64,000 nucleotides of DNA from assembly GCA_963703315.1 (NCBI GenBank), contig OY969811.1:4000001-4064000 (forward strand). Direction: 5' to 3'. The notes beneath the pieces are model-generated. The model ran no database searches. It saw nothing but the letters and a program-made list of their open reading frames with translations, and was not told the origin of the DNA. Source of the stretch: an uncultured cyanobacterium. Lineage in GTDB: Bacteria; Cyanobacteriota; Cyanobacteriia; Pseudanabaenales; Pseudanabaenaceae. The stretch's first letter is position 1. The number at the start of each line of letters is the position of its first letter. Below are positions 1 through 64,000 of this stretch, in pieces. The position numbers were made by a program, and so were the translations under genes.

Positions 1-1497
1 GTCGTAGGCTTGGGCATATTGATTGAGCCTCAAATAAGCACTACCCAAATTGCCAAGAGATAACCCCTCACCATTGCGATCGCCATTTTTCTGACTAATG
101 GCAAGAGATTGTTGATACAGTTCGATTGCTTTCTGAGTTTGTCCGAGATTGCTGTAGGTAATCCCCAAATTATTGAATGAAGTCGCTTCGCCAGCGCGAT
201 AACCTCGTTGTTGCGAAATTGCTAAAGACTGTTGATGGGCGGCGATCGCTTTAGTGTAGTTGCCAATGCTGTTATAAGCACTACCAAGATTATTGAGAGA
301 TTTGCCTAAACCTTCCTGATCACCAATTTTTTTGAATAGCTCAATGGATTGCTGATTAAATTCAATTGCCTTTGCAAGATTGCCCAAATAGTCGTAGGTA
401 TTTGCTAAATTCCCTAACAGTTTTGCTTCACTCTGGAGATCTTGATCCTGCCTTTTTAGCACTAGCGCCTGTTGATAAAAATCAATTGCTTTTTGGTATT
501 GTCCCAAGCTGCCATAGCCATTACCAATGCCAATAATGGAGTTGCCTTCACCATTGCGATCTTTAAGTTGTTGCGCGAGGGCAAGAGAACGCTGATAGAA
601 ATCAATGGCTTTTTGATACTGTCCCACAATCATCTGAGCAGTTCCTAAATCATTAAGTAGATTCTTCTCAGTTTCGCGATCGCCAATTTTCCTGACAATT
701 GCCAAAGCTTCGGTATAGGCATCAATGGATTTGGGATACTGCCCCAAGGTGCGGTAGACATCACCGAGATCCATCAGGGAATAACTTTGTTTTTGGAGGT
801 CGCCAATCTGTTTAAAAATCGTGAGAGCTTGTTGATAGGCATCGGCTGCTTTTTGATATTGATTGAGACGTTGATAGGCAGTACCCAGATTACCAAGATT
901 CAAGCTTTCGCCATTGCGATCGCCGATTTGTTGATAGGCATCAACAGCCTTCTGAAAGAAGTCAGCCGCCTGTTGATGCTGCTTCAGATTTAGATAGCCC
1001 TTACCTAAATTACTGAGGGAAGTTGCTTCAGCTACGCGATCGCCAATTTGACTTCTAATTGCTAAAGATTGCTGAAAAAAATCCACTGCCTTTTCATATT
1101 GTCCCAGACTGTTATAGACTGCCCCAATATTGCTGAGCGAAGTTGCCTCACCCTTGCGATCGCCAATTTGCTTTGTGATCGCTAAAGATTGTTGATAGAA
1201 GTCTAGAGCTTTGGGATACTGTTTTTGTCGGAAATAGGTTAGTCCAATGTTATTGAGGATCACTGACTCAGCACTACGATCCTTAAGCTCTCGATAAATC
1301 TGTAATGCCTGTTCATAGGTTTTGACTGCCTCATCATAGCGACTGCCTCTAACCAGTTGACTTGCGGCTTGGACTAAATTATCCGCTTGATCTTGACGAC
1401 TTTGGACAGTTTGCGCCACTGTGACATTACTTATTGCCATCTGCACAGGCAATCCACATAAAAGCGTCAACACCGCAATACTCAAAACTTTACGCAT
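1..1497 (-). CDS. Tetratricopeptide-repeat protein with signal-peptide-like N-terminus (partial; runs off the window's left edge)
   Basis: Not in the ORF track. ATG at 1497 opens a frame reading MRKVLSIAVLTLLCG..., followed by many ~40-aa repeats of the type LNNLGxAYxxLGQYQKAIDFYQQSLAIxxxIGDRxGE down to base 1. Confidence 0.9.
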   Translation of the reverse strand, partial: MRKVLSIAVLTLLCGLPVQMAISNVTVAQTVQSRQDQADNLVQAASQLVRGSRYDEAVKTYEQALQIYRELKDRSAESVILNNIGLTYFRQKQYPKALDFYQQSLAITKQIGDRKGEATSLSNIGAVYNSLGQYEKAVDFFQQSLAIRSQIGDRVAEATSLSNLGKGYLNLKQHQQAADFFQKAVDAYQQIGDRNGESLNLGNLGTAYQRLNQYQKAADAYQQALTIFKQIGDLQKQSYSLMDLGDVYRTLGQYPKSIDAYTEALAIVRKIGDRETEKNLLNDLGTAQMIVGQYQKAIDFYQRSLALAQQLKDRNGEGNSIIGIGNGYGSLGQYQKAIDFYQQALVLKRQDQDLQSEAKLLGNLANTYDYLGNLAKAIEFNQQSIELFKKIGDQEGLGKSLNNLGSAYNSIGNYTKAIAAHQQSLAISQQRGYRAGEATSFNNLGITYSNLGQTQKAIELYQQSLAISQKNGDRNGEGLSLGNLGSAYLRLNQYAQAYD

Positions 1498-1537
1498 AGT
1501 TTCTCTCTGATTCAAATTTTTTAACGGTAACGATGCT

Positions 1538-2479
1538 TTATCTCGACTTACTCAGTTCTGCTTCAATGCGACCAATTCGCACTGCATAGTTCTCAATACC
1601 GCGCCCACGCCGATCCTTGCGTCCTGCGGCATGGAGTCCCACAATTTGATAAACTCCATCAATTCTACTGATCAATGCCGAACCAGAAGCTCCCGGATTT
1701 GTATCGCAATCATGGACTAACATTCCTTCTTTTTCGCCTAGTACACTGCATTTTAGGTGTACACCTGCGGTATAGCCTTTTCCTGCCGCAAGGTCGCTAT
1801 AGACTCTCGGATCGGGATAGTCACTAGCATAACCCGCTACGGATAGCCTGTTCTTATAGCGCTGCAATACGGCTAATGGAACCGATCGCCATCGGAGAAA
1901 CCCATATTTCTCTCCCAAAGGCTTATTTAAAGATAGAATCGCCCAATCATCGGCAGATTCGACATTAGGTTGATTTGTTCCTGCTAAAACATTGGTCACT
2001 ACTGCCACATCACTCTTATTGCGTAGCCGACCATTTACTAAATTAGGCAAGAAGTACATTTTTGTAAATAGACGATCTTGCTCGTAGACACAGTGGGCAT
2101 TGGTTAGTACTAACGACTTCCCAATTAAGGTTCCTGTGCAGGAATATTCTTTTCCTGATTTGCTGATCATCACCACTTTGCCCACCGTTGACCAAGGATA
2201 TTCACGGCTCATCAAAGGTAGGCGCTGATCTGCACCGATGATAGCGCGATTAGTTCCTGTTGGTGACTCTGACTCCCTTAGTTTGTCTGGTACAAAGCCA
2301 TCAGGATTTGCGGTGAGGTCTTTAAAACTATTGATCTGTGTTGGTGCGATCGCATCCTTTGGCAGTAATTCGGAAAGTTCTTGAGCATTAACATTGTTAT
2401 GGGCTGCAAGATTACCTAACACTGCTAGTGCTGTTCCTAAACTAAGACTAAACAAAACTTGCCAAGTTCTACTTTTCAT
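1538..2479 (-). CDS. Secreted trypsin-like (V8/glutamyl endopeptidase-type) serine protease
   Basis: Signal-like N-terminus; CTGTLIG, LTNAHC (His), DDWAIL (Asp) and DTNPGASGS (Ser) motifs. Confidence 0.88.
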   Translation of the reverse strand: MKSRTWQVLFSLSLGTALAVLGNLAAHNNVNAQELSELLPKDAIAPTQINSFKDLTANPDGFVPDKLRESESPTGTNRAIIGADQRLPLMSREYPWSTVGKVVMISKSGKEYSCTGTLIGKSLVLTNAHCVYEQDRLFTKMYFLPNLVNGRLRNKSDVAVVTNVLAGTNQPNVESADDWAILSLNKPLGEKYGFLRWRSVPLAVLQRYKNRLSVAGYASDYPDPRVYSDLAAGKGYTAGVHLKCSVLGEKEGMLVHDCDTNPGASGSALISRIDGVYQIVGLHAAGRKDRRGRGIENYAVRIGRIEAELSKSR

Positions 2480-2509
2480 CGCCTTACAATTTGATTACCT
2501 AAAGTTGCC

Positions 2510-2593
2510 TATAGCGTTTAGTGCAGTGCGAGATTGTTTCCCCGCCAAAGGCGGGGAAACAATTCTCAACTCGCTCGCTTGAAAAGCGCTATA
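2510..2593. mobile_element. MITE-like element with TATAGC...GCTATA ends and an internal hairpin
   Basis: Ends tatagcg/cgctata and internal tgtttccccgcc-aaa-ggcggggaaaca. Related copy at 3608-3701. Confidence 0.55.
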
Positions 2594-2663
2594 TTGCCAA
2601 GTATAGGACAACTCATTGAGAAATAAATCAGGTTACAATTTTTGCAACATTAAAAACCAAACT

Positions 2664-2741
2664 AAAAGCCTGTAGTGTACGCTGCGCGTACACTACAGGC
2701 TTTTTAGATCAGAAAAGCCCCTTAGGGGCTTTTCTGATCTA
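2664..2741. repeat. Two adjacent perfect hairpins (REP-like; probable terminator of the Rrf2 gene)
   Basis: aaaagcctgtagtgtac-gctgcgc-gtacactacaggctttt, then tagatcagaaaagcccc-tta-ggggcttttctgatcta. Confidence 0.75.
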
Positions 2742-3179
2742 GATGTAATACATAGTTGTAGCAACTTGGCGCTGACGTTGGCGATCGCATAGATCTTTGA
2801 GAGTACAACTATCTAATACATGAGAAGCGGCTTTTTGCGCGGATTCCCATGCTTCATGAATTACTGCCACAGATGCACTCTCATGAGTTCCTTTCCCAAC
2901 TTTCCCTGCTAGCAAATCATACCCCTCGATACCATGAATGATTTCTAATAGGCTAATCGCTCTAGGCTCACGAGCAAGAGTATATCCCCCCTTAGCGCCA
3001 CGCTGACTTTTGACTAAACCCTGCCGTTTCAATGTTGCCAGCAACTGCTCTAGATAGCGATCGGGGATATTTTGTTGATTAGCAATTTGACGAATTTGTA
3101 AAGGTTGATCGATCGTAAAGTTCATGGCTAGCTCAAGCATCGCCAAGATTGCATATTCACTCTTTAAAGAAAGTTCCAC
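2739..3179 (-). CDS. Rrf2-family transcriptional regulator (CymR-like)
   Basis: KSEYAILAMLEL...IAxQQNIPDRYLEQLLATLKRQGLVKSQRGAKGGYTLAR signature. Confidence 0.92.
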   Translation of the reverse strand: MELSLKSEYAILAMLELAMNFTIDQPLQIRQIANQQNIPDRYLEQLLATLKRQGLVKSQRGAKGGYTLAREPRAISLLEIIHGIEGYDLLAGKVGKGTHESASVAVIHEAWESAQKAASHVLDSCTLKDLCDRQRQRQVATTMYYI

Positions 3180-3230
3180 AACTGTCCGTAATTTTATTTT
3201 AAATTTATTTAAAAAAGTTTGGGTAGGACT

Positions 3231-3863
3231 TACAGTGCTTTGCGCTCAAACCTGAACTAAGAAATTTTTAAAGACATTGCGAAGCAACACTTTTAAAAAT
3301 TTCTGGTGGTTCTTTTGATCGAAAACTGCTGTATGAGTTGTGATAGATGGCAATTTGCCTCATTTATCACAAATTTTAGATCAATACTTGATTGCATCCT
3401 ATAATACTACGGCATGGTACTGTAAATTATGGATTTAATTTTACATATCAAAACCGAAAAGATGGATAGCGGCGCGAAGCGCCGCTATCCATCTTTTCGG
3501 TTTTTAAAACTTACATTGCTATAGGTGCATCAATATAGCAGTTTTCATTTTGCCTATGGAAATCTGTAGCCATTTTTAGTTAATACATCAAATCAAAAAA
3601 AGAGTTATATAGAGTTTTTCAGCCTAGTGAAGTACGGGTTTGTTTCCCCGACGAAGGCGGGGAAACAAACCTATGTACCTCGCTTGCTTGAAAAGAGTTA
3701 TAGCGCAAAGCGCTGTAACTTTTTTTTGGTTTTCTAGCTATAGTTATATTTACAAAATGCTATAAGTACTTCGGCATAATTAAAACCCAAATTTAAAACC
3801 TGTAGCGCACACTGCGCGTGCGCTACAGGTTTTAGGGTTTTATATTTTAAGCCTACTTACTTA
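3231..3863. repeat. Cluster of nested MITE/REP-like hairpin elements
   Basis: GCGAAGC-loop hairpins at ~3262-3302 and 3450-3504; element 3608-3701 inserted at TATA inside the hairpin aaaaaaagagttata..gcgcaaagcgctgtaactttttt; element 3763-3863 with TAAGTA...TACTTA ends. Confidence 0.7.
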
Positions 3864-3884
3864 CCAACTAAATTTAAGAAAACT

Positions 3885-5108
3885 ATGTTTCGTCTTATCA
3901 AAAAATGGTTTCGCAAATCGAGAACAGTTAACAACGAGCCAATCAATAAGGTCAGCTTGATTGTTATTATCTTGATTGATATTTTTATCTTAATCAATGT
4001 TTTTACGGGATTGGCTGATATCAGTCGCTGGTACATGAGTCCTTCGCTTGCCTATCCATGCTATTCCGAATGGCAAAACTACCAAGATCAGACTACAAAA
4101 GAGAAAAATTACGAATTTATTAGACAGACATTGCTGGATCGTCAAGGCGATCGCTCAACGGTGCAGCAAAATTATCAAGCAAATGGCAGAGGTCGTCTAG
4201 GCAGTGTTTCCGCAACTTGTATAAAGTATGCAAGTTACGAAGATCAGATTAACAAGCCGCAAAATCAACAAATCATTAAAACTATCAGTCAGCAACAAGG
4301 CGAGATTGATAATCTTAAGCGAGCTAACGCTAATATTCGCGCCGAATATGATTCAACGCTATTAGAAAAAATTGCTAATCAGCCAGAAAATCAGTCGATC
4401 AATCAAGTTGCTTCTGATAAAGCCAAACAACAGTTAGAGCAGAACAATCAGAAAATTGCGACTTTTGAACAAGAAATTGCTAAGGCAAAACAAGAAGTCG
4501 TCACAAAACCAGAAAGTGTCAGTTTTATTGCCTTTCTGCAAGACCGAGGTGTATTTAGTGAAGTTGCATCAGGTTATTCACAGGCAAGTTTTTGGTATCC
4601 CAGCATTCAATTTGCTTTTCAGGCACTTTTTCTTTTACCGCTCATCTTGATTGCTCTACTAGTTCACAAATTCGCTCAGCGCAAGCAATATGGATTGATT
4701 GCCTTAATAAGCTGGCATCTTCTAGTTATCTTTTTGATTCCCCTGATATTGAAAGTTTTTGAGTTCTTACAAGTAGGCTTAGTCTTTCAATTTCTCCGCG
4801 ATCTTTTTCGAGTTCTCTTTGGCGGACTGCTTTTCTTAATTAGTTATCTCTATATTTTACTAATTCCAGTATTTGGTTTTGTAATGATCCAATTCTTTCA
4901 AAGAGTTGTGTTTAACCCCAAAATCCAAGCTGCTAATCGATTGCAAAAGTCTTCTTGTATCAATTGTGCCAAGAGAATTCGGAATCATGATATTCACTGT
5001 CCACACTGTGGTTATCATCAGTATATTGAATGTCCTAACTGCCACAATTCTACTTATAAGAATTTATCGTTCTGTAGCCATTGTGGACATCCTCAAGATG
5101 CTTTATAA
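3885..5108 (+). CDS. Membrane protein with coiled-coil loop and C-terminal double zinc ribbon
   Basis: Several hydrophobic segments; C-terminal CINC..CPHCG..CPNC..CSHCG motifs. Confidence 0.8.
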   Translation: MFRLIKKWFRKSRTVNNEPINKVSLIVIILIDIFILINVFTGLADISRWYMSPSLAYPCYSEWQNYQDQTTKEKNYEFIRQTLLDRQGDRSTVQQNYQANGRGRLGSVSATCIKYASYEDQINKPQNQQIIKTISQQQGEIDNLKRANANIRAEYDSTLLEKIANQPENQSINQVASDKAKQQLEQNNQKIATFEQEIAKAKQEVVTKPESVSFIAFLQDRGVFSEVASGYSQASFWYPSIQFAFQALFLLPLILIALLVHKFAQRKQYGLIALISWHLLVIFLIPLILKVFEFLQVGLVFQFLRDLFRVLFGGLLFLISYLYILLIPVFGFVMIQFFQRVVFNPKIQAANRLQKSSCINCAKRIRNHDIHCPHCGYHQYIECPNCHNSTYKNLSFCSHCGHPQDAL

Positions 5109-5148
5109 AAAATAAGGACGGCGCTTCGCGCCGTCCTTATTTTTTATA
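5104..5148. terminator. Bidirectional hairpin terminator between convergent genes
   Basis: Perfect palindrome tataaaaaataaggacggc-gcttcgc-gccgtccttattttttata spanning both stop codons. Confidence 0.75.
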
Positions 5149-7489
5149 GAGTATGTCCCATTCGTTTAGGGATTGCCTCATTAAAGTTTTTGGTAATTTG
5201 CGATAGAGATACAGCGATCGCTTGTTCTCCATTTACCGCAATCTCCAAATCACTACCCGCATCGCTGACGCTACCGATATATTGCCAAGAATTGCCTAGC
5301 TGATTATTAAGATAAGCTTCCCATGCAGAGCGATCGCTTGCCTTAACAGAAACAACAATCCGACTTGCGCCTTCTCCAAAGAGAAGTTGGGTAATGTGTA
5401 AATTTTCAGGAAGAGTTATTTGAATCTTGGCGGTGAGTTTGCCAGAGATACTTGATTCGGCGATCGCTACAGCTAGACCACCTTCCGCACAATCATGGGC
5501 AGATTGAATCAAGCCTTGGGCAATTCCTTGACGACAGGCAAGCTGCACTTTGCGCTCCAATTCAAAATCAACGGGTTGGGGTCTGCCTGTAACTTCACCA
5601 ATAACTGAGGCAAGATATTCAGAACCTGCGAGACTAGCGCGATCGCTACCCAATAAATAAATCGCATCACCCACATTTTGCCAAGCCTGACCAACGACCT
5701 TAGTTACATCTTCAACTAAGCCGACCATGCCGATTACAGGCGTAGGATAGATTGGTTGGGCATTGCCCTCAGCGTCAATAGTTTCGTTATAGAGCGAGAC
5801 ATTACCACCCGTCACAGGAGTGGATAATTCCCGACAAGCATCAGCGATGCCGCGACAGGCTTCGTGCAGTTGCCAATAACCGATCGCATTTTCAGGACTA
5901 CCAAAGTTCAAGTTATCCGTAACAGAAATAGGATCGGAACCAACACAGGAGAGATTTCTAGCAGCTTCCGCAACCGCTAACTTTGCGCCTTCATAGGGAT
6001 CAAGATAGACATAGCGAGCATTACAGTCAACCGTAGCGGCAACCCCCGCAAGGGCATCAATTTGGCATTGAGCGGAACTTAACTCTCCAGCACCAAAACC
6101 TTGACTGCGTAACCGAATTACCGCCGCGTCCGCACCACCGGGGAAAAGCACCGTATTATTCTGAACTTGATGATCGTACTGGCGATAGACCCATGCTTTG
6201 GAGGCGATCGCTGGGGTATCAAGTAATTTCAATAGCGCATCATTGGGATTAATCACAGGGAAAGAGGCGATCGCGGTTTTCTCATCCCATGCCCAAGCTT
6301 GCTTGGCATAGTCGGGAGTGTCAGCTAACTGACGATGATAAATCGGTGTATTATCGGCAAGCGCCGTTGCAGGAATCTCTGCCGCAATTTCGCCATGCCA
6401 GAGAATACGGACAATTGGCTCTTCCAGAACTTCACCCGCCACCACCGCATGAAGTCCCCACCGTTCAAAAATTTCAATTAGTTCTGCTTCTCTCCCTTTA
6501 TGAGCCACAAATAACATCCGTTCCTGTGATTCCGAAAGGAGATACTCATAGGGAGTCATCCCTGTTTCCCGCGCAGGAATTTTGTCCAAATCGAGAGATA
6601 CACCCACGCCGCCCTTCGCTGCCATTTCCGAAGTGGAACAGGTTAAACCTGCTGCGCCCATGTCTTGCGCGGCAACAACTGCACCAGTTTTGAAAGCTTC
6701 TAAACAAGCTTCCACTAAAGACTTCTCTAAGAATGGATCGCCAACCTGTACCGCTGAGCGATTCTGTTCCGATTTGCCAGAAATTTCTGTGCTAGCAAAA
6801 CTTGCGCCTTTGATGCCATCGCGCCCAGTGGTCGAACCCACATAAATCACAGGGTTTCCCACACCCGCAGCACCCGATTTGACGATTTCTTTGGTTTCCA
6901 TAATCCCGATTGCCATCGCATTGACTAGCGGATTACGGTTATAGGCTTTATCAAAATACACTTCGCCGCCAACGGTGGGAACGCCGATACAGTTGCCATA
7001 GCCAGCGATGCCGTTAACAATGCCGTTAACCCGACTACGCACCCAAGGATCGGACAGTTCGCCAAACCTTAGTGAATTCAAAATCGCCACGGGACGCGCT
7101 CCCATCGTGAAAATATCACGCAAAATGCCACCCACACCTGTCGCTGCGCCTTGGTATGGCTCTACTGCCGAAGGACGGTTATGGCTTTCAATCTTAAAAC
7201 TAATGGCAATATCATCGGTAATCTTGACTACGCCCGCATTTTCCCCCGGTCCCACCAGAATGCGATCGCCTGTGGTCGGAAATTGCTTCAGCAGGGGACG
7301 CGAATTTTTGTAGCAGCAATGCTCTGACCACATCACGCCAAACATCCCCAATTCGGCTTTGTTTGGTTCACGATTGAGGCGATCGCAAATCATTTGATAT
7401 TCATCGAGCGTCAAACCCTCAGATTTAATTTCGGCTGGGGAAAATTTGGGTGTGGTACTGGCGGTCATATTTAAAGCGGTGACTATCAT
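5144..7489 (-). CDS. purL: Phosphoribosylformylglycinamidine synthase subunit PurL
   Basis: [11 protein letters not shown], KIESHNx[22 protein letters not shown] and GGNVSLYNE motifs. The start may be the second Met (MTAST). Confidence 0.97.
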
Positions 7490-7616
7490 TGGCTTGCAAC
7501 AATCATCTTATCGCAACACCATATTTTTTTGTCGTAGTGCGGTAGTCAGCTTCTTTGCAGATTTTGGCTCATCCGTTAAGATGTAAACAATAACCCGCAC
7601 TTAAGTTAAAAATGTC

Positions 7617-8831
7617 ATGTCCGATCGCCTGAAATTTTTCCGCAGGCTGATGTCAGCTTTTGAAGGCACTTCAAATCCTCAACGTGCCGTTGAACGAGGA
7701 TTTTATGTCAACTTGCCAAATAGTCCTGTAGAAGTGATCACCCGTAGAATTGAGCTTAGTCCTTCTTCGGTTCATTTATTATTTGGCGGTATTGGATCGG
7801 GGAAAACAACGCAGTTGCTACTAACACAAAAACATTTAAATGAGTTAGAAGATATAAAAGCTATTTATGTGGATGTTAGTCTTGTCACCGATATTTCCAA
7901 TCTTCAGTCTAGTGCTTTAATTGTGATTGCTGGACTGGAGCTAATAAAAATATTAGAGAAAATTGATAACCCTGAAATAGAAAAATCCAAACAAACAATT
8001 AAAAATGCTGCATATGGATACAGCGAGACAAAAATCGTTAACACGGCTTTTTCCTCGGTAGTTGCTAATCTGGTTAGTGGGTCTGTAAATACTTTTCACA
8101 AAGGATTATTGTCCTCAGAAAAGCAGGAAAATAAAGAGTTAATTTTAAAAGCTTTTGTTGAATTAAAAAAAGCTGCTAAAGCAATCATAAACAAAGAAAT
8201 TATTTTTCTTTTCGATAGTCTAGATAGATTGAGTAACTCAGAAATCTTTGTTGATTCAGTTCTTGACGATGTAATTGAAATTAACAATAGTGAAGTTGGA
8301 TCTGTTCTCGTAGGTTCTATTGCAACAATGTATGAAGAGAGAGATAGTATTGCAGAAGTTGTAGGACATTCTCACTTCTTGCCATATCTTGATATATTTG
8401 AAAATGTTGCCGCCCGTAAAGTTTTTACAGATATTTTTGCCATTCGAGATCCTGAAAAATTTATTAGTCTAGAGGCAAGAAATATACTAATGTATAGTTC
8501 TGGAGGGGTTTTACGCGATCTAATGTCTCTTTGCCAAGCTGCAATTGAAGAAGCTTATGTAGATGGTTCAGATCAAATTACAGAACAACACGCGAATCAA
8601 GCAATTTTAGCTATACGCCGTTCAAAACTAATTGGTTTAACCGATTCAAGCATAAATGTGCTACGTAAAGTTATGACTGAAAAATCATTTTCTCCACGGA
8701 CATCTGAGGATTTTGAACTATTGCTAACAGGACATATCTTGGAGTATAGACATCCAAGACAACGGTTTGTTGTTCATCCGATATTAGCTCCACTTATCAA
8801 AAATATGGCTGTGAGTGTAGCTAATGGATAA
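7617..8831 (+). CDS. P-loop (AAA/STAND-like) ATPase
   Basis: Walker A GGIGSGKTT, Walker B IFLFDSLDR, SGGVLRDL and C-terminal VHPIL. Same motif order as 62127-63419. Confidence 0.85.
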   Translation: MSDRLKFFRRLMSAFEGTSNPQRAVERGFYVNLPNSPVEVITRRIELSPSSVHLLFGGIGSGKTTQLLLTQKHLNELEDIKAIYVDVSLVTDISNLQSSALIVIAGLELIKILEKIDNPEIEKSKQTIKNAAYGYSETKIVNTAFSSVVANLVSGSVNTFHKGLLSSEKQENKELILKAFVELKKAAKAIINKEIIFLFDSLDRLSNSEIFVDSVLDDVIEINNSEVGSVLVGSIATMYEERDSIAEVVGHSHFLPYLDIFENVAARKVFTDIFAIRDPEKFISLEARNILMYSSGGVLRDLMSLCQAAIEEAYVDGSDQITEQHANQAILAIRRSKLIGLTDSSINVLRKVMTEKSFSPRTSEDFELLLTGHILEYRHPRQRFVVHPILAPLIKNMAVSVANG

Positions 8832-9423
8832 ACTATCCTCTGTAGATGAATTATTACAAAAAATTGAACTGCGACCGCCAGATAGTAATAGCTGGATGGT
8901 TCTAGTCGCTATGCCTGATGACATACAATCAACAATTGATGAGTTACAAGACAGTGTTGAGATTTTTGGTGAATGTGAAACAGTAACTATTTCAGGAGAA
9001 TCTGGAGCAAGAAATCTAATTAAATGTATTCAAGAAGCACCTCAAGAATACTTTTTACTACATCAACTTGACTCTTGGGATAATAACGAATGGAAAATTT
9101 TTGATGCTTTTAGAACTCAATTAGATAAAAATACAAATGGGGGCTTGGTTGTACTTTCCGATCAATCAAGCCATTTAATGTTTAGTAATGCTCCTCATTT
9201 TGTTAGCTTTGTGGGTTCACGATTATATTATTTGGATAACAATGCAAATGTACTCACTTCTGAAGAATGTGAGAAACGCTTGTCTGCATTACAAGAATGG
9301 TCTGGTCAAACCAATGAAGAAATAATAGCTTTGGCTGAGAATCGTCAACTACCAACTGACCCAGAGTATGGAGAATGGTTAATCTTACTTGATCGAGGTG
9401 ACTTGCTTGAAAGGCAAAAATAA
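8824..9423 (+). CDS. Hypothetical protein, probable inactive-NTPase partner of the upstream ATPase
   Basis: Overlaps the ATPase stop. FDAFRTQL..LVVLS..LMFSNAPHFVSF resembles the ANRVREEF..MVLWLS..LTREASDLANW segment of the gene at 63431. Confidence 0.65.
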   Translation: MDKLSSVDELLQKIELRPPDSNSWMVLVAMPDDIQSTIDELQDSVEIFGECETVTISGESGARNLIKCIQEAPQEYFLLHQLDSWDNNEWKIFDAFRTQLDKNTNGGLVVLSDQSSHLMFSNAPHFVSFVGSRLYYLDNNANVLTSEECEKRLSALQEWSGQTNEEIIALAENRQLPTDPEYGEWLILLDRGDLLERQK

Positions 9424-9973
9424 TTGGGAGAAGATCTGTAAAGAAATCCAAGAGCGTTCTTTAAACCAGACACTACTAGAAGTAGAAAGTGCGGAGAAAT
9501 TAAGAAAGAAAATTTTTAAATGTTTGAATGATGCCACCAATGAAAAGATATTGAATACGAATCTAAGTGAGATTCATCAGTTGCTTAAGATAAGTAATGG
9601 TCAAAAAGGACATTATGAAATTTTTGGTGGAGGCAAGAACTTTGGACGTATTCAAGACATTCCTCATTTCAAACTTCATAATGGCTGCTGGTTTGATTTT
9701 GCAATCACTGTCGATGAAACTGGCAAATCTTCCCAAATCGTGGCATTTGACTTTGAAATAAGGTTCCCTCAAAAAGAAAGTGAGACTAAAGTTTCATTTT
9801 TAAGAATTGACCTCAATCGACCAGAGCATAACAACGATGAACGAAATATACGTTTTCATCTCCATCCCAGCAATGACGATATTATGATTCATAGTCCACC
9901 AATGTCACCTCTCGAAATTCTGCATATGTTTCTGTATGGCATGAACATTCCAGACAAACCACGCACTTCTTAA
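9389..9973 (+). CDS. Hypothetical protein with RxD..H..HLH motif (putative effector); start may be the TTG at 9407
   Basis: 194-aa ORF overlapping the previous gene; FLRIDLNRPEHNNDERNIRFHLHP...PPMSPLEIL. Confidence 0.65.
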   Translation: MIEVTCLKGKNNWEKICKEIQERSLNQTLLEVESAEKLRKKIFKCLNDATNEKILNTNLSEIHQLLKISNGQKGHYEIFGGGKNFGRIQDIPHFKLHNGCWFDFAITVDETGKSSQIVAFDFEIRFPQKESETKVSFLRIDLNRPEHNNDERNIRFHLHPSNDDIMIHSPPMSPLEILHMFLYGMNIPDKPRTS

Positions 9974-10069
9974 AACATCCTCAACTCTGCTTTGTTGGGT
10001 TCACGATTTAGGTGATCGCAAATTATCTGATCACGATCTTATCGCATTGAACCCGCCTAAAATGATTTC

Positions 10070-10675
10070 ATGTTGTCCAAAAGGAGATCAACTTTTATGA
10101 CCTTACAACTACTTGATCAAAGCGCGATCGCCTCACACTTTAAATTCACAACCCAGCAATATCACCTCATGCATGAAGCTGGCGTTTTTAAAGATGGCGA
10201 TCGCCTTGAGTTGATTAATGGAGAAATTAAAACTATGTCCCCCATTGGCAGAAAACACGTTGCTTGCATTATTCGCCTCGACAAACTGATCCAACAAAAA
10301 CTAGGCGATCGCGTGATGGTTTCAACGCAAAATTCAATTCGCTTAAATGAGCATTCAGAACCCCAGCCCGATCTTGCGATCTTGAAATTTCGTGATGATT
10401 TTTATGAAGCAGGGTTGCCAACACCAGAGGATATTTTGTTAATTATTGAAGTTGCGGATAGTTCACTTGATTATGACCGTGATGTGAAAGCACCTCTGTA
10501 TGCAGTGGCGGGGATTCCTGAAATGTGGTTATTTGATGTCAACAAAAAAGCGATCGCAGGATATTCTCAACCATCAGCATTAGGTTACAAACAAATCCAT
10601 CGCTACGATGAAGGCGATAGGTTATCGATGCTTGCTTTTCCTGATGTTACTTTCAATTGGAATGAGCTTTTCTAG
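10070..10675 (+). CDS. Uma2-family endonuclease (likely start at 10097)
   Basis: RLELINGEI..MSP, SEPQPD, LIIEVADSSL.YDR..K..LYA..GIPE.W. Confidence 0.92.
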   Translation: MLSKRRSTFMTLQLLDQSAIASHFKFTTQQYHLMHEAGVFKDGDRLELINGEIKTMSPIGRKHVACIIRLDKLIQQKLGDRVMVSTQNSIRLNEHSEPQPDLAILKFRDDFYEAGLPTPEDILLIIEVADSSLDYDRDVKAPLYAVAGIPEMWLFDVNKKAIAGYSQPSALGYKQIHRYDEGDRLSMLAFPDVTFNWNELF

Positions 10676-10680
10676 AAATG

Positions 10681-10715
10681 TTTTTAAAAGCGGTGCGAAG
10701 CACCGCTTTTAAAAA
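10681..10715. terminator. GCGAAGC-loop hairpin, bidirectional terminator-like
   Basis: tttttaaaagcggt-gcgaagc-accgcttttaaaaa between convergent genes. Confidence 0.7.
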
Positions 10716-10735
10716 GTTTGGGTTTTGTAACAACA

Positions 10736-12478
10736 TTAGTTGGGATAAATGCGTAAACGTCGATTGGGTTCCGCACCGTAGCTTTCCGATCGCAGTTGGT
10801 AATGCTCCACTAGTTCATGCTGCATCCGACGGATGATCGAAGAACGGGGTAGTAACTCCACAGGCTGTCCTTTAGGAATCACAATCTGCTCAACGGCAAG
10901 ACGGGTTTCTTCAAGAGCTTCGATTTCATCTTCCGAATCTCCATAGGCAAACATATTCAAGTCGCTAATCGTGTCCGCAGGACTTTCATCGATGTGTAGA
11001 ATCCGTCTCAGAGCACGAGTAATTTGGGGAAGAGTGCTAGTTTTGATCGCATGAATGGGAATTTGACGCGCTTCGGCAACTTGGCGCACTTTTGAACTGG
11101 TGCGAATCTGCGATCGCAAAGCCAGTACAATATCTGCCTCATCAAGATCCTTAGTAATTTCAATTGGTAAATTAATCGATTGCACCACCTGTTCAGTTTG
11201 ATGACGGCTAACTCCATAGAGATAAACATTCAGCGTACCGAAACGCTCACGCATGGCTCCATAACCAGCAAGATCGCCAAATTCCTCTTCATCTTCATCA
11301 CTGGATTCATTCAGTTCTACTACTGACGTATTACTAGTCTTGGTGGTCAACTCAGTGAGTTCAGACCGTAATTGCACCTGTGGATCGAGAGGGATTGGTT
11401 TGATCTTGCCAGTCGCTCGCCAACCTTTGACGGCAGGATTTCGCATTACTTCAGGATTTTTGGGCTTTTCATCGGTAGTCGTCACTTCGCCTTCATCACT
11501 GACTGCCCGAATTTGTCGTCCGGGGTCGCGATCGCGCAGGAGCATATCAATGGTTCCCGCGACATCGGCATGAACTGCCCAACGATAGCGCTCCCACATT
11601 TCCACAGCAATATCAAAGGTGGGCTGAGCCTTGCGTTCGAGAATGCTCTTTTGTGGTAAACCGCGCCGCCGCATTTCTTCATCACCGAGGGTGACGGATT
11701 GAATACCACCGATTAAATCAGAAAGAGTCGGGTTTTTAATTAAATTGGCAAGTTGATTACCGTGAGCCGTGCCGACTAGTTGCACACCCCGTTCGGCGAT
11801 CGTTCTGGCGGCTAGGGCTTCTAACTCCGTACCAATCTCATCAATGACGATTACTTCAGGCATATGGTTTTCCACTGCCTCGATCATCACTTGGTGCTGC
11901 AATTCGGGCTGGGAGACTTGCATTCGTCTAGCACGTCCGATCGCAGGGTGGGGAATATCGCCATCGCCAGCAATTTCATTGGAGGAGTCAATAATTACGA
12001 CGCGCTTATTCAGGTCATCGGCAAGCACACGGGCGATTTCGCGCAGAGCGGTGGTTTTGCCCATGCCGGGTTTTCCTAACAGCAAAATCGATTTGCCTGT
12101 TTCCACTAAGTCGCGAATCATGGCGATCGTGCCATAGACTGCTCGACCGACGCGACAGGTTAAGCCGATGATTTCGCCTTTGCGGTTGCGAATGGCACTG
12201 ATACGGTGCAGGGTGCGCTCGATACCTGCGCGATTATCGCCGCCAAATTCACCGACTTGCTTTACACAAATCGCCAAATCTTCTTTAGTAATTGGATCAT
12301 CGGTCAAATATTTAGTGCTGTCAAAATACCGTGCTTCGGGCAGCCTGCCTAAGTCCATCACAATTTCGACAAGTTGTTCTAACCCGCCGCAGAGTTCGAG
12401 GCTGCTTTTGATACGTGGTGGCAAAATATCGAGAAGTTGATCGAGGTTGTCTGTAACTTGTTTGCGAATGGATTCCAT
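10736..12478 (-). CDS. ycf45: Ycf45-like AAA ATPase with C-terminal R3H domain
   Basis: SpoIIIAA-like ATPase (GKPGMGKTT, VIDEIG, GTAHG) and R3H motif RRMQHELVEHYQLRSES. Confidence 0.85.
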   Translation of the reverse strand: MESIRKQVTDNLDQLLDILPPRIKSSLELCGGLEQLVEIVMDLGRLPEARYFDSTKYLTDDPITKEDLAICVKQVGEFGGDNRAGIERTLHRISAIRNRKGEIIGLTCRVGRAVYGTIAMIRDLVETGKSILLLGKPGMGKTTALREIARVLADDLNKRVVIIDSSNEIAGDGDIPHPAIGRARRMQVSQPELQHQVMIEAVENHMPEVIVIDEIGTELEALAARTIAERGVQLVGTAHGNQLANLIKNPTLSDLIGGIQSVTLGDEEMRRRGLPQKSILERKAQPTFDIAVEMWERYRWAVHADVAGTIDMLLRDRDPGRQIRAVSDEGEVTTTDEKPKNPEVMRNPAVKGWRATGKIKPIPLDPQVQLRSELTELTTKTSNTSVVELNESSDEDEEEFGDLAGYGAMRERFGTLNVYLYGVSRHQTEQVVQSINLPIEITKDLDEADIVLALRSQIRTSSKVRQVAEARQIPIHAIKTSTLPQITRALRRILHIDESPADTISDLNMFAYGDSEDEIEALEETRLAVEQIVIPKGQPVELLPRSSIIRRMQHELVEHYQLRSESYGAEPNRRLRIYPN

Positions 12479-12539
12479 TAGGCTTTTTAAGGTTTTACAG
12501 TTAGTTTTTTCTGCTTAAAAGTGCGGCGAAGCCACACTT

Positions 12540-13538
12540 TTAAGCAGTTTTGATTTGGGAAACGAGTTGACGGGCGATCGCTACAGCTTGCCAGAGTAAA
12601 CAAGGATGTTCTTCAAGGCGATCGGGAATTTCTTCGCCGCGACTTTCTAGAAAATCGATCACGATCTTACGGGCATAGCTACCGTAGGCAACCCCAGCAA
12701 CAGGGATATTGGCTTGCTTGAGTTTGGGAACTGTACTGGCATTTGTGCCACCAGCCAGTTGCACAAAGCCCAGTGGCAACTGAAAATCCAGTACCTTCTG
12801 CCCTAGTTGCAAAGCTGCCCTAGTTGCGCCATCACCAATATCGCCACTCATCGGTCTGCCGTCAGTTTGCCAGATCAGCGATCGCGGTTTTGGCTGCATC
12901 CCTTCCAGCAAAGACAAGAGGTAATTGTGCAGATCTTCACAATCTGGAAAACTAACAGCTACTAGTCTGAGCTTGGGGATAATTGGACTCAAACGCTGCC
13001 AAAAAGCCGCAAATTCCTTAGTGCGATGGGGCTGTGTATGAATTTCGATCGCATCAACTTGCTGATTAAGTACTTCATCAAAAATATCTTCAGGGACATA
13101 AACCTGTTCGCGAGTATGAATAATCTGCACTGGACATAGCGGCAAACAACGACCGCACCCATAACAAAGATTTGGTATGATCCCATTGTAATCATTAGTA
13201 AACTTGATTGCAGTGGTGGGACATACTTTTTCGCAAGGTCTTGGGCAATCGGTTGGACAAAGATGTGGATCAAAGATAGCTTTCCGAAAATGCGGATCTT
13301 CGCCATCGTTGAAGCTGACCATCACTAAAGGGGCGATCGCCTGTGGGGATAATTGCATAGCGGCGGCGATACCTGCACGGGCGGCGGCAATTGTGGCAGG
13401 ATCGGGAGCCATATCGATGCAATCTGCTCCCGCCAGCGTATAAACCATTGCAAGGCTACGAATTGCGGGTAAATGTTGATAACTAGCACCACAAATGAGC
13501 TTAAACCATTGGTGCGATCGCAGAGCTTCAAGTTCCAT
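12540..13538 (-). CDS. ldpA: Circadian input Fe-S protein LdpA
   Basis: WFKLICGAS, DGEDPHFRKA, CPTDCPRPCEKVCP, CYGCGRCLPLCP and WQTDGRPMSGDIG motifs. Confidence 0.93.
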   Translation of the reverse strand: MELEALRSHQWFKLICGASYQHLPAIRSLAMVYTLAGADCIDMAPDPATIAAARAGIAAAMQLSPQAIAPLVMVSFNDGEDPHFRKAIFDPHLCPTDCPRPCEKVCPTTAIKFTNDYNGIIPNLCYGCGRCLPLCPVQIIHTREQVYVPEDIFDEVLNQQVDAIEIHTQPHRTKEFAAFWQRLSPIIPKLRLVAVSFPDCEDLHNYLLSLLEGMQPKPRSLIWQTDGRPMSGDIGDGATRAALQLGQKVLDFQLPLGFVQLAGGTNASTVPKLKQANIPVAGVAYGSYARKIVIDFLESRGEEIPDRLEEHPCLLWQAVAIARQLVSQIKTA

Positions 13539-13629
13539 AATTTCAGGGCGATTGACTAATTGTCGTTCGCACTCTGAAAAGCCTCATCGATACAGAATAT
13601 TTTTGATTGTAACTGCGATCGCGATCTAA

Positions 13630-13822
13630 TAACAATTCACGAAAGTGTGACCACACTTTCGTGAATTAAGTAGCTAGGCATGAGTAAACTTAAAACCTAG
13701 AAGCTTGTGCCGCCCGCTATGCGGGCGGCACAAGCTCTGATTTTGGGTTTTAACTATGCTGAGCTACTTAAAAAACAAACCCAGTGAGGGTTTTCAAAAC
13801 TAAAAATGGCGTAGCCATTTTA
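13630..13822. mobile_element. Nested MITEs: a ~104-bp TAAGTAGCT...AGCTACTTA element (13667-13770) inside a second element
   Basis: The inner element is near-identical to 26338-26440. The outer halves match the uninterrupted copy at 28774-28877. Confidence 0.75.
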
Positions 13823-14395
13823 TGTAGTTAGATTTTTCTCAATGCGGCGATCGGGAATGAGCCACATAATCGCTACAAGAATATAGAGCGCACAGGCTAG
13901 CAATGGCACAAAAAAGGAAATGGCAATGGCGATCGCATATATTACTAGAGACACTTTGCCTTTAAAGTCATTACCAATCGCGATCGCCAAAGTGGAATCT
14001 TGACCATGATAAGCAATCAGTACTCGGCAGAGAACATAGTAAGCTAAAGCCGCGAGTAATAGCACTATCCCATACAGCGCCACAGGTAAAGCCGCGAAAT
14101 GATTTTCACCCATCCATCCAGTGGTAAATGGGACTAAAGACAACCAGAACAATAAATGTAAGTTTGCCCAAAGAGTATAACCATTAACTCTTCCAACTGC
14201 CTGTAGTAGATGGTGGTGATTGTTCCAATAGATGCCAAGATAGACAAAACTGAGGACATAGCTGAGAAATACAGGAATCAATGGAACTAGCGCCTCTAGG
14301 TTCTCTTTGTGCGGTACTTTCAATTCCAATACCATAATTGTAATCAGAATCGCAATTACCCCATCACTAAATGCTTCTAACCGCCCTTTGGTCAT
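13820..14395 (-). CDS. TMEM175-family (DUF1211) potassium channel
   Basis: RLEAFSDGVIAILITIMVL signature, YWNNHH, about six TM segments. Confidence 0.92.
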   Translation of the reverse strand: MTKGRLEAFSDGVIAILITIMVLELKVPHKENLEALVPLIPVFLSYVLSFVYLGIYWNNHHHLLQAVGRVNGYTLWANLHLLFWLSLVPFTTGWMGENHFAALPVALYGIVLLLAALAYYVLCRVLIAYHGQDSTLAIAIGNDFKGKVSLVIYAIAIAISFFVPLLACALYILVAIMWLIPDRRIEKNLTT

Positions 14396-14542
14396 CTCTC
14401 CAACCTCTCTGTATTTTGGCTACTTTAGTGGTTATTATAAGCTCTACTCATTTGGAGGCGATCGCCTTTTCTCATCATCAAGTGCGATCTCTAACATAGC
14501 CTTGTATATAAAAGCGATCGCTTGTCTTATCTTTGATTGTAA

Positions 14543-14607
14543 TTAAACTAAGAAGGTTTTAATTTCATCAGGTAGCAGAGAAACAACAAATCATCTTTAC
14601 TATCCAT
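14543..14607 (-). pseudogene. Remnant of the MNT partner (probably HEPN) gene, internally deleted
   Basis: An ATG overlapping the MNT stop gives MDSKDD; a different frame then gives FVVSLLPDEIKTFLV*. Confidence 0.5.
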
Positions 14608-15001
14608 ACAGACATTTCCCTCTATTTAATATTTGATGCTCTAGGGACATTGGAATCTGTGCAAATTTTTCTATTTCTTTTCGGGTTTTTACTAAGATAT
14701 CTAAGGGATAAGGAACATCTCTTAGGCATCGGTAAGCAATAGCAGAACGTTTACTAGAGGAGAGGTTGCTGTCGGTGACAATGATTAGTAAATCCAGATC
14801 GCTGTCTTTGTGAGGATTTCCCCAAACATGGGAGCCAAATAAAAAAATATTTTCTGGTCTAAATTCATTTACAAGTCGATTAGTAATATCTGAGAGTAAT
14901 TGTTCTATTGGCAAATTTGTGTGTGTCCCAACTTGAATAGGAATGGCGCGATCGCTTAGTGGTGTAATTTTTTTTTGGCTATGCTGCTGTTGGACTACCA
15001 T
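14600..15001 (-). CDS. Minimal nucleotidyltransferase (MNT) antitoxin
   Basis: IFLFGS..WG.P..DSDLDLLII motif. Confidence 0.88.
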   Translation of the reverse strand: MVVQQQHSQKKITPLSDRAIPIQVGTHTNLPIEQLLSDITNRLVNEFRPENIFLFGSHVWGNPHKDSDLDLLIIVTDSNLSSSKRSAIAYRCLRDVPYPLDILVKTRKEIEKFAQIPMSLEHQILNRGKCLYG

Positions 15002-15103
15002 TAATTTAGCCTTTGCCTTAGTTGCTATAACTATAGCTCATAAGCTAAAAAGCTACTAGATAATCGCCTTTTCTCATCATCAAGCGCGATCGCTAAATAT
15101 CTC

Positions 15104-15301
15104 TTAGTATTCACGAATGATAAATACTGGCTTACTGGACTTGGGTTGATTTTGCTTTTGGATACGAATTAAGCGATCGCTTCCTCTGGTTCGTATTGAT
15201 TGTAACTGCACTAGGGCTTTTAAAATCCGTTGTTTAGGTTTCTGTGGTAATGCGTTCAGTTGCTTCTGCACGGTTTTTGGTAAGTTGACTTGATAACTCA
15301 T
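15104..15301 (-). pseudogene. Truncated RelE/ParE-family toxin
   Basis: The first ~34 aa (MSYQVNLPKTVQKQLNALP..KQRILKAL) are RelE-like and overlap the upstream gene's stop. The C-terminal RxRxGxYR/IY half is missing. Confidence 0.7.
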
Positions 15302-15519
15302 GATACTTGCTGTGCTTCAGTTACAAGGTGATGATCAAGGGTTACAAAATCGCCATTAGCAATTTCTGGGTCGGTTTCTTCAACTGCTTGTTGATAGCCT
15401 TTCCAGCAGAGAAATTCATCCATTTCTGCGAGTAACTTTTGATAAGCAGTAATATCGAGGATAACGGCTATGCGATCGCCTTGCGCGTTGGTAATGTATT
15501 GTTCTTGGAGTTGCAGCAT
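15298..15519 (-). CDS. Putative antitoxin
   Basis: QYITNAQGDRIAVILDI..YQKLL type small protein directly upstream of the RelE fragment. Confidence 0.7.
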   Translation of the reverse strand: MLQLQEQYITNAQGDRIAVILDITAYQKLLAEMDEFLCWKGYQQAVEETDPEIANGDFVTLDHHLVTEAQQVS

Positions 15520-15692
15520 AGGTTTGAGTGTTGATGAATAAGTTTGTGCCTATTATAAGCGTTACTCGTTTTGGGGCGATCGCCTTTTCTCATCATTAAG
15601 TGCGATCGCTAACAGAGCCTTGTAGATAAAAGTGGAATAAGGCATGAAATAGGCGATCGCACTAATAATCTCTACAAAAAGCGATGAAGCTT

Positions 15693-15796
15693 TTAATCAG
15701 GTTCCATTATTTTTTGAAGTGCCTCGGCGATCGCTTCATATTGTTGAGGTGTGAAGCTGTGACAACATCACCAATTTGTAAAATATGCTCTGTCAT
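15693..15796 (-). pseudogene. PemK/MazF-like toxin remnant with internal deletion
   Basis: ATGA overlap with the antitoxin stop. MTEHILQIGDVVTA is joined out of frame to FTPQQYEAIAEALQKIMEPD*. Confidence 0.65.
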
Positions 15797-16050
15797 ACGC
15801 CGATCTCAATTTTTCCTGTTTCAGCGCTAAATTTAACGGATAGCCCTTCTTGTAGTTCTCCTTCTTGCCATTCATAGGGTTCATAGTTGTCTAAACTTGA
15901 TAAGTCACTCTCTAGCCAGTCCGTATCATCTTGAGTTCGAGGGTTCTCAGTTTGCCATACCAGATAGTTCAAAAAGCTAAGAACTTCTCGCAGTTTATCA
16001 TCAGGAATAATTTCTAAGCGTTGCACTATCTCATTTTTGATTGCGTTCAT
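15793..16050 (-). CDS. DUF2281-like antitoxin
   Basis: IVQRLEIIPDDKLREVLSFLNYL helix pattern. Confidence 0.7.
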   Translation of the reverse strand: MNAIKNEIVQRLEIIPDDKLREVLSFLNYLVWQTENPRTQDDTDWLESDLSSLDNYEPYEWQEGELQEGLSVKFSAETGKIEIGV

Positions 16051-16185
16051 ACTGCTTTTCTCGATTCACTCTCAAGTTAGCTTTAGTTTAGCAAAACTCA
16101 AAATCAGCTTAAATTATTTTTACACACACTTTAAGTTTTTTGCGTTATAAAAGATTTATAGAGTACATACATTTCTAACATCTGA

Positions 16186-17175
16186 ATGAGTTTACTGCGA
16201 CAAATCCAAGATGCTACAGTCGATCCTAAGTATCAGTTAGCAGATATTCTACGAATGTGTAAAATCCTTGCTGCGCGTTTGGAAAACAAAGTATTTGACG
16301 AGTGGATTAGACAGGAGTTGTATGGTTATGAAAATCGATTTCAACTCCCAAAATATAGAATTTTAAAGGAATTGAGCTGTAGTGGTAATTTTGTTAACTC
16401 TTCAGGAGATATTTGGAAAAACTTACCAATACCTCCAGTGAACTTATCAGAAAATATTAGAGAGTCAGTATCAATAAAATACGTTCTGCAAAATGTTAGT
16501 GGTTTAGCAAGTATTGTTGGTCTAGCAAAACAGGTAAATGAAAGTGTTCTTCGTTTTCCTTGGCAACCTGATATTGTTTTATTCTATACTTCAAATATTT
16601 ACGAGGAAATGGAGTGTAAACAGGCATGGATTGATGTTCCTACTAATGCATATGATGCCATTCTTGATACTATAAAAACTAGAATTTTAGATTTTGTAAT
16701 TGAGATTGAGGCTGAAAATTCAAATGCTGGAGATGCTCTACCACATGAAAAACTAATTCCCGATCAAATAGTCAATTATATTTACTATAAATGTATCCTA
16801 CACGAGAATCACATGACAGAAAACTACACGAACAACCTTCAAGGAGCCATTATCGCTAACATGGCTAACACAGTCAAAGATAACGCACGACAACAGGCTA
16901 ATCAATATATCCACTTATCCGAAGAAAAGAGAACTCTTGCTGAAGCTGCTAGCGAAATCCAACAACTTATCCAACAATTAGAACAAACGAATCCAACTGC
17001 CACCGAAGCTGAAATTATTGCTTATATTAATGATGAAACTAAGCCTAGTCTTAAACGTCGTGCAGGTAGTGCATTGCAGTCACTTGGAGAAACAGCAATT
17101 GACGAGTTTGTATTGGAGAATAAGTATCTTAAAGTTGTGAAAGCTGCTATCAAGGGTTGGGTAAAACCAAGCTAG
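16186..17175 (+). CDS. AbiTii-domain protein
   Basis: N-terminal LLRQIQ..LADILRMCKILAARL..DEWIRQELYGY..LPKYR; C-terminal TLAEAASEIQQLIQQLEQTNPT module. Confidence 0.7.
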   Translation: MSLLRQIQDATVDPKYQLADILRMCKILAARLENKVFDEWIRQELYGYENRFQLPKYRILKELSCSGNFVNSSGDIWKNLPIPPVNLSENIRESVSIKYVLQNVSGLASIVGLAKQVNESVLRFPWQPDIVLFYTSNIYEEMECKQAWIDVPTNAYDAILDTIKTRILDFVIEIEAENSNAGDALPHEKLIPDQIVNYIYYKCILHENHMTENYTNNLQGAIIANMANTVKDNARQQANQYIHLSEEKRTLAEAASEIQQLIQQLEQTNPTATEAEIIAYINDETKPSLKRRAGSALQSLGETAIDEFVLENKYLKVVKAAIKGWVKPS

Positions 17176-17188
17176 AGTTGAAAGAAGA

Positions 17189-18301
17189 TTATTCCTTATG
17201 AATAGTAATACCCTGTGAACTCAATTTCGCAAATGCCTCATTATAGCTACGAGCAGTAATATTAAACTGCTTCCGAATAGCTGGAAGCCCGATCGCTTTA
17301 AGTTCTGATTCTGTAAATTGAACAGTTTGATCATCACTTGATTCATCAGCTTCATCATCAACTAACTCATTATCTGTTTCAATATCTGGATTGCTAGAAA
17401 ATGAATCTAAACCGAGTTTCTGATCAAATTCTGCAAACTCACTTTCATCAATAACAATAGCAACCTCTTCCCCGATTTGATTGAGGCGCAGATCAAAACT
17501 GGCTAAAGCTTTTGCCTCTTCTATCACTTTCTTCTCTTCAGGAGAAAAATAAATTTGATCGCCATGCTTGCGAATATTCTCTTCAGCGATCGCATAACGC
17601 TGATTAAACTCGGCTAAATCTTGAGCTTTCTGATGTCTGGAGTTATACAGGGACACCATCTGATTGTAACTACCAAAAGGCATTACCCCCTTCACTGCAC
17701 GTTTACGAGTTGGAAAAGCTACCGTAAATTTCACTCGATCTGCAACCTTGCGGTTACGTTGACGTGATTTTAATTTGCCTCGTTTAGTTGTGTAAAACTC
17801 TGCATAGGATTCAGTGCGATAGAGAATTTTATCTGTTCTCAATCCAATATTTATACTGTCTGGTCTATCAGTTACTTTGACGGTATAGGAATTAAAAGAA
17901 ATCGAATCGCCAATTGAGTTTGCAGTGTCAAAATTGAATGGATGAAAACTATGAGCAGCGTTAGTTAGCCTAATCCGTTCATTTGTAACATTTGCCTTTG
18001 CCTTACGGATACTTTCAGCAATATCAAATTTTTTTCTCTCCTCTTGTGCTTCACTCGAATCATCTGTTTTGCGCTGTGATATGTAAATAGATGTACCTAC
18101 ACCCCCAAAGGCTAAGCCTCCACCAAGGATTTTGAGCATACTTTGAGAAGTAGCGAACAAAGTAAATAGACCAATCCCAATCGCAACAATTGAACCAATT
18201 AAATAATTTGTCTTTGTATTTGAAGGAACTGTTTTTGCCAGTTCATCATTATATTCAGGTATGCGCTTGAAAGAAAGTTCAATTGTATTAATATCAACCA
18301 T
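17189..18301 (-). CDS. Hypothetical membrane-anchored protein
   Basis: 370-aa ORF with two N-terminal hydrophobic segments and an acidic C-terminal stretch. Confidence 0.7.
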   Translation of the reverse strand: MVDINTIELSFKRIPEYNDELAKTVPSNTKTNYLIGSIVAIGIGLFTLFATSQSMLKILGGGLAFGGVGTSIYISQRKTDDSSEAQEERKKFDIAESIRKAKANVTNERIRLTNAAHSFHPFNFDTANSIGDSISFNSYTVKVTDRPDSINIGLRTDKILYRTESYAEFYTTKRGKLKSRQRNRKVADRVKFTVAFPTRKRAVKGVMPFGSYNQMVSLYNSRHQKAQDLAEFNQRYAIAEENIRKHGDQIYFSPEEKKVIEEAKALASFDLRLNQIGEEVAIVIDESEFAEFDQKLGLDSFSSNPDIETDNELVDDEADESSDDQTVQFTESELKAIGLPAIRKQFNITARSYNEAFAKLSSQGITIHKE

Positions 18302-18611
18302 ATTTATTTGTTTATACCGCTACATCTGAATTTTATCAGAATTAGTCGTTTCCCATAGTTTGATCTAAAACACAGCAAAAGACAAAATAAATAGCGATGA
18401 TTGCAACCCACTACCGCTCATCCCTAATCTCCAAAAAACTTTGCAAATACCAGAAGCATTGTACCAACGCCTAGCGATCGCATATTGCATCACTTCACCC
18501 CAATCGCCTCAAATTTAGGCAAAAATGCAAGCACAATATCATTCTCAGGAATCCCCCTTTGAACCAAATCTTGAGTAATACCCCCCTCAATTCCATCATA
18601 TTCAATCAAAA

Positions 18612-20327
18612 CCCACATTCCGCTCGTAATGGAAGAAAAAAAACAATTACGAAACAGGAGCAGGGAGCAAATAGTAGCGTTGGCAGGAGGGAGAAAAGAA
18701 ATTCAAAATGTGAATCCGAAGAGGAGACAAATTAACAACTTGAGTGAGTCCCTGAAAAGAAACTAAATGAACCGCCATAAAACATTGAAAAATCCAACGC
18801 AAAGTTGGCGAATTAGTGGGTTTACCCAATTGATTAGGAATAGTATCTTGAGCGATGGCTAAGGCAAGTCTGAGTTGACGTTGGGCTAAATTATAAACGA
18901 GCAAGCACAGTGCCATAATCATGCCCAAAGCCTCAATGCGTTTAGCAGACTTGAGAAAAACACTCGAAGTAAAAAACAAAGGATCTTTGAGGAAACGAAA
19001 ACCACGCTCAGTGCTCTGCTGAGCCTTGTATTCCCGTAAAGCATCATCAGCCGTGAATTGTAAGGAATCAAGAATATTCGTGGCTAAAATAAACCTGCCA
19101 CAACGCTGTTGCTGAGCCAAGATTTCTGAGTCTATAGGAATCACCGTTGCAGTAATCCGATAACTAATGCTGGTGGGTATAGCATCAGGTTGTGGCTTAC
19201 CCCGTTTCGCATAATGTGGTTTTTCTACTGCCTGAATATGGTCGAGTTGATGCCATTTCATCTTGGTTGATAATTTTTCAGCAGCAGCGATCGCGTCAGC
19301 AGCACAGGCAAAATCTTGTCCCGCCAAAGTGTGTAAATCTTGATGACATTTTTGCTGGACTTGCTCAAGCTTTTTGTCTAACTTTTTGATGTCTGATTTA
19401 CGTCTTGCTTGGCTATCAACTAAAATCCATCTCTGTCTTACACCACCATACTCACTCACAGTTTCGGCTGTCCTGTATCCCTTAAATTTACTTTCTTGTA
19501 GGTCAGTTGTGCTTGACACTAAGTCACTTGCAGTTTTGATGCTTAATGGCACTCGGGTTAGCCATTTTAGTCCTGTCATTGCTACCAGATTTTCTTCACT
19601 GTATAGCGCTGCATCGCCTACGCATATTCCCTCAAATGTCCACTGGGTTTTGAATTCTTGTAATAGTCCTGCAAATCTTGCTTTGTCGGCTTGATTTCCA
19701 CTTACCACTTCCATCATTACGGGAATGTCTCCATCTCCTACACAGATCAGGTTCATCATAAATTGCTTCAGGTCGGGGCGATGGTCGCGTGAATATCCGT
19801 GTGTGATTTCGATACTCCCTTCTTCCTCTCTGCCATATTCCCCATCTACGTGAAATGAGGTTGAGTCTATATGTCCTGTTTCTACCTTGACATCGTATTT
19901 CGCTACTGCTTTCAGGCTGATTCCTAAAAATGTCTCACTCAGTCCTGCTTCATGTAAGTCATCCAGTACTTTACCGATGCGGTCATCATTGATTTGTTCG
20001 GCTGTTATCCCTTCCCCCAATAAGTGCTCGGTTGGTTTTCCTTCAAAGAATTTACCAAACATATACAGGGGTGCTGATACAAATCCTAATCCATTCAGGA
20101 GCATGGCTTTGACAATTACTCCTGCGCTTACTTTTTCCCTTGAGCTTCTCCCGATTATCGTGTTGATTTCTTCTACGATTCCCATCTCATCTATGATTCC
20201 TGCCACGATTCCTAGATGGTCTAGGTTCGTTACTTTCATCTCTGTATTAATACCTGCCTCCTCTTTTTGCTCTTGTGCCTTACCTTTAGTTAATTATTTT
20301 ACCCTTCCATTACGAGCGGAATGTGGG
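18612..20327 (-). mobile_element. IS1634-family insertion sequence
   Basis: 24-bp perfect terminal inverted repeats cccacattccgctcgtaatggaag (18612-18635 and 20304-20327); 6-bp direct repeat TCAAAA at 18606-18611 and 20328-20333. Confidence 0.93.
18647..20239 (-). CDS. IS1634-family transposase
   Basis: LDHLGIVAG, HIDSTSF, GYSRDHRPDLKQF, DAALY and YKAQ..ERGFRFLK motifs. Confidence 0.93.
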   Translation of the reverse strand: MKVTNLDHLGIVAGIIDEMGIVEEINTIIGRSSREKVSAGVIVKAMLLNGLGFVSAPLYMFGKFFEGKPTEHLLGEGITAEQINDDRIGKVLDDLHEAGLSETFLGISLKAVAKYDVKVETGHIDSTSFHVDGEYGREEEGSIEITHGYSRDHRPDLKQFMMNLICVGDGDIPVMMEVVSGNQADKARFAGLLQEFKTQWTFEGICVGDAALYSEENLVAMTGLKWLTRVPLSIKTASDLVSSTTDLQESKFKGYRTAETVSEYGGVRQRWILVDSQARRKSDIKKLDKKLEQVQQKCHQDLHTLAGQDFACAADAIAAAEKLSTKMKWHQLDHIQAVEKPHYAKRGKPQPDAIPTSISYRITATVIPIDSEILAQQQRCGRFILATNILDSLQFTADDALREYKAQQSTERGFRFLKDPLFFTSSVFLKSAKRIEALGMIMALCLLVYNLAQRQLRLALAIAQDTIPNQLGKPTNSPTLRWIFQCFMAVHLVSFQGLTQVVNLSPLRIHILNFFSPSCQRYYLLPAPVS

Positions 20328-20547
20328 TCAAAACCTTCCCATCCTTAATACTCACATAAATCAAATTACCCCGCACCCGTCTCTCACGATCCCAACCAAA
20401 CTGCATCAGCGCATAGCGACTATTCACATCATCAAATATCGGCTCCAAATGGATATTGCCATGAGAAGGACGGAACTTAGCATACTCACTAATTACCTGC
20501 TTGATTACTGCTTGATAGGATTTGATGGTATCCATTGAGTTATCTCC

Positions 20548-20709
20548 TTAGTGCTTAGATTTACGAACACCGATAAAGCCACTTGCCGCAAGATCCACAA
20601 ACAAAAAGCGATCGCCATAGGAAATAACATAGGGATCGTCAGTAACTTCCCATCCATCTTTAATAACTGCTTCTTTTACAGTCTCATGAATGGAGTCTCT
20701 AGCTGGCAA
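20548..20709 (-). pseudogene. xisH: XisH-family gene, internally deleted
   Basis: A TTG start gives PARDSIHETVKEAVIKDGWEVTDDPY..VDLAA, then a premature stop. The C-terminal EITQWIP survives in another frame, overlapping the xisI start. Confidence 0.8.
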
Positions 20710-20799
20710 ATTATTTACTCCTCGTTTGTTAATTTCTTGCCTATTATGATAATTGTTTTGTTGCCATCGTAAGCGATCACCTTCAAGATATTCACAACA

Positions 20800-21420
20800 T
20801 CAAACTTCTATTTCTGCAATCTTGCGTAAAACTTGCCATGCTACCTCTAACTCACCCCGATTAACCAGAGGAGCTAAAACCTGAGACATCCCATATTGCT
20901 TATCCTCTAACTTCAAAAACACAATGTCATCACCATTCGTCAACATCGCAAAAGTCGGACGTTCGCCATTCGGACTAGCCATCAAATAAGCCAAAGTTTG
21001 CGGCAAAGCCGACCAAACCGAAAGCATCGTTTTCTTTGACTCCAAAACAATAATCCACAGGCGATCGCGCAATACCAACACATCGATTCGCCCCTGTAGA
21101 GTTTCTTCACTATCAGATACATTGATCAGCACAGATTCTTCCGCTTTGATAAGAAAAGGTGGATCGTATAAACCAGCGATCGTCAGTAATGGAGAAACTA
21201 GCAATAACATCACTGTACTTTCTAGCAAATGTCCACTAGAACGATGATAAATATAACGCCGCCATAGAATCTCTAGATTGGCGTGATCGCTGGCATTGAT
21301 CTCAGGAAGTTTGTCATACCATTCTGTAAAAAACTCTGTCGATTCACTACGACTCAAGCCAAACTTTTGCTCTGCGTCAGCGATCGTTGTGACAGTCTCA
21401 GTAACGGCTAGCGTTTGCAT
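20800..21420 (-). CDS. PD-(D/E)xK restriction-endonuclease-like protein (HsdR N-terminal-like)
   Basis: GRIDVLVL..IVLESKK..PQTLAYL..LTNG motifs. Confidence 0.75.
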   Translation of the reverse strand: MQTLAVTETVTTIADAEQKFGLSRSESTEFFTEWYDKLPEINASDHANLEILWRRYIYHRSSGHLLESTVMLLLVSPLLTIAGLYDPPFLIKAEESVLINVSDSEETLQGRIDVLVLRDRLWIIVLESKKTMLSVWSALPQTLAYLMASPNGERPTFAMLTNGDDIVFLKLEDKQYGMSQVLAPLVNRGELEVAWQVLRKIAEIEV

Positions 21421-21560
21421 AGTGAATACTTTGAATGAGTAGTTAGATTTACAATAACAAGCTTTAAAGAAATTTCAGCGATCTAATGATCTGTAGTTTA
21501 GCAATTGACTTATCAAAATCTATGCAGTCACCAGTCTAGCAATTACGCATTGCTTAGAGG

Positions 21561-22955
21561 TTATTCATCATCATCAGAATATTGCGCTGGTGCTTTACCT
21601 TTTTGATCGATTACTTTTGGCTTTTTGAGTTTAGGATCAGGATCATCAATACTTTCCAAGACCACATTAAACTCCCACCAGTCACCAAAATCAAATATAT
21701 AGGTAATGCGATCGCCCTTACTAATTTGCCAATCTCTAATCACGATCTCATCGGTAAAGCCATCTCCTTCACCATGCTGAGTATAGGGATGATAAATACT
21801 CTTAACAAAGCCCTGCCGATCTTTGTAGGTGAATTGATGGAGATGATCGTTATCAAAATCAAAGGCTTTGAGAATTGCCGAACTAAAATCGTAGAGCGTC
21901 AGATGAGAAGGAATCGCAATCTTTCGCCAGACAGTCTCTGTAGAAAATTTATCCTTAGATTTCTGAATATAGGTTTGTAGGGATACTTTAAAAATGAAGA
22001 TCCCATCTTGGGCTTCAGGCTCAGGTAGCTGTAAATTGTTCTCCCATTCGGGAAATAAATCCAGCGCTTGAAATTCCTCTTGTAAGATCTGGGTGGGAGT
22101 TGACTTCTGCACGACTACATTGAGTTTAGTTTCTAGAGACTGTGGTTCAGATGGTGGTTCTATCAACAAATCTAAAAGATCATCCCCTGAGTCAGTCAAC
22201 ATTCCCTTTTTCCAATTTGTTTTCTCCAATAGCTCCATTATGGCTTTCCCAAAGGGGGATACTTTTGCCTTGGTTAACCGCCAGCCTTTGCCTGCTAGGG
22301 GTTTCGTATCTTCTAATTCCACAAATCCAAATAAATGTAACAAAGCCGCATTGTGTAACTTCAAACGATTTAGCCAATCGTTACTTTTAGAACTATTAGT
22401 AGAATTATTAGTAAAGTTTAAGTTCTCTTTAGCTATAGTATCCCAAGAAGTAAATACAAAAAACCATTCAGGCAGAACACGGCGATCATTGTTCATAATG
22501 TCTTCACTGGCATAATAAATCCATGTCGCCAGCAGATTAAAATACTTCTCGATCGCATTTAGTCTTTGCCATGATGTTAAAACTTGAGGATCAACGCGTA
22601 ATAGATTCTTCTTTTTGTCTGCTTGCACCACCGAGAGTCCTGAGCCACGTAATAGCAAATAGAGTCCATGAATATAGGGATAGGACTTTTGGCTAGGACG
22701 CTGAAAATCAATGGTGATCGGGTGACTGAGGCGACTGTTGAGATCAGCAAGATGTTTAGAGGCGATCGCGTGTTGATTAGCACTGACCTCGACTTTGTGA
22801 AGTTGTAAGAACTCGATAAAAGTCTCAAAATCTTGCACAATTGCATTCGGTTGATTCGTATTAAAAATCTGTTGACTTAATAATTGCCTAGATGAATTTG
22901 ATAAAGGTTTTTTCTTTGGATTATTAATGGGAAATAAATGCAGTAAATTTGGCAT
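21561..22955 (-). CDS. Plasmid pRiA4b ORF-3-family domain protein
   Basis: C-terminal VWRKIAIP..TLYDF..I..AFDFDNDHLHQF..YIFDFGDWWEF. Confidence 0.8.
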   Translation of the reverse strand: MPNLLHLFPINNPKKKPLSNSSRQLLSQQIFNTNQPNAIVQDFETFIEFLQLHKVEVSANQHAIASKHLADLNSRLSHPITIDFQRPSQKSYPYIHGLYLLLRGSGLSVVQADKKKNLLRVDPQVLTSWQRLNAIEKYFNLLATWIYYASEDIMNNDRRVLPEWFFVFTSWDTIAKENLNFTNNSTNSSKSNDWLNRLKLHNAALLHLFGFVELEDTKPLAGKGWRLTKAKVSPFGKAIMELLEKTNWKKGMLTDSGDDLLDLLIEPPSEPQSLETKLNVVVQKSTPTQILQEEFQALDLFPEWENNLQLPEPEAQDGIFIFKVSLQTYIQKSKDKFSTETVWRKIAIPSHLTLYDFSSAILKAFDFDNDHLHQFTYKDRQGFVKSIYHPYTQHGEGDGFTDEIVIRDWQISKGDRITYIFDFGDWWEFNVVLESIDDPDPKLKKPKVIDQKGKAPAQYSDDDE

Positions 22956-22990
22956 AATGTTTGTAACGATGGTTAATGATAGAAAGTTAA

Positions 22991-24229
22991 CTAAACAAAA
23001 TCAGAAGAATCAATAAATGTCTCCCCCTTGGGGATTCTGTCAGAAGCAAGTAGATAGGTCATAATTCTTGCACCAATTTTTTCACTGCCTGATGTTTTGG
23101 ATATGAAAGATGTTGCGCCGACTAGCTTTGCGCGAATTCGATCAATGAGCGTGTCATTACTAGTTAAAATCAAAATTGGTGTATCTTTAAACTCTGGAAT
23201 TCGACGAATTTGAGTACAGAGTTCGTATCCACCAACGACTGGCATGATTAAATCCAAAATAATTATTTCTGGCTTATGCTCTACTAGTAATGGCAATACA
23301 TTAATAGAATCTCGAATCCCTAAAAAGCCAAATTCAAGATCCGTAACAATCTGTTCGATCATGGCACATACTTGATTGCTATCATCTATGCAAGCAATCA
23401 AGGGTCTTGCTAACGGTTCTAGCTTTTTCTGGCGCTGATTGCTATCTGGTAGAGCAGGTTCAGATTTTGTGGATTCATTGGCAAAAGACGATGAAACAGG
23501 CACTGGAATATCAGCAACCTCGGCTAGACCGACCATTCCACGATGATAATATGCCATCAATGACTGAAAAAGCGTGAGTAAATCCTTCTTCATCCATACC
23601 GATAGCTCCCGTAGCGATCGCCTTCCATCCAAAATCGTAATTAACGTTTTATAGGTAAGTTCCGAAGCTTCTTCTTTGAGTTGTACAGGACGCTTAATCC
23701 AAGGAGCAAGATTTGGCGAAAAGTCAGCGATGCCTGCTTTGCGCCATACTAACCATTCTTGGTAGGCGCGATCGATCGCTGTTTCCGCATGAATTAGCGC
23801 AATCGCAGGCGTGATCTCGTCTTCAAAATCGCAATAATAGGTGATACGTTCATTCGCCGCCGTTTGGATAATGTCGAATAATACTTCCTGCACAAAACTC
23901 TCGATGATTGGGAAGATTTGCTCACGGGTTAAGGTCATGCGCTTCATCAAAATTACGAGTACCTGATAGTCCCATAGCCGCAGCTCTTCTTCAGTACGCA
24001 GAGAAATTTTGTTGAAGTCTATTTGGAGTTTGTGCTGTCCCATCAATCTGCGCCAACGACGATGGTTATGTACTCCCCCCGAAGCCCATACCAATCTACC
24101 GTGACAATAATAAATATTCCATTTGTAATCCTTGACACTATAAAGTTCCAGCTTGCCAGTAAACTGCTTGCGACCATAGCCGCATAACTGTTCTACAAGG
24201 CTATAAACAGCTAGGTTATCTGTATCCAT
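22991..24229 (-). CDS. PatA-family response regulator (PATAN/DUF4388 + receiver)
   Basis: FTGKL..W.IY...GRLVWA.GG.H..RRW.R N-terminus; C-terminal receiver CIDDS..LDLIMP..GYELC..LT..K. Confidence 0.88.
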   Translation of the reverse strand: MDTDNLAVYSLVEQLCGYGRKQFTGKLELYSVKDYKWNIYYCHGRLVWASGGVHNHRRWRRLMGQHKLQIDFNKISLRTEEELRLWDYQVLVILMKRMTLTREQIFPIIESFVQEVLFDIIQTAANERITYYCDFEDEITPAIALIHAETAIDRAYQEWLVWRKAGIADFSPNLAPWIKRPVQLKEEASELTYKTLITILDGRRSLRELSVWMKKDLLTLFQSLMAYYHRGMVGLAEVADIPVPVSSSFANESTKSEPALPDSNQRQKKLEPLARPLIACIDDSNQVCAMIEQIVTDLEFGFLGIRDSINVLPLLVEHKPEIIILDLIMPVVGGYELCTQIRRIPEFKDTPILILTSNDTLIDRIRAKLVGATSFISKTSGSEKIGARIMTYLLASDRIPKGETFIDSSDFV

Positions 24230-24526
24230 GTGTCATCCATGCGTCATCTAGATTTTGACGAAAGCATATTTAATATATAGCAATCCTAAATGGTTTGTGA
24301 AAGAATGCGCCTTTTGGGTACTTTCTTTTACTAAAAACCAGAATCAAAACCTGTGGCGCACGCTAAGCGTACGCCACAGGTTTTAGGGTTTTATATTTAA
24401 TTGTGCCTAGATACTTAATTTCTTGATTATCGGTAGGTATTCACAACCGATTCTGTAGTATCTTGATGGAGACTTGGCGATCTCCATATTTTAATTTTTT
24501 GTAATTTTTAGGTTTGTTCCATACCC

Positions 24527-26245
24527 ATGTCGAAGTCATCTAGAACCAATAAATCTGCATCAAAAAAGCAATCGATGCTACTGATGTACATAGGCATCGG
24601 GGCTGCTGTCATCGCCACAGGAGCAGGGGGAGCTTATTTCTATTTTGCTCAGCGATCGCAGGCAATTAAAGGGATTTTGGGCGCGGCAGCAGCGATACCG
24701 CAAGAGGCGCAAGTAGTGATGGCATTTAATACCAAGACTGAGCCTTGGAATAAACTGGCGCAATTTGGGACACCTGCCTCGCAAAAGCTGATCGCCGACG
24801 GAATTACCAAGTCACCACTAAATTCTTTACTAGTCCAAAGCAAAACTGAATATAGTCGGGATGTGCAGCCTTGGCTAGAGGGTTACATCATTACAGCGCT
24901 GGTGCAGAATAAATCGCAACCGCAAGCACCTGCGGCAACTTTAGTAATTGCGCCAACCCGCGATCGCGCTAAATCTGATGCTTTTTTGACCAAATATCGT
25001 GAGGCTTTGACACAGCAAGGGGCAAGGTTTACCGCCAAGCAGTACAAAGATGTCACCTATTACGAATCTCCATCTCGCGATCCCAATAACAGTGTGGTCA
25101 CTGCGGATATCGGGGGGCAGTATGTGGCGATCTCTACGAGTTCGACCTTAATCCAACAGGCGATCGATACCTACAAAGGTAGTAATCCTTCCCTTGCCAA
25201 AAAACCGATTTTTGCCAAGATTTATGGCTCTACGACCGACACTAAAATTGCGGAGCCTTTGCTACAGGTTTATCTAGATGGTGATGTTGCTCTAGAATTT
25301 ATTGGCTCTCAAGCAAATCTCAATCTCAACGAAGCGGCGATCGCCCAGTCCAAGCGTGAATTGGATGCGATGACTCTGACGGGTGGTACGCAAAAGGAAG
25401 GCTTACGCTTTGAGATTAATACCTATCTCAAGAGTGACAATACTAATCCTCTAGCGAATAATGAAGCGAAGGTCTTAAGTCTGCTGCCCCAAGAAACTTT
25501 CTTACTAGTTTCGGGTGTCAATCTCTACCAGTCTTGGCAATCTCTAGTGGCTCAGGCAAAGGGAAATGCTAGTTCCGCTCAACTGATTGAGCAAATTCGC
25601 AAGGCGGTAAAAGATAGTACTAAGCTGGATCTCGATCAAGATATTCTCAAATGGATGAATGGAGAATTTGCGATCGCTGCCATTCCCAATAATCAAGGCA
25701 TTTTGGCAAATCCCGGATTTGGATTTGTGGCGATCGCCCAAGCCAATGATCAAAATGCTGCCAAAACTGCCCTCGACAAAATCGATAAAGTGGCTCAAGC
25801 ACCATCGGGTGGACTACTGCCCAAGGGAGTTGAGCTAAAGCCCAAACAAATAGGTGGTAAATCAATAACTGCTTGGGCGATCGGTAATACGAATGTGGCT
25901 ACACGCGGTAACTTAGACAATAATTTCGTATTTTGGTCAATGGGTGATCTAGCTGACACCTTTGTGCCGAAACCTGCGCGGACATTGCCTGAGAGCAGTC
26001 CTTTCCAAATTTTGACAACGGGGATTCCTAAGTCCAATGGTGGTTATTTTTATCTGAATATGACAACGGCTCTCACCCTTGCCGATCGCCTGTTACCCCC
26101 AGAAGTTAAGTCAAATCCCAACTTTACCGAAATCCGTGCAGTTCTTGATGCTATTAATGGCATTGCCGTAACCTCTACCAATGTCGATACCAAAACTACC
26201 CGCCTAGACTTCTTATTTACCCTCAAGCCTACCCCCGGTAACTAG
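24527..26245 (+). CDS. DUF3352-domain membrane-anchored protein
   Basis: N-terminal TM anchor; W.KLAQFGTP.SQ, DVQPWL and DIL.WM.GEFA motifs. Confidence 0.75.
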   Translation: MSKSSRTNKSASKKQSMLLMYIGIGAAVIATGAGGAYFYFAQRSQAIKGILGAAAAIPQEAQVVMAFNTKTEPWNKLAQFGTPASQKLIADGITKSPLNSLLVQSKTEYSRDVQPWLEGYIITALVQNKSQPQAPAATLVIAPTRDRAKSDAFLTKYREALTQQGARFTAKQYKDVTYYESPSRDPNNSVVTADIGGQYVAISTSSTLIQQAIDTYKGSNPSLAKKPIFAKIYGSTTDTKIAEPLLQVYLDGDVALEFIGSQANLNLNEAAIAQSKRELDAMTLTGGTQKEGLRFEINTYLKSDNTNPLANNEAKVLSLLPQETFLLVSGVNLYQSWQSLVAQAKGNASSAQLIEQIRKAVKDSTKLDLDQDILKWMNGEFAIAAIPNNQGILANPGFGFVAIAQANDQNAAKTALDKIDKVAQAPSGGLLPKGVELKPKQIGGKSITAWAIGNTNVATRGNLDNNFVFWSMGDLADTFVPKPARTLPESSPFQILTTGIPKSNGGYFYLNMTTALTLADRLLPPEVKSNPNFTEIRAVLDAINGIAVTSTNVDTKTTRLDFLFTLKPTPGN

Positions 26246-26337
26246 CTACAATTCCCCTCAATCCCCCTTAAAAAGGGGTAAGGTTATCACCCCTGCGACT
26301 TGACTAGATTGCATAGCGGCAATTGCTATATTAGCTA

Positions 26338-26440
26338 TAAGTAGCTAGGCATAAGTAAACTGAAACCTAGAAGCTTGTGCCGCCCGCGTAGCGGGCAGCA
26401 CAAGCTCTGGTTTTGGGTTTTAAATATGCTGAGCTACTTA
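26338..26440. mobile_element. MITE with TAAGTAGCT...AGCTACTTA ends
   Basis: Near-identical to 13667-13770; internal GCGTAGC-loop hairpin. Confidence 0.75.
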
Positions 26441-26476
26441 GAAATCAAAATATGAAATCAACACCTTTAACAAAAA

Positions 26477-27193
26477 ATGGTTACAGCAACACCTACGACC
26501 GACACTAGCGCCCGTGAACTATTTCAGGCAGCTTACGAAAATCGATATACATGGGATAGCAACTTTCCGGGATTGACCGCTAATGTATCGGTAGCGATCG
26601 ATGGAGTAGCTCGTACAGGCAAAGCTCGGATTAATGGCGATCTATCGGTAGAAGTGAGCATGGATCAACCCCAACTAGTTGAGCGCACCACCCGCGCTCC
26701 TAGTGGCGAAGAAAAGACTGTTTCCGTTGATGAAGGTCAAGAATGGCTCTACAACCAACTGCGTGATGTGGTCACCCACCGCAAGCGTAAAACCTTTGAA
26801 GAGGCTCATGGCAAATCTGCATTTAACCTCGGTGCAACTGATGAGTCAGGAGCCGTAGAGATTTTAGTTACTGGCGACTCGATGGGATCGAACTACAAAG
26901 TACGTGGTAACGAAATCTCAATGGTTAGCCGCGTGATGGGACGGATTGGCTTTGTAATTAATCACCTCGGTCATCTGGATACTGGCGAAGGTTATATTTC
27001 CTCTCTTTATACTGCGGTGTTCCGTAATCCGCAAACTGATGAAATTGTGCGTCAAGCTCGTTTTGAAGATATCTACGAAAAGATTGGTAATTACTATGTG
27101 ATGACCAAACAAATTGTGCAGTCCAACGAGCAAGGTCAAACCAAAAACTATGAAATTATCTTCAGCGATATTCAACTAAGTACCTCGGCATAA
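26477..27193 (+). CDS. DUF3386-domain protein
   Basis: ARELFQAAYENRYTWD.NFPG signature. Confidence 0.85.
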   Translation: MVTATPTTDTSARELFQAAYENRYTWDSNFPGLTANVSVAIDGVARTGKARINGDLSVEVSMDQPQLVERTTRAPSGEEKTVSVDEGQEWLYNQLRDVVTHRKRKTFEEAHGKSAFNLGATDESGAVEILVTGDSMGSNYKVRGNEISMVSRVMGRIGFVINHLGHLDTGEGYISSLYTAVFRNPQTDEIVRQARFEDIYEKIGNYYVMTKQIVQSNEQGQTKNYEIIFSDIQLSTSA

Positions 27194-27286
27194 TTCTAGA
27201 TCTAGCACCTGTAGCGCACGCGCAGCGTGCGCCACAGGTGCTAGATTTCTAAAAATGGCGTAGCCATTTTTAGTTTTGGTATAAGA

Positions 27287-28171
27287 TTGTCAGTCAATGC
27301 GGTGGGTTGGGATAAGAGTGCAAAGAGCGATAGAAATGCAACTATGAAAGCTGATCTAGAGCGACTATTAATTTCTGAAGTGGAATTGCTGGAATTGACA
27401 GGATTTGACCGTCAGCAGTTTCGGCAAGCACATCAGTTTACCCCTCGACAGATCAAGATCCAAAAAGCGATCGCTTTGGCAACTACGGCGATCGCTTTTG
27501 TGACATTTACCAGTATCTTTTTGCCTGCATTACAACTGGTTGGAATTATCTTTTTGATTAGTCTTACCTTGGGAGCGTTGGGTTTGGCGATCGAGTTAGC
27601 TGAAGTGGCAGTGTTATGTTTTGTGGTGACCTTAGCCTCAGCATTTTACGCGATTTATCTTTTGGCAGGAACGACATTAGGTGTCATTCTCTTATGTCTT
27701 GGCTTAGCGATCGCTAGTGGTGGTTTTGCGCTATTACTCACGAAATTGACTCATCAACAATGGCAAAAATCGAAGGTTGCTAATTCTAAAAATGTGATTC
27801 CCCCAGTAGTCATGCGTCTATTTAGGGAAGTTGATAAATGCAATAAAACTATTCGCGATATTGATGTATTTGATCAGTTAAAAAATGCAGGAAATCCCAT
27901 TAAATTAGAGTCTAGGGATTCGGCGATCGCCGCTTTGCGAATGACTCGTAATGACATTACCAGAGCATTAAAAACAGAACGAATCTTGAGAGAAAATCCC
28001 GACTTTCATCCAGACCGTTTTGATATTGATCTGAATGCATTTGAAGCAATGCAGATGCAGGAACGGGCTAAGGAATATGGACGTATTTTTGATACAACTT
28101 TGCAAATTGCGATCGATGTTCAAAAAGCGATGTCTGAATTGCAGGAATTTACTTCAGATTCACCGCCTTAG
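27287..28171 (+). CDS. Hypothetical membrane protein (likely start at 27344)
   Basis: Four hydrophobic segments and a C-terminal RALKTERILRENP motif. Confidence 0.7.
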   Translation: MSVNAVGWDKSAKSDRNATMKADLERLLISEVELLELTGFDRQQFRQAHQFTPRQIKIQKAIALATTAIAFVTFTSIFLPALQLVGIIFLISLTLGALGLAIELAEVAVLCFVVTLASAFYAIYLLAGTTLGVILLCLGLAIASGGFALLLTKLTHQQWQKSKVANSKNVIPPVVMRLFREVDKCNKTIRDIDVFDQLKNAGNPIKLESRDSAIAALRMTRNDITRALKTERILRENPDFHPDRFDIDLNAFEAMQMQERAKEYGRIFDTTLQIAIDVQKAMSELQEFTSDSPP

Positions 28172-28196
28172 CAATTGCTGTACTAAACTACTTAAG

Positions 28197-28289
28197 TAGG
28201 ACTTACGCAAAGCTAACGAATTTATTGGGTTTTGGGTAGATGTGGCGCGGGCTTTGCCCGCGCCACATCTACCCAATGCGTAAGTCCTA
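28197..28289. mobile_element. MITE with TAGGACTTACGCA...TGCGTAAGTCCTA ends
   Basis: 13-bp terminal inverted repeats enclosing the hairpin tgggtagatgtggcgcgggc-ttt-gcccgcgccacatctaccca. Confidence 0.75.
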
Positions 28290-28313
28290 TTAAGTTAGAA
28301 TAAGAAAATATTT

Positions 28314-28604
28314 ATGAATGATGATACAAGACTCGATAATTTGCTAGATGAAGACGAATTATTTCGTTTAGGGGGAAAAACATCTAATTTTGTAATCCTG
28401 TCTGCTGAGATTCGATATCAGCATATAAAAGTGGATGAATTAGAAAAACCCGTAGCTGCGATCGTCTATAACGGTTATACTTACAGCCTATTTCGGACTA
28501 GTACCGATTGGGCAGAAGTCGAAAAGCTAACTAATCGTCTATCCGCAGCTTATGTAATCACTGTGATTGCTAAAGGCTGGGCAATTTGGGTATTTGAATA
28601 TTAA
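28314..28604 (+). CDS. Hypothetical protein
   Basis: 96-aa ATG ORF between two MITEs; C-terminal KGWAIWVFE. Confidence 0.65.
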   Translation: MNDDTRLDNLLDEDELFRLGGKTSNFVILSAEIRYQHIKVDELEKPVAAIVYNGYTYSLFRTSTDWAEVEKLTNRLSAAYVITVIAKGWAIWVFEY

Positions 28605-28609
28605 AAGAC

Positions 28610-28759
28610 TAAGACTTACGCAGAAGTTGCTAAGACCCTCACCCCTAGCACCTCTCCCAAAAAGGGAGAGGTGAACAAGAAAAAGATTGTACTCCCCTTC
28701 TCCCTTTCTGGGAGAAGGGGTTGGGGGATGAGGGCAGTTTTTAACTTGCGTAAGTCCTA
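28610..28759. mobile_element. MITE with the same ends as 28197-28289 but a different interior
   Basis: taagacttacgca...tgcgtaagtccta enclosing a ccctcacccc..ctctccc..gggaga..gggggatgaggg REP-like unit. Confidence 0.72.
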
Positions 28760-28773
28760 AATCTCTTCTCTGT

Positions 28774-28877
28774 TATACCAATTCACGAAAGTGTGACAAC
28801 ATTTTTGTGAATTGAAAACCAAACCCAGTAAGGGTTTTTAAAACTAAAAATGGCGTAGCCATTTTTAGTTTTGGTAT
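28774..28877. mobile_element. MITE-like element with ATACCAA...TTGGTAT ends and two hairpins
   Basis: Matches the interrupted copy at 13630-13822 and a partial copy at ~27250-27283. Confidence 0.7.
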
Positions 28878-30772
28878 TAATTGCGTTGTTCAAGAAGTTC
28901 TGCAAAAGCCTGTTCAAAGTCTTCGTTCATAATCCGTAAGTTTTCTAGCAAATTAGAATGATCGCGCTGATGGCGACGAATTGCAAAGATAGCTGCACGA
29001 TTACTTAAAAAGGCGAGATCGGCTCCGTTCCAATTTTCAGTTTTCTCTGCCCAAATTGCTAAATTGAGATCTGTTGCAAGGGGGCGATCGCGATTATGCA
29101 CTTCCAAAATTGAGCTGCGACTATCGCGATCGGGTAAATCCACCATCATGTGCAGTTCGATTCTGCCCGATCGCAGTAAGGCAGGATCGATAAAATCACG
29201 GCGATTAGTTGCACCGATTACTAATAATCCTTCTGCTGATTGCAAGCCATCGAGTTCTGTGAGTAATTGACCAATCACGCGATCGCTTACACCACTATCG
29301 CCTTGATAGCTGCCTCGCGCAGGGGCAAGGGTATCAATCTCATCGATAAAGATCACACAGGGAGAGGCTTGACGCGCTTGGGCAAATAGTTGTCTGATGG
29401 ATTGCTCGGAAGCTCCTACCCATTTGGTGAGCAATTCTGAACCTGCAACGGAAATGAAATTTGCTTGGGCTTGAGTGGCGATCGCCTTGGCAAGTAAAGT
29501 TTTGCCCGTTCCCGGAGGACCATAGAGCAGTACACCTCTTGGAGCCTTAGCGCGAGTATGGGCATAGAGAGCAGGATCGACTAATGCCCCAGCGACGGCT
29601 TCTTGGAGGGTTTGTTTAACTTTGGATAGTCCACCAATTTCTGACCATTGGACTTTAGGAACTTGAATTTGCAGTGATCGCAAGACGGCAGGTTGGACTT
29701 GTTTCAGGGCAACTTCAAAATCCTCGCGATTTACATCCAGATTCTCAGGAATATCGGTCACACTTGCCACTTGTCGCCGCAGTGCATTAGTTGCCGCCAC
29801 TTGGCAGAGTCCTTTAATATCGGCTCCCACATAGCCATAGGCGCGATCGGCAATATCATCCAAATCGACATCACCAGTCAAAGGCATCGATCGCGTATGG
29901 ATTTCCAGAATCTCACGACGAGCCTTGCGATCGGGAATGGGGAAAATAATCTCGCGATCGAACCTTCCGGGGCGACGGAGCGCAGGATCGATCGCATCAG
30001 GACGATTAGTTGCGGCTAAGACAATCACGCCTTTTGTTTCTGCAAATCCATCCATTAACCCCAATAATTGCGCTACGAGTCGCTTCTCAACTTCTCCTTC
30101 TACATTGGCGCGATTAGGAACGAGGGCATCAATCTCATCGATAAATATCAAACAAGGAGAAGATTTCGCGGCTTTCTCAAACACCTGTCGTAATCGAGTT
30201 TCTGCTTCACCATAGTATTTACTAATAATCTCAGGTCCCACGATCGCAATGTAATTGACACCTAAGACATTGGCAAGCGATCTCGCCGTCAAGGTTTTGC
30301 CAGTTCCCGGAGGACCCACCAATAACACGCCCTTGGGTGGTTCTAGTCCTAACTTGGCTAGCACATCAGGACGCTTAAGCGGAATCTCTACTAAATCGCG
30401 CAACTGTGCCAAAGTATCGCCTAAGCCGCCCACTAATTCCGCGATCGCTGTTGGTTTTGCCTTAGGAGAATTATCTTGCGGTGGTTCAGGTTTAACGACA
30501 TCAGGTGAAGTCACTTCACTATTGCCGCCTGTTGCCGTAGCAGCACGAGGCGATCTGGGAATATTACTACGACGGGGAATGCTTGATAAAGGACGAGTGC
30601 TGACATTTACTTCCGTATGAATTTCGCCCGATTTTTGCTTTTCGTCTAATTTTTGCGCCAGATCGATGAGTTGATCGAGATTTAGCAACTGCTTGACATC
30701 ATCTACCAGAGATTCTAGACCTTCGACTTTAAAAGCAAATTTGTCCTTAAAACTATCTTTGTCATTACTCAT
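28877..30772 (-). CDS. CDC48/VCP-like double-AAA ATPase
   Basis: Two GPPGTGKT Walker A motifs, two IFIDEID Walker B motifs, and SRH ATNR.D.IDPAL.R.GR. Confidence 0.92.
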   Translation of the reverse strand: MSNDKDSFKDKFAFKVEGLESLVDDVKQLLNLDQLIDLAQKLDEKQKSGEIHTEVNVSTRPLSSIPRRSNIPRSPRAATATGGNSEVTSPDVVKPEPPQDNSPKAKPTAIAELVGGLGDTLAQLRDLVEIPLKRPDVLAKLGLEPPKGVLLVGPPGTGKTLTARSLANVLGVNYIAIVGPEIISKYYGEAETRLRQVFEKAAKSSPCLIFIDEIDALVPNRANVEGEVEKRLVAQLLGLMDGFAETKGVIVLAATNRPDAIDPALRRPGRFDREIIFPIPDRKARREILEIHTRSMPLTGDVDLDDIADRAYGYVGADIKGLCQVAATNALRRQVASVTDIPENLDVNREDFEVALKQVQPAVLRSLQIQVPKVQWSEIGGLSKVKQTLQEAVAGALVDPALYAHTRAKAPRGVLLYGPPGTGKTLLAKAIATQAQANFISVAGSELLTKWVGASEQSIRQLFAQARQASPCVIFIDEIDTLAPARGSYQGDSGVSDRVIGQLLTELDGLQSAEGLLVIGATNRRDFIDPALLRSGRIELHMMVDLPDRDSRSSILEVHNRDRPLATDLNLAIWAEKTENWNGADLAFLSNRAAIFAIRRHQRDHSNLLENLRIMNEDFEQAFAELLEQRN

Positions 30773-30906
30773 CGATGCGGTTTCCTATGGCTAATCTTCG
30801 GGGCGGCGATTATATTCTATGTTAGTGCTGATTCTAACTCTGATGTAGGGGCGATCGCATCAGCATAAAGTACAGAAAGCCGTGCATTATCATCAATAAA
30901 AAATTT

Positions 30907-31329
30907 ATGACATCACCTCAAAGTGAAACTCCCTGCCAAGTCTTTGTCTATGGCACGCTCAAACCCAATGAAACCAATTATGACCAACATTGTGCTGGTA
31001 AAGTCATTGCTCAGCAACAGGCGATCGCCTATGGTGAATTATTTGCCCTGCCGATGGGTTATCCTGCAATGATTGTCGGTAATCATCAAGTTCATGGATA
31101 TCTGCTCTCATTTCCTGATGCAAGTATTTTAGAATCACTCGATGAGTTGGAAGATTATCAATGCGATCGCGATGCTGCTGAGAATTTATATAATCGCCAA
31201 CGGATAGAAGTTTTTGATTTGGAAAGAAATTCGCTGGGCATGGCATGGGCATATTTCATGACATGGGCGCAAGTGAGCAAGTTTCAAGGTATCGCTCAAA
31301 TTGATGGATGTTGGCATGGAGGTAATTGA
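30907..31329 (+). CDS. Gamma-glutamylcyclotransferase (AIG2-like) family protein
   Basis: VFVYGTLK..GYPA..V.G..LD.LE..Y.R..AWAY. Confidence 0.9.
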   Translation: MTSPQSETPCQVFVYGTLKPNETNYDQHCAGKVIAQQQAIAYGELFALPMGYPAMIVGNHQVHGYLLSFPDASILESLDELEDYQCDRDAAENLYNRQRIEVFDLERNSLGMAWAYFMTWAQVSKFQGIAQIDGCWHGGN

Positions 31330-31604
31330 TGAAGAGTTCGCCTGATGGAAGAGATTCGCTATTGGATGTAATTGTTATTGCGCGATCGGGGTATTCAGTA
31401 AGAATTTTTAATTCGTTCATAGTCAAGTAATGATAGTGGTCTGCTGTTATTTTAGCTTTTTTAGATCGTGGCGATCGCTAGTCACATCACTTTTTAGGCA
31501 AATAGGCGATCGCGCTTTGCTACTTATCAAATTGTGTTGTCTTTGCCGTTGGCGATGCTAAAGTATTATGAAAGCTTGTAGTAGTAATAGATGAGGAAGT
31601 AACT

Positions 31605-31889
31605 ATGACTCTTACTCTTGACCTTCCACCAAATTTAGAAATCTCGTTATTTCAAGCAGCTAATCAACAAAGTCTTACTGTTGAAGAGTTTGTGATTCAA
31701 ATGTTGACATCTGCTTTTACTGAGAAAGAGAGACAGAAGAAAGCTGTAAGTTTATTAGAGTCTTGGTTAAGTGATGCTGATATTGAAGAACAAAAAATAA
31801 CGGGTGCATACTTGATTGAGGCGTTGGATCAAGATAGGCTATCCGATCGCTTGTTATTTCCTGATGAAATGAAAGGTAAGTCTTGGTGA
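31605..31889 (+). CDS. Putative antitoxin
   Basis: MTLTLDLPPNLE..L...A..Q pattern; overlaps the PIN gene. Confidence 0.75.
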   Translation: MTLTLDLPPNLEISLFQAANQQSLTVEEFVIQMLTSAFTEKERQKKAVSLLESWLSDADIEEQKITGAYLIEALDQDRLSDRLLFPDEMKGKSW

Positions 31890-32332
31890 AAAAGTCTGTT
31901 TTTCTCGATTCTGGAGTCATCGGGCTGATTACCAATCCCAATCTGTCCGCAGAAGGTATAAATTGTGCTAAGTGGCTTCTATCGCATATCAATAAAGGGG
32001 TTCAAATTATTATTCCAGAAATTGTTGATTACGAAGTTAGGCGAGAGTTGTTGAGAGCAAATAAGGTTAAGGGGCTGGCAAGGTTAGATGAGTTGATTGA
32101 TTCTTTGGAATATTTGCCAATTAATACGGAAGCAATGCGTCAAGCGGCAGTTTTTTGGGCAGAAGCGCGTCAAAAGGGACAACCAACGGCTTCGGATAAG
32201 ACTATTGATGCGGATATGATTTTAGTTGCTCAAGTGTTTGTGATGGATGTTCAAAATAAGGTTATTGCGACAACTAATGTCGGTCACTTGTCTCGTTTTG
32301 TAGCTGCTGATATATGGCAAAACATCTTATAG
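31883..32332 (+). CDS. PIN-domain (VapC-like) toxin
   Basis: VFLDSG, PEIVDYEVRREL, DADMIL.AQ and IATTNVGHL motifs. Confidence 0.88.
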   Translation: MVKKSVFLDSGVIGLITNPNLSAEGINCAKWLLSHINKGVQIIIPEIVDYEVRRELLRANKVKGLARLDELIDSLEYLPINTEAMRQAAVFWAEARQKGQPTASDKTIDADMILVAQVFVMDVQNKVIATTNVGHLSRFVAADIWQNIL

Positions 32333-32595
32333 CTTTTTACTTCTTTCCATTTAACGAGTAAGGGAAGGGTTTGGGTCAAGATTGATGAGGGGATGATGGA
32401 TTTGCTATGGTGAAATGCTGAACATCGGATTTGTCTATCGGATTTGTCCATCGCATAGGAAGAATACTTAATGCGGGTATTTTTGATCGCGCTTTGCCAC
32501 TTATCAAATTGTTCTGTCAGTATGAAAAATTAAAGGTGGTAAATGATATAATTCGTGGCGATTAGCGAAAAAAATATAAACTCGTTGAAATCACT

Positions 32596-32973
32596 ATGGC
32601 TTCAGATTCCAGCATTAAATTTACGATCGCCTTTAACGATCCTGACCTTGACTCAGAGGAACTAGATGAACAGGCGCAACGCCTTGTGTCTGAGTTGAAG
32701 CAAATCGATGAAGTCGATGAGGTAAATCGTGTAATTGATCCAAATCCGCCAGAGGGTAATAAATCAATGGGTGGTTTTTTAGTGGGGTTGCTGATGGCTG
32801 AGGTGAGTGCGGCTAATGCGAAAAAGCTTTTGGGCTTTCTAGGCGATCGCCTTGGCGGTAAGGCGATCGAGTTTACGGTGGAGGGCAATGGTAAGAAGTT
32901 GTCGGTGAAGGCAAATAGCCGTGAAGAACTGGAATCTGCGATTAAGGCGGCTCAAGACTTTTTGGCGGCGTAG
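32596..32973 (+). CDS. EACC1-like effector-associated constant component
   Basis: D.EEL....QRL..EL..I..V...PPEG.K...LVG.L pattern, immediately upstream of a caspase-like gene. Confidence 0.65.
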   Translation: MASDSSIKFTIAFNDPDLDSEELDEQAQRLVSELKQIDEVDEVNRVIDPNPPEGNKSMGGFLVGLLMAEVSAANAKKLLGFLGDRLGGKAIEFTVEGNGKKLSVKANSREELESAIKAAQDFLAA

Positions 32974-32998
32974 GTAACTCTCATTTAGGTGAAAGGTC

Positions 32999-34942
32999 AT
33001 GGCTAAGGTTGCATTGTTGATTGGGGTTAGTGAGTATGAAGTGGGGTTAAATCCTTTACCTGCGGCGGTGAAGGATGTTGTGGCTTTGGAGCGCATCCTC
33101 AAGGACTCAGAGATGGGTGACTTTGATGAGGTGAAAATTTTAACTAACCCTGAGCCTCAAACAATGCAATATGAGGTTGAGACTTTATTTACAAGTTGTG
33201 GCAAGGACGATTTTGTATTGTTGTTCTTTTCGGGACATGGGATTAAGGATGAGTCGAATAATCTTTACTTTGCTACCCGTATTACTAAAAAATCGCCAAA
33301 GGGCAATCTGATCAAGTCAACTGCTGTACCTGCAAAGTTTATCCATGATGTGATGAATGGTAGCCGTGCTAAGCGACAAGCAATTATTTTGGACTGTTGT
33401 TTTAGTGGTGCTTTCGATCCATCTTTGCAGTCTAAGGATGATGGCTCGGTAAATTTACAAGATCAGTTAGGGGCTGAAGGTCGGGTGGTGTTGACTTCTT
33501 CTAGTTCTACGCAGTATTCCTTTGAACAGCAAGGTTCGGATCTATCGCTTTATACTCGTTACTTGATTGAGGGGATCGAGACAGGAGCAGGCGATCGCGA
33601 TGAAGATGGCAAAATCTCGGTGCGGGAGTTGCATGATTATGCAACAAGTAAGGTACAGGAAACTGCGCCTAATATGACCCCGAAGTTAATCACGCTCAAG
33701 GATTTGGGCTTTGATTTGGTGTTAGCGAAGGCAAAAGTCACCGATCCTAGTTTGAGATATCGCAGACAAGTTGCAAGATATAGCAGTCGGGGGAGCATTT
33801 CTTCAATTGGGCGGACGATTCTCGACCAACTTCAAACTCAGTTAGGCTTATCAGCACAGGTTACTAAAGAAATTGAAACTGAGGTTTTGCGTCCTTATCA
33901 AGAGCGTTTGGACAATATACAACGATATCAACAAGCCTTCGCAAATTCTGTGAAGCATGAATATCCATTGAGTCGTTACGTCCAGTCTGAGCTTGAGGAT
34001 TTGTTAGAAATATTGGGATTAAGACGTGAAGATGTAGACTCGATTGAACAAGAAATTATTGCTCAAACTGCTCAAAGATCGGAAGCTACACGCGAAGATT
34101 ATAAACAGAAGTTACAACGTTATGAAAAAGAACTTCGCCGTGCAGTTGAAGCTGAGTATCCTTTGAGTACTTATTCTCGTAACGGTTTAAATGATTTCCA
34201 AAAGTCTTTAGGATTAAAGTTTGAAGATATAGATCTCCTTGAGCGTCCTTTGCTTGATGCTAAAGAAACTGAGCGTCAGCAACAATTGGAAGCCGAACAA
34301 CAGAAGAAAAAGCTGGATCAAGAGAACCTAAATCTACAAAAAGAACTTGAGTATCAACGAAATTTAAATCGGAATTTAGAAACAGAACGTATGAGACAGG
34401 CTGAAATATCAGAACGACAAAACCAGTATGAAGATGATGAACAGATAGTTTCTAGAAATAGAAGCAGAGCAGAAATCCCATCTCACCAATTGCATAAATA
34501 TATATGGCAAAGATCGTTTGCATTTGTAGTAGATGCTTCGATTTCTATTGGGGCTGCTACAGCATTAGGACTAACTATTTTCAATTCAATAGAAAGTAAT
34601 AATGGTGGTTTTATTGGAAAAACTGGCGACTACATAACTAGTGTTAGAATTGTTTCGTGTATTCCTGCAATCTTTTTTATAATTCTTTACCATATATTAT
34701 TTGAGATTTCGCCTGCCAGAGCAACTATAGGTAAATTGATATTTGGCTTAAGAGTAACCGACCTTCATGGAAGGAGAATTGGCTTTTTTAGATCGTTACT
34801 TCGTTTTGCTGTCAAATCTGGATCAATTGCTGCTTGGGGGATAGGGATTATATATTTAGTAATAGCTCTAATTAGCTTAAAGAAAAAGCAAGCTATTCAT
34901 GATCTAATAATGGGTTCCGTAGTTGTGATAAAAGAGAAGTAG
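32999..34942 (+). CDS. Caspase-like peptidase C14 (EACC1-associated type) with helical repeats and a C-terminal RDD domain
   Basis: KVALLIGVSEY, FFSGHG (His) and ILDCCFSG (Cys); C-terminal WQRSFAFVVD..ATIGK.IFGLRV..R..K.QAIHDLI.GS.VV. Confidence 0.88.
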   Translation: MAKVALLIGVSEYEVGLNPLPAAVKDVVALERILKDSEMGDFDEVKILTNPEPQTMQYEVETLFTSCGKDDFVLLFFSGHGIKDESNNLYFATRITKKSPKGNLIKSTAVPAKFIHDVMNGSRAKRQAIILDCCFSGAFDPSLQSKDDGSVNLQDQLGAEGRVVLTSSSSTQYSFEQQGSDLSLYTRYLIEGIETGAGDRDEDGKISVRELHDYATSKVQETAPNMTPKLITLKDLGFDLVLAKAKVTDPSLRYRRQVARYSSRGSISSIGRTILDQLQTQLGLSAQVTKEIETEVLRPYQERLDNIQRYQQAFANSVKHEYPLSRYVQSELEDLLEILGLRREDVDSIEQEIIAQTAQRSEATREDYKQKLQRYEKELRRAVEAEYPLSTYSRNGLNDFQKSLGLKFEDIDLLERPLLDAKETERQQQLEAEQQKKKLDQENLNLQKELEYQRNLNRNLETERMRQAEISERQNQYEDDEQIVSRNRSRAEIPSHQLHKYIWQRSFAFVVDASISIGAATALGLTIFNSIESNNGGFIGKTGDYITSVRIVSCIPAIFFIILYHILFEISPARATIGKLIFGLRVTDLHGRRIGFFRSLLRFAVKSGSIAAWGIGIIYLVIALISLKKKQAIHDLIMGSVVVIKEK

Positions 34943-34978
34943 TTCTAAAATTTTGAAGGCTAAAAAGGAGTGATTTTT

Positions 34979-35122
34979 ATGACTATTCGCGAAAAACCCA
35001 TTGCTATATTACAGCGACTTTCTGAATCACTTCTACAAGAAATAACTGACTTCATTAATTTTTTCATCCACAAACATCAAACTCAAATAAAAGCCATGCG
35101 ATATAATGAAATTGTAGTTTAG
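34979..35122 (+). pseudogene. DUF2281-like antitoxin remnant
   Basis: RBS aaggag, then MTIREKPIAILQRLSESLLQEITDFINFF..*; 47 codons. Confidence 0.5.
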
Positions 35123-35191
35123 GTACTTAACTATGCAAGCAAACACAATTCAATCCGATGTCAAATCCGAACAAAGAATACTAGAAAAAAT

Positions 35192-36029
35192 GGTAATGTG
35201 TCACATTTGTTGGAGCGTTCAATGGGATTGAAACGAAAACTCATATCTGTTGATAAACAGACCAATGACAATATCATGCATCACAATCGATTTAGAAAAG
35301 CAAATCGTCTTTCTAGCTAAACGCTTAATCCTCGTTCTCAAAGTTAGATGCTTTCGTTCAATCTTCTGAGTATTTTTCTTGCCGATTAGGTGAGTGTGAG
35401 GATCAAGAATCCTTTCGTATGCACCCCATGCATCGGTGAAAAAATGCTTGATTCCAAACGGTTTTAGCAAATTCACGAGCTTAACCAAGGCTTCATCTTT
35501 ATGCGGAGCTAAAACATAAGCTAAGACCCTTCCAGTCACATGATCAATAGCGTGCCACAGCCATCTTTGCTGTTTCTTGCTGCCAACAAAACTCCACATC
35601 TCATCCATTTCTGCTTCTTCTACTTGATAAAGGTCAACATCAAGCGTTTCTATGTCAAGTTGCTCTAGCAGAGAATAGTTTACAGATTCGATGTCTTCCT
35701 CTTTTTTTTTAACTCTTTGATGACAGTATTCGGACTAATCTTTAATACTCGACTTGTATCTCTAATGCCACTGCCATTGACCGCCATTTCTGACACTTGC
35801 TCTTTTACTTCTGGACGATACCCTTGATAGGTGTAATCAAGAATAAACGTCTTTCGCATACATTCTATGTTTAAGCAAATGTATCGTTTTTTACCTGTGG
35901 CACTTTGTCCATGTCGGTGGATGTTTACACCTCCGCAGGTTGGACATTCGACTACTTCAAATACCATCTTTTTTTCCTACTTATTCTTACCCTTGTTACT
36001 ATACCTTCCAACAAGTCTGACACATTACC
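35192..36029 (-). mobile_element. IS1-family insertion sequence
   Basis: Terminal IRs GGTAATGTGTCA(C/G)A(T/C)TTGTTGGA; 8-bp direct repeat GAAAAAAT at 35184-35191 and 36030-36037. Confidence 0.93.
35219..35967 (-). CDS. IS1 transposase InsAB, expressed by -1 frameshift
   Basis: InsA (35680-35967: CPTC, RYIC...C, HTH) ends past an A9G run at 35701-35710. The -1 frame is open into InsB (EMDEMWSFVGSK, FTD.W..Y, TQKIERKH..LR). Confidence 0.9.
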
Positions 36030-36192
36030 GAAAAAATACGCAAGCTTCCATTCGATAAAATTGTTGAATTAGAAAACTTTATCGACTTCCTCTATCAACG
36101 CGCAAACCATTCTCAAGACCTAGTAACCGCATCCACTAAACTCTCAGAAGCTAGTTTTGCCAAAATATGGGACAACCCCGAAGATGCCGCCT

Positions 36193-36553
36193 ATGACAAC
36201 CTATAGTTTTGGTGATGTGCTTTTAGTCCCATTTCCATTTACCGACCAAACCACAACCAAAAAACGCCCAACAATCGTTATTAGCTCAAATACCTACAAC
36301 CGACAAAAGCCAGACATCCTTTTAATTGCAGTCACCAGCCAAATCAATACGCAATTAGAATTTGGTGAAATGCTCATAGATGAATGGGAAAAAGCAGGTT
36401 TGATAAAGCTTTCAGCAGTTAAGCCCATCATTACAACCCTTGAAAAACATCTTGTTAATTAAAAAACTTGGCAAATTAGAAACAAAAGATATTCAGTCAT
36501 TAAAGAACTTGCTGCAACAAATTATAGGTGCAAAAATTTCTAAACCTCTCTAA
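36193..36553 (+). pseudogene. PemK/MazF-family toxin with a frameshift near the 3' end
   Basis: MTTYSFGDVLLVPFPFTD...KKRP; stops at 36462, while the expected tail IKKLGKLETKDIQSLKNLLQQII continues in another frame. Confidence 0.8.
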
Positions 36554-36570
36554 AAATAAGGAAAATAACC

Positions 36571-36873
36571 ATGATGCAAACAACTTTTCAAAATATTGAA
36601 GAAAGCTTGAAGCAACTACCTCATTCTTTACAGATTAAAATATTTCATTATATTGAATTTCTCAAGAGCAATCATGCGAAGCAAAGTAATAGTAATGTTA
36701 CTCAATCTCTTGAACCAAATTATACAGAAGGTTCAGAAGTAAAACAACCTAAAAAACGTGATGGTTTTGGTGTCTGGCAGGGAAAGATTTCGATCTCAGA
36801 AGATTTTAATGCGCCAATGGGAGAATTTGAGGAGTATATGCGCCAATCCAAATATTGTGGAAGTGATATATGA
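36571..36873 (+). CDS. DUF2281-domain antitoxin fused to the remnant of a deleted partner
   Basis: LKQLP..LQ..IFHYIEFL..KR.GFGVWQGKISISEDFNAP..EFEEYM, followed by read-through. Confidence 0.8.
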   Translation: MMQTTFQNIEESLKQLPHSLQIKIFHYIEFLKSNHAKQSNSNVTQSLEPNYTEGSEVKQPKKRDGFGVWQGKISISEDFNAPMGEFEEYMRQSKYCGSDI

Positions 36874-36939
36874 ATAATTGAATCTGTGATGCATTATAAA
36901 TGCCTCAGATAAATTCTTTACCCATCACCAGAAACTTTT

Positions 36940-37335
36940 ATGCAACATGACATTCGTTGGAAACAACGCTTTTATAACTATCAAAAAGCACTCGTACAAC
37001 TTACCAAATTTATTGAAAAAGGTGAACTGAGCGAACTAGAAGAACAAGGAATAATTAAAACCTTCGAGTACACCTACGAACTCGCATGGAACGTGATTAA
37101 AGACTACTACGAAGAACAAGGAGACGTTAGCATTCAAGGCAGCCGCGATGCCTTACAGTTAGCCTTTCAACGTGGATTAATTGCTGATGGTGACAACTGG
37201 ATGAAGATGATCAAAAGTAGAATAGCCTCAGTACATACCTATAATCTCGAAGTAGCCCGACAAATCAATCAAGATATTCATGATGTCTACTTTCAGCTAT
37301 TTATCGAACTAAAAGAAAAAATGGAATCCCTATGA
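36940..37335 (+). CDS. HEPN protein (HI0074 / nucleotidyltransferase substrate-binding family)
   Basis: DIRWKQRF.NY.KAL..L, FEYTYELAW and Rx4H (RIASVHTY). Confidence 0.9.
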   Translation: MQHDIRWKQRFYNYQKALVQLTKFIEKGELSELEEQGIIKTFEYTYELAWNVIKDYYEEQGDVSIQGSRDALQLAFQRGLIADGDNWMKMIKSRIASVHTYNLEVARQINQDIHDVYFQLFIELKEKMESL

Positions 37336-37706
37336 ATCAGTTTGGACTAAAACCCGAAGTAATTACCCAGATTAATCAGATTTTTGCTGAATATCCTGAA
37401 ATCAGCAAAGCGATTCTCTATGGTTCTCGTGCTAAGGGAAATTATAAAAATGGTTCTGATATTGATTTAACCTTAATTAGCGATCGCCTCAACCATCGGC
37501 AACTACTGCAAATTCAAAATCAAATTGATGACTTACTTTTACCCTATTCCGTAGATTTATCAATCTTTAGTTCCATCGATAATTTACACCTGATCGAACA
37601 TATTGATAGAATAGGAGTCACTTTCTATGAGAGAACAATCTCAGAGTCAACTATATCTCCCAAGATTTCGCCACTTCCTTGCATGACACCAAAAGCAGGA
37701 CGTTAA
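37332..37706 (+). CDS. MNT nucleotidyltransferase antitoxin
   Basis: LYGSRAKGNYKNGSDIDL..LLLPYSVDL; ATGA overlap with the HEPN gene. Confidence 0.9.
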   Translation: MNQFGLKPEVITQINQIFAEYPEISKAILYGSRAKGNYKNGSDIDLTLISDRLNHRQLLQIQNQIDDLLLPYSVDLSIFSSIDNLHLIEHIDRIGVTFYERTISESTISPKISPLPCMTPKAGR

Positions 37707-37879
37707 TTGTGAATGGCACTGGAACTGGACAGTTAAAGCTTGATCGACGTATTTGCATCTTTTTTATCGTCATGAAATGGATGTTTCCGCGACTATCCCC
37801 GCTTAGTTGACCAATGCCAAATATCCTCTAGCCGTTTGCATTTGTTAAAATATAAAAAAATCTCCTATCCCCTAAAAAC

Positions 37880-38479
37880 ATGATTGCGGCTAGAGAAAAT
37901 TTTCCTCAACTCACTCCTCAAGAATACTTTGCTTGGGAAGAACAGCAACTACACAAGCACGAATATATCGAAGGTCAAGTCTATGCCATGAGTGGAGGCA
38001 GTGTTAATCATGGACGCATTGCCATCCGATTTACTTCTATGTTTGATTCTCACTTAGAGGGTAGTAGCTGCATCATCGGTAACTCTGATATTAAAGTTAA
38101 GGTTGTCACAACGGAAAACTACACTTACCCCGATGTCAGCGTCACCTGTGACGATCGCGATAAACTCACCACTCAATACATTACCTATCCATCCCTAATT
38201 GTTGAAGTTTTATCGCCCAGTACCGAAGCCTATGATCGCGGTGGTAAGTTTAGACTATACGCAAATAATCCCATATTACGGGACTATCTATTAGTTAGCT
38301 CTACCAGCATCGAAATAGACCTCTATCATAAAAAAGATAATGGTGAATGGATCATTATCAACTACAAAGAAGGCGACATGATTGAGCTAAAGAGCATCAA
38401 TCTCACCTTTGCGATCGCCCAAATTTATCAAGGACTCACACTTACTCCAGAAAATCCAAAAAATATAGATGTGGCGTAA
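37880..38479 (+). CDS. Uma2-family endonuclease
   Basis: KHEYIEGQVYAMSGGS..H, YPDVSVTC, IVEVLSPSTEAYDRG.KF. Confidence 0.92.
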   Translation: MIAARENFPQLTPQEYFAWEEQQLHKHEYIEGQVYAMSGGSVNHGRIAIRFTSMFDSHLEGSSCIIGNSDIKVKVVTTENYTYPDVSVTCDDRDKLTTQYITYPSLIVEVLSPSTEAYDRGGKFRLYANNPILRDYLLVSSTSIEIDLYHKKDNGEWIIINYKEGDMIELKSINLTFAIAQIYQGLTLTPENPKNIDVA

Positions 38480-38507
38480 GCTACGCCGCATCTATATTTT
38501 TTGGATT
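38453..38507. terminator. 26-bp-arm hairpin overlapping the ends of two convergent genes
   Basis: aatccaaaaaatatagatgtggcgta-agc-tacgccgcatctatattttttggatt (one mismatch). Confidence 0.7.
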
Positions 38508-40867
38508 GGTGCAATTTTAGGATCGATGATTTTTTTGCCTTGCCCTGCGAAGGCTACGGCTAAATACATCTTGTCACCAGTACCTAATAAGTTCGAGACT
38601 TGACCTTCGCCAAACTTGTCGTGCATCACGCGATCGCCTACTTGCCAATTGACACTAGGACGAGGCTTAACCGCATTTGCCTTGACAGGGGCAACGGTTC
38701 GCAGAGATCCCTTGACACTAGTAGCTTCAGCACGTTGACTTGCTTTACTGATAAATTTATCGATACCATGTCCTGTTAAGTATTCCTTTGGTAATTCGGC
38801 TAGGAATTGGGAAGGAATCGCATATTCGCGGTTGCCATAGAGTCGGCGGGCTTGGGCATGACTCAGGAAGAGTTTCTCTTGAGCGCGAGTGATGCCCACA
38901 TACATGAGGCGACGTTCTTCTTCGAGAGCCATTGGATCATTAATGGAACGGAAACTAGGGAATAGTCCCTGCTCTAAACCAACAAGGAAGACTACAGGAA
39001 ATTCTAATCCTTTGGCAGCATGGAGCGTCATCAGGGTGACTTTCTCAGCATTCTCGCTACTGTCATCAAGACTAGAGGCAAGGGCAGCATTGGCTAAGAA
39101 TGCATCAAGGGAAGCATCTTCATTCTCTTCTGCAAACTGGACTGCTGCGTTATAGAGTTCTTGCAAGTTGGCAATGCGATCGTTGGCTTCATCATTACTC
39201 TGGGCCTTCAATTCATCAACATAGCCTGATTCCGCAAGAATGCCTTGAATGATGTCAGCCGCAGGAGTGACAGGTACTTTCTCTTGCCATTTTTGCATTA
39301 ATTCGACAAAGGAGAGAACACCCCGCGCCGATCGCCCTGCTAATGTTTTAACTGTAGTCTCATCGCTGATGATTTCCCAGATCGGGACGCTCAGTTCTTG
39401 GGCGGCTTGTTGGAGCTTATCGAGAGTAGCTTTGCCGATACTACGTTTAGGAACATTGATGATTCGCATCAAGCCGAGGGTGTCGGAGGGATTGGAAAGT
39501 AAGCGCAAATAGGAGAGAACATCTTTGATTTCTTTGCGATCGTAGAAACGTAAGCCGCCTACGACTTTGTAAGGAATATTCCAACGCACTAGCATTTCTT
39601 CAAAGGGACGAGACTGGGCGTTGGTGCGATAGAGGATTGCGAAATGTCCAAGATTGGCGCTAGGATTTTTCGATTTAACGCGGCGGATTTGTTCGATTAC
39701 AAATTGGGCTTCATCAACTTCATCATCGGCACGGAATAACTCAATCAAGTCACCATCGGGTCTAGTTGCTTTGAGGACTTTATCAATACGTTGGGAGTTG
39801 TGATCAATCAGTTGATTTGCGAGTTCCAGAATATTTGCGACAGAGCGATAGTTCTCTTCTAGCTTGATCATTGTGCCAGTGTGATCATCGGGTAGGCGAT
39901 CGCCAAAAGCCTCTTGAAACTCCATCAAAATGGTGAAGTCGGCAGAACGGAAGCTATAAATCGATTGATCTGCGTCACCAACCACAAAAATAGAACGATT
40001 TTCCCAAGTGGGTTTGACATCATTCGTGGCAAGCAAACGAATCAAATCGTACTGGGTGCGATTGGTATCTTGATATTCATCAACGAGAATATGCTTAAAG
40101 CGATCGTGCCAATAGTTGAGAACTTCAGGATTTTGCTGGAATAAACGGACTGGTAAAAAGATTAAATCATCAAAATCAAGGGCGTTATTGGTAGCTAGTT
40201 GATTTTGATAGAGATTGTAAACCTGTGCGATCGCCCGTTTGCGAAAGGGTGAATCATCACTTTGCTTTTCGTATTCTTCGGGAGTCCAGCCTTTGTTTTT
40301 AGCATTACCGATCGCAAAGCGGACTGATTTTGGTTCAAATTTCTTTTCATCAAGATTCAGTTGATTAATCACAATATCTTTAACCAAAGATTGCGCGTCC
40401 GAATCATCGAAAATCGAAAAGTTCTTTGCCCAGCTTCTACCATTGCTATCTTTGTACTTATCAATATCTAGCCGCAAAATCCGACAGCACATACTATGAA
40501 AAGTCCCCATCCATAGCCCATCTTGAGCAAAACTATTGATATAGCGCTTATAAACTTTTTTACGAAGTTTATCCTGTTCCCATTCCGCAATTTCGCTGAG
40601 AGCCTTACCTAATTCTCTTTGAGCAATTTCTTGAGTTAACAAAGATTGAATGCGTTCATTCATTTCTTTGCCAGCTTTATTTGTAAACGTCACCGCTAAG
40701 ATTTGCTCAGGCGCAACATCGTGATTGAGCATTAAGTTGGCGATGCGATAGGTCAATGTCCTTGTTTTTCCCGACCCCGCACCTGCAACCACTAGCATTG
40801 GTCCGTGAAGATGGCTGGCTGCTTTTTGTTGAGCAGGGTTGAGATGATGCAAAAAATTGGAACTCAT
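38492..40867 (-). CDS. pcrA: ATP-dependent DNA helicase PcrA/UvrD
   Basis: AGAGSGKTR, TFTNKA, VDEYQDTN, VGDADQSIY.FR, NYRS, TLHAAKGLEF and EERRL.YVGITRA motifs. Confidence 0.96.
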   Translation of the reverse strand: MSSNFLHHLNPAQQKAASHLHGPMLVVAGAGSGKTRTLTYRIANLMLNHDVAPEQILAVTFTNKAGKEMNERIQSLLTQEIAQRELGKALSEIAEWEQDKLRKKVYKRYINSFAQDGLWMGTFHSMCCRILRLDIDKYKDSNGRSWAKNFSIFDDSDAQSLVKDIVINQLNLDEKKFEPKSVRFAIGNAKNKGWTPEEYEKQSDDSPFRKRAIAQVYNLYQNQLATNNALDFDDLIFLPVRLFQQNPEVLNYWHDRFKHILVDEYQDTNRTQYDLIRLLATNDVKPTWENRSIFVVGDADQSIYSFRSADFTILMEFQEAFGDRLPDDHTGTMIKLEENYRSVANILELANQLIDHNSQRIDKVLKATRPDGDLIELFRADDEVDEAQFVIEQIRRVKSKNPSANLGHFAILYRTNAQSRPFEEMLVRWNIPYKVVGGLRFYDRKEIKDVLSYLRLLSNPSDTLGLMRIINVPKRSIGKATLDKLQQAAQELSVPIWEIISDETTVKTLAGRSARGVLSFVELMQKWQEKVPVTPAADIIQGILAESGYVDELKAQSNDEANDRIANLQELYNAAVQFAEENEDASLDAFLANAALASSLDDSSENAEKVTLMTLHAAKGLEFPVVFLVGLEQGLFPSFRSINDPMALEEERRLMYVGITRAQEKLFLSHAQARRLYGNREYAIPSQFLAELPKEYLTGHGIDKFISKASQRAEATSVKGSLRTVAPVKANAVKPRPSVNWQVGDRVMHDKFGEGQVSNLLGTGDKMYLAVAFAGQGKKIIDPKIAPIQKI

Positions 40868-40929
40868 GGGTGCAGGAGGGAGAAACTTAGGTAGACTCTA
40901 ATACAGTATGCCAAAAATACAGTACTAAC

Positions 40930-42381
40930 GTGGATATTTACTGCACACGCCCGAATTGTACCAAGCCATTAAATTCTTTTGCCGACCTTGATAGTGGCAA
41001 TACGCTCAAAACGATCGCTCAAAAATTCTGTACGGCTTGCGGGATGCCCTTGCTGCTAGGTGGACGCTATATCGTCGAAAGCCCGATCGCTCAAGGTGGT
41101 TTTGGCGCGACTTTCTTGGCTCGCGATCGCTATACGCCTGCAATGAAACGCTGTGTGGTAAAGCTGCTGCAACCAGTGGGGTTGACCAGTTCGCAGATGG
41201 TCATCGCTAAGCAAATGTTTGAGCGTGAGGCTACGGTTTTAGAAGATTTGGGTACACATCCACAAATTCCTGATTTACTTGCCTATTTTGAGGTGCAGTC
41301 GGGACAGGATGAATTTTTTTATTTGGTGCAAGAGTTTGTCGATGGCTTTACCCTAGAGCAAATTGTTGAGCAGCATGGGGCGATCGCTGAGGCAGATGTT
41401 TTAGAAATCATGCAAAGCCTGTTGCCTGTGTTGACATTTATTCACGAAAAAGGCTCGATCCATCGTGATATCAAACCTGCGAATATCATGGTACGCAAGT
41501 CGGATCAGTCCTATTTCCTATTAGATTTTGGCGCAGTTAAGCAAGTTGCAGGCGCAGCCCAAGGTCAGAAATCTACGGGCATTTTCACCCCCGGCTATGG
41601 CGCACCTGAGCAAATGCGCGGCGACACAGTGTTTCCTGCGACGGATCTCTATGCTTTTGCTGTCACTTGTCTCTTTTTGCTCACAGGCAAAGAGCCAGAC
41701 GAATTATTTGATGTAAGTTACAACAAATGGCAATGGGATCAGTTTGTGAAGCTCAGTCCTAGTTTTGATCAAGTTTTACATAAAATGTTAGAGACGGCTC
41801 CCAGCGATCGCTTTAATTCCGCAGCGAGTGTAATTCAAGCCCTTAGTTCTAAAATAGCGGTGACAGCACCACAAGCTCCGCCGCCAGCAAAATCAACACA
41901 TCAAACCAGTATCCAAGTACCGCCACCGATCGCTTCTCCCAACGCGATTAATGCGCCATCAGTACCAAAATTGCCACGTTCTAATAAAACCCCTTGGTTA
42001 CTATCAGCATCAATTCCCACTCAATTTATTGGTGCTTTTTTAATCGGTGTGGAAACCATGTTGCTATGGCAATTAGCTTCAACGGTGGGACTTGCCGCGA
42101 TCGGTACTCCAGCCAATTTCATCGCTCTTGCCGTTGTGTTACTGGGAATTCTGATGCTCAGACTCAGTGCGATTTTGGATAATAAAGATCTATTCGTATT
42201 TGTCAATTTATTGAGTGTAGCTGCAATCTGGGGAGTGCAAACCTTTGCCAAAATTCCGCAATTTCAAAGTTTCCCCAATTGGCTCGATGTTGCTCAATAT
42301 TGTGGAATTGCAGGATTTAGTGCGATCGCTTTGATGGCAGCTTTTCGCCTCATCTTCCAATTGCTCTATTCGTTGCTTTAA
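40930..42381 (+). CDS. Ser/Thr protein kinase with N-terminal 4-Cys motif and C-terminal TM region
   Basis: YCTRPNC..FCTACG; GGFG, VVK, HRDIKPAN, DFG and APE motifs. Confidence 0.93.
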   Translation: MDIYCTRPNCTKPLNSFADLDSGNTLKTIAQKFCTACGMPLLLGGRYIVESPIAQGGFGATFLARDRYTPAMKRCVVKLLQPVGLTSSQMVIAKQMFEREATVLEDLGTHPQIPDLLAYFEVQSGQDEFFYLVQEFVDGFTLEQIVEQHGAIAEADVLEIMQSLLPVLTFIHEKGSIHRDIKPANIMVRKSDQSYFLLDFGAVKQVAGAAQGQKSTGIFTPGYGAPEQMRGDTVFPATDLYAFAVTCLFLLTGKEPDELFDVSYNKWQWDQFVKLSPSFDQVLHKMLETAPSDRFNSAASVIQALSSKIAVTAPQAPPPAKSTHQTSIQVPPPIASPNAINAPSVPKLPRSNKTPWLLSASIPTQFIGAFLIGVETMLLWQLASTVGLAAIGTPANFIALAVVLLGILMLRLSAILDNKDLFVFVNLLSVAAIWGVQTFAKIPQFQSFPNWLDVAQYCGIAGFSAIALMAAFRLIFQLLYSLL

Positions 42382-42472
42382 TCAGTCCATCCTTCGCTAG
42401 GATGTGTGGTTAGCCGCACATCCTGTTGTTCATGATAAAATTGGATAACGGCTCAAGATTTGCTAAGTAATT

Positions 42473-43048
42473 ATGAACGCTTTAACTATCAGCCTAGATT
42501 CTGTAATCGATCTCACCGATGAGCAGTTTTTCCAACTCTGCCGCAAAAATAGCGACCTTAGATTCGAGCGCAATGCTCAAGGAGATATCACGATTATGGC
42601 TCCCGCAGGTAGTGAAACAAGCGCCCGCAACTCTGATTTAAACGCTGATCTCGTATTTTGGAATCGACGCACAAAGTTAGGTATTGTCTTTGACTCTTCA
42701 GGTGGATTTAAACTTCCTAATGGTAGCGATCGCTCTCCTGATGCTTCGTGGATTTTAAGGTCACGTTGGGAAGCTTTAACGCCAGAACAACAGTCTAGAT
42801 TTGCACCAATTTGTCCCGATTTTGTAATTGAGTTGATGTCGCCTAGCGATAGCCTGAAGGTCACACAGGCAAAGATGCAGGAATATCAAGATAATGGTGC
42901 AAGGCTAGGCTGGCTGATTAATCGCCAAGATCGAGAAGTTGAGATTTATCGCATTGGCAAGCCTAAAGAAGTTTTACAAAATCCAAGTTCTCTCTCTGGT
43001 GAAGATGTCTTACCTGAGTTTGTTTTAAGCCTTGAAGAGATTTGGTAA
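42473..43048 (+). CDS. Uma2-family endonuclease
   Basis: FDSSGGFKLPNG..RSPDASW, PICPDFVIELMSPSD, KMQEY..NG.RLGWLI. Confidence 0.92.
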   Translation: MNALTISLDSVIDLTDEQFFQLCRKNSDLRFERNAQGDITIMAPAGSETSARNSDLNADLVFWNRRTKLGIVFDSSGGFKLPNGSDRSPDASWILRSRWEALTPEQQSRFAPICPDFVIELMSPSDSLKVTQAKMQEYQDNGARLGWLINRQDREVEIYRIGKPKEVLQNPSSLSGEDVLPEFVLSLEEIW

Positions 43049-43061
43049 CATCGCAATAGAA

Positions 43062-44555
43062 TTAAAAACGTTCCACTAACTTATACTTAGCATCATGATT
43101 AGGCTTAGCACCTTCACCACAAGTACGCGGAGTTGGCAAAATCTTGGTCGGATTGGCAATTCCTTGCGGATCAAACGCATCACGTACCCATCGCATCGTT
43201 TCCAAATCTGACTCGCTAAACATCTCTGGCATATAGCACTTCTTATCTGCACCAATGCCATGCTCACCCGAAATACTGCCCCCAACCCGCACACAAAGCT
43301 TCAGAATCTCGCCACCCAGTTCTTCGACAGTTTCTAAAGCACCAGCTTCCGCGTTGTTATACAAAATTAATGGATGCAAATTTCCATCTCCCGCATGGAA
43401 CACATTGGCAACATGATAGCCATACTTCTCGCTGAGCTTGGCAATCTCTTGCAATACATGAGTTAACTTCGTGCGCGGAATCACTCCATCCTGTACATAA
43501 TAGTCAGGGCTGAGGCGACCCATTGCCGCAAAAGCTGCCTTCCTGCCTTTCCAGAGTCGCAATCGTTGTTCAGGATCACTAGCAGAAGTGACATTTCTAG
43601 CACCATTTTTATAACAAATTGCTTCTACCCGTTTAGCATTTTCGAGGACTTCACTTTCTAAACCATCAATTTCAATCAACAGAATTGAAGCAGCATCACG
43701 AGGATAGCAATTGGTGGCAACTGTATCTTCCACAGCATTGATGCTCATATTGTCCATGATTTCCATGCCCCCAGGAATGATGCCTGCGCTGATCACATCA
43801 GAGACCGTCGAACCTGCGGCTTCCACTGTGGTGAAATCAGCGAGAAGCACTTGAATCGACTCTGCCGATTTTAAGATTTTGAGCGTTACTTCCGTCGCAA
43901 TACCGAGCGTTCCTTCTGAACCTACAAAAATACCCGTGAGGTCATAGGCTGGCATTTCAGGTATTTTGCCGCCGATTTCTTGGATAGATCCATCGGGTAG
44001 GACGATCTTGGCTCCAAGTACGTGATTGGTGGTGACTCCATACTTTAAGCAATGCACTCCCCCTGAGTTTTCGGCAACGTTGCCACCAATGGAGCAGATG
44101 ATTTGACTCGATGGGTCGGGAGCGTAATAGAATCCTGCACCGCTTACAGCTTGAGTTACCCAGTTATTAATCACCCCTGGTTGCACGACTACGCGCTGAT
44201 TTTCTAAGTCAACCTCTAAAATCTTTCTCATCCGTGAGGTGACGATCAACACTGAGTCAGGTAATGGTAATGCGCCGCCCGATAGTCCTGTGCCTGAGCC
44301 TCTAGCCACAAAGGGAAGTTGATAGCGATCGCAGACCTTGACAACGGCGGATACTTCCTCGGTGGTGAGTGGCAGGACAACGATCGCAGGTTGTTGTTTA
44401 TAACTGGTCAGTCCATCGCATTCGTAGGCAAGCAATTCTTCGCGAGTGCGGACAACATAGCGATCTCCGACAATCGCAATAAAGGCATTGGCGATCGCTT
44501 GCCAGTCAAATGTTGGTGATGAAGATGTATGAAAATTAGTGGCGATCGCGGTCAT
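43062..44555 (-). CDS. glcD: Glycolate oxidase/dehydrogenase FAD-linked subunit GlcD
   Basis: RGSGTGLSGG, PDPSSQ..CSIGGNVAEN.GG.HCLKYG, HAGDGNLHP and GEHGIG motifs. Confidence 0.93.
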   Translation of the reverse strand: MTAIATNFHTSSSPTFDWQAIANAFIAIVGDRYVVRTREELLAYECDGLTSYKQQPAIVVLPLTTEEVSAVVKVCDRYQLPFVARGSGTGLSGGALPLPDSVLIVTSRMRKILEVDLENQRVVVQPGVINNWVTQAVSGAGFYYAPDPSSQIICSIGGNVAENSGGVHCLKYGVTTNHVLGAKIVLPDGSIQEIGGKIPEMPAYDLTGIFVGSEGTLGIATEVTLKILKSAESIQVLLADFTTVEAAGSTVSDVISAGIIPGGMEIMDNMSINAVEDTVATNCYPRDAASILLIEIDGLESEVLENAKRVEAICYKNGARNVTSASDPEQRLRLWKGRKAAFAAMGRLSPDYYVQDGVIPRTKLTHVLQEIAKLSEKYGYHVANVFHAGDGNLHPLILYNNAEAGALETVEELGGEILKLCVRVGGSISGEHGIGADKKCYMPEMFSESDLETMRWVRDAFDPQGIANPTKILPTPRTCGEGAKPNHDAKYKLVERF

Positions 44556-44829
44556 GTTGCAAGGTCAAAGTAACAACTAAGATTGATCCTACATCGCTTT
44601 GTCCATAACCCAAAGGAGATTTGTTGCTTGGTGGCGTATAAATTTATCTGTTTTTTGTCATGGCTTGTCTACAATTCTCATTAACTTTTAAACTAAGGCG
44701 ATCGCTGAAAACCTATAGATAGCAATCATCAACGCCTCTAGATTTCCACATCTCCTCAAGAAAGCTGTAAATAAGTAAAGGATGGTTACTAGCTATACTA
44801 ATTGATTGCAGGGATTATGAGTAAAAGTC

Positions 44830-47800
44830 GTGGTTAGCCAAACACAGCAAGCAAATACAGGTTTTGATAGTTCTCTGGATGTCTCAAAGTATGAAGCGAA
44901 GACACAGGAAATTGCGAAGAAAATTTTAAGTGGAACCGAAAAAAGTTCTCTTTGGGCAAAACTATCGCAACTTAAGGATGAATTGCGCCTTGATGACAAG
45001 CTGATGGCTTGGACAATGGAAAATGAAGGCTTGCGAATTCAACTATTCAGATTAATTGATTGCTTGCCCGCTTTGCAGAGCAAAGCCGAAATCGCTAGCC
45101 ATATGCACGAATATTTGGCTAGTAATGCGGTGGATGTGCCAGCATTGCGTGGACTGCTCAATTTTAGTACCGACAATCCCAATTCCCTAACCGCAACGGC
45201 GGCAGCAACGGCGCTCTCGACTTCTGTCGCTACTCTCGCCAAGCGTTATATTTGTGGTGAGAACCTATCAGAAGCGACAAAATCCATTGAGAAACTTAGG
45301 CGCGATCGCTTTGGCTTTACGATGGACTTACTCGGTGAGGCGGTGATTAGCGAGGTAGAAGCAGGTGAATATCTCAATCGCTACATTGCAATGATGGAGG
45401 ATTTGTCTGGTAAAGCAAAGGCTTGGGGCTTAATCGATCAAATCGATAAAGCAGACGGTGAGGAATTGAAGCGGGTTCAGGTTTCCGTGAAATTGAGTGC
45501 TTTCTATTCTCAATTCGATCCTCTCGATCCTGTAAAAACGACAGAGAAAGTCAGCGAACCTGCACGGATTTTATTGCGTAAGGCGAAAGAATTAGGATGT
45601 GGCATCCATTTCGATATGGAGCAGTATGAGTTTAAGTCGCTCACATTACAGATTCTCAAACAAGTTTTAATAGAATCAGAATTTCGCGATCGCACTGACG
45701 TGGGAATTACGCTGCAAGGCTATTTGCGCGATAGTGAGCAGGATTTATTAGAACTAGTCGAATGGGCAAAGCAACGCGGTAAGCCTGTGACTGTGCGTCT
45801 CGTCAAAGGAGCCTATTGGGATCGGGAAACAATTCGTTCCTATCAGCAGGGTTGGGCTATTCCTGTATTCTCTGATAAAGTTTCCACCGATGCCAACTAT
45901 GAGCGCTTGATTCAGATTCTACTGGAAAACCATCAATATCTCTATGCGGCGATCGGTAGTCATAACGCGAGATCTTTAGCTAAGGCGATCGCCATCGTCC
46001 AAACTCTAAATATCCCCAGTCGCGCCTTTGAAGCCCAATGTCTCTATGGTATGGGTGACAAATTTGCCAAGGCGATCGCCGATATGGGGTATCGAGTGCG
46101 CGTGTACTGCCCCTTTGGTGATTTGATTCCTGGAATGTCTTACCTGATTCGCCGCCTGTTAGAGAATACCGCCAATAGTTCCTTTTTGAGAATTAGTGGC
46201 GAAGGTAGCGATATTAGTAAATTAATTGCTGCGCCTGTGATGACGGAACGGGATGCGAATTACAATGGCGCACCTGCTCTGAATATTTTTGATGGCTTTG
46301 TCAATTCTAGCGATCGCGACTATGCGATTAATGAAGAGAGAGAAGCCGCCCAAACTGCTTTACAACAGGTTCGCCGCCAACTTGGGAAAACCTATTTGCC
46401 AATCATCAATGGTCAAGCGGTAGAAACAGAAACCTATATCGAATCTGTTAATCCTGCCAACTCTTCGCAAGTAGTCGGCAAGATCGGGCTAGCCAGCATT
46501 GACCAAGCCGAAGCAGCCGTGAAGTCAGCAAAATCTGCCTTTGCATCATGGAAGAAACTCAGCGCTAAACAACGGGGTGATATTCTCCGCAAAGCTGCTG
46601 ACATCATGGAAGAGAAGCGCGAAGAATTAATTGCGTGGATTTGCTGGGAAGTTGCTAAACCGATCCGTGAAGGTGATGGCGAAGTTTCCGAAGCGATCGA
46701 TTTCTGCCGTTACTATGCCAAAGAAATGGAACGCCTTGAATCGGGTGTACAGCGCAATCTGCCGGGGGAAGACAATACTTACATCTATCAACCTCGCGGC
46801 GTAGTTGTGGTGATTTCGCCTTGGAACTTTCCCTTTGCGATCGCCTTGGGTATGAGTGTCGCTGCGATCGCCGCAGGTAACACCGTCATTCTCAAACCCG
46901 CCGAACAGTCCTCGGTAATTGGTGCAAAAATCGCTGAAGTTCTCCAAGCCGCAGGGTTACCCACAGGCGTATTCACCTATCTTCCTGCGAAAGGCTCGAC
47001 CGTTGGTTCACACTTAGTCAAACATCCCGATGTGCATCTGATTGCTTTCACAGGTTCTCAACAAGTCGGCTGCCAGATCGTCACCGAAGCCTCGATCCTG
47101 CGTCCTAAGCAAAAACACATGAAGCGCGTCATTGCGGAAATGGGCGGCAAAAATGGCATCATCATCGATGAGAGCGCTGACCTCGATCAAGCCGTCGTGG
47201 GCGTAATGAATTCTGCCTTTGGTTTCGCTGGTCAGAAATGTTCCGCTTGTTCGAGAGCGATCGTTCTTGCTCCTGTTTATGACAACTTCATGGAGCGATT
47301 GGTGGAAGCCACACGTTCCCTCATTGTCGGTGAAGCTCACCTTCCTGACACCAAACTCAGCGCTGTGATTGATGCTGCGGCTCAACGGAATATCCAGAAC
47401 TACATCGCTAAAGGTAAGGAAACTGCGACATTAGCCTATGAAGGAGAAGTTCCTAATCATGGTTTTTATGTCAGTCCCACTATTTTTGGTGATGTCGATC
47501 CTAATAGTGCGATCGCCCAAGAGGAAATTTTTGGACCTGTACTGGCGGTAATCAAGGCACAGAGTTTTGATGAGGCATTGGCGATCGCGAATGGTACAAA
47601 CTTCGCACTTACGGGCGGTTTATATTCGCGCACTCCTTCCCATATCGAACGCGCCTACCGCGAGTTTGAAGTGGGCAATCTCTACATCAATCGCGGCATC
47701 ACTGGCGCATTGGTAGATCGCCATCCCTTTGGTGGTTTCAAACTAAGCGGTATCGGTTCCAAAGCTGGCGGACGCGATTATCTATTGCAGTTCTTAGAGC

Positions 47801-47862
47801 CAAGGTCAATCACCGAAAACACACAGCGTCAAGGTTTTGCGCCTCTTGATGGGATTGAGTAA
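44830..47862 (+). CDS. putA: Bifunctional proline dehydrogenase / P5C dehydrogenase
   Basis: DLLGE, VRLVKGAYWD and YLIRRLLEN (PRODH); ISPWNFP, FTGS, EMGGKN, GQKCSA and EEIFGP (ALDH). Confidence 0.95.
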   Translation: MVSQTQQANTGFDSSLDVSKYEAKTQEIAKKILSGTEKSSLWAKLSQLKDELRLDDKLMAWTMENEGLRIQLFRLIDCLPALQSKAEIASHMHEYLASNAVDVPALRGLLNFSTDNPNSLTATAAATALSTSVATLAKRYICGENLSEATKSIEKLRRDRFGFTMDLLGEAVISEVEAGEYLNRYIAMMEDLSGKAKAWGLIDQIDKADGEELKRVQVSVKLSAFYSQFDPLDPVKTTEKVSEPARILLRKAKELGCGIHFDMEQYEFKSLTLQILKQVLIESEFRDRTDVGITLQGYLRDSEQDLLELVEWAKQRGKPVTVRLVKGAYWDRETIRSYQQGWAIPVFSDKVSTDANYERLIQILLENHQYLYAAIGSHNARSLAKAIAIVQTLNIPSRAFEAQCLYGMGDKFAKAIADMGYRVRVYCPFGDLIPGMSYLIRRLLENTANSSFLRISGEGSDISKLIAAPVMTERDANYNGAPALNIFDGFVNSSDRDYAINEEREAAQTALQQVRRQLGKTYLPIINGQAVETETYIESVNPANSSQVVGKIGLASIDQAEAAVKSAKSAFASWKKLSAKQRGDILRKAADIMEEKREELIAWICWEVAKPIREGDGEVSEAIDFCRYYAKEMERLESGVQRNLPGEDNTYIYQPRGVVVVISPWNFPFAIALGMSVAAIAAGNTVILKPAEQSSVIGAKIAEVLQAAGLPTGVFTYLPAKGSTVGSHLVKHPDVHLIAFTGSQQVGCQIVTEASILRPKQKHMKRVIAEMGGKNGIIIDESADLDQAVVGVMNSAFGFAGQKCSACSRAIVLAPVYDNFMERLVEATRSLIVGEAHLPDTKLSAVIDAAAQRNIQNYIAKGKETATLAYEGEVPNHGFYVSPTIFGDVDPNSAIAQEEIFGPVLAVIKAQSFDEALAIANGTNFALTGGLYSRTPSHIERAYREFEVGNLYINRGITGALVDRHPFGGFKLSGIGSKAGGRDYLLQFLEPRSITENTQRQGFAPLDGIE

Positions 47863-47863
47863 A

Positions 47864-47898
47864 CATAAAAAAGGGGGCTATATGCCCCTTCTTTTATG
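47864..47898 (+). terminator. Intrinsic terminator after putA
   Basis: GC-rich stem ggggc-tatat-gcccc followed by a T-rich tail. Confidence 0.6.
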
Positions 47899-47956
47899 TG
47901 ATACTTTAGTAAGTATATTTACTTTCTACATTCTGCACAACATTGTTTTTTTTCAT

Positions 47957-48736
47957 ATGCCATATCCTACTCAATCCGAGACAGAAGAAGCACTAATTAG
48001 TTTGATATATTTCCATGGCGGCTCAGATTTTAGTATTAAATGTTCAGATACATATCGACCATTAGCCAACTATTTTCAATTGACTGAAAAGGAAAGACAA
48101 ATACTTAGGACATCTGAAGGAAATGAAAGGAAACGCAAATGGGACAGTATAGTGTGCTTTGCTAGAAGAAAACTTAAAGACTCTGGCTATCTTTCTTCTA
48201 ATTCCTCAAGAAGCATTTGGCAATTATCAAGTTCAGGCATTACTGCTGCTGAAAAGGTTTCGCTCAATTATAAGGAATTACAAAATGGTTTAAATACAAA
48301 TAGGTCAAAACAAATAATAGTTGAACCTAAATTACCTGATCAACTTCAACCTAGTTCTTCATCAGAGCCTGCTCAAAATACCTTTTCTGTAACTGAAGGT
48401 AGGGAAAAGCTGGCTATTCACAAGGAGCGTGAACGTAATCGTAAAATTATTGAGCAGAAGAAAAAAAGGATTTTAAGTGAAACAGGGAAATTAATTTGTG
48501 AGGTATGTGAATTTGATTTTGAAAGTCGATATGGTGATTTGGGAAATGGGTTCTGTGAGGTTCATCATAAAAATCCTCTAGCTAAAGTTGACAACGAAAC
48601 TCAAACAAGTTTGGAAGACTTGGCTATTGTATGCGCTAACTGTCATAGAATGATTCATCACAGTCAATGCATTCAACCTACTATGATGAGTATTGAGCAG
48701 CTTAAAAGCTTAATAGAAAATAAAAAAGTAGCTTAG
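47957..48736 (+). CDS. Winged-helix (Mrr-N-like) + HNH endonuclease, possible modification-dependent restriction enzyme
   Basis: W...V.FARR.L...GYL....R.IWQLS..G N-domain; CEVC..F...YG..G..F.EVHH..P...DL..VCANCHRMIH. ATG at 47957 preferred over the TTG at 47837. Confidence 0.82.
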   Translation: MPYPTQSETEEALISLIYFHGGSDFSIKCSDTYRPLANYFQLTEKERQILRTSEGNERKRKWDSIVCFARRKLKDSGYLSSNSSRSIWQLSSSGITAAEKVSLNYKELQNGLNTNRSKQIIVEPKLPDQLQPSSSSEPAQNTFSVTEGREKLAIHKERERNRKIIEQKKKRILSETGKLICEVCEFDFESRYGDLGNGFCEVHHKNPLAKVDNETQTSLEDLAIVCANCHRMIHHSQCIQPTMMSIEQLKSLIENKKVA

Positions 48737-48870
48737 GCAATGCATTAAGGATCACAAATAAACTTAACATTAACCTCAATCTTTCTATTAAAGACCAATC
48801 TAGTAAGGACAAGAAGCCCGTTGTTCTTTGGGATATACTTGATAAATGCTGTATCGCATCGCCTAAACCT

Positions 48871-49329
48871 ATGCCCCAGACTATTGAGCAAAAATCCACG
48901 CTATACGATCGCGATCTTAATTTGTGGTTAGAAGAGGCGATCGCAAAATTAAAAACTGGTGATTTTCAAAATCTAGATGTCGAAAACTTAATTGAGGAGT
49001 TAGAGGGTTTGGCGGGTAGAGATCGGCGCGAATTAGAGTCACGTTTGACTAGATTGATTGAACATATCCTCAAGCGTTGTTATGTCAACCTACCTGAATG
49101 TTATCGAGGTTGGGAGTTAACAATCATCGGACAAAGAAACGAGATTAAAAAAATCATTAAACAGTCTCCTAGCCTAAAACGCCACATAATCTCAGTGTTT
49201 GATGAATTGTTTAATGACGCACTAGAAATCGTACAAACAGAATATGAAAATACGATTTTTCCTGAGACATGGCAATTTACCTATGAGATTCACTTGCTGT
49301 TAAATACTAATTTTTGGAAAAAATCTTAA
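48871..49329 (+). CDS. DUF29-family protein
   Basis: LYDRD..LW......LK...F..LD.ENLIEELE.L....RREL.SRL..L..H.LK..W..TI..QR..I.....SPSL. Confidence 0.92.
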   Translation: MPQTIEQKSTLYDRDLNLWLEEAIAKLKTGDFQNLDVENLIEELEGLAGRDRRELESRLTRLIEHILKRCYVNLPECYRGWELTIIGQRNEIKKIIKQSPSLKRHIISVFDELFNDALEIVQTEYENTIFPETWQFTYEIHLLLNTNFWKKS

Positions 49330-49496
49330 ACCTTGATGGATGATGTATCGCATCGCCTAAACCTATGCCCCAGACTATCGAGCAAAAAACAGGGCTATAC
49401 GATCGCGATCGCAATTTGTGGTTAGAAGAGGCGATCACCAAAAAAGCACTAAACTTAAATTTTAAAAAAAGCATTTGGAAAACTATTGATATTTGC

Positions 49497-50330
49497 ATGG
49501 ATAAACAACAAAGAATTGCTCAAGCTATAAAGGATGTCATATCTAAAATGATGGATCGGGTAATGGATCGTGTTCTAATTACTGATCCTTTTATCAAAGA
49601 AAATCATCGAGCAAACAAACCACTGTACGCAGCGTTAGTTCCTGATGAAATTTTTAAAGGTTCACATTTTGAGAGAAGATTTGTAACTCCATTTGGTCTT
49701 GTATGGGAAAAGTTAGCTCAAGTTGTTGCCCTAGAAGCTTATGGCAATTGCCAAATGGGGTATACAATTAGTGGTACAGTTGGGCAAGAGAGTCTGAGAA
49801 GAATTCAAGAAGTATTAAATAAATTAGAACATAGCAAAGGAAAAAACAAAGTCAAACCTAATTGGAATGAAGAATTACAATATATTCAAGAAGGCGGTGG
49901 TAACCAGATTCCAGTAAGCGTAGTTTGTGATATCTTTATTCAGAACGAAGAAAATGGAAAGCGGTATGCCTTTGAGCTTAAAGCTCCATTACCAAATAGT
50001 GATCAAACAAAAGTAAGCAAAGAGAAGCTATTTAAACTTCTGGCAATGGAACCCAAGTTAGTTGATTACGCATACTTTGCCTTGCCATACAACCCTTATG
50101 GCAAAAAAGAAAACTATAAATGGGACTTTCCGATGCGATGGTTCAATATGCACAAAGATGAATCTGTATTAATAGGCGATGAATTTTGGGATCTGATTGG
50201 AGGGGAAGGCACTTACAACAATTTTATTCAGGAAGTCAATTCATTAGGAAAAGATTACAGAGAACGCATCTATCGTGAATTCTTAGGAATAGAACCACCT
50301 CCAGATTTTGACGAGTATTTGTTGAAGTAG
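49497..50330 (+). CDS. Type II restriction endonuclease, TdeIII-like family
   Basis: FERRFVTPFG..WE.LA, D-x..FELKAPLPNSDQ, ALPYNPYG and LIGDEFWD.IGG motifs; adjacent C5 methyltransferase. The upstream in-frame ATG at 49365 belongs to a DUF29 leader copy. Confidence 0.82.
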   Translation: MDKQQRIAQAIKDVISKMMDRVMDRVLITDPFIKENHRANKPLYAALVPDEIFKGSHFERRFVTPFGLVWEKLAQVVALEAYGNCQMGYTISGTVGQESLRRIQEVLNKLEHSKGKNKVKPNWNEELQYIQEGGGNQIPVSVVCDIFIQNEENGKRYAFELKAPLPNSDQTKVSKEKLFKLLAMEPKLVDYAYFALPYNPYGKKENYKWDFPMRWFNMHKDESVLIGDEFWDLIGGEGTYNNFIQEVNSLGKDYRERIYREFLGIEPPPDFDEYLLK

Positions 50331-50353
50331 AAAAATGTAAGAGGAGATATCAA

Positions 50354-51898
50354 ATGAATAACGCTAAATTTACCTTTATTGATCTTTTTGCTGGAATTGG
50401 CGGCTTTAAAATGGCATTAAGTAATAATGGTGGTCATTGCCTTGGATTTAGTGAAATAGATAAAGATGCAATAAATACATATTGTGACAACTTTCAAGTT
50501 GAATCGAGTTACAACTTAGGGGATATTACAAAAATAAAAGAGTTACCTGAACACGACTTATTAACTGCTGGAGTTCCTTGTCAAAGTTGGTCTATTGCGG
50601 GTAAAAATTTAGGTTTTGATGATGACAGAGGACAGTTATGGAATGACACAATTTACCTACTTCAACAATCTCAGCCCAAAGCCTTTATTTTTGAAAATGT
50701 GAAAGGCTTAGTTGATCCTCGCAATAAAAAAGCTTTATCATACATTTTAGAAAGAATTCAAAAAGCAGGATATTACGCTAATTACTTTGTGATTAACTCA
50801 TTTGATTATGGCGTACCACAAAATAGAATTCGCATATACATAATTGGTTTTAAAGAAAAGAAGTACTTTCAAAGATTTATACTACCTAAATGTATTGACA
50901 AGAAGCTAAAACTTGGCGACATACTAGGTATTGAGCCAAAAAACTCAACAGACAAAAGAATTATGCAAATGGACTTATTTGGAAATGTTGTCGAATCAAA
51001 AACAATGAGTCTTTCAAATACAAATGGGTTTAATGACTATTTTTTATTTAATGATCTTAGGAATGGTCATACAACAATCCATTCATGGGATATTAGTGAA
51101 ACCACTCAGCGACAAAAAGATATTTGTTTGTTATTGCTTAAAAATAGACGTAAAAGCACCTATGGAGAACTTGATGGCAACCCGTTGTCATTAGAACACT
51201 TTCAAAGCCTAGACTCATCCATTAATCAAGATGAAATTAATCAACTGATTGAATTAGAAATCTTAAAGTCCGAAGAGTACAGTTTTACTATAAAAGACTA
51301 TAGTATTAGCAATTTAACAAAAGAAGAAGAAATACTACTTTCATTTGCAAACGATCGCAAAATTATTATTGATAATTTAAATACTCAAAGAATATTTAAA
51401 ACTGAGAAAATATCCATTGAAAAAACTATTGAATCTCTTAAGGGAAAAAGAATTATTGAATGTCATGAGGTTCGTTATGATTTTAAAAATACTAAGATAA
51501 GCACAGGATTATTTGGAGTGAATCGCATATTTTTACCAAGTTCTGACATTTTCCCAACTTTGGTGGCAAGTGACACAAATGATTTCATAACTTTAAAAAC
51601 TATAGAAGCCTCAAATCATGAGGAATTTAAAAATAAATTTATCCAAGAAATTTATAAGCCTAAAGCATTTAGAAAGATTACTAAAAGTGAAGCTTGTTTA
51701 ATACAGGGATTCCCTAAAGATTTTAAGTTGCCAGAATCAAGAGCAAAATGGATGAAGTTAATCGGTAATAGCGTTTCAGTTCCTGTAATCGATAAGTTAT
51801 GCAAAGCAATTATTGAAACTGGTGTATTTGAAAATAGGCAAACTATTAGCTTGGACAGTATCAATGATGAGAAATTAGTTATTTCTCTTTGTGCTTAG
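50354..51898 (+). CDS. DNA (cytosine-5)-methyltransferase
   Basis: Motifs FIDLFAGIGG, GVPCQ, ENVKGL, PQNRIR, QGFP and IGNSV; RBS gaggag. Confidence 0.95.
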   Translation: MNNAKFTFIDLFAGIGGFKMALSNNGGHCLGFSEIDKDAINTYCDNFQVESSYNLGDITKIKELPEHDLLTAGVPCQSWSIAGKNLGFDDDRGQLWNDTIYLLQQSQPKAFIFENVKGLVDPRNKKALSYILERIQKAGYYANYFVINSFDYGVPQNRIRIYIIGFKEKKYFQRFILPKCIDKKLKLGDILGIEPKNSTDKRIMQMDLFGNVVESKTMSLSNTNGFNDYFLFNDLRNGHTTIHSWDISETTQRQKDICLLLLKNRRKSTYGELDGNPLSLEHFQSLDSSINQDEINQLIELEILKSEEYSFTIKDYSISNLTKEEEILLSFANDRKIIIDNLNTQRIFKTEKISIEKTIESLKGKRIIECHEVRYDFKNTKISTGLFGVNRIFLPSSDIFPTLVASDTNDFITLKTIEASNHEEFKNKFIQEIYKPKAFRKITKSEACLIQGFPKDFKLPESRAKWMKLIGNSVSVPVIDKLCKAIIETGVFENRQTISLDSINDEKLVISLCA

Positions 51899-51927
51899 CA
51901 TCTTTTTAAATAAGTAGACAAAAAATT

Positions 51928-51993
51928 GTGATCAAAACTCAAATTTTAGAAGCAATCAAACAAATGCCGAATAGCGATCGCCTAAACCTATGA
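51928..51993 (+). pseudogene. 5' stub of a small antitoxin-like gene truncated at a HIP1 site
   Basis: GTG-IKTQILEAIKQMPNSDR, with the join to the repeat at GCGATCGC 51974-51981. Confidence 0.45.
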
Positions 51994-52313
51994 CTAAACC
52001 TATTGAACAAAAAATAAAATCACTCGCTCGTGCAGACGTTATGCAAACGCTCTCCATGCATCGCCATGAACTAAAAAGACTCGGCGTAAAATCTTTGCGA
52101 CTATTTGGCTCTGTCGCAAGAGATGAGGCAAGACCTGATAGCGATATTGATTTCTTAGTTGAGTTTGTTAACGATCCCTCATTCTTTGAACTATTTGAAG
52201 TGCAATATTTTCTTGAAGATTTATTCCATTGTAAAATTGATTTAGGAATGGAAGAATCATTAAAAGAACATTTAAGAGAGCCAGTACTCAAGGATGTGAT
52301 CCATGCCCTCTAG
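51990..52313 (+). CDS. MNT (MntA-like) antitoxin
   Basis: GVKSL.LFGSVARDEARPDSDIDFLVEF..LEDLF..KIDL. Confidence 0.9.
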   Translation: MTKPIEQKIKSLARADVMQTLSMHRHELKRLGVKSLRLFGSVARDEARPDSDIDFLVEFVNDPSFFELFEVQYFLEDLFHCKIDLGMEESLKEHLREPVLKDVIHAL

Positions 52314-52644
52314 AGACTGGCAACTAAGAATCGCAGATATTCTGCAAGCTGTTCAAGATATTGAGCAATTCACACAGGAGATGACCTTTGAAGAATTTAG
52401 CAATAACAAGATGGTTGTCCAATCCGTACTTTACAACTTCGTGATTATTGGTGAAGCATCCGCTAACATACCTGATGAAATCCAATCACTCGATCCCACA
52501 ATTCCTTGGCGTAAAATGAGCGATATGCGTAACGTGATGGCTCATGAGTATTTTCAAGTAAATCTTTCTATCGTTTGGCAAACAATTCACAGAAATTTAC
52601 CACCAATTTTACCAAAACTGGAAAATCTCATAGAGAATTCATGA
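52303..52644 (+). CDS. HEPN (HepT/DUF86) ribonuclease toxin
   Basis: IIGEA..IPW.KM..MRNVMAHEYF.V...IVW (Rx4HxY motif). Confidence 0.92.
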   Translation: MPSRDWQLRIADILQAVQDIEQFTQEMTFEEFSNNKMVVQSVLYNFVIIGEASANIPDEIQSLDPTIPWRKMSDMRNVMAHEYFQVNLSIVWQTIHRNLPPILPKLENLIENS

Positions 52645-52868
52645 TGCTAAACCTATACCCCAGACAATTGATCAAAAAACAACGCTGTGCGATCGCGATC
52701 GCAATTTGTGGTTAGGAGAAGCGAATCTCTGGGACAAGAGCGCTATATGCTCCTTACATTTTGACACTTTAACGTACCAAAAATGATACAATAATAAAAT
52801 CAAATTTAAGTACTCACTTATTTACCACTTGATTTCTATCTTTTGTGAGCTTCTGCTGTAATTTTCCT

Positions 52869-53225
52869 ATGAGCAATATTAAGAGAATTAAAGCAAGCTT
52901 TTTCAAAACCGAATCTGGTAAAGAACCTGTTAGGGATTGGCTGATGACTTTATCGAAAGAAGATAGACAAAAAATAGGAGAAGATATTAAAACAATTGAG
53001 TTTGGATTTCCTATCGGAATGCCTACCTGTCGCCCTATGGGTAAAGGATTGTATGAGGTGCGTACTAACCTTGAGAATACGATTACCAGAGTTTTGTTTT
53101 GTGTGGAAGGAGAGCAAATGATTCTTTTACACGGGTTTACTAAGAAAACGCAAAAAACACCTAAGGAAGATTTGAATTTAGCCATCAAGCGACAAACTGA
53201 GTTTAAGAACAAAATTAGGAGTTAA
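52869..53225 (+). CDS. RelE/HigB-like (phage Gp49-type) toxin
   Basis: F.TESG.EPVRDWL..GLYEVRTNL....RVLF..ILLHGF.KKTQKTP..DL.LA..R. ATG at 52869 preferred. Confidence 0.88.
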   Translation: MSNIKRIKASFFKTESGKEPVRDWLMTLSKEDRQKIGEDIKTIEFGFPIGMPTCRPMGKGLYEVRTNLENTITRVLFCVEGEQMILLHGFTKKTQKTPKEDLNLAIKRQTEFKNKIRS

Positions 53226-53227
53226 CC

Positions 53228-53521
53228 ATGTCTAACAATTGTCATTTAGGTTCTGCTTTTGATGACTTTCTAGAACAGGAAGGAATTTTAAATGAAGTAA
53301 CAGAAATTGCGCTGAAGCGGGTCTTGGCTTGGCAAGTTGAGCAAGCAATGAAGGAACGGGGCTTAACTAAGTCCAAGATGGCTAAGTCTATGCAAACTAG
53401 CCGTGCGGCGCTAGATAGACTTCTTGATCCTGAGTATGATTCTGTAACTCTACGAACTTTAGATAAGGCAGCTAGAGCAGTGGGTAAAAGAATTAAGATA
53501 GATTTGGTTGATGTTATCTAA
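53228..53521 (+). CDS. XRE-family HTH antitoxin
   Basis: H.GS.FDDFL.QEG..ALKRVLAWQ..MAKSMQTSRAALDRLLDP...VTL.TL.KAA. Confidence 0.88.
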   Translation: MSNNCHLGSAFDDFLEQEGILNEVTEIALKRVLAWQVEQAMKERGLTKSKMAKSMQTSRAALDRLLDPEYDSVTLRTLDKAARAVGKRIKIDLVDVI

Positions 53522-53816
53522 ATGATTCGATTCCCTTAATAAAACCCATGCCCCATACTATTGAGCAAAAAATAACCCTGTGCGATCGCGATCGCAGTTT
53601 GTGGTTATCGAAGAGGCGATCGCGAAGTTAAAAGCTGGTGATTTTCAAAATCTCGATGTCGAAAACGAGGTAGGTCAATTAAAAATTCTCAACGATCGCA
53701 CCCGAGCCTCAGCAAACTAGCAAATAACTTTTTCCTAACCACAGAGTTGTCACTTACCAATATTTCATGTAAGAATTCATGGGATATTTTGTGCTTGTGA
53801 CAAGGGATTAGGAATT

Positions 53817-55313
53817 ATGCGTTTAGGACAATTGCTCGCGTTAGCAGGGTATCAAAATTCTCAGCCTGAATTAGATGGGCTAGAAGTAAAGCGTGTAATT
53901 ACCGATTCGCGGGCTTGCCAAGATGGGGACTTGTTTATCGGCATGACGGGTACACAGGTAGATGGCGGCAAATTTGCACCACAGGCGATCGCACAGGGCG
54001 CGATCGCGGCGATTATTTCTCATGAGGCTTATGCAAATTTGACGATTAAGGACAAAGCGATCGCCGTTGATGATGTGGTTGTCGCTTGCAGCAAATTGGC
54101 GACCGCATTTTATGACTACCCTGCTCAAAAGCTAAAACTGGTGGGCGTGACGGGGACTAATGGTAAAACCACCACCACCCACTTGATCGAGTTTTTATTG
54201 CAAACTCAGTATGCAGCCGCTTTGTTTGGGACTTTGTATACACGCTGGGCAGGCTATTCCAAAACTGCGAGTCATACCACCCCCTTTGCGGTGGACTTAC
54301 AGGCACAACTAGCTGAGGCGATCGCGGCGGGGTGCGATGTGGGCTTGATGGAGGTTAGCTCCCATGCTTTAGACCAACGGCGTGTGTTAGGTTGCCCCTT
54401 TGAGGTGGCAGTATTTACCAACTTAACCCAAGACCATTTGGACTACCACAAAGACCTAGAGTCTTATTTTCAGGCAAAGGCTTTGCTGTTTAGCGATACC
54501 TATTTGCAAGGTCGTGCCATTATTAATTTGGATGATCCCTTTGGACAGAGACTAGTACAGAGCCTTACGGACAAACCAGTTTGGACTTACAGCATTAGCA
54601 ATTCTCAAGCCGATTTTTATACCGAGAATTTGACCTATTTACCTAATGGCGCAACAGGTATTTTACACACGCCACAGGGGGGGATCACTTTTAATTCACC
54701 TTTAGTCGGTCGCTTTAATGTCGAGAATATCTTGGCAGCGATCGCTACGGCTTTGCATCTAGGGCTGAGCTTGGAAGAAGTAATTAGCCGTTTACCACAA
54801 TTTAAGAGCGTGCCTGGGCGTGTAGAACGGGTGCAGGTTAGCGATGATCAAGATGTCACGGTGGTGGTGGACTACGCCCATACTCCTGACAGTCTCGAAA
54901 ATTTACTCAAGGCAATGCGCCCCTTTACCCAACGTGACTTAATTTGTGTATTTGGCTGTGGCGGCGATCGCGATCGCACTAAGCGTCCGCTTATGGGTGG
55001 GATCACCGCTAGACTTGCTGATCGCGTTTATGTCACTTCTGATAATCCCCGTACCGAAGATCCCCAACGCATCCTTGATGATGTCGTGGTGGGCGTAATG
55101 GCGGATATTGGCGACAAACCCTTGACTATTGAGGGCGATCGCCGTAAATGTATTCAAACTGCTATTGCTGAAGCTCAATCAGGGGATACAATCCTGATTG
55201 CGGGGAAAGGACATGAAGACTATCAAATTATCGGACATGAGAAAATCCATTTTGATGATCGAGAGGAGGCGCATTTAGCTTTAATCAATCGTCAAAGTTC
55301 AAATCTTCGTTAG
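53817..55313 (+). CDS. murE: UDP-N-acetylmuramoyl-L-alanyl-D-glutamate--2,6-diaminopimelate ligase
   Basis: GVTGTNGKTT, MEVSSHAL, TNLTQDHLDYH, DYAHTPD, SDNPR and GKGHE motifs. Confidence 0.96.
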   Translation: MRLGQLLALAGYQNSQPELDGLEVKRVITDSRACQDGDLFIGMTGTQVDGGKFAPQAIAQGAIAAIISHEAYANLTIKDKAIAVDDVVVACSKLATAFYDYPAQKLKLVGVTGTNGKTTTTHLIEFLLQTQYAAALFGTLYTRWAGYSKTASHTTPFAVDLQAQLAEAIAAGCDVGLMEVSSHALDQRRVLGCPFEVAVFTNLTQDHLDYHKDLESYFQAKALLFSDTYLQGRAIINLDDPFGQRLVQSLTDKPVWTYSISNSQADFYTENLTYLPNGATGILHTPQGGITFNSPLVGRFNVENILAAIATALHLGLSLEEVISRLPQFKSVPGRVERVQVSDDQDVTVVVDYAHTPDSLENLLKAMRPFTQRDLICVFGCGGDRDRTKRPLMGGITARLADRVYVTSDNPRTEDPQRILDDVVVGVMADIGDKPLTIEGDRRKCIQTAIAEAQSGDTILIAGKGHEDYQIIGHEKIHFDDREEAHLALINRQSSNLR

Positions 55314-55665
55314 CTTAAATCGATCGCTATTTAAGGGGAAATAATGCTCAGATGACAGGCAAATCCTAGGCAAAAACACGTAAAGAGGATCGGTTATGAT
55401 GCAAAAGGAAGTATATTCAAAACCAAATCGAGTTTATCAAAGCTAGACTCATCTTAATATTTAGTTGTGATATTTAGTACTCCCTGATACCTTGTCTTAC
55501 ATCCTAAAAATAGCTTGGCTACTTTTAGAATGTAAGACAAGATCTAGATCGAGATCTGTTCATCTATTCCATGTTGGTCAGTTCTCTAGAGTACAGATTA
55601 GTGATATATCACTCAGCTAATCTACATCAGACCACTTTGGTAAAAGTTTAGGAAGAAGTAGCTAC

Positions 55666-58600
55666 ATGGGTTCGCGCATTGCCCCCAAACCTAAATTGTT
55701 AGTTATCGATGATGAACCCGATAACTTAGATTTGCTATTTCGGACTTTTTATCGAGATTATCAAGTCTTTCGAGCCAATGGTGGTCTAGAAGCGTTGGAA
55801 TTACTGGATCGCGAGGGGGAAGTTGCGGTAATTATCTCTGATCAGAGAATGCCGATCATGAGTGGAACGGAATTTTTGAGCCAAATGGCGGTGAAATATC
55901 CAGACACCATGCGGATTATTTTGACAGGCTATACCGATGTTGAAGATTTAGTCGAAGCAATTAATACTTGCAAAGTCTTCAAATATGTCACGAAACCTTG
56001 GGATGAAGGAGAACTCAAAAATGTAGTCAGTCAGGCGATCGATACTCATAATGTATTGCGAAATCGGACTGCGGAACTGCGACGTACTTTACGTCAACAG
56101 TCACTCCTCAATGCGATCGCCTCCTCTGTCGATAGTGCGGCTCCCTATCATGAAAGTATTGCCGCGATCGCCGAATCAATTGCCCGTAACTTTGAAGTTT
56201 CAGGCAGTATCCTGCGACTATTTGAGAATAATGAACTTACTCAAGACTATTCCGCTTATTCGCAATCAGCCGATGATCCTAGCCTTGATTTATCCGAACT
56301 AGCGCAAGTCATCACTTTGCAGTCAAAAATCGTAGTGATCAACGATATTGCTAATGATCAGCGTATTTCGGAAACTGATAAATTGATTTATAACCAGCTC
56401 AATATCAAATCAGTTTTGTTTGTCCCTCTCGAAGTGCAGCAAGAATGCTTGGCAATGCTGGCGCTCTATCATTGCGAAATTCCACATTTGTGGAGTAGTG
56501 ATGAACTAGATTTAATTGAGTTAGCTGCTGACCAAGCGGCGATCGTCACTTCCCGCGCTAGAGCCTATGATCGCATTCAGGAACTTGCTAAGCGAGAATC
56601 ATTACTGAATACAATTACTAGTACAATTCGTTCTAGTCTTGAACCCCAAAAGATATTTGCCTCCATTACCCAACAGTTAGGACAAGCCTTAAACGCAGAA
56701 AGCTGTGCTTTGTCATTATGGACAGAAGAAGAACATTACTTGCGTTGTGTGGGACTCCATTTACTCGATCCCGATGAAGCGGCGAAAAACACAATTAAGT
56801 TCGATGAAGCAGAATTACCACAATCAATCGTCAATATTGGCATTAATCCTGTTTTTCGAGCTTTGATTGAATCCAAGCAACCTGTCGCGATCACCGATTT
56901 ACTCGAAAGCCCAGAATGGAATATGGCAGATTTGCCATTGCGCTCAACTTCGCGATCGCTACTGATTGTGCCACTACTGTCCGATGGCAAGATTATTGGC
57001 AGTATTTCCATGCGTCAAAACCAGCATCCCCGTCAATGGAAACCTGAAGAAATCTCTCTAGTCCAAGCAGTTGCCGCTCAAGCGGCGATCGCTGTCCAGC
57101 AAGCTAATCTCTTTCAAACAACGCGCCAACAAGCTCAGCAACTACTAGAACTCGATCGCCAAAAAACTGAATTCTTTCAAAATCTTTCCCATGAGTTTCG
57201 CACACCGCTAACCCTAACGATTGGACCTTTAGAAGCCGCGATCGAGCAATCACTACCTCTACCCTACGATCAATCAGTAATTGCTTTACGAAACTGTCGT
57301 CGTCTATTGCGCCTAGTCAATCAACTGCTAGATATTCAGCGTCTTGATGCTGGTAAGATGCAATCTTGCTTCCGACCCTGTAGCCTCATTGAATTTGCCA
57401 GCCAAACTATTGAATCTTTTCGACCCTATTGCGATCGCAAAAATATTCATCTATTTAGCGAATTTAGTGAAGAATGTCCTGAAATTTATTTGGACTTAGA
57501 GAAGTTTGATAAAGTTCTCTATAACTTGCTGTCTAATGCGATGAAATTCACTCCCAGTAATGGCAGTATCACCGTGCATATTGGTATAGATAGCATGGGA
57601 GAACACTGTATTCTCAGCGTTCGCGATACGGGAATTGGGATTCGTGAAGATCAACTTCCCTTTCTATTTGATCGCTTTCGTCAAGCGGAAGGCTCAGTTA
57701 ACCGTAGCTATGAGGGCAGTGGTTTAGGCTTAGCACTGGTTAAAGAACTAGTCAATCTGCATGGTGGTAGTATTTCTGTCTCCTCCGACTATGGCTATGG
57801 TACTACCTTCACTATCTCTATTCCCACAGGTAAAGCGCATCTACCTGCTGAACAAGTTACCAACTTACCTGCGGACTTGCAATTATCACGAGCAGCTATT
57901 GAATTAGCAGATCTAGAAATAGATGGTAATTTGGAAGAAGATGCGATCGCGATTGACAATGATCACGAAGATTTTGACAACACTACTCAAACGGGCAAAA
58001 TCTTAGTCGTTGATGATAATCGGGATCTGCGCGGGTATTTGCTGCGCGTGCTTAACCAAGCTGGCTATAGCGTGATCCTTGCCCGTAATGGCTCTCAGGG
58101 CTATGTCAAAGCGAAACAACATCAGCCTGATTTGATTGTGACGGATTTGATGATGCCTCAAGTCTCAGGTTTAGATTTAATTGCCCTAATTCGCCAAGAT
58201 GAGCATTTATCAGGTACTCCCATAATTTTGCTAACTGCTAAGGCTAATGAAGAGACCCGCATCGAAGGTACGGAAATGGGTGCTGATGGCTATTTAGCTA
58301 AGCCTTTTAACGATCGCGAACTGTTAGCAGAAGTTCGTAATTTATTAGCTCTCAAAAATAATGAACGTCGTGTTGCCCAACTCAATCTTTATTTAACAGA
58401 ATCAGTACTAAAACGTTTTCTCCCACCGAGTCTAGTTTCCAAAGCTGCCACAGGGGAACTGAGCCTTGATTTACATCCCGAACCAAAGATGATCACGGTT
58501 CTTTTTACCGATATTGTCGGCTTTACTTCTTTATCCAATACGTTGCGATCGCTCCGTGTTGCCGAACTGCTCAATCAATATTTAGGAGCCATGACCGAAG

Positions 58601-59037
58601 CTATTTTTGCCAATGGCGGTACGGTGGATAAGTTTATGGGCGATGGCATCATGGCGCTGTTTGGCGCTCCTGAAGATTGTAGCCCCAATGAGCAAGTCCG
58701 CCGCGCTGTGCAAACAGCCAAAGATATGCAGCGATCGCTGGCTAAGCTCAATAAACAATGGCAAACCCAAGGGATTCCCCAAGTCAAGTTTCGCTGCGGT
58801 ATTCATCAAGGTACGGCGGTAGTGGGAATGTTCGGTAGTGCGGAGCGTGCAGACTATACCGCGATCGGTCCAACGGTAAATATTGCGGCACGGATTCAAG
58901 CTGCTGCCGAACCTGACTGTATTCTCGTTTCCGCCGCCGTAGCTGACTATCTCAATGAGGAGGAACTGCGTAAACGTGAACCACTCAAGCTCAAGGGGGT
59001 CGATGAGACTGTGTTGACTTTCTTTGTAGACAGTTAG
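55666..59037 (+). CDS. cyaC: Hybrid sensor kinase/adenylate cyclase CyaC (REC-GAF-GAF-HisKA-HATPase-REC-cyclase)
   Basis: SDQRMP receiver, SHEFRTPL, G.GLGL, TDLMMP, and FTDIVGFT..DKFMGD..VNIAARIQ cyclase motifs. Confidence 0.92.
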   Translation: MGSRIAPKPKLLVIDDEPDNLDLLFRTFYRDYQVFRANGGLEALELLDREGEVAVIISDQRMPIMSGTEFLSQMAVKYPDTMRIILTGYTDVEDLVEAINTCKVFKYVTKPWDEGELKNVVSQAIDTHNVLRNRTAELRRTLRQQSLLNAIASSVDSAAPYHESIAAIAESIARNFEVSGSILRLFENNELTQDYSAYSQSADDPSLDLSELAQVITLQSKIVVINDIANDQRISETDKLIYNQLNIKSVLFVPLEVQQECLAMLALYHCEIPHLWSSDELDLIELAADQAAIVTSRARAYDRIQELAKRESLLNTITSTIRSSLEPQKIFASITQQLGQALNAESCALSLWTEEEHYLRCVGLHLLDPDEAAKNTIKFDEAELPQSIVNIGINPVFRALIESKQPVAITDLLESPEWNMADLPLRSTSRSLLIVPLLSDGKIIGSISMRQNQHPRQWKPEEISLVQAVAAQAAIAVQQANLFQTTRQQAQQLLELDRQKTEFFQNLSHEFRTPLTLTIGPLEAAIEQSLPLPYDQSVIALRNCRRLLRLVNQLLDIQRLDAGKMQSCFRPCSLIEFASQTIESFRPYCDRKNIHLFSEFSEECPEIYLDLEKFDKVLYNLLSNAMKFTPSNGSITVHIGIDSMGEHCILSVRDTGIGIREDQLPFLFDRFRQAEGSVNRSYEGSGLGLALVKELVNLHGGSISVSSDYGYGTTFTISIPTGKAHLPAEQVTNLPADLQLSRAAIELADLEIDGNLEEDAIAIDNDHEDFDNTTQTGKILVVDDNRDLRGYLLRVLNQAGYSVILARNGSQGYVKAKQHQPDLIVTDLMMPQVSGLDLIALIRQDEHLSGTPIILLTAKANEETRIEGTEMGADGYLAKPFNDRELLAEVRNLLALKNNERRVAQLNLYLTESVLKRFLPPSLVSKAATGELSLDLHPEPKMITVLFTDIVGFTSLSNTLRSLRVAELLNQYLGAMTEAIFANGGTVDKFMGDGIMALFGAPEDCSPNEQVRRAVQTAKDMQRSLAKLNKQWQTQGIPQVKFRCGIHQGTAVVGMFGSAERADYTAIGPTVNIAARIQAAAEPDCILVSAAVADYLNEEELRKREPLKLKGVDETVLTFFVDS

Positions 59038-59143
59038 GTTTCTGCGACTTAATGGCGGCGCGAAGCGCCGCTATAGCTCTTTATGTAGGTACAGCCAAGT
59101 CGGTATACATACCTTTAGTTAGATTCGCATTTTGAAATACTTT

Positions 59144-59161
59144 GTTATATTTCTTTACATA
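59144..59161 (+). promoter_or_regulatory. HLR1-like (RpaB-binding) direct repeat
   Basis: GTTATATT-TC-TTTACATA upstream of the hli gene, close to (G/T)TTACA(T/A)(T/A)-N2-(G/T)TTACA(T/A)(T/A). Confidence 0.7.
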
Positions 59162-59186
59162 AGGAATTCAAACGAAGGAAAAAGCA

Positions 59187-59396
59187 ATGACTAACAGCTA
59201 CAGAGTTGACGAACGCGGTGTACTTAACAACTTCGCAATTGAACCAAAAATGTATGTTGATGATACTGACAAAGCTGGTTTTACACCTTATGCCGAATTA
59301 CTAAACGGTAGACTTGCCATGATTGGTTTTGTCTCTCTCCTAATTCTTGAAGCTGCTACGGGGCATGGATTAATTTGGTGGCTTGGAAATCTATAA
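59187..59396 (+). CDS. hli: High-light-inducible protein (HLIP)
   Basis: [11 protein letters not shown] and [18 protein letters not shown] chlorophyll-binding motif. Confidence 0.93.
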
Positions 59397-59449
59397 ATTC
59401 TGAATGTTTCCAATCAAAATGTTTGAGACAAAGTAAAAACGATTCTTTA

Positions 59450-59474
59450 ACCCTACCAATGGTAGGGTTTTTTT
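59450..59474 (+). terminator. Intrinsic terminator after hli copy 1
   Basis: accctacca-a-tggtagggt followed by a T-run; equivalent element at ~60354-60378. Confidence 0.7.
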
Positions 59475-59716
59475 ATTACAACCCAAGAATTGATTGGCGG
59501 CGCGGAGCGCCGCCAATCAATTCTTGGGTTGTATGTTTTAGTACACTTGGCGACAGATGTAGCTGCAACTAATAAGCGATCGCATATTTGCTGTAAAGTT
59601 CTCGCCTCATCATCGGAGATATGCATAGCAAAATATTCAGAAATTCCCTCGGCGTAGACTACCCACATTTTTTGTTGCATCGCTAAACCTGCCTCAGTTA
59701 AGACTGCGTAAGTCCC
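59453..59716 (-). pseudogene. 3' fragment of a MarR-family regulator
   Basis: GTYAVLTEAGLAMQQKMWVVYAEGISEYFA.HISDDEARTLQQI; the N-terminal HTH is absent. Confidence 0.65.
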
Positions 59717-59717
59717 G

Positions 59718-59858
59718 CTTGATTTAAAAGCGGTTCCTAATAGCCCTTGGAATCAAAATATTTTAGGTGCAGAAGTCAAGCCCAATGTCGAAGCGAGCGC
59801 CTCTCCAAATAATGAAATTCTGTCAGAAATTAAACGCCTATGGGAACGTGCTAATTAA
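59718..59858 (+). pseudogene. 3' fragment of an unidentified gene
   Basis: Start-less frame LDLKAVPNSPWNQNILG...EILSEIKRLWERAN* followed by a terminator-like hairpin. Confidence 0.4.
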
Positions 59859-60046
59859 AACCCCTTACGAGATTGGGGTTTTATAGCTGTCGCCATTCTT
59901 GTTAGAACATAAAACCCAAATAGTGTGAGGCGGCGCGAAGCGTCGCCTCACACTATTTGGGTTTTGAAGCTATAGCTACCTCTTTGTACTGGTATAGCCA
60001 AATAGTCATCCATACCTTTAGCTAGATTCACATCTTGAAATACTTT

Positions 60047-60064
60047 GTTATATTTCTTTACATA
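60047..60064 (+). promoter_or_regulatory. HLR1-like (RpaB-binding) direct repeat
   Basis: Identical GTTATATTTCTTTACATA upstream of hli copy 2. Confidence 0.7.
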
Positions 60065-60089
60065 AGGAATTCAAACAAAGGAAAAAGCA

Positions 60090-60299
60090 ATGTCTAACAG
60101 CTATAGAGTCGATGACCGTGGTGTACTTAACAACTTCGCAATTGAACCAAAGATGTATGTCGAAGAAACCACAAAAGCTGGCTTTACTCCTTATGCTGAA
60201 TTGCTAAACGGTAGACTTGCCATGATTGGCTTCGTATCTCTCCTCATTACAGAAGCTGCTACAGGACATGGGTTGATTTGGTTGCTAGGGAATCTATAA
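60090..60299 (+). CDS. hli: High-light-inducible protein (HLIP), second copy
   Basis: Paralogue of 59187-59396 with the same motifs. Confidence 0.93.
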
Positions 60300-60424
60300 A
60301 TCTTGACTGTTCCCGATCAAAATGTTTGAGACAAAGTAAAAACGATTATTCGACCCTACCCAAAAGGTAGGGTTTTTTAGTCTAAATAAAACAATGGCGT
60401 TGCTTTGCAACGCCATTGTTTTAT

Positions 60425-61273
60425 TTAGACTTTCTGCCAAAGCTGAATTTCATAGCACAGATGCTGATGGAAAAGGGATGATGCTTGGAGACCTTCAGTA
60501 ATCAATTTTTTGATTGATTGTCCGAAAAAGTAGTGCAGAACTTTATAGATTGGAGGCACTGCGATCGCGATTAAATTGCCGATATATTTCATCGTGGAAA
60601 CGCCAAAGGTTTGGAAGCTCTGCACACAAATATCCAAAGTTGGGGCGATATGTGCCGAAATATCGTCAGTCTTGACTAATTTAAATCCAGCATTCTCCAT
60701 TGATTTGTGTAGATCAGCATTAAGCAAACAGTTGGAAAACATACCTTCCTTATATTCAGGATCTTTTCGCAACATATCTGCTAATAGTACATAACTGCCA
60801 GATTTCACCACCGCAGCCGAACCATCAGCTATCATTTCTGATGACATATATTGAGTGCTTTCGCTAAATAAAATGAGATCATAAGTAAGCTGTGAAGAAT
60901 ACTTTTCAGGGGCTTTCACAAATTCTTGAAAGGTATCGACATGGAATAAAGCTTTGCCATTGGTGCGTTCTAGGAAATTAGCTTGTTGCAGTGGATCGGG
61001 AGCTAATCCCTCAACTTGCAAACCCTTCTCAATCATTGCTACAGCATTATCACCATTGCCACAACCGACATCTAATACAGTGTGAATATGTGCGGGTAAA
61101 AAAGATAGAAGATGTGTTGCATAGGCTTCTTGAGCGACACGTAGCTTGGTAACAGTCAACTCATCTGTGGGTGATGGAATTGGTTCCCAATAACCATAGT
61201 GAAGGTAGGAAGAACCTGTCAGATCTCGGTAGTACTGGAGTGCAGCGTTTTGGTAGCGAATTACATTGTTCAT
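60425..61273 (-). CDS. Class I SAM-dependent methyltransferase
   Basis: YLHYGYW, VLDVGCG.G and YDLILFSESTQY motifs. Confidence 0.88.
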   Translation of the reverse strand: MNNVIRYQNAALQYYRDLTGSSYLHYGYWEPIPSPTDELTVTKLRVAQEAYATHLLSFLPAHIHTVLDVGCGNGDNAVAMIEKGLQVEGLAPDPLQQANFLERTNGKALFHVDTFQEFVKAPEKYSSQLTYDLILFSESTQYMSSEMIADGSAAVVKSGSYVLLADMLRKDPEYKEGMFSNCLLNADLHKSMENAGFKLVKTDDISAHIAPTLDICVQSFQTFGVSTMKYIGNLIAIAVPPIYKVLHYFFGQSIKKLITEGLQASSLFHQHLCYEIQLWQKV

Positions 61274-61402
61274 AGATTAGTTAATATAGCAGTTTTCAGA
61301 TTAGGAATTTGGAACTTAATACTTAATAAAGAACCCATTTTTGATGCGGGCAGCTAAGCCGCCCTCATCAAAAATGGGTTCTTTAATTACAGGTTTTTAC
61401 GC

Positions 61403-61849
61403 TCATTTATGTGTTTCTAAACAAGGCTGAAATTCTTCCCATCGGCGGCTGACTTGCTCGTAACAGTCAGGTGGAAATATTTTCAGATTTTGAAAAAGAT
61501 TGATTTCGAGATGCTGCTCCATCTTCATCAGTAGAACAATCTCTTTGTCTGGGGCATAATTCTCGACAGCTTGCACAAGAATAGCGATCAATTCTTGATC
61601 GAGAGAAAAAGCTTGAATTGAAGAGATTAATTCTTGTGCAGCAATAAATTGGGATTTGAATTGGGTAACTTCTAAGCCTGTGTTACTGGGAGCGATCGCA
61701 CTGTGATCGACATCACAAACTACGACTCCACGACCATGTTGCAAAAAGCCTTGCCATGCAGAATAGCCGATCATCATTAAGTTGTTGTGAATAAAGCTTT
61801 TTTGCCAATAGCCAAAATTGCCTTGCCAATCGCTATCTTTTAACTTCAT
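61403..61849 (-). CDS. Hypothetical protein downstream of a cobalamin riboswitch
   Basis: 148-aa ORF with RBS GAGGT; IGY.AWQGF...GRG.V and PP.CY..V.RRWEEF segments. Confidence 0.75.
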   Translation of the reverse strand: MKLKDSDWQGNFGYWQKSFIHNNLMMIGYSAWQGFLQHGRGVVVCDVDHSAIAPSNTGLEVTQFKSQFIAAQELISSIQAFSLDQELIAILVQAVENYAPDKEIVLLMKMEQHLEINLFQNLKIFPPDCYEQVSRRWEEFQPCLETHK

Positions 61850-61887
61850 CTATTACCTCGTAGATGTAGATTTATGGATTTGAAATG

Positions 61888-62013
61888 AGCTTCGGCGGGC
61901 GTTCTGACTCTTTCTGCTTACCAACAGAAAATCACAGTTGCGGGACAGCGTTGGATTTGCACCAATCTTTCCCCATTACTTTCAGTGACTGCTCCTCACT
62001 AAAACCGAAAGCT
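61888..62013 (-). promoter_or_regulatory. Cobalamin (B12) riboswitch
   Basis: Minus strand reads AGCTTTCGGTT..AATGGGGAAAG.TTGGTGCAAATCCAA.GCTGTCCCGCAACTGTGA..GAGTCAGAACGCCCGCCGAAGCT: B12-box plus closing P1. Extended -10 TGTTATACT at 62030-62022. Confidence 0.92.
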
Positions 62014-62126
62014 GAAGTCAAAGTATAACATCTATGGCGATTGGCAGTTTTTCATAGACAAGCTGCAACGGCTATATTAGTATAGGCGGCACTTAGTACG
62101 GCTCATCCTCATCCTAAAATCCGACT

Positions 62127-63419
62127 ATGGATCTTGAACTTTCGCGATTTTATAAGGCTTGTAACCCGACACATCCCCTTGACTCCAGTAATGAAGAGGA
62201 TCGCAGCTATTATGTCGATCTCTCAACGGTGCGAGGCGAAAAGCTGATTCAGAGTTTGTCGCGCAAGATTGTCAAGATTTCGCCCGATGAGTCCACCTGT
62301 CAGTTATTTACAGGACATATCGGCTGTGGCAAATCGACGGAGCTTTTGCGGCTGAAGCATGAACTAACCGAGAAAAAATTTCATGTGGCGTATTTTGAAT
62401 GCGATCGCCAGTTAGAACTAAGTGATGTCGATGCGAGTGATATTTTATTAGCGATCGCAGGACAGCTTAGCAATGGTTTAGAAAAGGAAGGGATTAATAT
62501 TATTCCTGAATACTTCAAAAAGCTATTTGGCGAACTGAAGGATATCTTACAAACAAAGCTTGATTTGAGCGCAAATTTCAAGCTGTCAGTGGGGATTGCC
62601 GAGATTACGGCTCAAGCTAAGAATAGTCCGTCATTGCGGCGACAAATGCGCGAACGGTTAGAGTCACGCACCAATAGCATTATCAATTCGATCAATAGAG
62701 AATTACTGGCTCCTGCTAAGGAAAAGCTGAAAGCTAATGGCATGAATGGCTTAGTCGTGATTGTGGATAATCTTGATCGCATTGAAAATCGTATCGATCT
62801 GAAGGAGCAGTCAAGGGCTGGATATTTGTTTGTCGAACGGGGCGATCAGTTGCGGGGGCTAGATTGCCATGTGGTGTATACAGTTCCGTTGTTGCTGACT
62901 TTTTCCAACGATGCGGCGATCGTGCAGAGTCGATTTGGAACCGATATTAAAACTTTGCCGATGGTTCCTGCGCGGTTGCAGGATGGCAGTGAGTGCGAGG
63001 CAGGAATGGCGCTACTCAGACAAATTGTGATGGCGAGAGCGTTCCCAAAGGTTAATTCCGTGCAACGGATTAATAGTGAATTTGTGAATAAAGTATTTGA
63101 TACTCCACAAACTCTCGATCGCCTATGTCAAGCTAGTGGTGGTCATGTTCGCAATTTATTTCGCTTACTGTACGGTTGCTTAGAGCAAGATGATCCACCG
63201 ATTACGGCTAAATTAGTCGAGAGTATCATCGCTAAGGAACGGAATAAGATGTTGAAGACGATTGATGAAAAAGAATTAGAATTAATCCAGAAAGTACGGC
63301 AGGATAAGCGGGTACGTGGCGAGTCGGAGTATCAGACTCTAATCAAGAGCCAGTTTGTGTTTGAGTACGAGTATCAGGGTAATAGTTGGTTTGATGTGAA
63401 TCCAATTTTGGATGACTAG
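62127..63419 (+). CDS. P-loop (AAA/STAND-like) ATPase
   Basis: LFTGHIGCGKSTEL, VIVDNLDR, SGGHVRNL and WFDVNPIL motifs. Confidence 0.88.
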   Translation: MDLELSRFYKACNPTHPLDSSNEEDRSYYVDLSTVRGEKLIQSLSRKIVKISPDESTCQLFTGHIGCGKSTELLRLKHELTEKKFHVAYFECDRQLELSDVDASDILLAIAGQLSNGLEKEGINIIPEYFKKLFGELKDILQTKLDLSANFKLSVGIAEITAQAKNSPSLRRQMRERLESRTNSIINSINRELLAPAKEKLKANGMNGLVVIVDNLDRIENRIDLKEQSRAGYLFVERGDQLRGLDCHVVYTVPLLLTFSNDAAIVQSRFGTDIKTLPMVPARLQDGSECEAGMALLRQIVMARAFPKVNSVQRINSEFVNKVFDTPQTLDRLCQASGGHVRNLFRLLYGCLEQDDPPITAKLVESIIAKERNKMLKTIDEKELELIQKVRQDKRVRGESEYQTLIKSQFVFEYEYQGNSWFDVNPILDD

Positions 63420-63430
63420 AGGAAAGTTCT

Positions 63431-64000
63431 ATGAGCGATCGCACCGATATAATTGCAGAAAATAATCGCGATGCCCTGCGGCGATTGATGCGAATTGTGA
63501 CGCGATCGCAAGGGTTTTCTTTGTCGATCGCTTTGTGTAACTATCGCGTATTGCAGGAGCGCGTATTGCATGACTTGCGATCGCACCTAGCGGAGCATGA
63601 CTTACCAGAAACTGCGATCGCCATACTTGAACTGGAACCTGATGCGAAGACTTTACTTGCGCCAATTCAGAAATTAATGGCAGAGGTGCATAAACTTCCA
63701 TCTGAACAGAAACCCAAGGTGTTAATGGTTTTGGGATTGGATGCAGTTATAGAAATCGAAGCAGTTCTCAAATCGGCAAATCGGGTAAGAGAAGAATTTG
63801 CCAATTGCTTAGAATTTCCGATGGTGTTGTGGTTGAGCGATCGCACTCAGGACATTCTCACTCGCGAGGCTAGTGATCTGGCGAATTGGACGACAGCAGG
63901 GGCGATCGAGCTTCAGCTTGAGGCTGTAGAACTAAAAGTATTAGTGCAAGATTCTTTAAATGCGATATTTAATCGCTATTTACAACCTCAAGGCTTAGGC
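63431..64000 (+). CDS. Partner of the ATPase, N-terminal inactive-NTPase-like domain (partial)
   Basis: Not in the ORF track. The frame is open to the window end: MSDRTDIIAENNRDALRRL..SQGFSLSIALCNY..LMVLGLD..ANRVREEF..FPMVLWL..EASDLANW. Confidence 0.8.
   Translation, partial: MSDRTDIIAENNRDALRRLMRIVTRSQGFSLSIALCNYRVLQERVLHDLRSHLAEHDLPETAIAILELEPDAKTLLAPIQKLMAEVHKLPSEQKPKVLMVLGLDAVIEIEAVLKSANRVREEFANCLEFPMVLWLSDRTQDILTREASDLANWTTAGAIELQLEAVELKVLVQDSLNAIFNRYLQPQGLG

Follow-up and report, generated by a model that had tools for sequence, protein, structure and literature searches.

A candidate ATPase-gated toxin-antitoxin cassette in an exchangeable slot beside purL of a cyanobacterium

The stretch of DNA that we analyzed (the window, 64,000 nucleotides from an uncultured cyanobacterium of the Pseudanabaenaceae) contains three overlapping open reading frames on the plus strand beside purL, referred to herein as genes 1 to 3 and collectively as the cassette (Table 1). 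The nearest named relatives are Pseudanabaena. An earlier description made from the letters alone, the sequence-only reading, had noted this arrangement together with an AT-rich composition and the absence of GCGATCGC, all of which we confirmed. The GC content of the cassette is 35.6% compared with 42.2% for the genome, with 3.0% of equal windows being equally low, and GCGATCGC is absent from 7379 to 10124; 4.2% of 20000 random 2357-base windows also lack it. Both features are unusual, not extreme. The most likely start of gene 3 is the TTG at 9407, which is also the database call (P0001), rather than 9389, and GAGGT lies immediately 5′ of this TTG.

Table 1. Positions in the window of the cassette, its flanking repeats, and the paralogous gene pair used for comparison
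Feature	Positions	Strand	Description
Left direct-repeat copy	7340..7398	+	Part of the purL 5′ end (purL on − strand)
Gene 1	7617..8831	+	404 aa P-loop ATPase, STAND/KAP-like type
Walker A of gene 1	7785..7808	+	GGIGSGKT, G57-T64
Gene 2	8824..9423	+	199 aa; two parts; overlaps gene 1
Gene 2 residues 1-140	8824..9243	+	AAA+/P-loop fold lacking Walker A and B; inactive NTPase domain
Gene 2 residues 141-199	9244..9423	+	Three-helix tail resembling antitoxin TumA; predicted gene 3 binding
Gene 3	9407..9973	+	188 aa; remote TumE/DUF2290-like putative toxin; 17-base overlap with gene 2
Putative active-site motif of gene 3	9803..9865	+	R133-x-D135 ... H141 ... R149-x-H151-x-H153
Right direct-repeat copy	9973..10031	+	Degenerate copy of the purL 5′ end; 86% identity, E 2e-13
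Paralogous ATPase, common two-gene form	62127..63419	+	Outside the cassette, comparison only
Start of 1616-aa partner of the 62127 ATPase	63431..64000	+	N-terminal domain belongs to one family with gene 2 residues 1-140; comparison only

Gene 1 has the features of an active NTPase, namely intact Walker A and Walker B (FLFDSLD) motifs and a conserved arginine. Residues G57, G60, G62, and K63 of Walker A are invariant in 37 rows, and the protein also carries the invariant R277, SGG..RD, and a C-terminal HP. Against Pfam, gene 1 reached the cut-off for KAP_NTPase (20.1 bits versus 20) and fell below that for ATPase_2, with no match to iSTAND or nSTAND2; neither Pfam nor PADLOC found a helicase domain. 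With a gene 1 profile, seven genomic paralogues were retrieved (E 1e-12 or better); one of them is the ATPase at 62127, of which gene 1 had been called a diverged relative. This relationship was borne out by BLASTP (26% over 117 aa, E 2e-6) and by the profile (E 4e-20 over positions 26-394). Among the paralogues with neighbors listed, five precede the gene of a long partner, and these partners share an N-terminal domain. This family of active/inactive ATPase pairs may be that of Npun2340/2341 of Leipe et al. 2004. Elsewhere in the genome (G000:C1 1219333-1223315), a paralogous ATPase domain lies inside a 1026-aa protein that is followed by a 299-aa protein with, by eye, an HNH-like Cys/His motif, possibly a further defense pair.

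Gene 2 consists of two parts. Residues 1-140 align over 128 columns with a profile of seven long-partner N-terminal domains (HHalign 86%, score 41.8 versus at most 17.7 for 25 column shuffles), while BLASTP of gene 2 against the partner at 63431 gave no match. This part keeps an NTPase fold in which the nucleotide motifs are eroded, so the proposal that an active ATPase is paired with an inactive partner agrees with the intact motifs of gene 1 and with the fold of gene 2, which lacks Walker A and B. The further claim that gene 2 resembles only the N-terminal domain of the longer partner stands for residues 1-140; the word only is wrong because residues 141-199 form a separate, TumA-like domain. 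The tail is also the better conserved part, with a mean column identity of 62% versus 44% for residues 1-140.

The likeness of the tail to TumA is remote. Upon HHalign comparison with TumA, the tail gave 93.6% and a score of 41.8 versus at most 15.3 for 25 shuffles. When a profile of the tail was run against 6071 ORFs of the genome, the best three non-self matches (E 0.0016-0.0077, the next being 0.72) all lay directly upstream of TumE genes, which had themselves been located by a separate search. NCBIfam TumA was matched by 12/12 tested TumE partners of this kind, two of them above the cut-off. The tail itself did not match NF045776 (TumA), TumA was absent among the best 25 of 46 families for 79 members of the gene 2 family, and no gene 2 member reached the Pfam or NCBIfam cut-off for TumA.

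Related arrangements were seen at other loci. Stand-alone genes of 162-176 aa for the inactive domain occur at L203 (2967-3455), L204 (3054-3548), L205 (3106-3636), and L206 (2903-3391), with no adjoining ATPase or effector. In Limnofasciculus baicalensis (L047, 8230-10011), genes 1 and 2 form one 593-aa frame, a single case that would be consistent with a physical partnership of the two proteins.

The His motif that had been pointed out in gene 3 is present and strongly conserved: no variation occurs at R133, D135, R149, H151, or H153 across 79 paired rows, and in 111 diverse rows R133, H151, and H153 remain invariant with D135 and R149 nearly so. The predicted fold places helices over an antiparallel sheet (pLDDT 94), and a fold search with this model returned no clear solved relative, as is likewise reported for TumE in the accessible text of PMC10584680. 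For gene 3, the Atlas gives DUF2290 at 0.91 (a family assigned to 17% of members) and TumE at 0.83, a lead only. HHalign against DUF2290 gave 55% over 49 columns (score 35 versus at most 23 for shuffles), against TumE 13% (score 25.7 versus at most 16.3), and against DUF6978 a null result. With a profile of the C-terminal part of gene 3, one TumE was matched at E 1.5e-7, and among 636 ORFs that included 33 TumE or DUF2290 proteins, 15 of the best 20 were TumE or DUF2290; the corresponding HHalign comparison gave 58%.

The genome's own TumE genes ranked nowhere near the top with the full gene 3 profile and stayed at noise level with the C-terminal profile. Neither gene 3 nor any of 111 members of its family matched PF20126 or NF045777 (TumE), the best DUF2290 value among the 111 members was E 0.046 with Pfam (PF10053) and 0.009 with PADLOC, both below cut-off, and a PF10053 search of this genome found no match. 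The earlier suggestion of a DUF2290-like third gene holds at HHalign 55%, below every family cut-off; judged from its motif gene 3 is TumE/DUF2290-like, and by cut-off it is a member of neither family. The genome carries five ordinary TumE genes (G000:C1 41739, 1058891, 2588312, 4437784, and 4439049), two of which lie about 1 kb apart on opposite strands, and cross-talk of these with the cassette is possible.

Searching genome_contigs with a gene 3 profile gave 60 loci, all labeled as cyanobacterial. At least 58 metagenome loci, which represent a sample, were located with a profile built from distant gene 3 relatives. Of these 118 loci, four had no gene 3 ORF and 45 had fewer than 1900 bases upstream, leaving 69. 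The co-occurrence check supports the proposed three-gene module, as the order 1-2-3 was found in 46/48 genome loci and 21/21 metagenome loci, or 67/69 overall. No further gene is common to more than 8/60 genome loci, and the flanks are unrelated. Pairwise identities of the three genes correlate with one another (Spearman 0.87-0.92 over 1596 pairs, which are not independent). Twelve metagenome loci that we checked have 58-74% GC, and the module therefore extends well outside cyanobacteria; look-alike clusters in the Atlas are listed under Myxococcota and Acidobacteriota. Within the genus, gene 3 is present in 14/36 genomes and gene 2 in 13 of the same 36. Across the phylum, gene 3 is found in 10/401 genomes and full-length gene 2 in 7/401, always adjoining gene 3.

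Losses were surveyed at the 87 loci that offer 700 bases of upstream sequence and cover gene 3 in full (31/118 left out). The antitoxin-like gene 2 lies directly upstream of the toxin-like gene 3 and overlaps it, and both were intact at 74/87 loci. Gene 2 was intact with gene 3 broken at 5/87, both were broken at 4/87, and gene 2 was split or frameshifted with the tail kept at 2/87. The tail was missing with most of gene 3 readable at the remaining two loci, L057 and L105. At L057, the start of gene 3 is lost. At L105 (1341-2387 of a 2.7-kb metagenome contig), gene 2 stops cleanly after its N-terminal domain and is followed by a gene 3 with intact motif, which makes this locus a real exception to the pairing of tail and gene 3. 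Two further genomes, one of them at a contig end, keep gene 1 and the front of gene 2 with no gene 3 found nearby. Because gene 3 itself served to identify the loci, this survey under-counts clean losses of that gene.

We modeled gene 3 in complex with gene 2 residues 140-199, using its own alignment for each. The model scored 0.81, and the best of three controls scored 0.01; the mark for this score is reached by 116/157 solved complexes and 2/215 mismatched pairs and is only approximate when each protein has its own alignment. Contacts agreed by at least 87% between runs, and partner pLDDT was at least 87. On the gene 2 side the contacts involve E184 and L188, both invariant, and on the gene 3 side D135, H141, and R149, with H151 and H153 outside the confident interface residues. 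No solved complex like this one was found by fold or sequence search. The model thus predicts that the TumA-like tail docks on gene 3 beside the His motif.

As for the history of the cassette, the branches of a gene 3 tree (51 rows) mostly follow host family, with groups for Pseudanabaenaceae, Nostocales, Coleofasciculaceae, Chamaesiphon, and Acaryochloridaceae. Neither gene 1 nor gene 3 turned up in a plasmid search, and gene 3 had no match in a phage search either. The family-wise tree and the lack of plasmid and phage matches indicate an old, often lost cyanobacterial resident and no fresh import, and do not support the view that the genes were recently acquired.

Locally, the cassette is mobile and occupies an exchangeable slot. 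It is flanked by copies of the purL 5′ end, the right one beginning at the stop codon of gene 3, and longer copies occur at L016, L019, and L025. In two genomes (G007 and G019), purL directly abuts a Uma2 gene and the cassette is absent. At least two copies of the purL 5′ stretch were found in 17/48 genomes of the genus, and in six of ten regions (six genomes) another ATPase cassette lies between purL copies. This other cassette comprises a ParA-like plus ATPase fusion of 923-937 aa with a KGGVGR motif, accompanied by an ORF of 141-188 aa whose product is, by eye, presumably HEPN-like; a literature term search for KGGVGR found nothing. It gave partial PADLOC matches to PDC-M28. A type IIG restriction-modification gene adjoins the purL remnant in G022. 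The duplicated purL 5′ end carries a GCGATCGC site. Repeats of purL surround exchangeable cassettes in Pseudanabaena at L193-L197, L199, and L201, and at L186 and L192 (G006 and G030) the right end of the slot is marked by an additional, truncated purL start frame of 61-66 aa. Over all cassette loci, only 8/58 have any flanking direct repeat. The 133 neighbors at 34 loci are mostly housekeeping genes, and restriction, HEPN, or helicase-HNH genes flank 5/34 loci, a count made without a control set. The evidence for a wider defense island is weak.

Comparison with known systems shows parts of known kinds in a wiring that we did not find described. TumE is a validated translation-blocking toxin neutralized by TumA, and its RNase activity is unproven as far as the accessible text of PMC10584680 goes. 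The cassette resembles TumE-TumA (PF20126; NF045777, NF045776) in having an antitoxin-like gene directly upstream of and overlapping a toxin-like gene, a TumA-like tail, the motif order R-x-D ... H ... H-x-H, and an effector that, like TumE, has no confident solved fold. It differs in that the antitoxin part is fused behind an inactive NTPase domain, an ATPase is present as a third gene, gene 3 is about 60 residues longer than TumE, and both gene 3 and the tail fall under the family cut-offs. DUF2290 (PF10053) is, according to the parts of PMC9122126 available to us, a component of a helicase-linked anti-T7 system; this shares with the cassette the pairing of such a protein, to which gene 3 is remotely related, with an ATP-driven enzyme, whereas the cassette has a STAND/KAP-like ATPase and an antitoxin-like gene in place of a superfamily 1 helicase.

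Pairs of active and inactive STAND NTPases (nSTAND2 two-gene, iSTAND, and MNS Npun2340/2341) are described as predicted conflict systems in the available portion of PMC8195603. Like them, the cassette has an active NTPase gene followed by an eroded-NTPase gene with a variable C-terminal module, and this genome has seven paralogous ATPases. Unlike them, it has an antitoxin-like tail as its fused module and a separate third gene for the effector, and it contains no MoxR-vWA pair. PARIS, in which AriA releases AriB on a trigger (PMC11464382, as far as accessible), is alike in proposed logic, with its ATPase scaffold keeping a translation-blocking toxin bound until a foreign protein is sensed. It is an analogy and not a relative, being composed of an ABC ATPase and a TOPRIM nuclease unrelated to the cassette proteins and having no separate antitoxin adaptor; PADLOC and Pfam gave no match to ABC-type AriA or TOPRIM AriB in the cassette. 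PADLOC (version of 2023) matched the cassette to no system, in keeping with its proposal as an unnamed one. A term search of the accessible supplements of PMC8195603 did not find DUF2290 or DUF6516, and the available parts of PMC7159879, PMC10952713, and the Hachiman preprint (10.1101/2024.02.29.582594) do not describe the cassette, nor did a literature search find its wiring described, subscription papers and bioRxiv supplements being outside the reach of that search.

Because the tail of gene 2 is TumA-like and gene 3 is related to TumE, a gated toxin-antitoxin pair is the better interpretation of the module, an architecture that we consider probable whatever its trigger. In the mechanism that we propose, gene 3 would be a TumE/DUF2290-like toxin, probably a translation-blocking RNase, and gene 2 would keep it quiet via its tail, as suggested by homology and by the predicted binding. 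The inactive NTPase domain of gene 2 and the active ATPase of gene 1 may form a hetero-oligomer, since the active-plus-inactive gene pairing is constant in the family. A trigger, probably a phage product given the place of DUF2290 in an anti-T7 system (PMC9122126, in its accessible part), would then cause ATP-driven remodeling of gene 2 and free the toxin, by analogy with PARIS. We give roughly even chances to this whole chain, an ATPase-gated, phage-triggered toxin-antitoxin switch for abortive-infection defense. More tentatively, we propose a hitherto undescribed kind of immune switch: the inactive subunit of a STAND-like ATPase pair would have acquired a type II antitoxin, which an ATPase sensor would strip from a TumE-type toxin on phage infection.

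The same architecture could also serve other ends than phage defense, with the ATPase reading the energy or stress state or the cassette being a plain addiction module in the chromosome. Such a role would suit the mostly housekeeping flanks, the long family-level inheritance, and the commonness of stand-alone TumE-TumA pairs (20/121 genomes, and five TumE in this genome), for which an anti-phage role is not shown in the available text of PMC10584680. Plain addiction, however, needs no dedicated ATPase, the related DUF2290 belongs to an anti-T7 system in what is accessible of PMC9122126, and the patchy presence in genus and phylum with frequent loss of gene 3 suits a conditional benefit, so that we regard this account as unlikely, though it deserves weight. 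A docking adaptor is a rather unlikely reading of the tail: it would recruit gene 3, inert alone, to the ATPase to make an active nuclease machine, modeled on motor-plus-nuclease systems such as helicase + DUF2290. That the gene 3 profile is nearer DUF2290 than TumE, that gene 3 is intact without a tail at L105, and that H151 and H153 lie outside the confident interface would all fit. On the other hand, no relatives of the tail could be detected other than antitoxins of this same toxin lineage, the predicted contact includes D135, H141, and R149, and gene 3 is truncated or gone in the other tail-less loci. Finally, it is very improbable that the cassette is a non-conflict accessory module, a signaling or housekeeping helper whose TumA and TumE resemblances are chance or ancient relics, as two separate genes point to the antitoxin and the toxin of a single family and keep the gene order of that family, the polar residues are invariant, and the distribution is patchy and exchangeable.

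The proposed immune switch would link toxin-antitoxin pairs with STAND-type immune ATPases. It puts forward a putative catalytic motif that TumE would share with DUF2290, the chemistry of both being unproven in the accessible parts of PMC10584680 and PMC9122126, and it draws attention to an exchangeable slot for cassettes beside purL in Pseudanabaena. Cyanobacterial active/inactive ATPase pairs usually have large, hard-to-study partners, and because this cassette spans 2.35 kb with a built-in readout, toxicity, the role of the inactive domain is directly testable. If the switch is true, TumE, DUF2290, and gene 3 would be one nuclease superfamily, and the cassette would provide a first lead to the role of DUF2290 in its anti-T7 system and to the purpose of the active-plus-inactive ATPase pairs that are common in cyanobacteria.

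Follow-up and report, generated by a model that had tools for sequence, protein, structure and literature searches.

Among the described systems closest to the locus reported here are the sedentary integrons and CALIN elements, which, in the accessible text of Cury et al. (2016; PMC4889954), carry co-oriented defence and toxin-antitoxin (TA) cassettes in variable order at a fixed site, with a repeat that often starts at the stop codon; defence biobanks in integrons are likewise described for Vibrio in the accessible part of 10.1101/2024.07.02.601686. Restriction-modification (RM) systems inserted between direct repeats were reported in 2010, mostly from competent species and with one Microcystis case; as far as the available sections of that report go (PMC2853133), such an insertion has R and M genes, a size of <20 kb, direct repeats of >30 bp, no mobility gene and an empty site in a relative. 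The Acinetobacter dif modules, according to the available portion of PMC13141974, are TA-rich and are shuffled without an integrase of their own. In turn, the cyanobacterial HIP1 sequence has had no agreed function for three decades (PMC13756078, in its accessible part, where smtB excision is cited as a HIP1-bounded deletion), while joins at GCGATCGC and a promotion of integration by homologous HIP1 are recorded in the available passages of Elhai (2015; PMC4390886) and of Kamoku and Nielsen (10.1101/2024.09.10.611283). In the openly accessible main texts, we found no account of cassette arrays joined by DUF29 heads or by HIP1.

Judged from sequence comparison in Pseudanabaena, a genus of freshwater cyanobacteria, the locus is an array of defence and TA cassettes of variable content and order behind putA, joined by the heads of DUF29 genes. 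It lies in the window, the whole 64,000-nucleotide stretch analysed, to which all coordinates refer; all features are on the plus strand. The conserved left anchor is putA (44830–47862; Pfam PutA_N/Pro_dh/Aldedh), followed by a terminator-like hairpin (47867–47894), part of which recurs just before the first joint, from about 48814, as indicated by alignments of post-putA regions and by loose ends at 48814 in contigs from sequencing runs. Position 0 is held by a cassette for an Mrr_N-HNH nuclease (47957–48736; Pfam; PADLOC type IV restriction endonuclease, E 7e-8), overlooked in an earlier sequence-only reading and present too in relatives G020, G024 and G005. The joint, R, measures about 75 bp and is the beginning of a DUF29 gene, covering its first ~24 codons. 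Its coding copy, R1 (48863–48941), heads an intact DUF29 gene (48871–49329; PF01724, E 9e-39) that is both the joint's source and a cassette itself, and truncated copies usually break off, on their right side, at the position of this gene's HIP1 site (48937–48944). R2 (49332–49440, core 49357–49435) includes a duplicated stretch of upstream sequence and is an internally deleted DUF29, because ~50 nt behind it match the DUF29 3' end; this remnant of the last ~45 nt (49433–49486; local score 45, compared with 26 for shuffled sequence, and 52–77 in relatives) had also escaped the earlier reading. A whole DUF29 is kept ahead of the same restriction endonuclease in G002 and G034. That enzyme, a type II endonuclease of the TdeIII family (49497–50330; PF09520, E 8e-74), is followed by a C5 cytosine methyltransferase (50354–51898; PF00145; PADLOC MTase_II) and by what is left of the 5' end of a small antitoxin-like gene (51928–51981; weak VapB15 match, E 0.008), cut at its own HIP1 (51974–51981). 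The latter gene is whole, ahead of mazF, in relatives, and its stub is a second gene-head fragment that recurs in these arrays. A partial copy of R (51977–52017), lacking the HIP1-bearing core, is fused into the start of the next gene, as it is in five relatives; it is matched over ~36 nt by the profile (51982–52017, E 0.15) and over 52 nt by blastn (81% identity, E 7e-6). There follow an MNT antitoxin (51990–52313) and HEPN/HepT toxin (52303–52644), together 51990–52644 (Pfam MNT, HepT-like); R4 (52647–52724), with two gained HIP1 sites at 52689 and 52695; and a RelE/Gp49-like toxin (52869–53225) with an XRE antitoxin (53228–53521), together 52869–53521 (Pfam Gp49/RelE-like, HTH). The distal end is R5 (53541–53666, core 53541–53620), which reaches 117 nt into DUF29, here frameshifted and with an insertion of 2 nt. 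The right flank is formed by murE (53817–55313), in this genome only.

The sequence-only reading had proposed five repeats in one orientation, bracketing the DUF29, RM, MNT-HEPN and RelE-XRE modules. Four are full-length and co-oriented, and a search of the 4.57-Mb genome for further copies returned these four as the best profile matches (E <= 5e-20). The gene calls agree with Pfam. The third repeat is only a stub, so the RM pair and MNT-HEPN have no full joint between them. Only copy 1 runs on as a complete DUF29 gene, as had been stated, copies 2, 4 and 5 breaking off or being frameshifted, and copy 3 does start at the HIP1 (51974) that truncates the antitoxin-like gene. Of the two copies said to break off there, copy 4 ends within the HIP1 position and copy 2 a few bases past a one-off HIP1. 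As a chance control, the 34-nt core pattern occurs in 43 of 48 genomes of the genus and the reversed pattern in none of the 48.

We found R after putA in 35 of 40 putA loci from Pseudanabaena-genus genomes and at least two copies in 27 of these loci, 13 of which lie in genomes without IntI above the cut-off. The cargo comprises restriction systems (RM types I, II, IIG and IV), an AbiP2-like reverse transcriptase, Uzume-like genes and many TA pairs, and 13 of 32 scanned array proteins have no PADLOC match. Many relatives possess the R site without an RM insert, many arrays have no intact DUF29, and many cargo genes are preceded by a whole one. Three module pairs occur in both orders (RM/RelE-XRE 2:3, RM/MNT-HEPN 2:1 and MNT-HEPN/RelE-XRE 2:1), and 110 classified joints represent 42 different tail-by-head pairings. 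The expectation that cargo would vary while joins stay at the repeat was thus borne out, content and order both differing among relatives. Of the proposed putA–murE interval, putA stands as the left anchor, but murE follows the array in no fetched relative, being unlinked to putA or far from it. In G005 the same cassettes are located behind a sigma-factor gene, via a DUF29 paralogue. Measured against the present genome (G000), third-position divergence of cargo falls below that of putA in 55 of 56 comparisons (for TdeIII, 0.10 vs 0.29), a measure somewhat reduced by the AT-richness of the cargo. R copies are hardly more similar within than between genomes (0.85 vs 0.84), which speaks against the explanation preferred below.

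Truncated R copies end preferentially at gene nt 65–80 (79 of 114 copies; 15 of 32 junction classes distinct in sequence, where a uniform null for 16 of 459 nt gives p 8e-14), and 15 of the 23 classes within nt 60–200 do so as well (p 1e-9); these values refer to a 16-nt interval picked post hoc, to junctions that kin share and to a set from which very short stubs are missing. The HIP1 breakpoints that had been proposed therefore hold at the right end of the joint, where truncated copies cluster, but not at the left, where ends spread over ~76 nt with no HIP1 focus; together with the 17 of 32 junction classes that end elsewhere than at HIP1, this counts against the explanation preferred below. 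R often begins at the stop codon of the upstream gene, which it trails, and cassettes start at HIP1, at least 10 nt past the R'-like word of R. The upstream cassette is linked to variants located in the 5' half of R, with z values reaching 9 or more; this linkage weakens across the core, and downstream linkage reaches z of at most 3 until HIP1. R variants thus seem to move with the upstream cassette as attC does, yet exchange appears to be spread over the core. One multi-base core variant (17 copies) lies between at least five tails and at least six heads, which is not expected from one fixed cut, although it creates a HIP1 and may have arisen repeatedly. Non-coding R copies have gained HIP1 from near-sites (45/91 and 23/91), coding copies in none of 35 cases; these gains and one linked base aside, the non-coding core is nearly invariant (0–13% per site). 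Other arrays in this genome have unrelated spacers, with HIP1 as the sole shared element; the flank genes of two of them were located in relatives. At a second locus, behind rnc, an exact or one-off HIP1 lies ~50–65 nt past the stop in 13 of 21 rows, followed by varied cargo (by eye).

The array probably owes both its assembly and its changes of order to host recombination, without an integrase of its own, and we regard it as reasonably probable that joins at HIP1 create cassettes with a target duplication, which homologous recombination after DNA uptake then reorders. In a rare initial step, incoming DNA would be joined on one side at the DUF29 HIP1 (nt 67–74) and on the other at the DUF29 start or shortly before it, so that the interval is duplicated and the cargo left between two R copies. 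By analogy, the RM insertions with direct repeats described in 2010 are likely to represent this birth step: here too RM genes lie between repeats (R2 and R4), and relatives have the site without the RM, features listed in the accessible part of PMC2853133. More frequently, two R copies would recombine by homology in the ~75-bp joint (up to ~190 bp where both DUF29 heads are intact), the partner being any R, including that of another species' DNA acquired by transformation; cassettes, each consisting of head, cargo and trailing R, may thereby be added, deleted or reordered. In a further step, shown in part, intact DUF29 genes would serve as templates that hold the core uniform, while non-coding copies acquire HIP1 sites. 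ComEC and DprA are intact, and the available text of 10.1101/2024.09.10.611283 reports higher integration in Synechococcus PCC 7002 when homologous HIP1 sites are present. The arms in those experiments, however, were at least 250 bp, so a 75-bp R is short. Other points weigh against the preferred explanation: the genome search revealed neither RecA nor a CGATCG methylase (two further C5 methylases exist), and the contigs from sequencing runs show neither an excised circle nor a rearrangement within a strain. In the run that contains 96% of the words of the window, the contigs have no R-to-R joint, and the joints in the remaining runs most likely stem from other strains. In run X1, contig depth is lower over DUF29-RM (6–8 vs 10–12), a drop that cannot be taken for excision.

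The array is not an integron. It resembles one in its co-oriented cassettes, their variable order and a repeat that moves with the upstream gene, and the comparisons among genomes support the integron-like, HIP1-associated cassette stacking suggested earlier. Compared with sedentary integrons and CALIN, no IntI or attI was found here, the repeat is a coding gene head instead of an attC hairpin, and the cassettes have their own 5' heads. If R were a divergent form of attC, recognised by an integron integrase that is encoded elsewhere or has been lost, its position at stop codons and the presence of IntI in 23 of 48 genomes of the genus would fit, as would the short words close to either end of R, which resemble the attC R''/R' consensus; nevertheless, we consider this the least credible of the readings, as this closed genome (99.67% complete) has no IntI (best TIGR02249 score 32 bits, cut-off 265), R was not found in seven IntI loci (two of which have end-to-end hairpin repeats of their own), R encodes DUF29 residues, and cassettes begin beyond the R'-like word. 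In addition, the four R copies fold inconsistently, mostly by local HIP1 pairing, whereas three control repeats from IntI loci fold into one long stem; z-scores of the two sets overlap and shape alone separates them. An Rfam search of eight loci gave no match and is uninformative, as attC-like controls were missed too. As for other elements, no integrase was detected among 56 proteins scanned from arrays and flanks, and the locus has neither the own integrase nor the single fixed att core of an integrative element or prophage. The R core pattern has no exact match in viral_contigs, two plasmids carry DUF29 paralogues only (72–76%), and promoter-like sites occur at chance level (19 vs 19.3).

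The absence of an integrase, proposed from the start, is correct inasmuch as the genome lacks an integron integrase and a serine resolvase; it is otherwise an inferred property, an XerC-like recombinase (507 aa, genus-wide) being encoded elsewhere. Such a protein, or an enzyme that cuts methylated HIP1, might recombine R at or next to HIP1 as XerCD does on dif modules. The sharp right ends, the attC-like linkage of R to the upstream cassette, the near-invariant core even in non-coding copies, the rnc locus and a HIP1 site-specific recombination cited for PCC 7002 in the accessible part of PMC4390886 would all agree with this. Yet core variants without linkage to either flank argue against it, the constancy of the core is explicable by DUF29 coding constraint and gene conversion, and the unrelated spacers of the other arrays make a single long binding site less likely. 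Likeness to dif is limited to a weak dyad, its arms 7 nt apart, which HIP1 gain destroys in 23 of 91 non-coding copies. By eye, R matches a pdif table in at most three bases per arm; since cyanobacterial dif could not be predicted (PMC3025954), R might still be a divergent Xer site. The pdif sites of Acinetobacter modules (11-6-11 XerC/XerD sites) are alternating and plasmid-borne in the available text, whereas R is 75 bp long, always direct and chromosomal. We hold a recombinase acting in trans to be unlikely, though it deserves consideration. Far less credit can be given to a passive history of tandem DUF29 duplications that decayed, with cargo entering once and lineage-specific losses producing the differences. 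Certainly, the joints are DUF29 remnants, the head of the endonuclease cassette reflects a simple internal deletion, a whole DUF29 precedes many cargo genes, and the genome has more than 20 DUF29 paralogues, some in tandem; but loss is unable to invert order, so the three pairs found in both orders largely refute this history, and the 42 pairings and a cargo younger than putA between genomes oppose it as well. The decayed duplications once proposed as an alternative thus describe where the copies came from and do not compete with cassette exchange. Scarcely more plausible than the integron reading is DUF29 as a selfish mobiliser whose internally deleted copies retain the ends acted upon. Several of the paralogues do lie directly behind housekeeping genes, one cassette retains both DUF29 ends, and the N-terminus is constant while the C-terminus varies; but only the endonuclease head keeps the DUF29 3' end, other heads scoring at shuffle level (a MITE-like origin of all heads was rejected on this ground), and many arrays do without an intact DUF29. 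The DUF29 model is all-helical, with one clear match, 3FCN (Z 11.5, rmsd 5.6, 132 aligned), whose function is not assigned; no recombinase fold is among the 50 VIA matches listed, Foldseek gave nothing at E <= 0.001, a sequence search of PDB no match, and Atlas only DUF29.

Joining at HIP1 followed by homologous exchange, which we prefer, relates to both sets of precedents. In contrast to the single insertions in the accessible part of PMC2853133, the target here is reused many times, one end is fixed at HIP1 and units are reordered and exchanged across the genus; and whereas the available portions of the HIP1 literature deal with single events or engineered plasmids, with no natural cassette array described, this locus supplies a naturally occurring substrate for which dozens of alleles, a breakpoint position and hosts in culture are available, which makes capture and shuffling at HIP1 directly testable. 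By their record titles, strains with the repeat include P. biceps PCC 7429, P. minima Chao 2107 and P. cinerea FACHB-1277. Non-coding R copies record the creation of HIP1 after coding constraint is lifted, and provide a test bed for Elhai's model of methylation-biased repair. Candidate anti-phage genes can be drawn from the array, as they can from integrons. More tentatively, and as a possibility that we would not yet call probable, HIP1 could be the joining signal of a general integrase-free cassette system, in which any locus with a duplicated HIP1-ended stretch (a gene head at this locus, spacers rich in HIP1 at others) becomes an array, and defence genes are captured, stacked and reordered between species by a host pathway dedicated to HIP1 in its methylated form; if true, a palindrome found throughout the genome would underlie an equivalent of the integron, and HIP1 would have a natural function. 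At the locus itself, defence genes probably change places in packets, much as integron cassettes do but with no integrase involved, and HIP1 would thereby acquire a role open to testing.

The stretch behind putA carries a genuine, shuffled cassette array jointed by R, a repeat of about 75 bp that comprises the sequence before the DUF29 start and the first ~24 codons of the gene. The chromosome of the window genome (G000; closed, 4.57 Mb) contains 8231 copies of the palindrome HIP1 (1.8 per kb). Its array lies between putA (ending at 47862 of the window) and murE (beginning at 53817), and encodes an Mrr_N-HNH nuclease, DUF29, a TdeIII-type REase with a C5 MTase, MNT-HEPN and RelE-XRE. The HNH, REase, MTase and toxin-antitoxin (TA) genes have 31-38% G+C and no HIP1; the flanks have 48% G+C and 8-9 HIP1 sites each. 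The sequence-only reading had counted five repeat copies; four are indeed full R, but copy 3 is merely a 36-nt stub, which fuses the MNT start to the HIP1 at which an antitoxin-like gene is cut off. Four full joints thus delimit three units, and an extra nuclease occupies position 0, with a partly repeated terminator in front. R2 is a DUF29 gene with a deletion running from HIP1 up to the final 45 nt; before the same TdeIII REase, the related genomes G002 and G034 still have the entire gene.

A second recurring connector fragment, an antitoxin-like gene head of ~55 nt stopping at its own HIP1, is present at 51928-51981 of the window and in many relatives. The array DUF29 genes (window 48871-49329; relatives' loci L048, L034, L037 and L044) share a near-identical stretch of ~48 first residues, followed by at least three divergent C-terminal types, and often stand in tandem. 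A dispersed family of long intergenic palindromes, perfect or nearly so, is represented at 59053-59071, 59477-59533 and 59910-59965.

Among the 50 matching stretches listed from public records, the R core is found mostly under Pseudanabaena titles, and, with a looser pattern, 21 of 301 genomes sampled from the class gave a match, all of them from one family. We compared relatives' stretches behind putA and the surroundings of stray R matches. At 40 putA loci, R is present at least twice in 27, once in eight and not at all in five, three of which stop less than 700 bases past putA. As the sequence-only reading had anticipated, cargo and order behind putA vary between genomes: in G000 and G022 the restriction-modification (RM) module comes before RelE-XRE, in G002, G026 and G034 after it, and both orders also occur for the two other module pairs of the window array. 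A named tail and head could be assigned for 110 of 133 joints, yielding 42 distinct pairings, and metagenome contigs (mixed strains) contain additional joins at R, several inside one run. The right flank likewise differs by locus (lpxA in seven; msrP, GUN4, GGDEF and others elsewhere). Restriction systems (TdeIII, HindVP, type I and IIG) occur among the cargo, together with AAA-ATPase pairs and TacAT, MazF, VapBC, HicA, ParE-like and DUF433/DUF5615 genes, as well as an AbiP2-like reverse transcriptase (L032:1422-3044), an Uzume-like GIY-YIG nuclease (L034:1158-1967), a type I REase (L090:4940-7345) and a type IIG RM gene that is split (L082); several cargo proteins of relatives' arrays have no Pfam or PADLOC match. 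In G005, the same cassettes form a full array behind a sigma-factor gene, with entry via a DUF29 paralogue. The corresponding locus of G000 (chromosome 3233.6-3235.4 kb) has a DUF29 paralogue split by an IS, followed by a second DUF29 head. In G064 (L084) and G006 (L093), a stray R lies in opposite orientation 30-60 kb from the array and before the same gene, which suggests that an inversion broke the array.

We found 155 DUF29-head matches (after nine loci with other paralogues, a duplicate and a locus from another family had been set aside), of which 38 are full, two lie at contig ends and one beside masked bases. Of the remaining 114, 79 stop within gene nt 65-80, an interval that includes the gene's single exact HIP1 (nt 67-74). 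Grouping all 114 by the sequence that follows gives 32 junction classes, 15 of which end in this interval; within nt 60-200 only, the count is 15 of 23 (p 1e-9, an overstated value, as the nt 65-80 interval was chosen after inspection and kin have common junctions). The proposal that breakpoints fall at HIP1 stood for right ends but not for left ends, which scatter from -76 to 0 (mode -6 to -8). Within R, variants of the 5' half associate with the upstream cassette, an association that weakens across the core, and association with the downstream cassette starts at HIP1; a cassette thus consists of head, cargo and trailing R, the unit layout of integrons. In 17 copies, R has a multi-base core variant that is flanked by many different tails and heads; this favours exchange on either side of the variant over a single fixed cut, unless the variant has arisen repeatedly.

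HIP1 recurs in other gene rows of G000. About 10 of its 43 local repeat clusters, detected by self-comparison, are rows of TA pairs whose locus-specific spacers contain or end in HIP1. Apart from an rnc locus, rows of TA or accessory genes with such a repeated spacer of their own lie at 61.3-62.8, 1538.2-1540.3, 1596.2-1598.5, 1637-1641, 2189.6-2193.5, 2731-2748, 2807.3-2808.9, 3467.9-3472.9, 3586-3588, 3671-3672.7 and 4510-4522 kb. At 442.9-445.4 kb (L119), rnc is followed by three TA pairs parted by HIP1-rich spacers. By eye, 13 of 21 rows compared behind this gene have an exact or one-off HIP1 ~50-65 nt past the stop and then cargo that varies among relatives (L124-L143), and G061 presents an empty site, its first spacer joined to the last and the three pairs missing. 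Within non-coding R, perfect HIP1 was gained at two near-sites, in 45 and 23 of 91 copies spanning 25 and 15 of 41 genomes, respectively; such conversions, sometimes to overlapping sites, are seen in the window at 49405, 52689-52702 and 53582-53595 and in relatives. We regard this as a signal, since most other core positions are changed in just 0-13% of these copies. None of 35 coding copies shows either gain, as expected because each would change the protein sequence. Elhai's model (PMC4390886) predicts a change of the kind seen at the first near-site, although one allele may have spread by gene conversion; at the second, the two-base change has almost no intermediates.

The array works like an integron, yet it differs from one in integrase and attC. 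Neither the integron integrase IntI nor a serine resolvase was found in G000, in agreement with the integrase-free array proposed from sequence. Its tyrosine-recombinase matches are a 507-aa XerC-like protein (L206:4115-5638) with two integrase-domain matches, for which proteins of similar length match genus-wide, and a TetR-family regulator whose fused C-terminal domain weakly resembles XerC (L207:4086-5333). A recombinase or HIP1 cutter acting on the array in trans is conceivable, if rather unlikely. Of 48 genus genomes, 23 have an IntI scoring above cut-off, and several more have a broken one; R is missing from seven loci with an IntI above cut-off, two of which bear unrelated end-to-end hairpin repeats. 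A full integrase accompanies ~85-bp attC-like repeats in G063 (L109) and G022 (L114). Among 27 multi-R arrays, 13 belong to genomes without IntI above cut-off, four of these with IntI fragments, and we consider an attC array lacking its integrase (CALIN) the least probable account. Mobility driven by DUF29 itself, modelled as all-helical (pLDDT 84) and matching 3FCN, a structure of unknown function, seems scarcely more credible, and passive loss as the source of array differences is also highly improbable, both gene orders being found.

We somewhat favour birth of cassettes at HIP1 and homologous reordering in R after DNA uptake. What the sequences show directly is the anatomy of the repeat, the variation in cassette content and order, the focus of right ends on HIP1, the linkage of R to the upstream cassette, the recent cargo shared across genomes and the absence of IntI. 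Cassettes would arise when a join at HIP1 duplicates the target, as in Furuta et al. (PMC2853133), and later be reordered by homologous exchange in R following uptake; ComEC and DprA are intact in G000. HIP1 perhaps stimulates this exchange (cf. 10.1101/2024.09.10.611283). Against the account as a whole, 17 of 32 junction classes end elsewhere than at HIP1, the homology in R is short, and no excised circle was seen in the metagenome contigs with joins at R. Searches of the openly accessible literature brought up no account of a DUF29-head or HIP1-jointed cassette array. Third-position divergence from G000 is lower for cargo than for putA in 55 of 56 comparisons, which points to movement of these cassettes' cargo between species.
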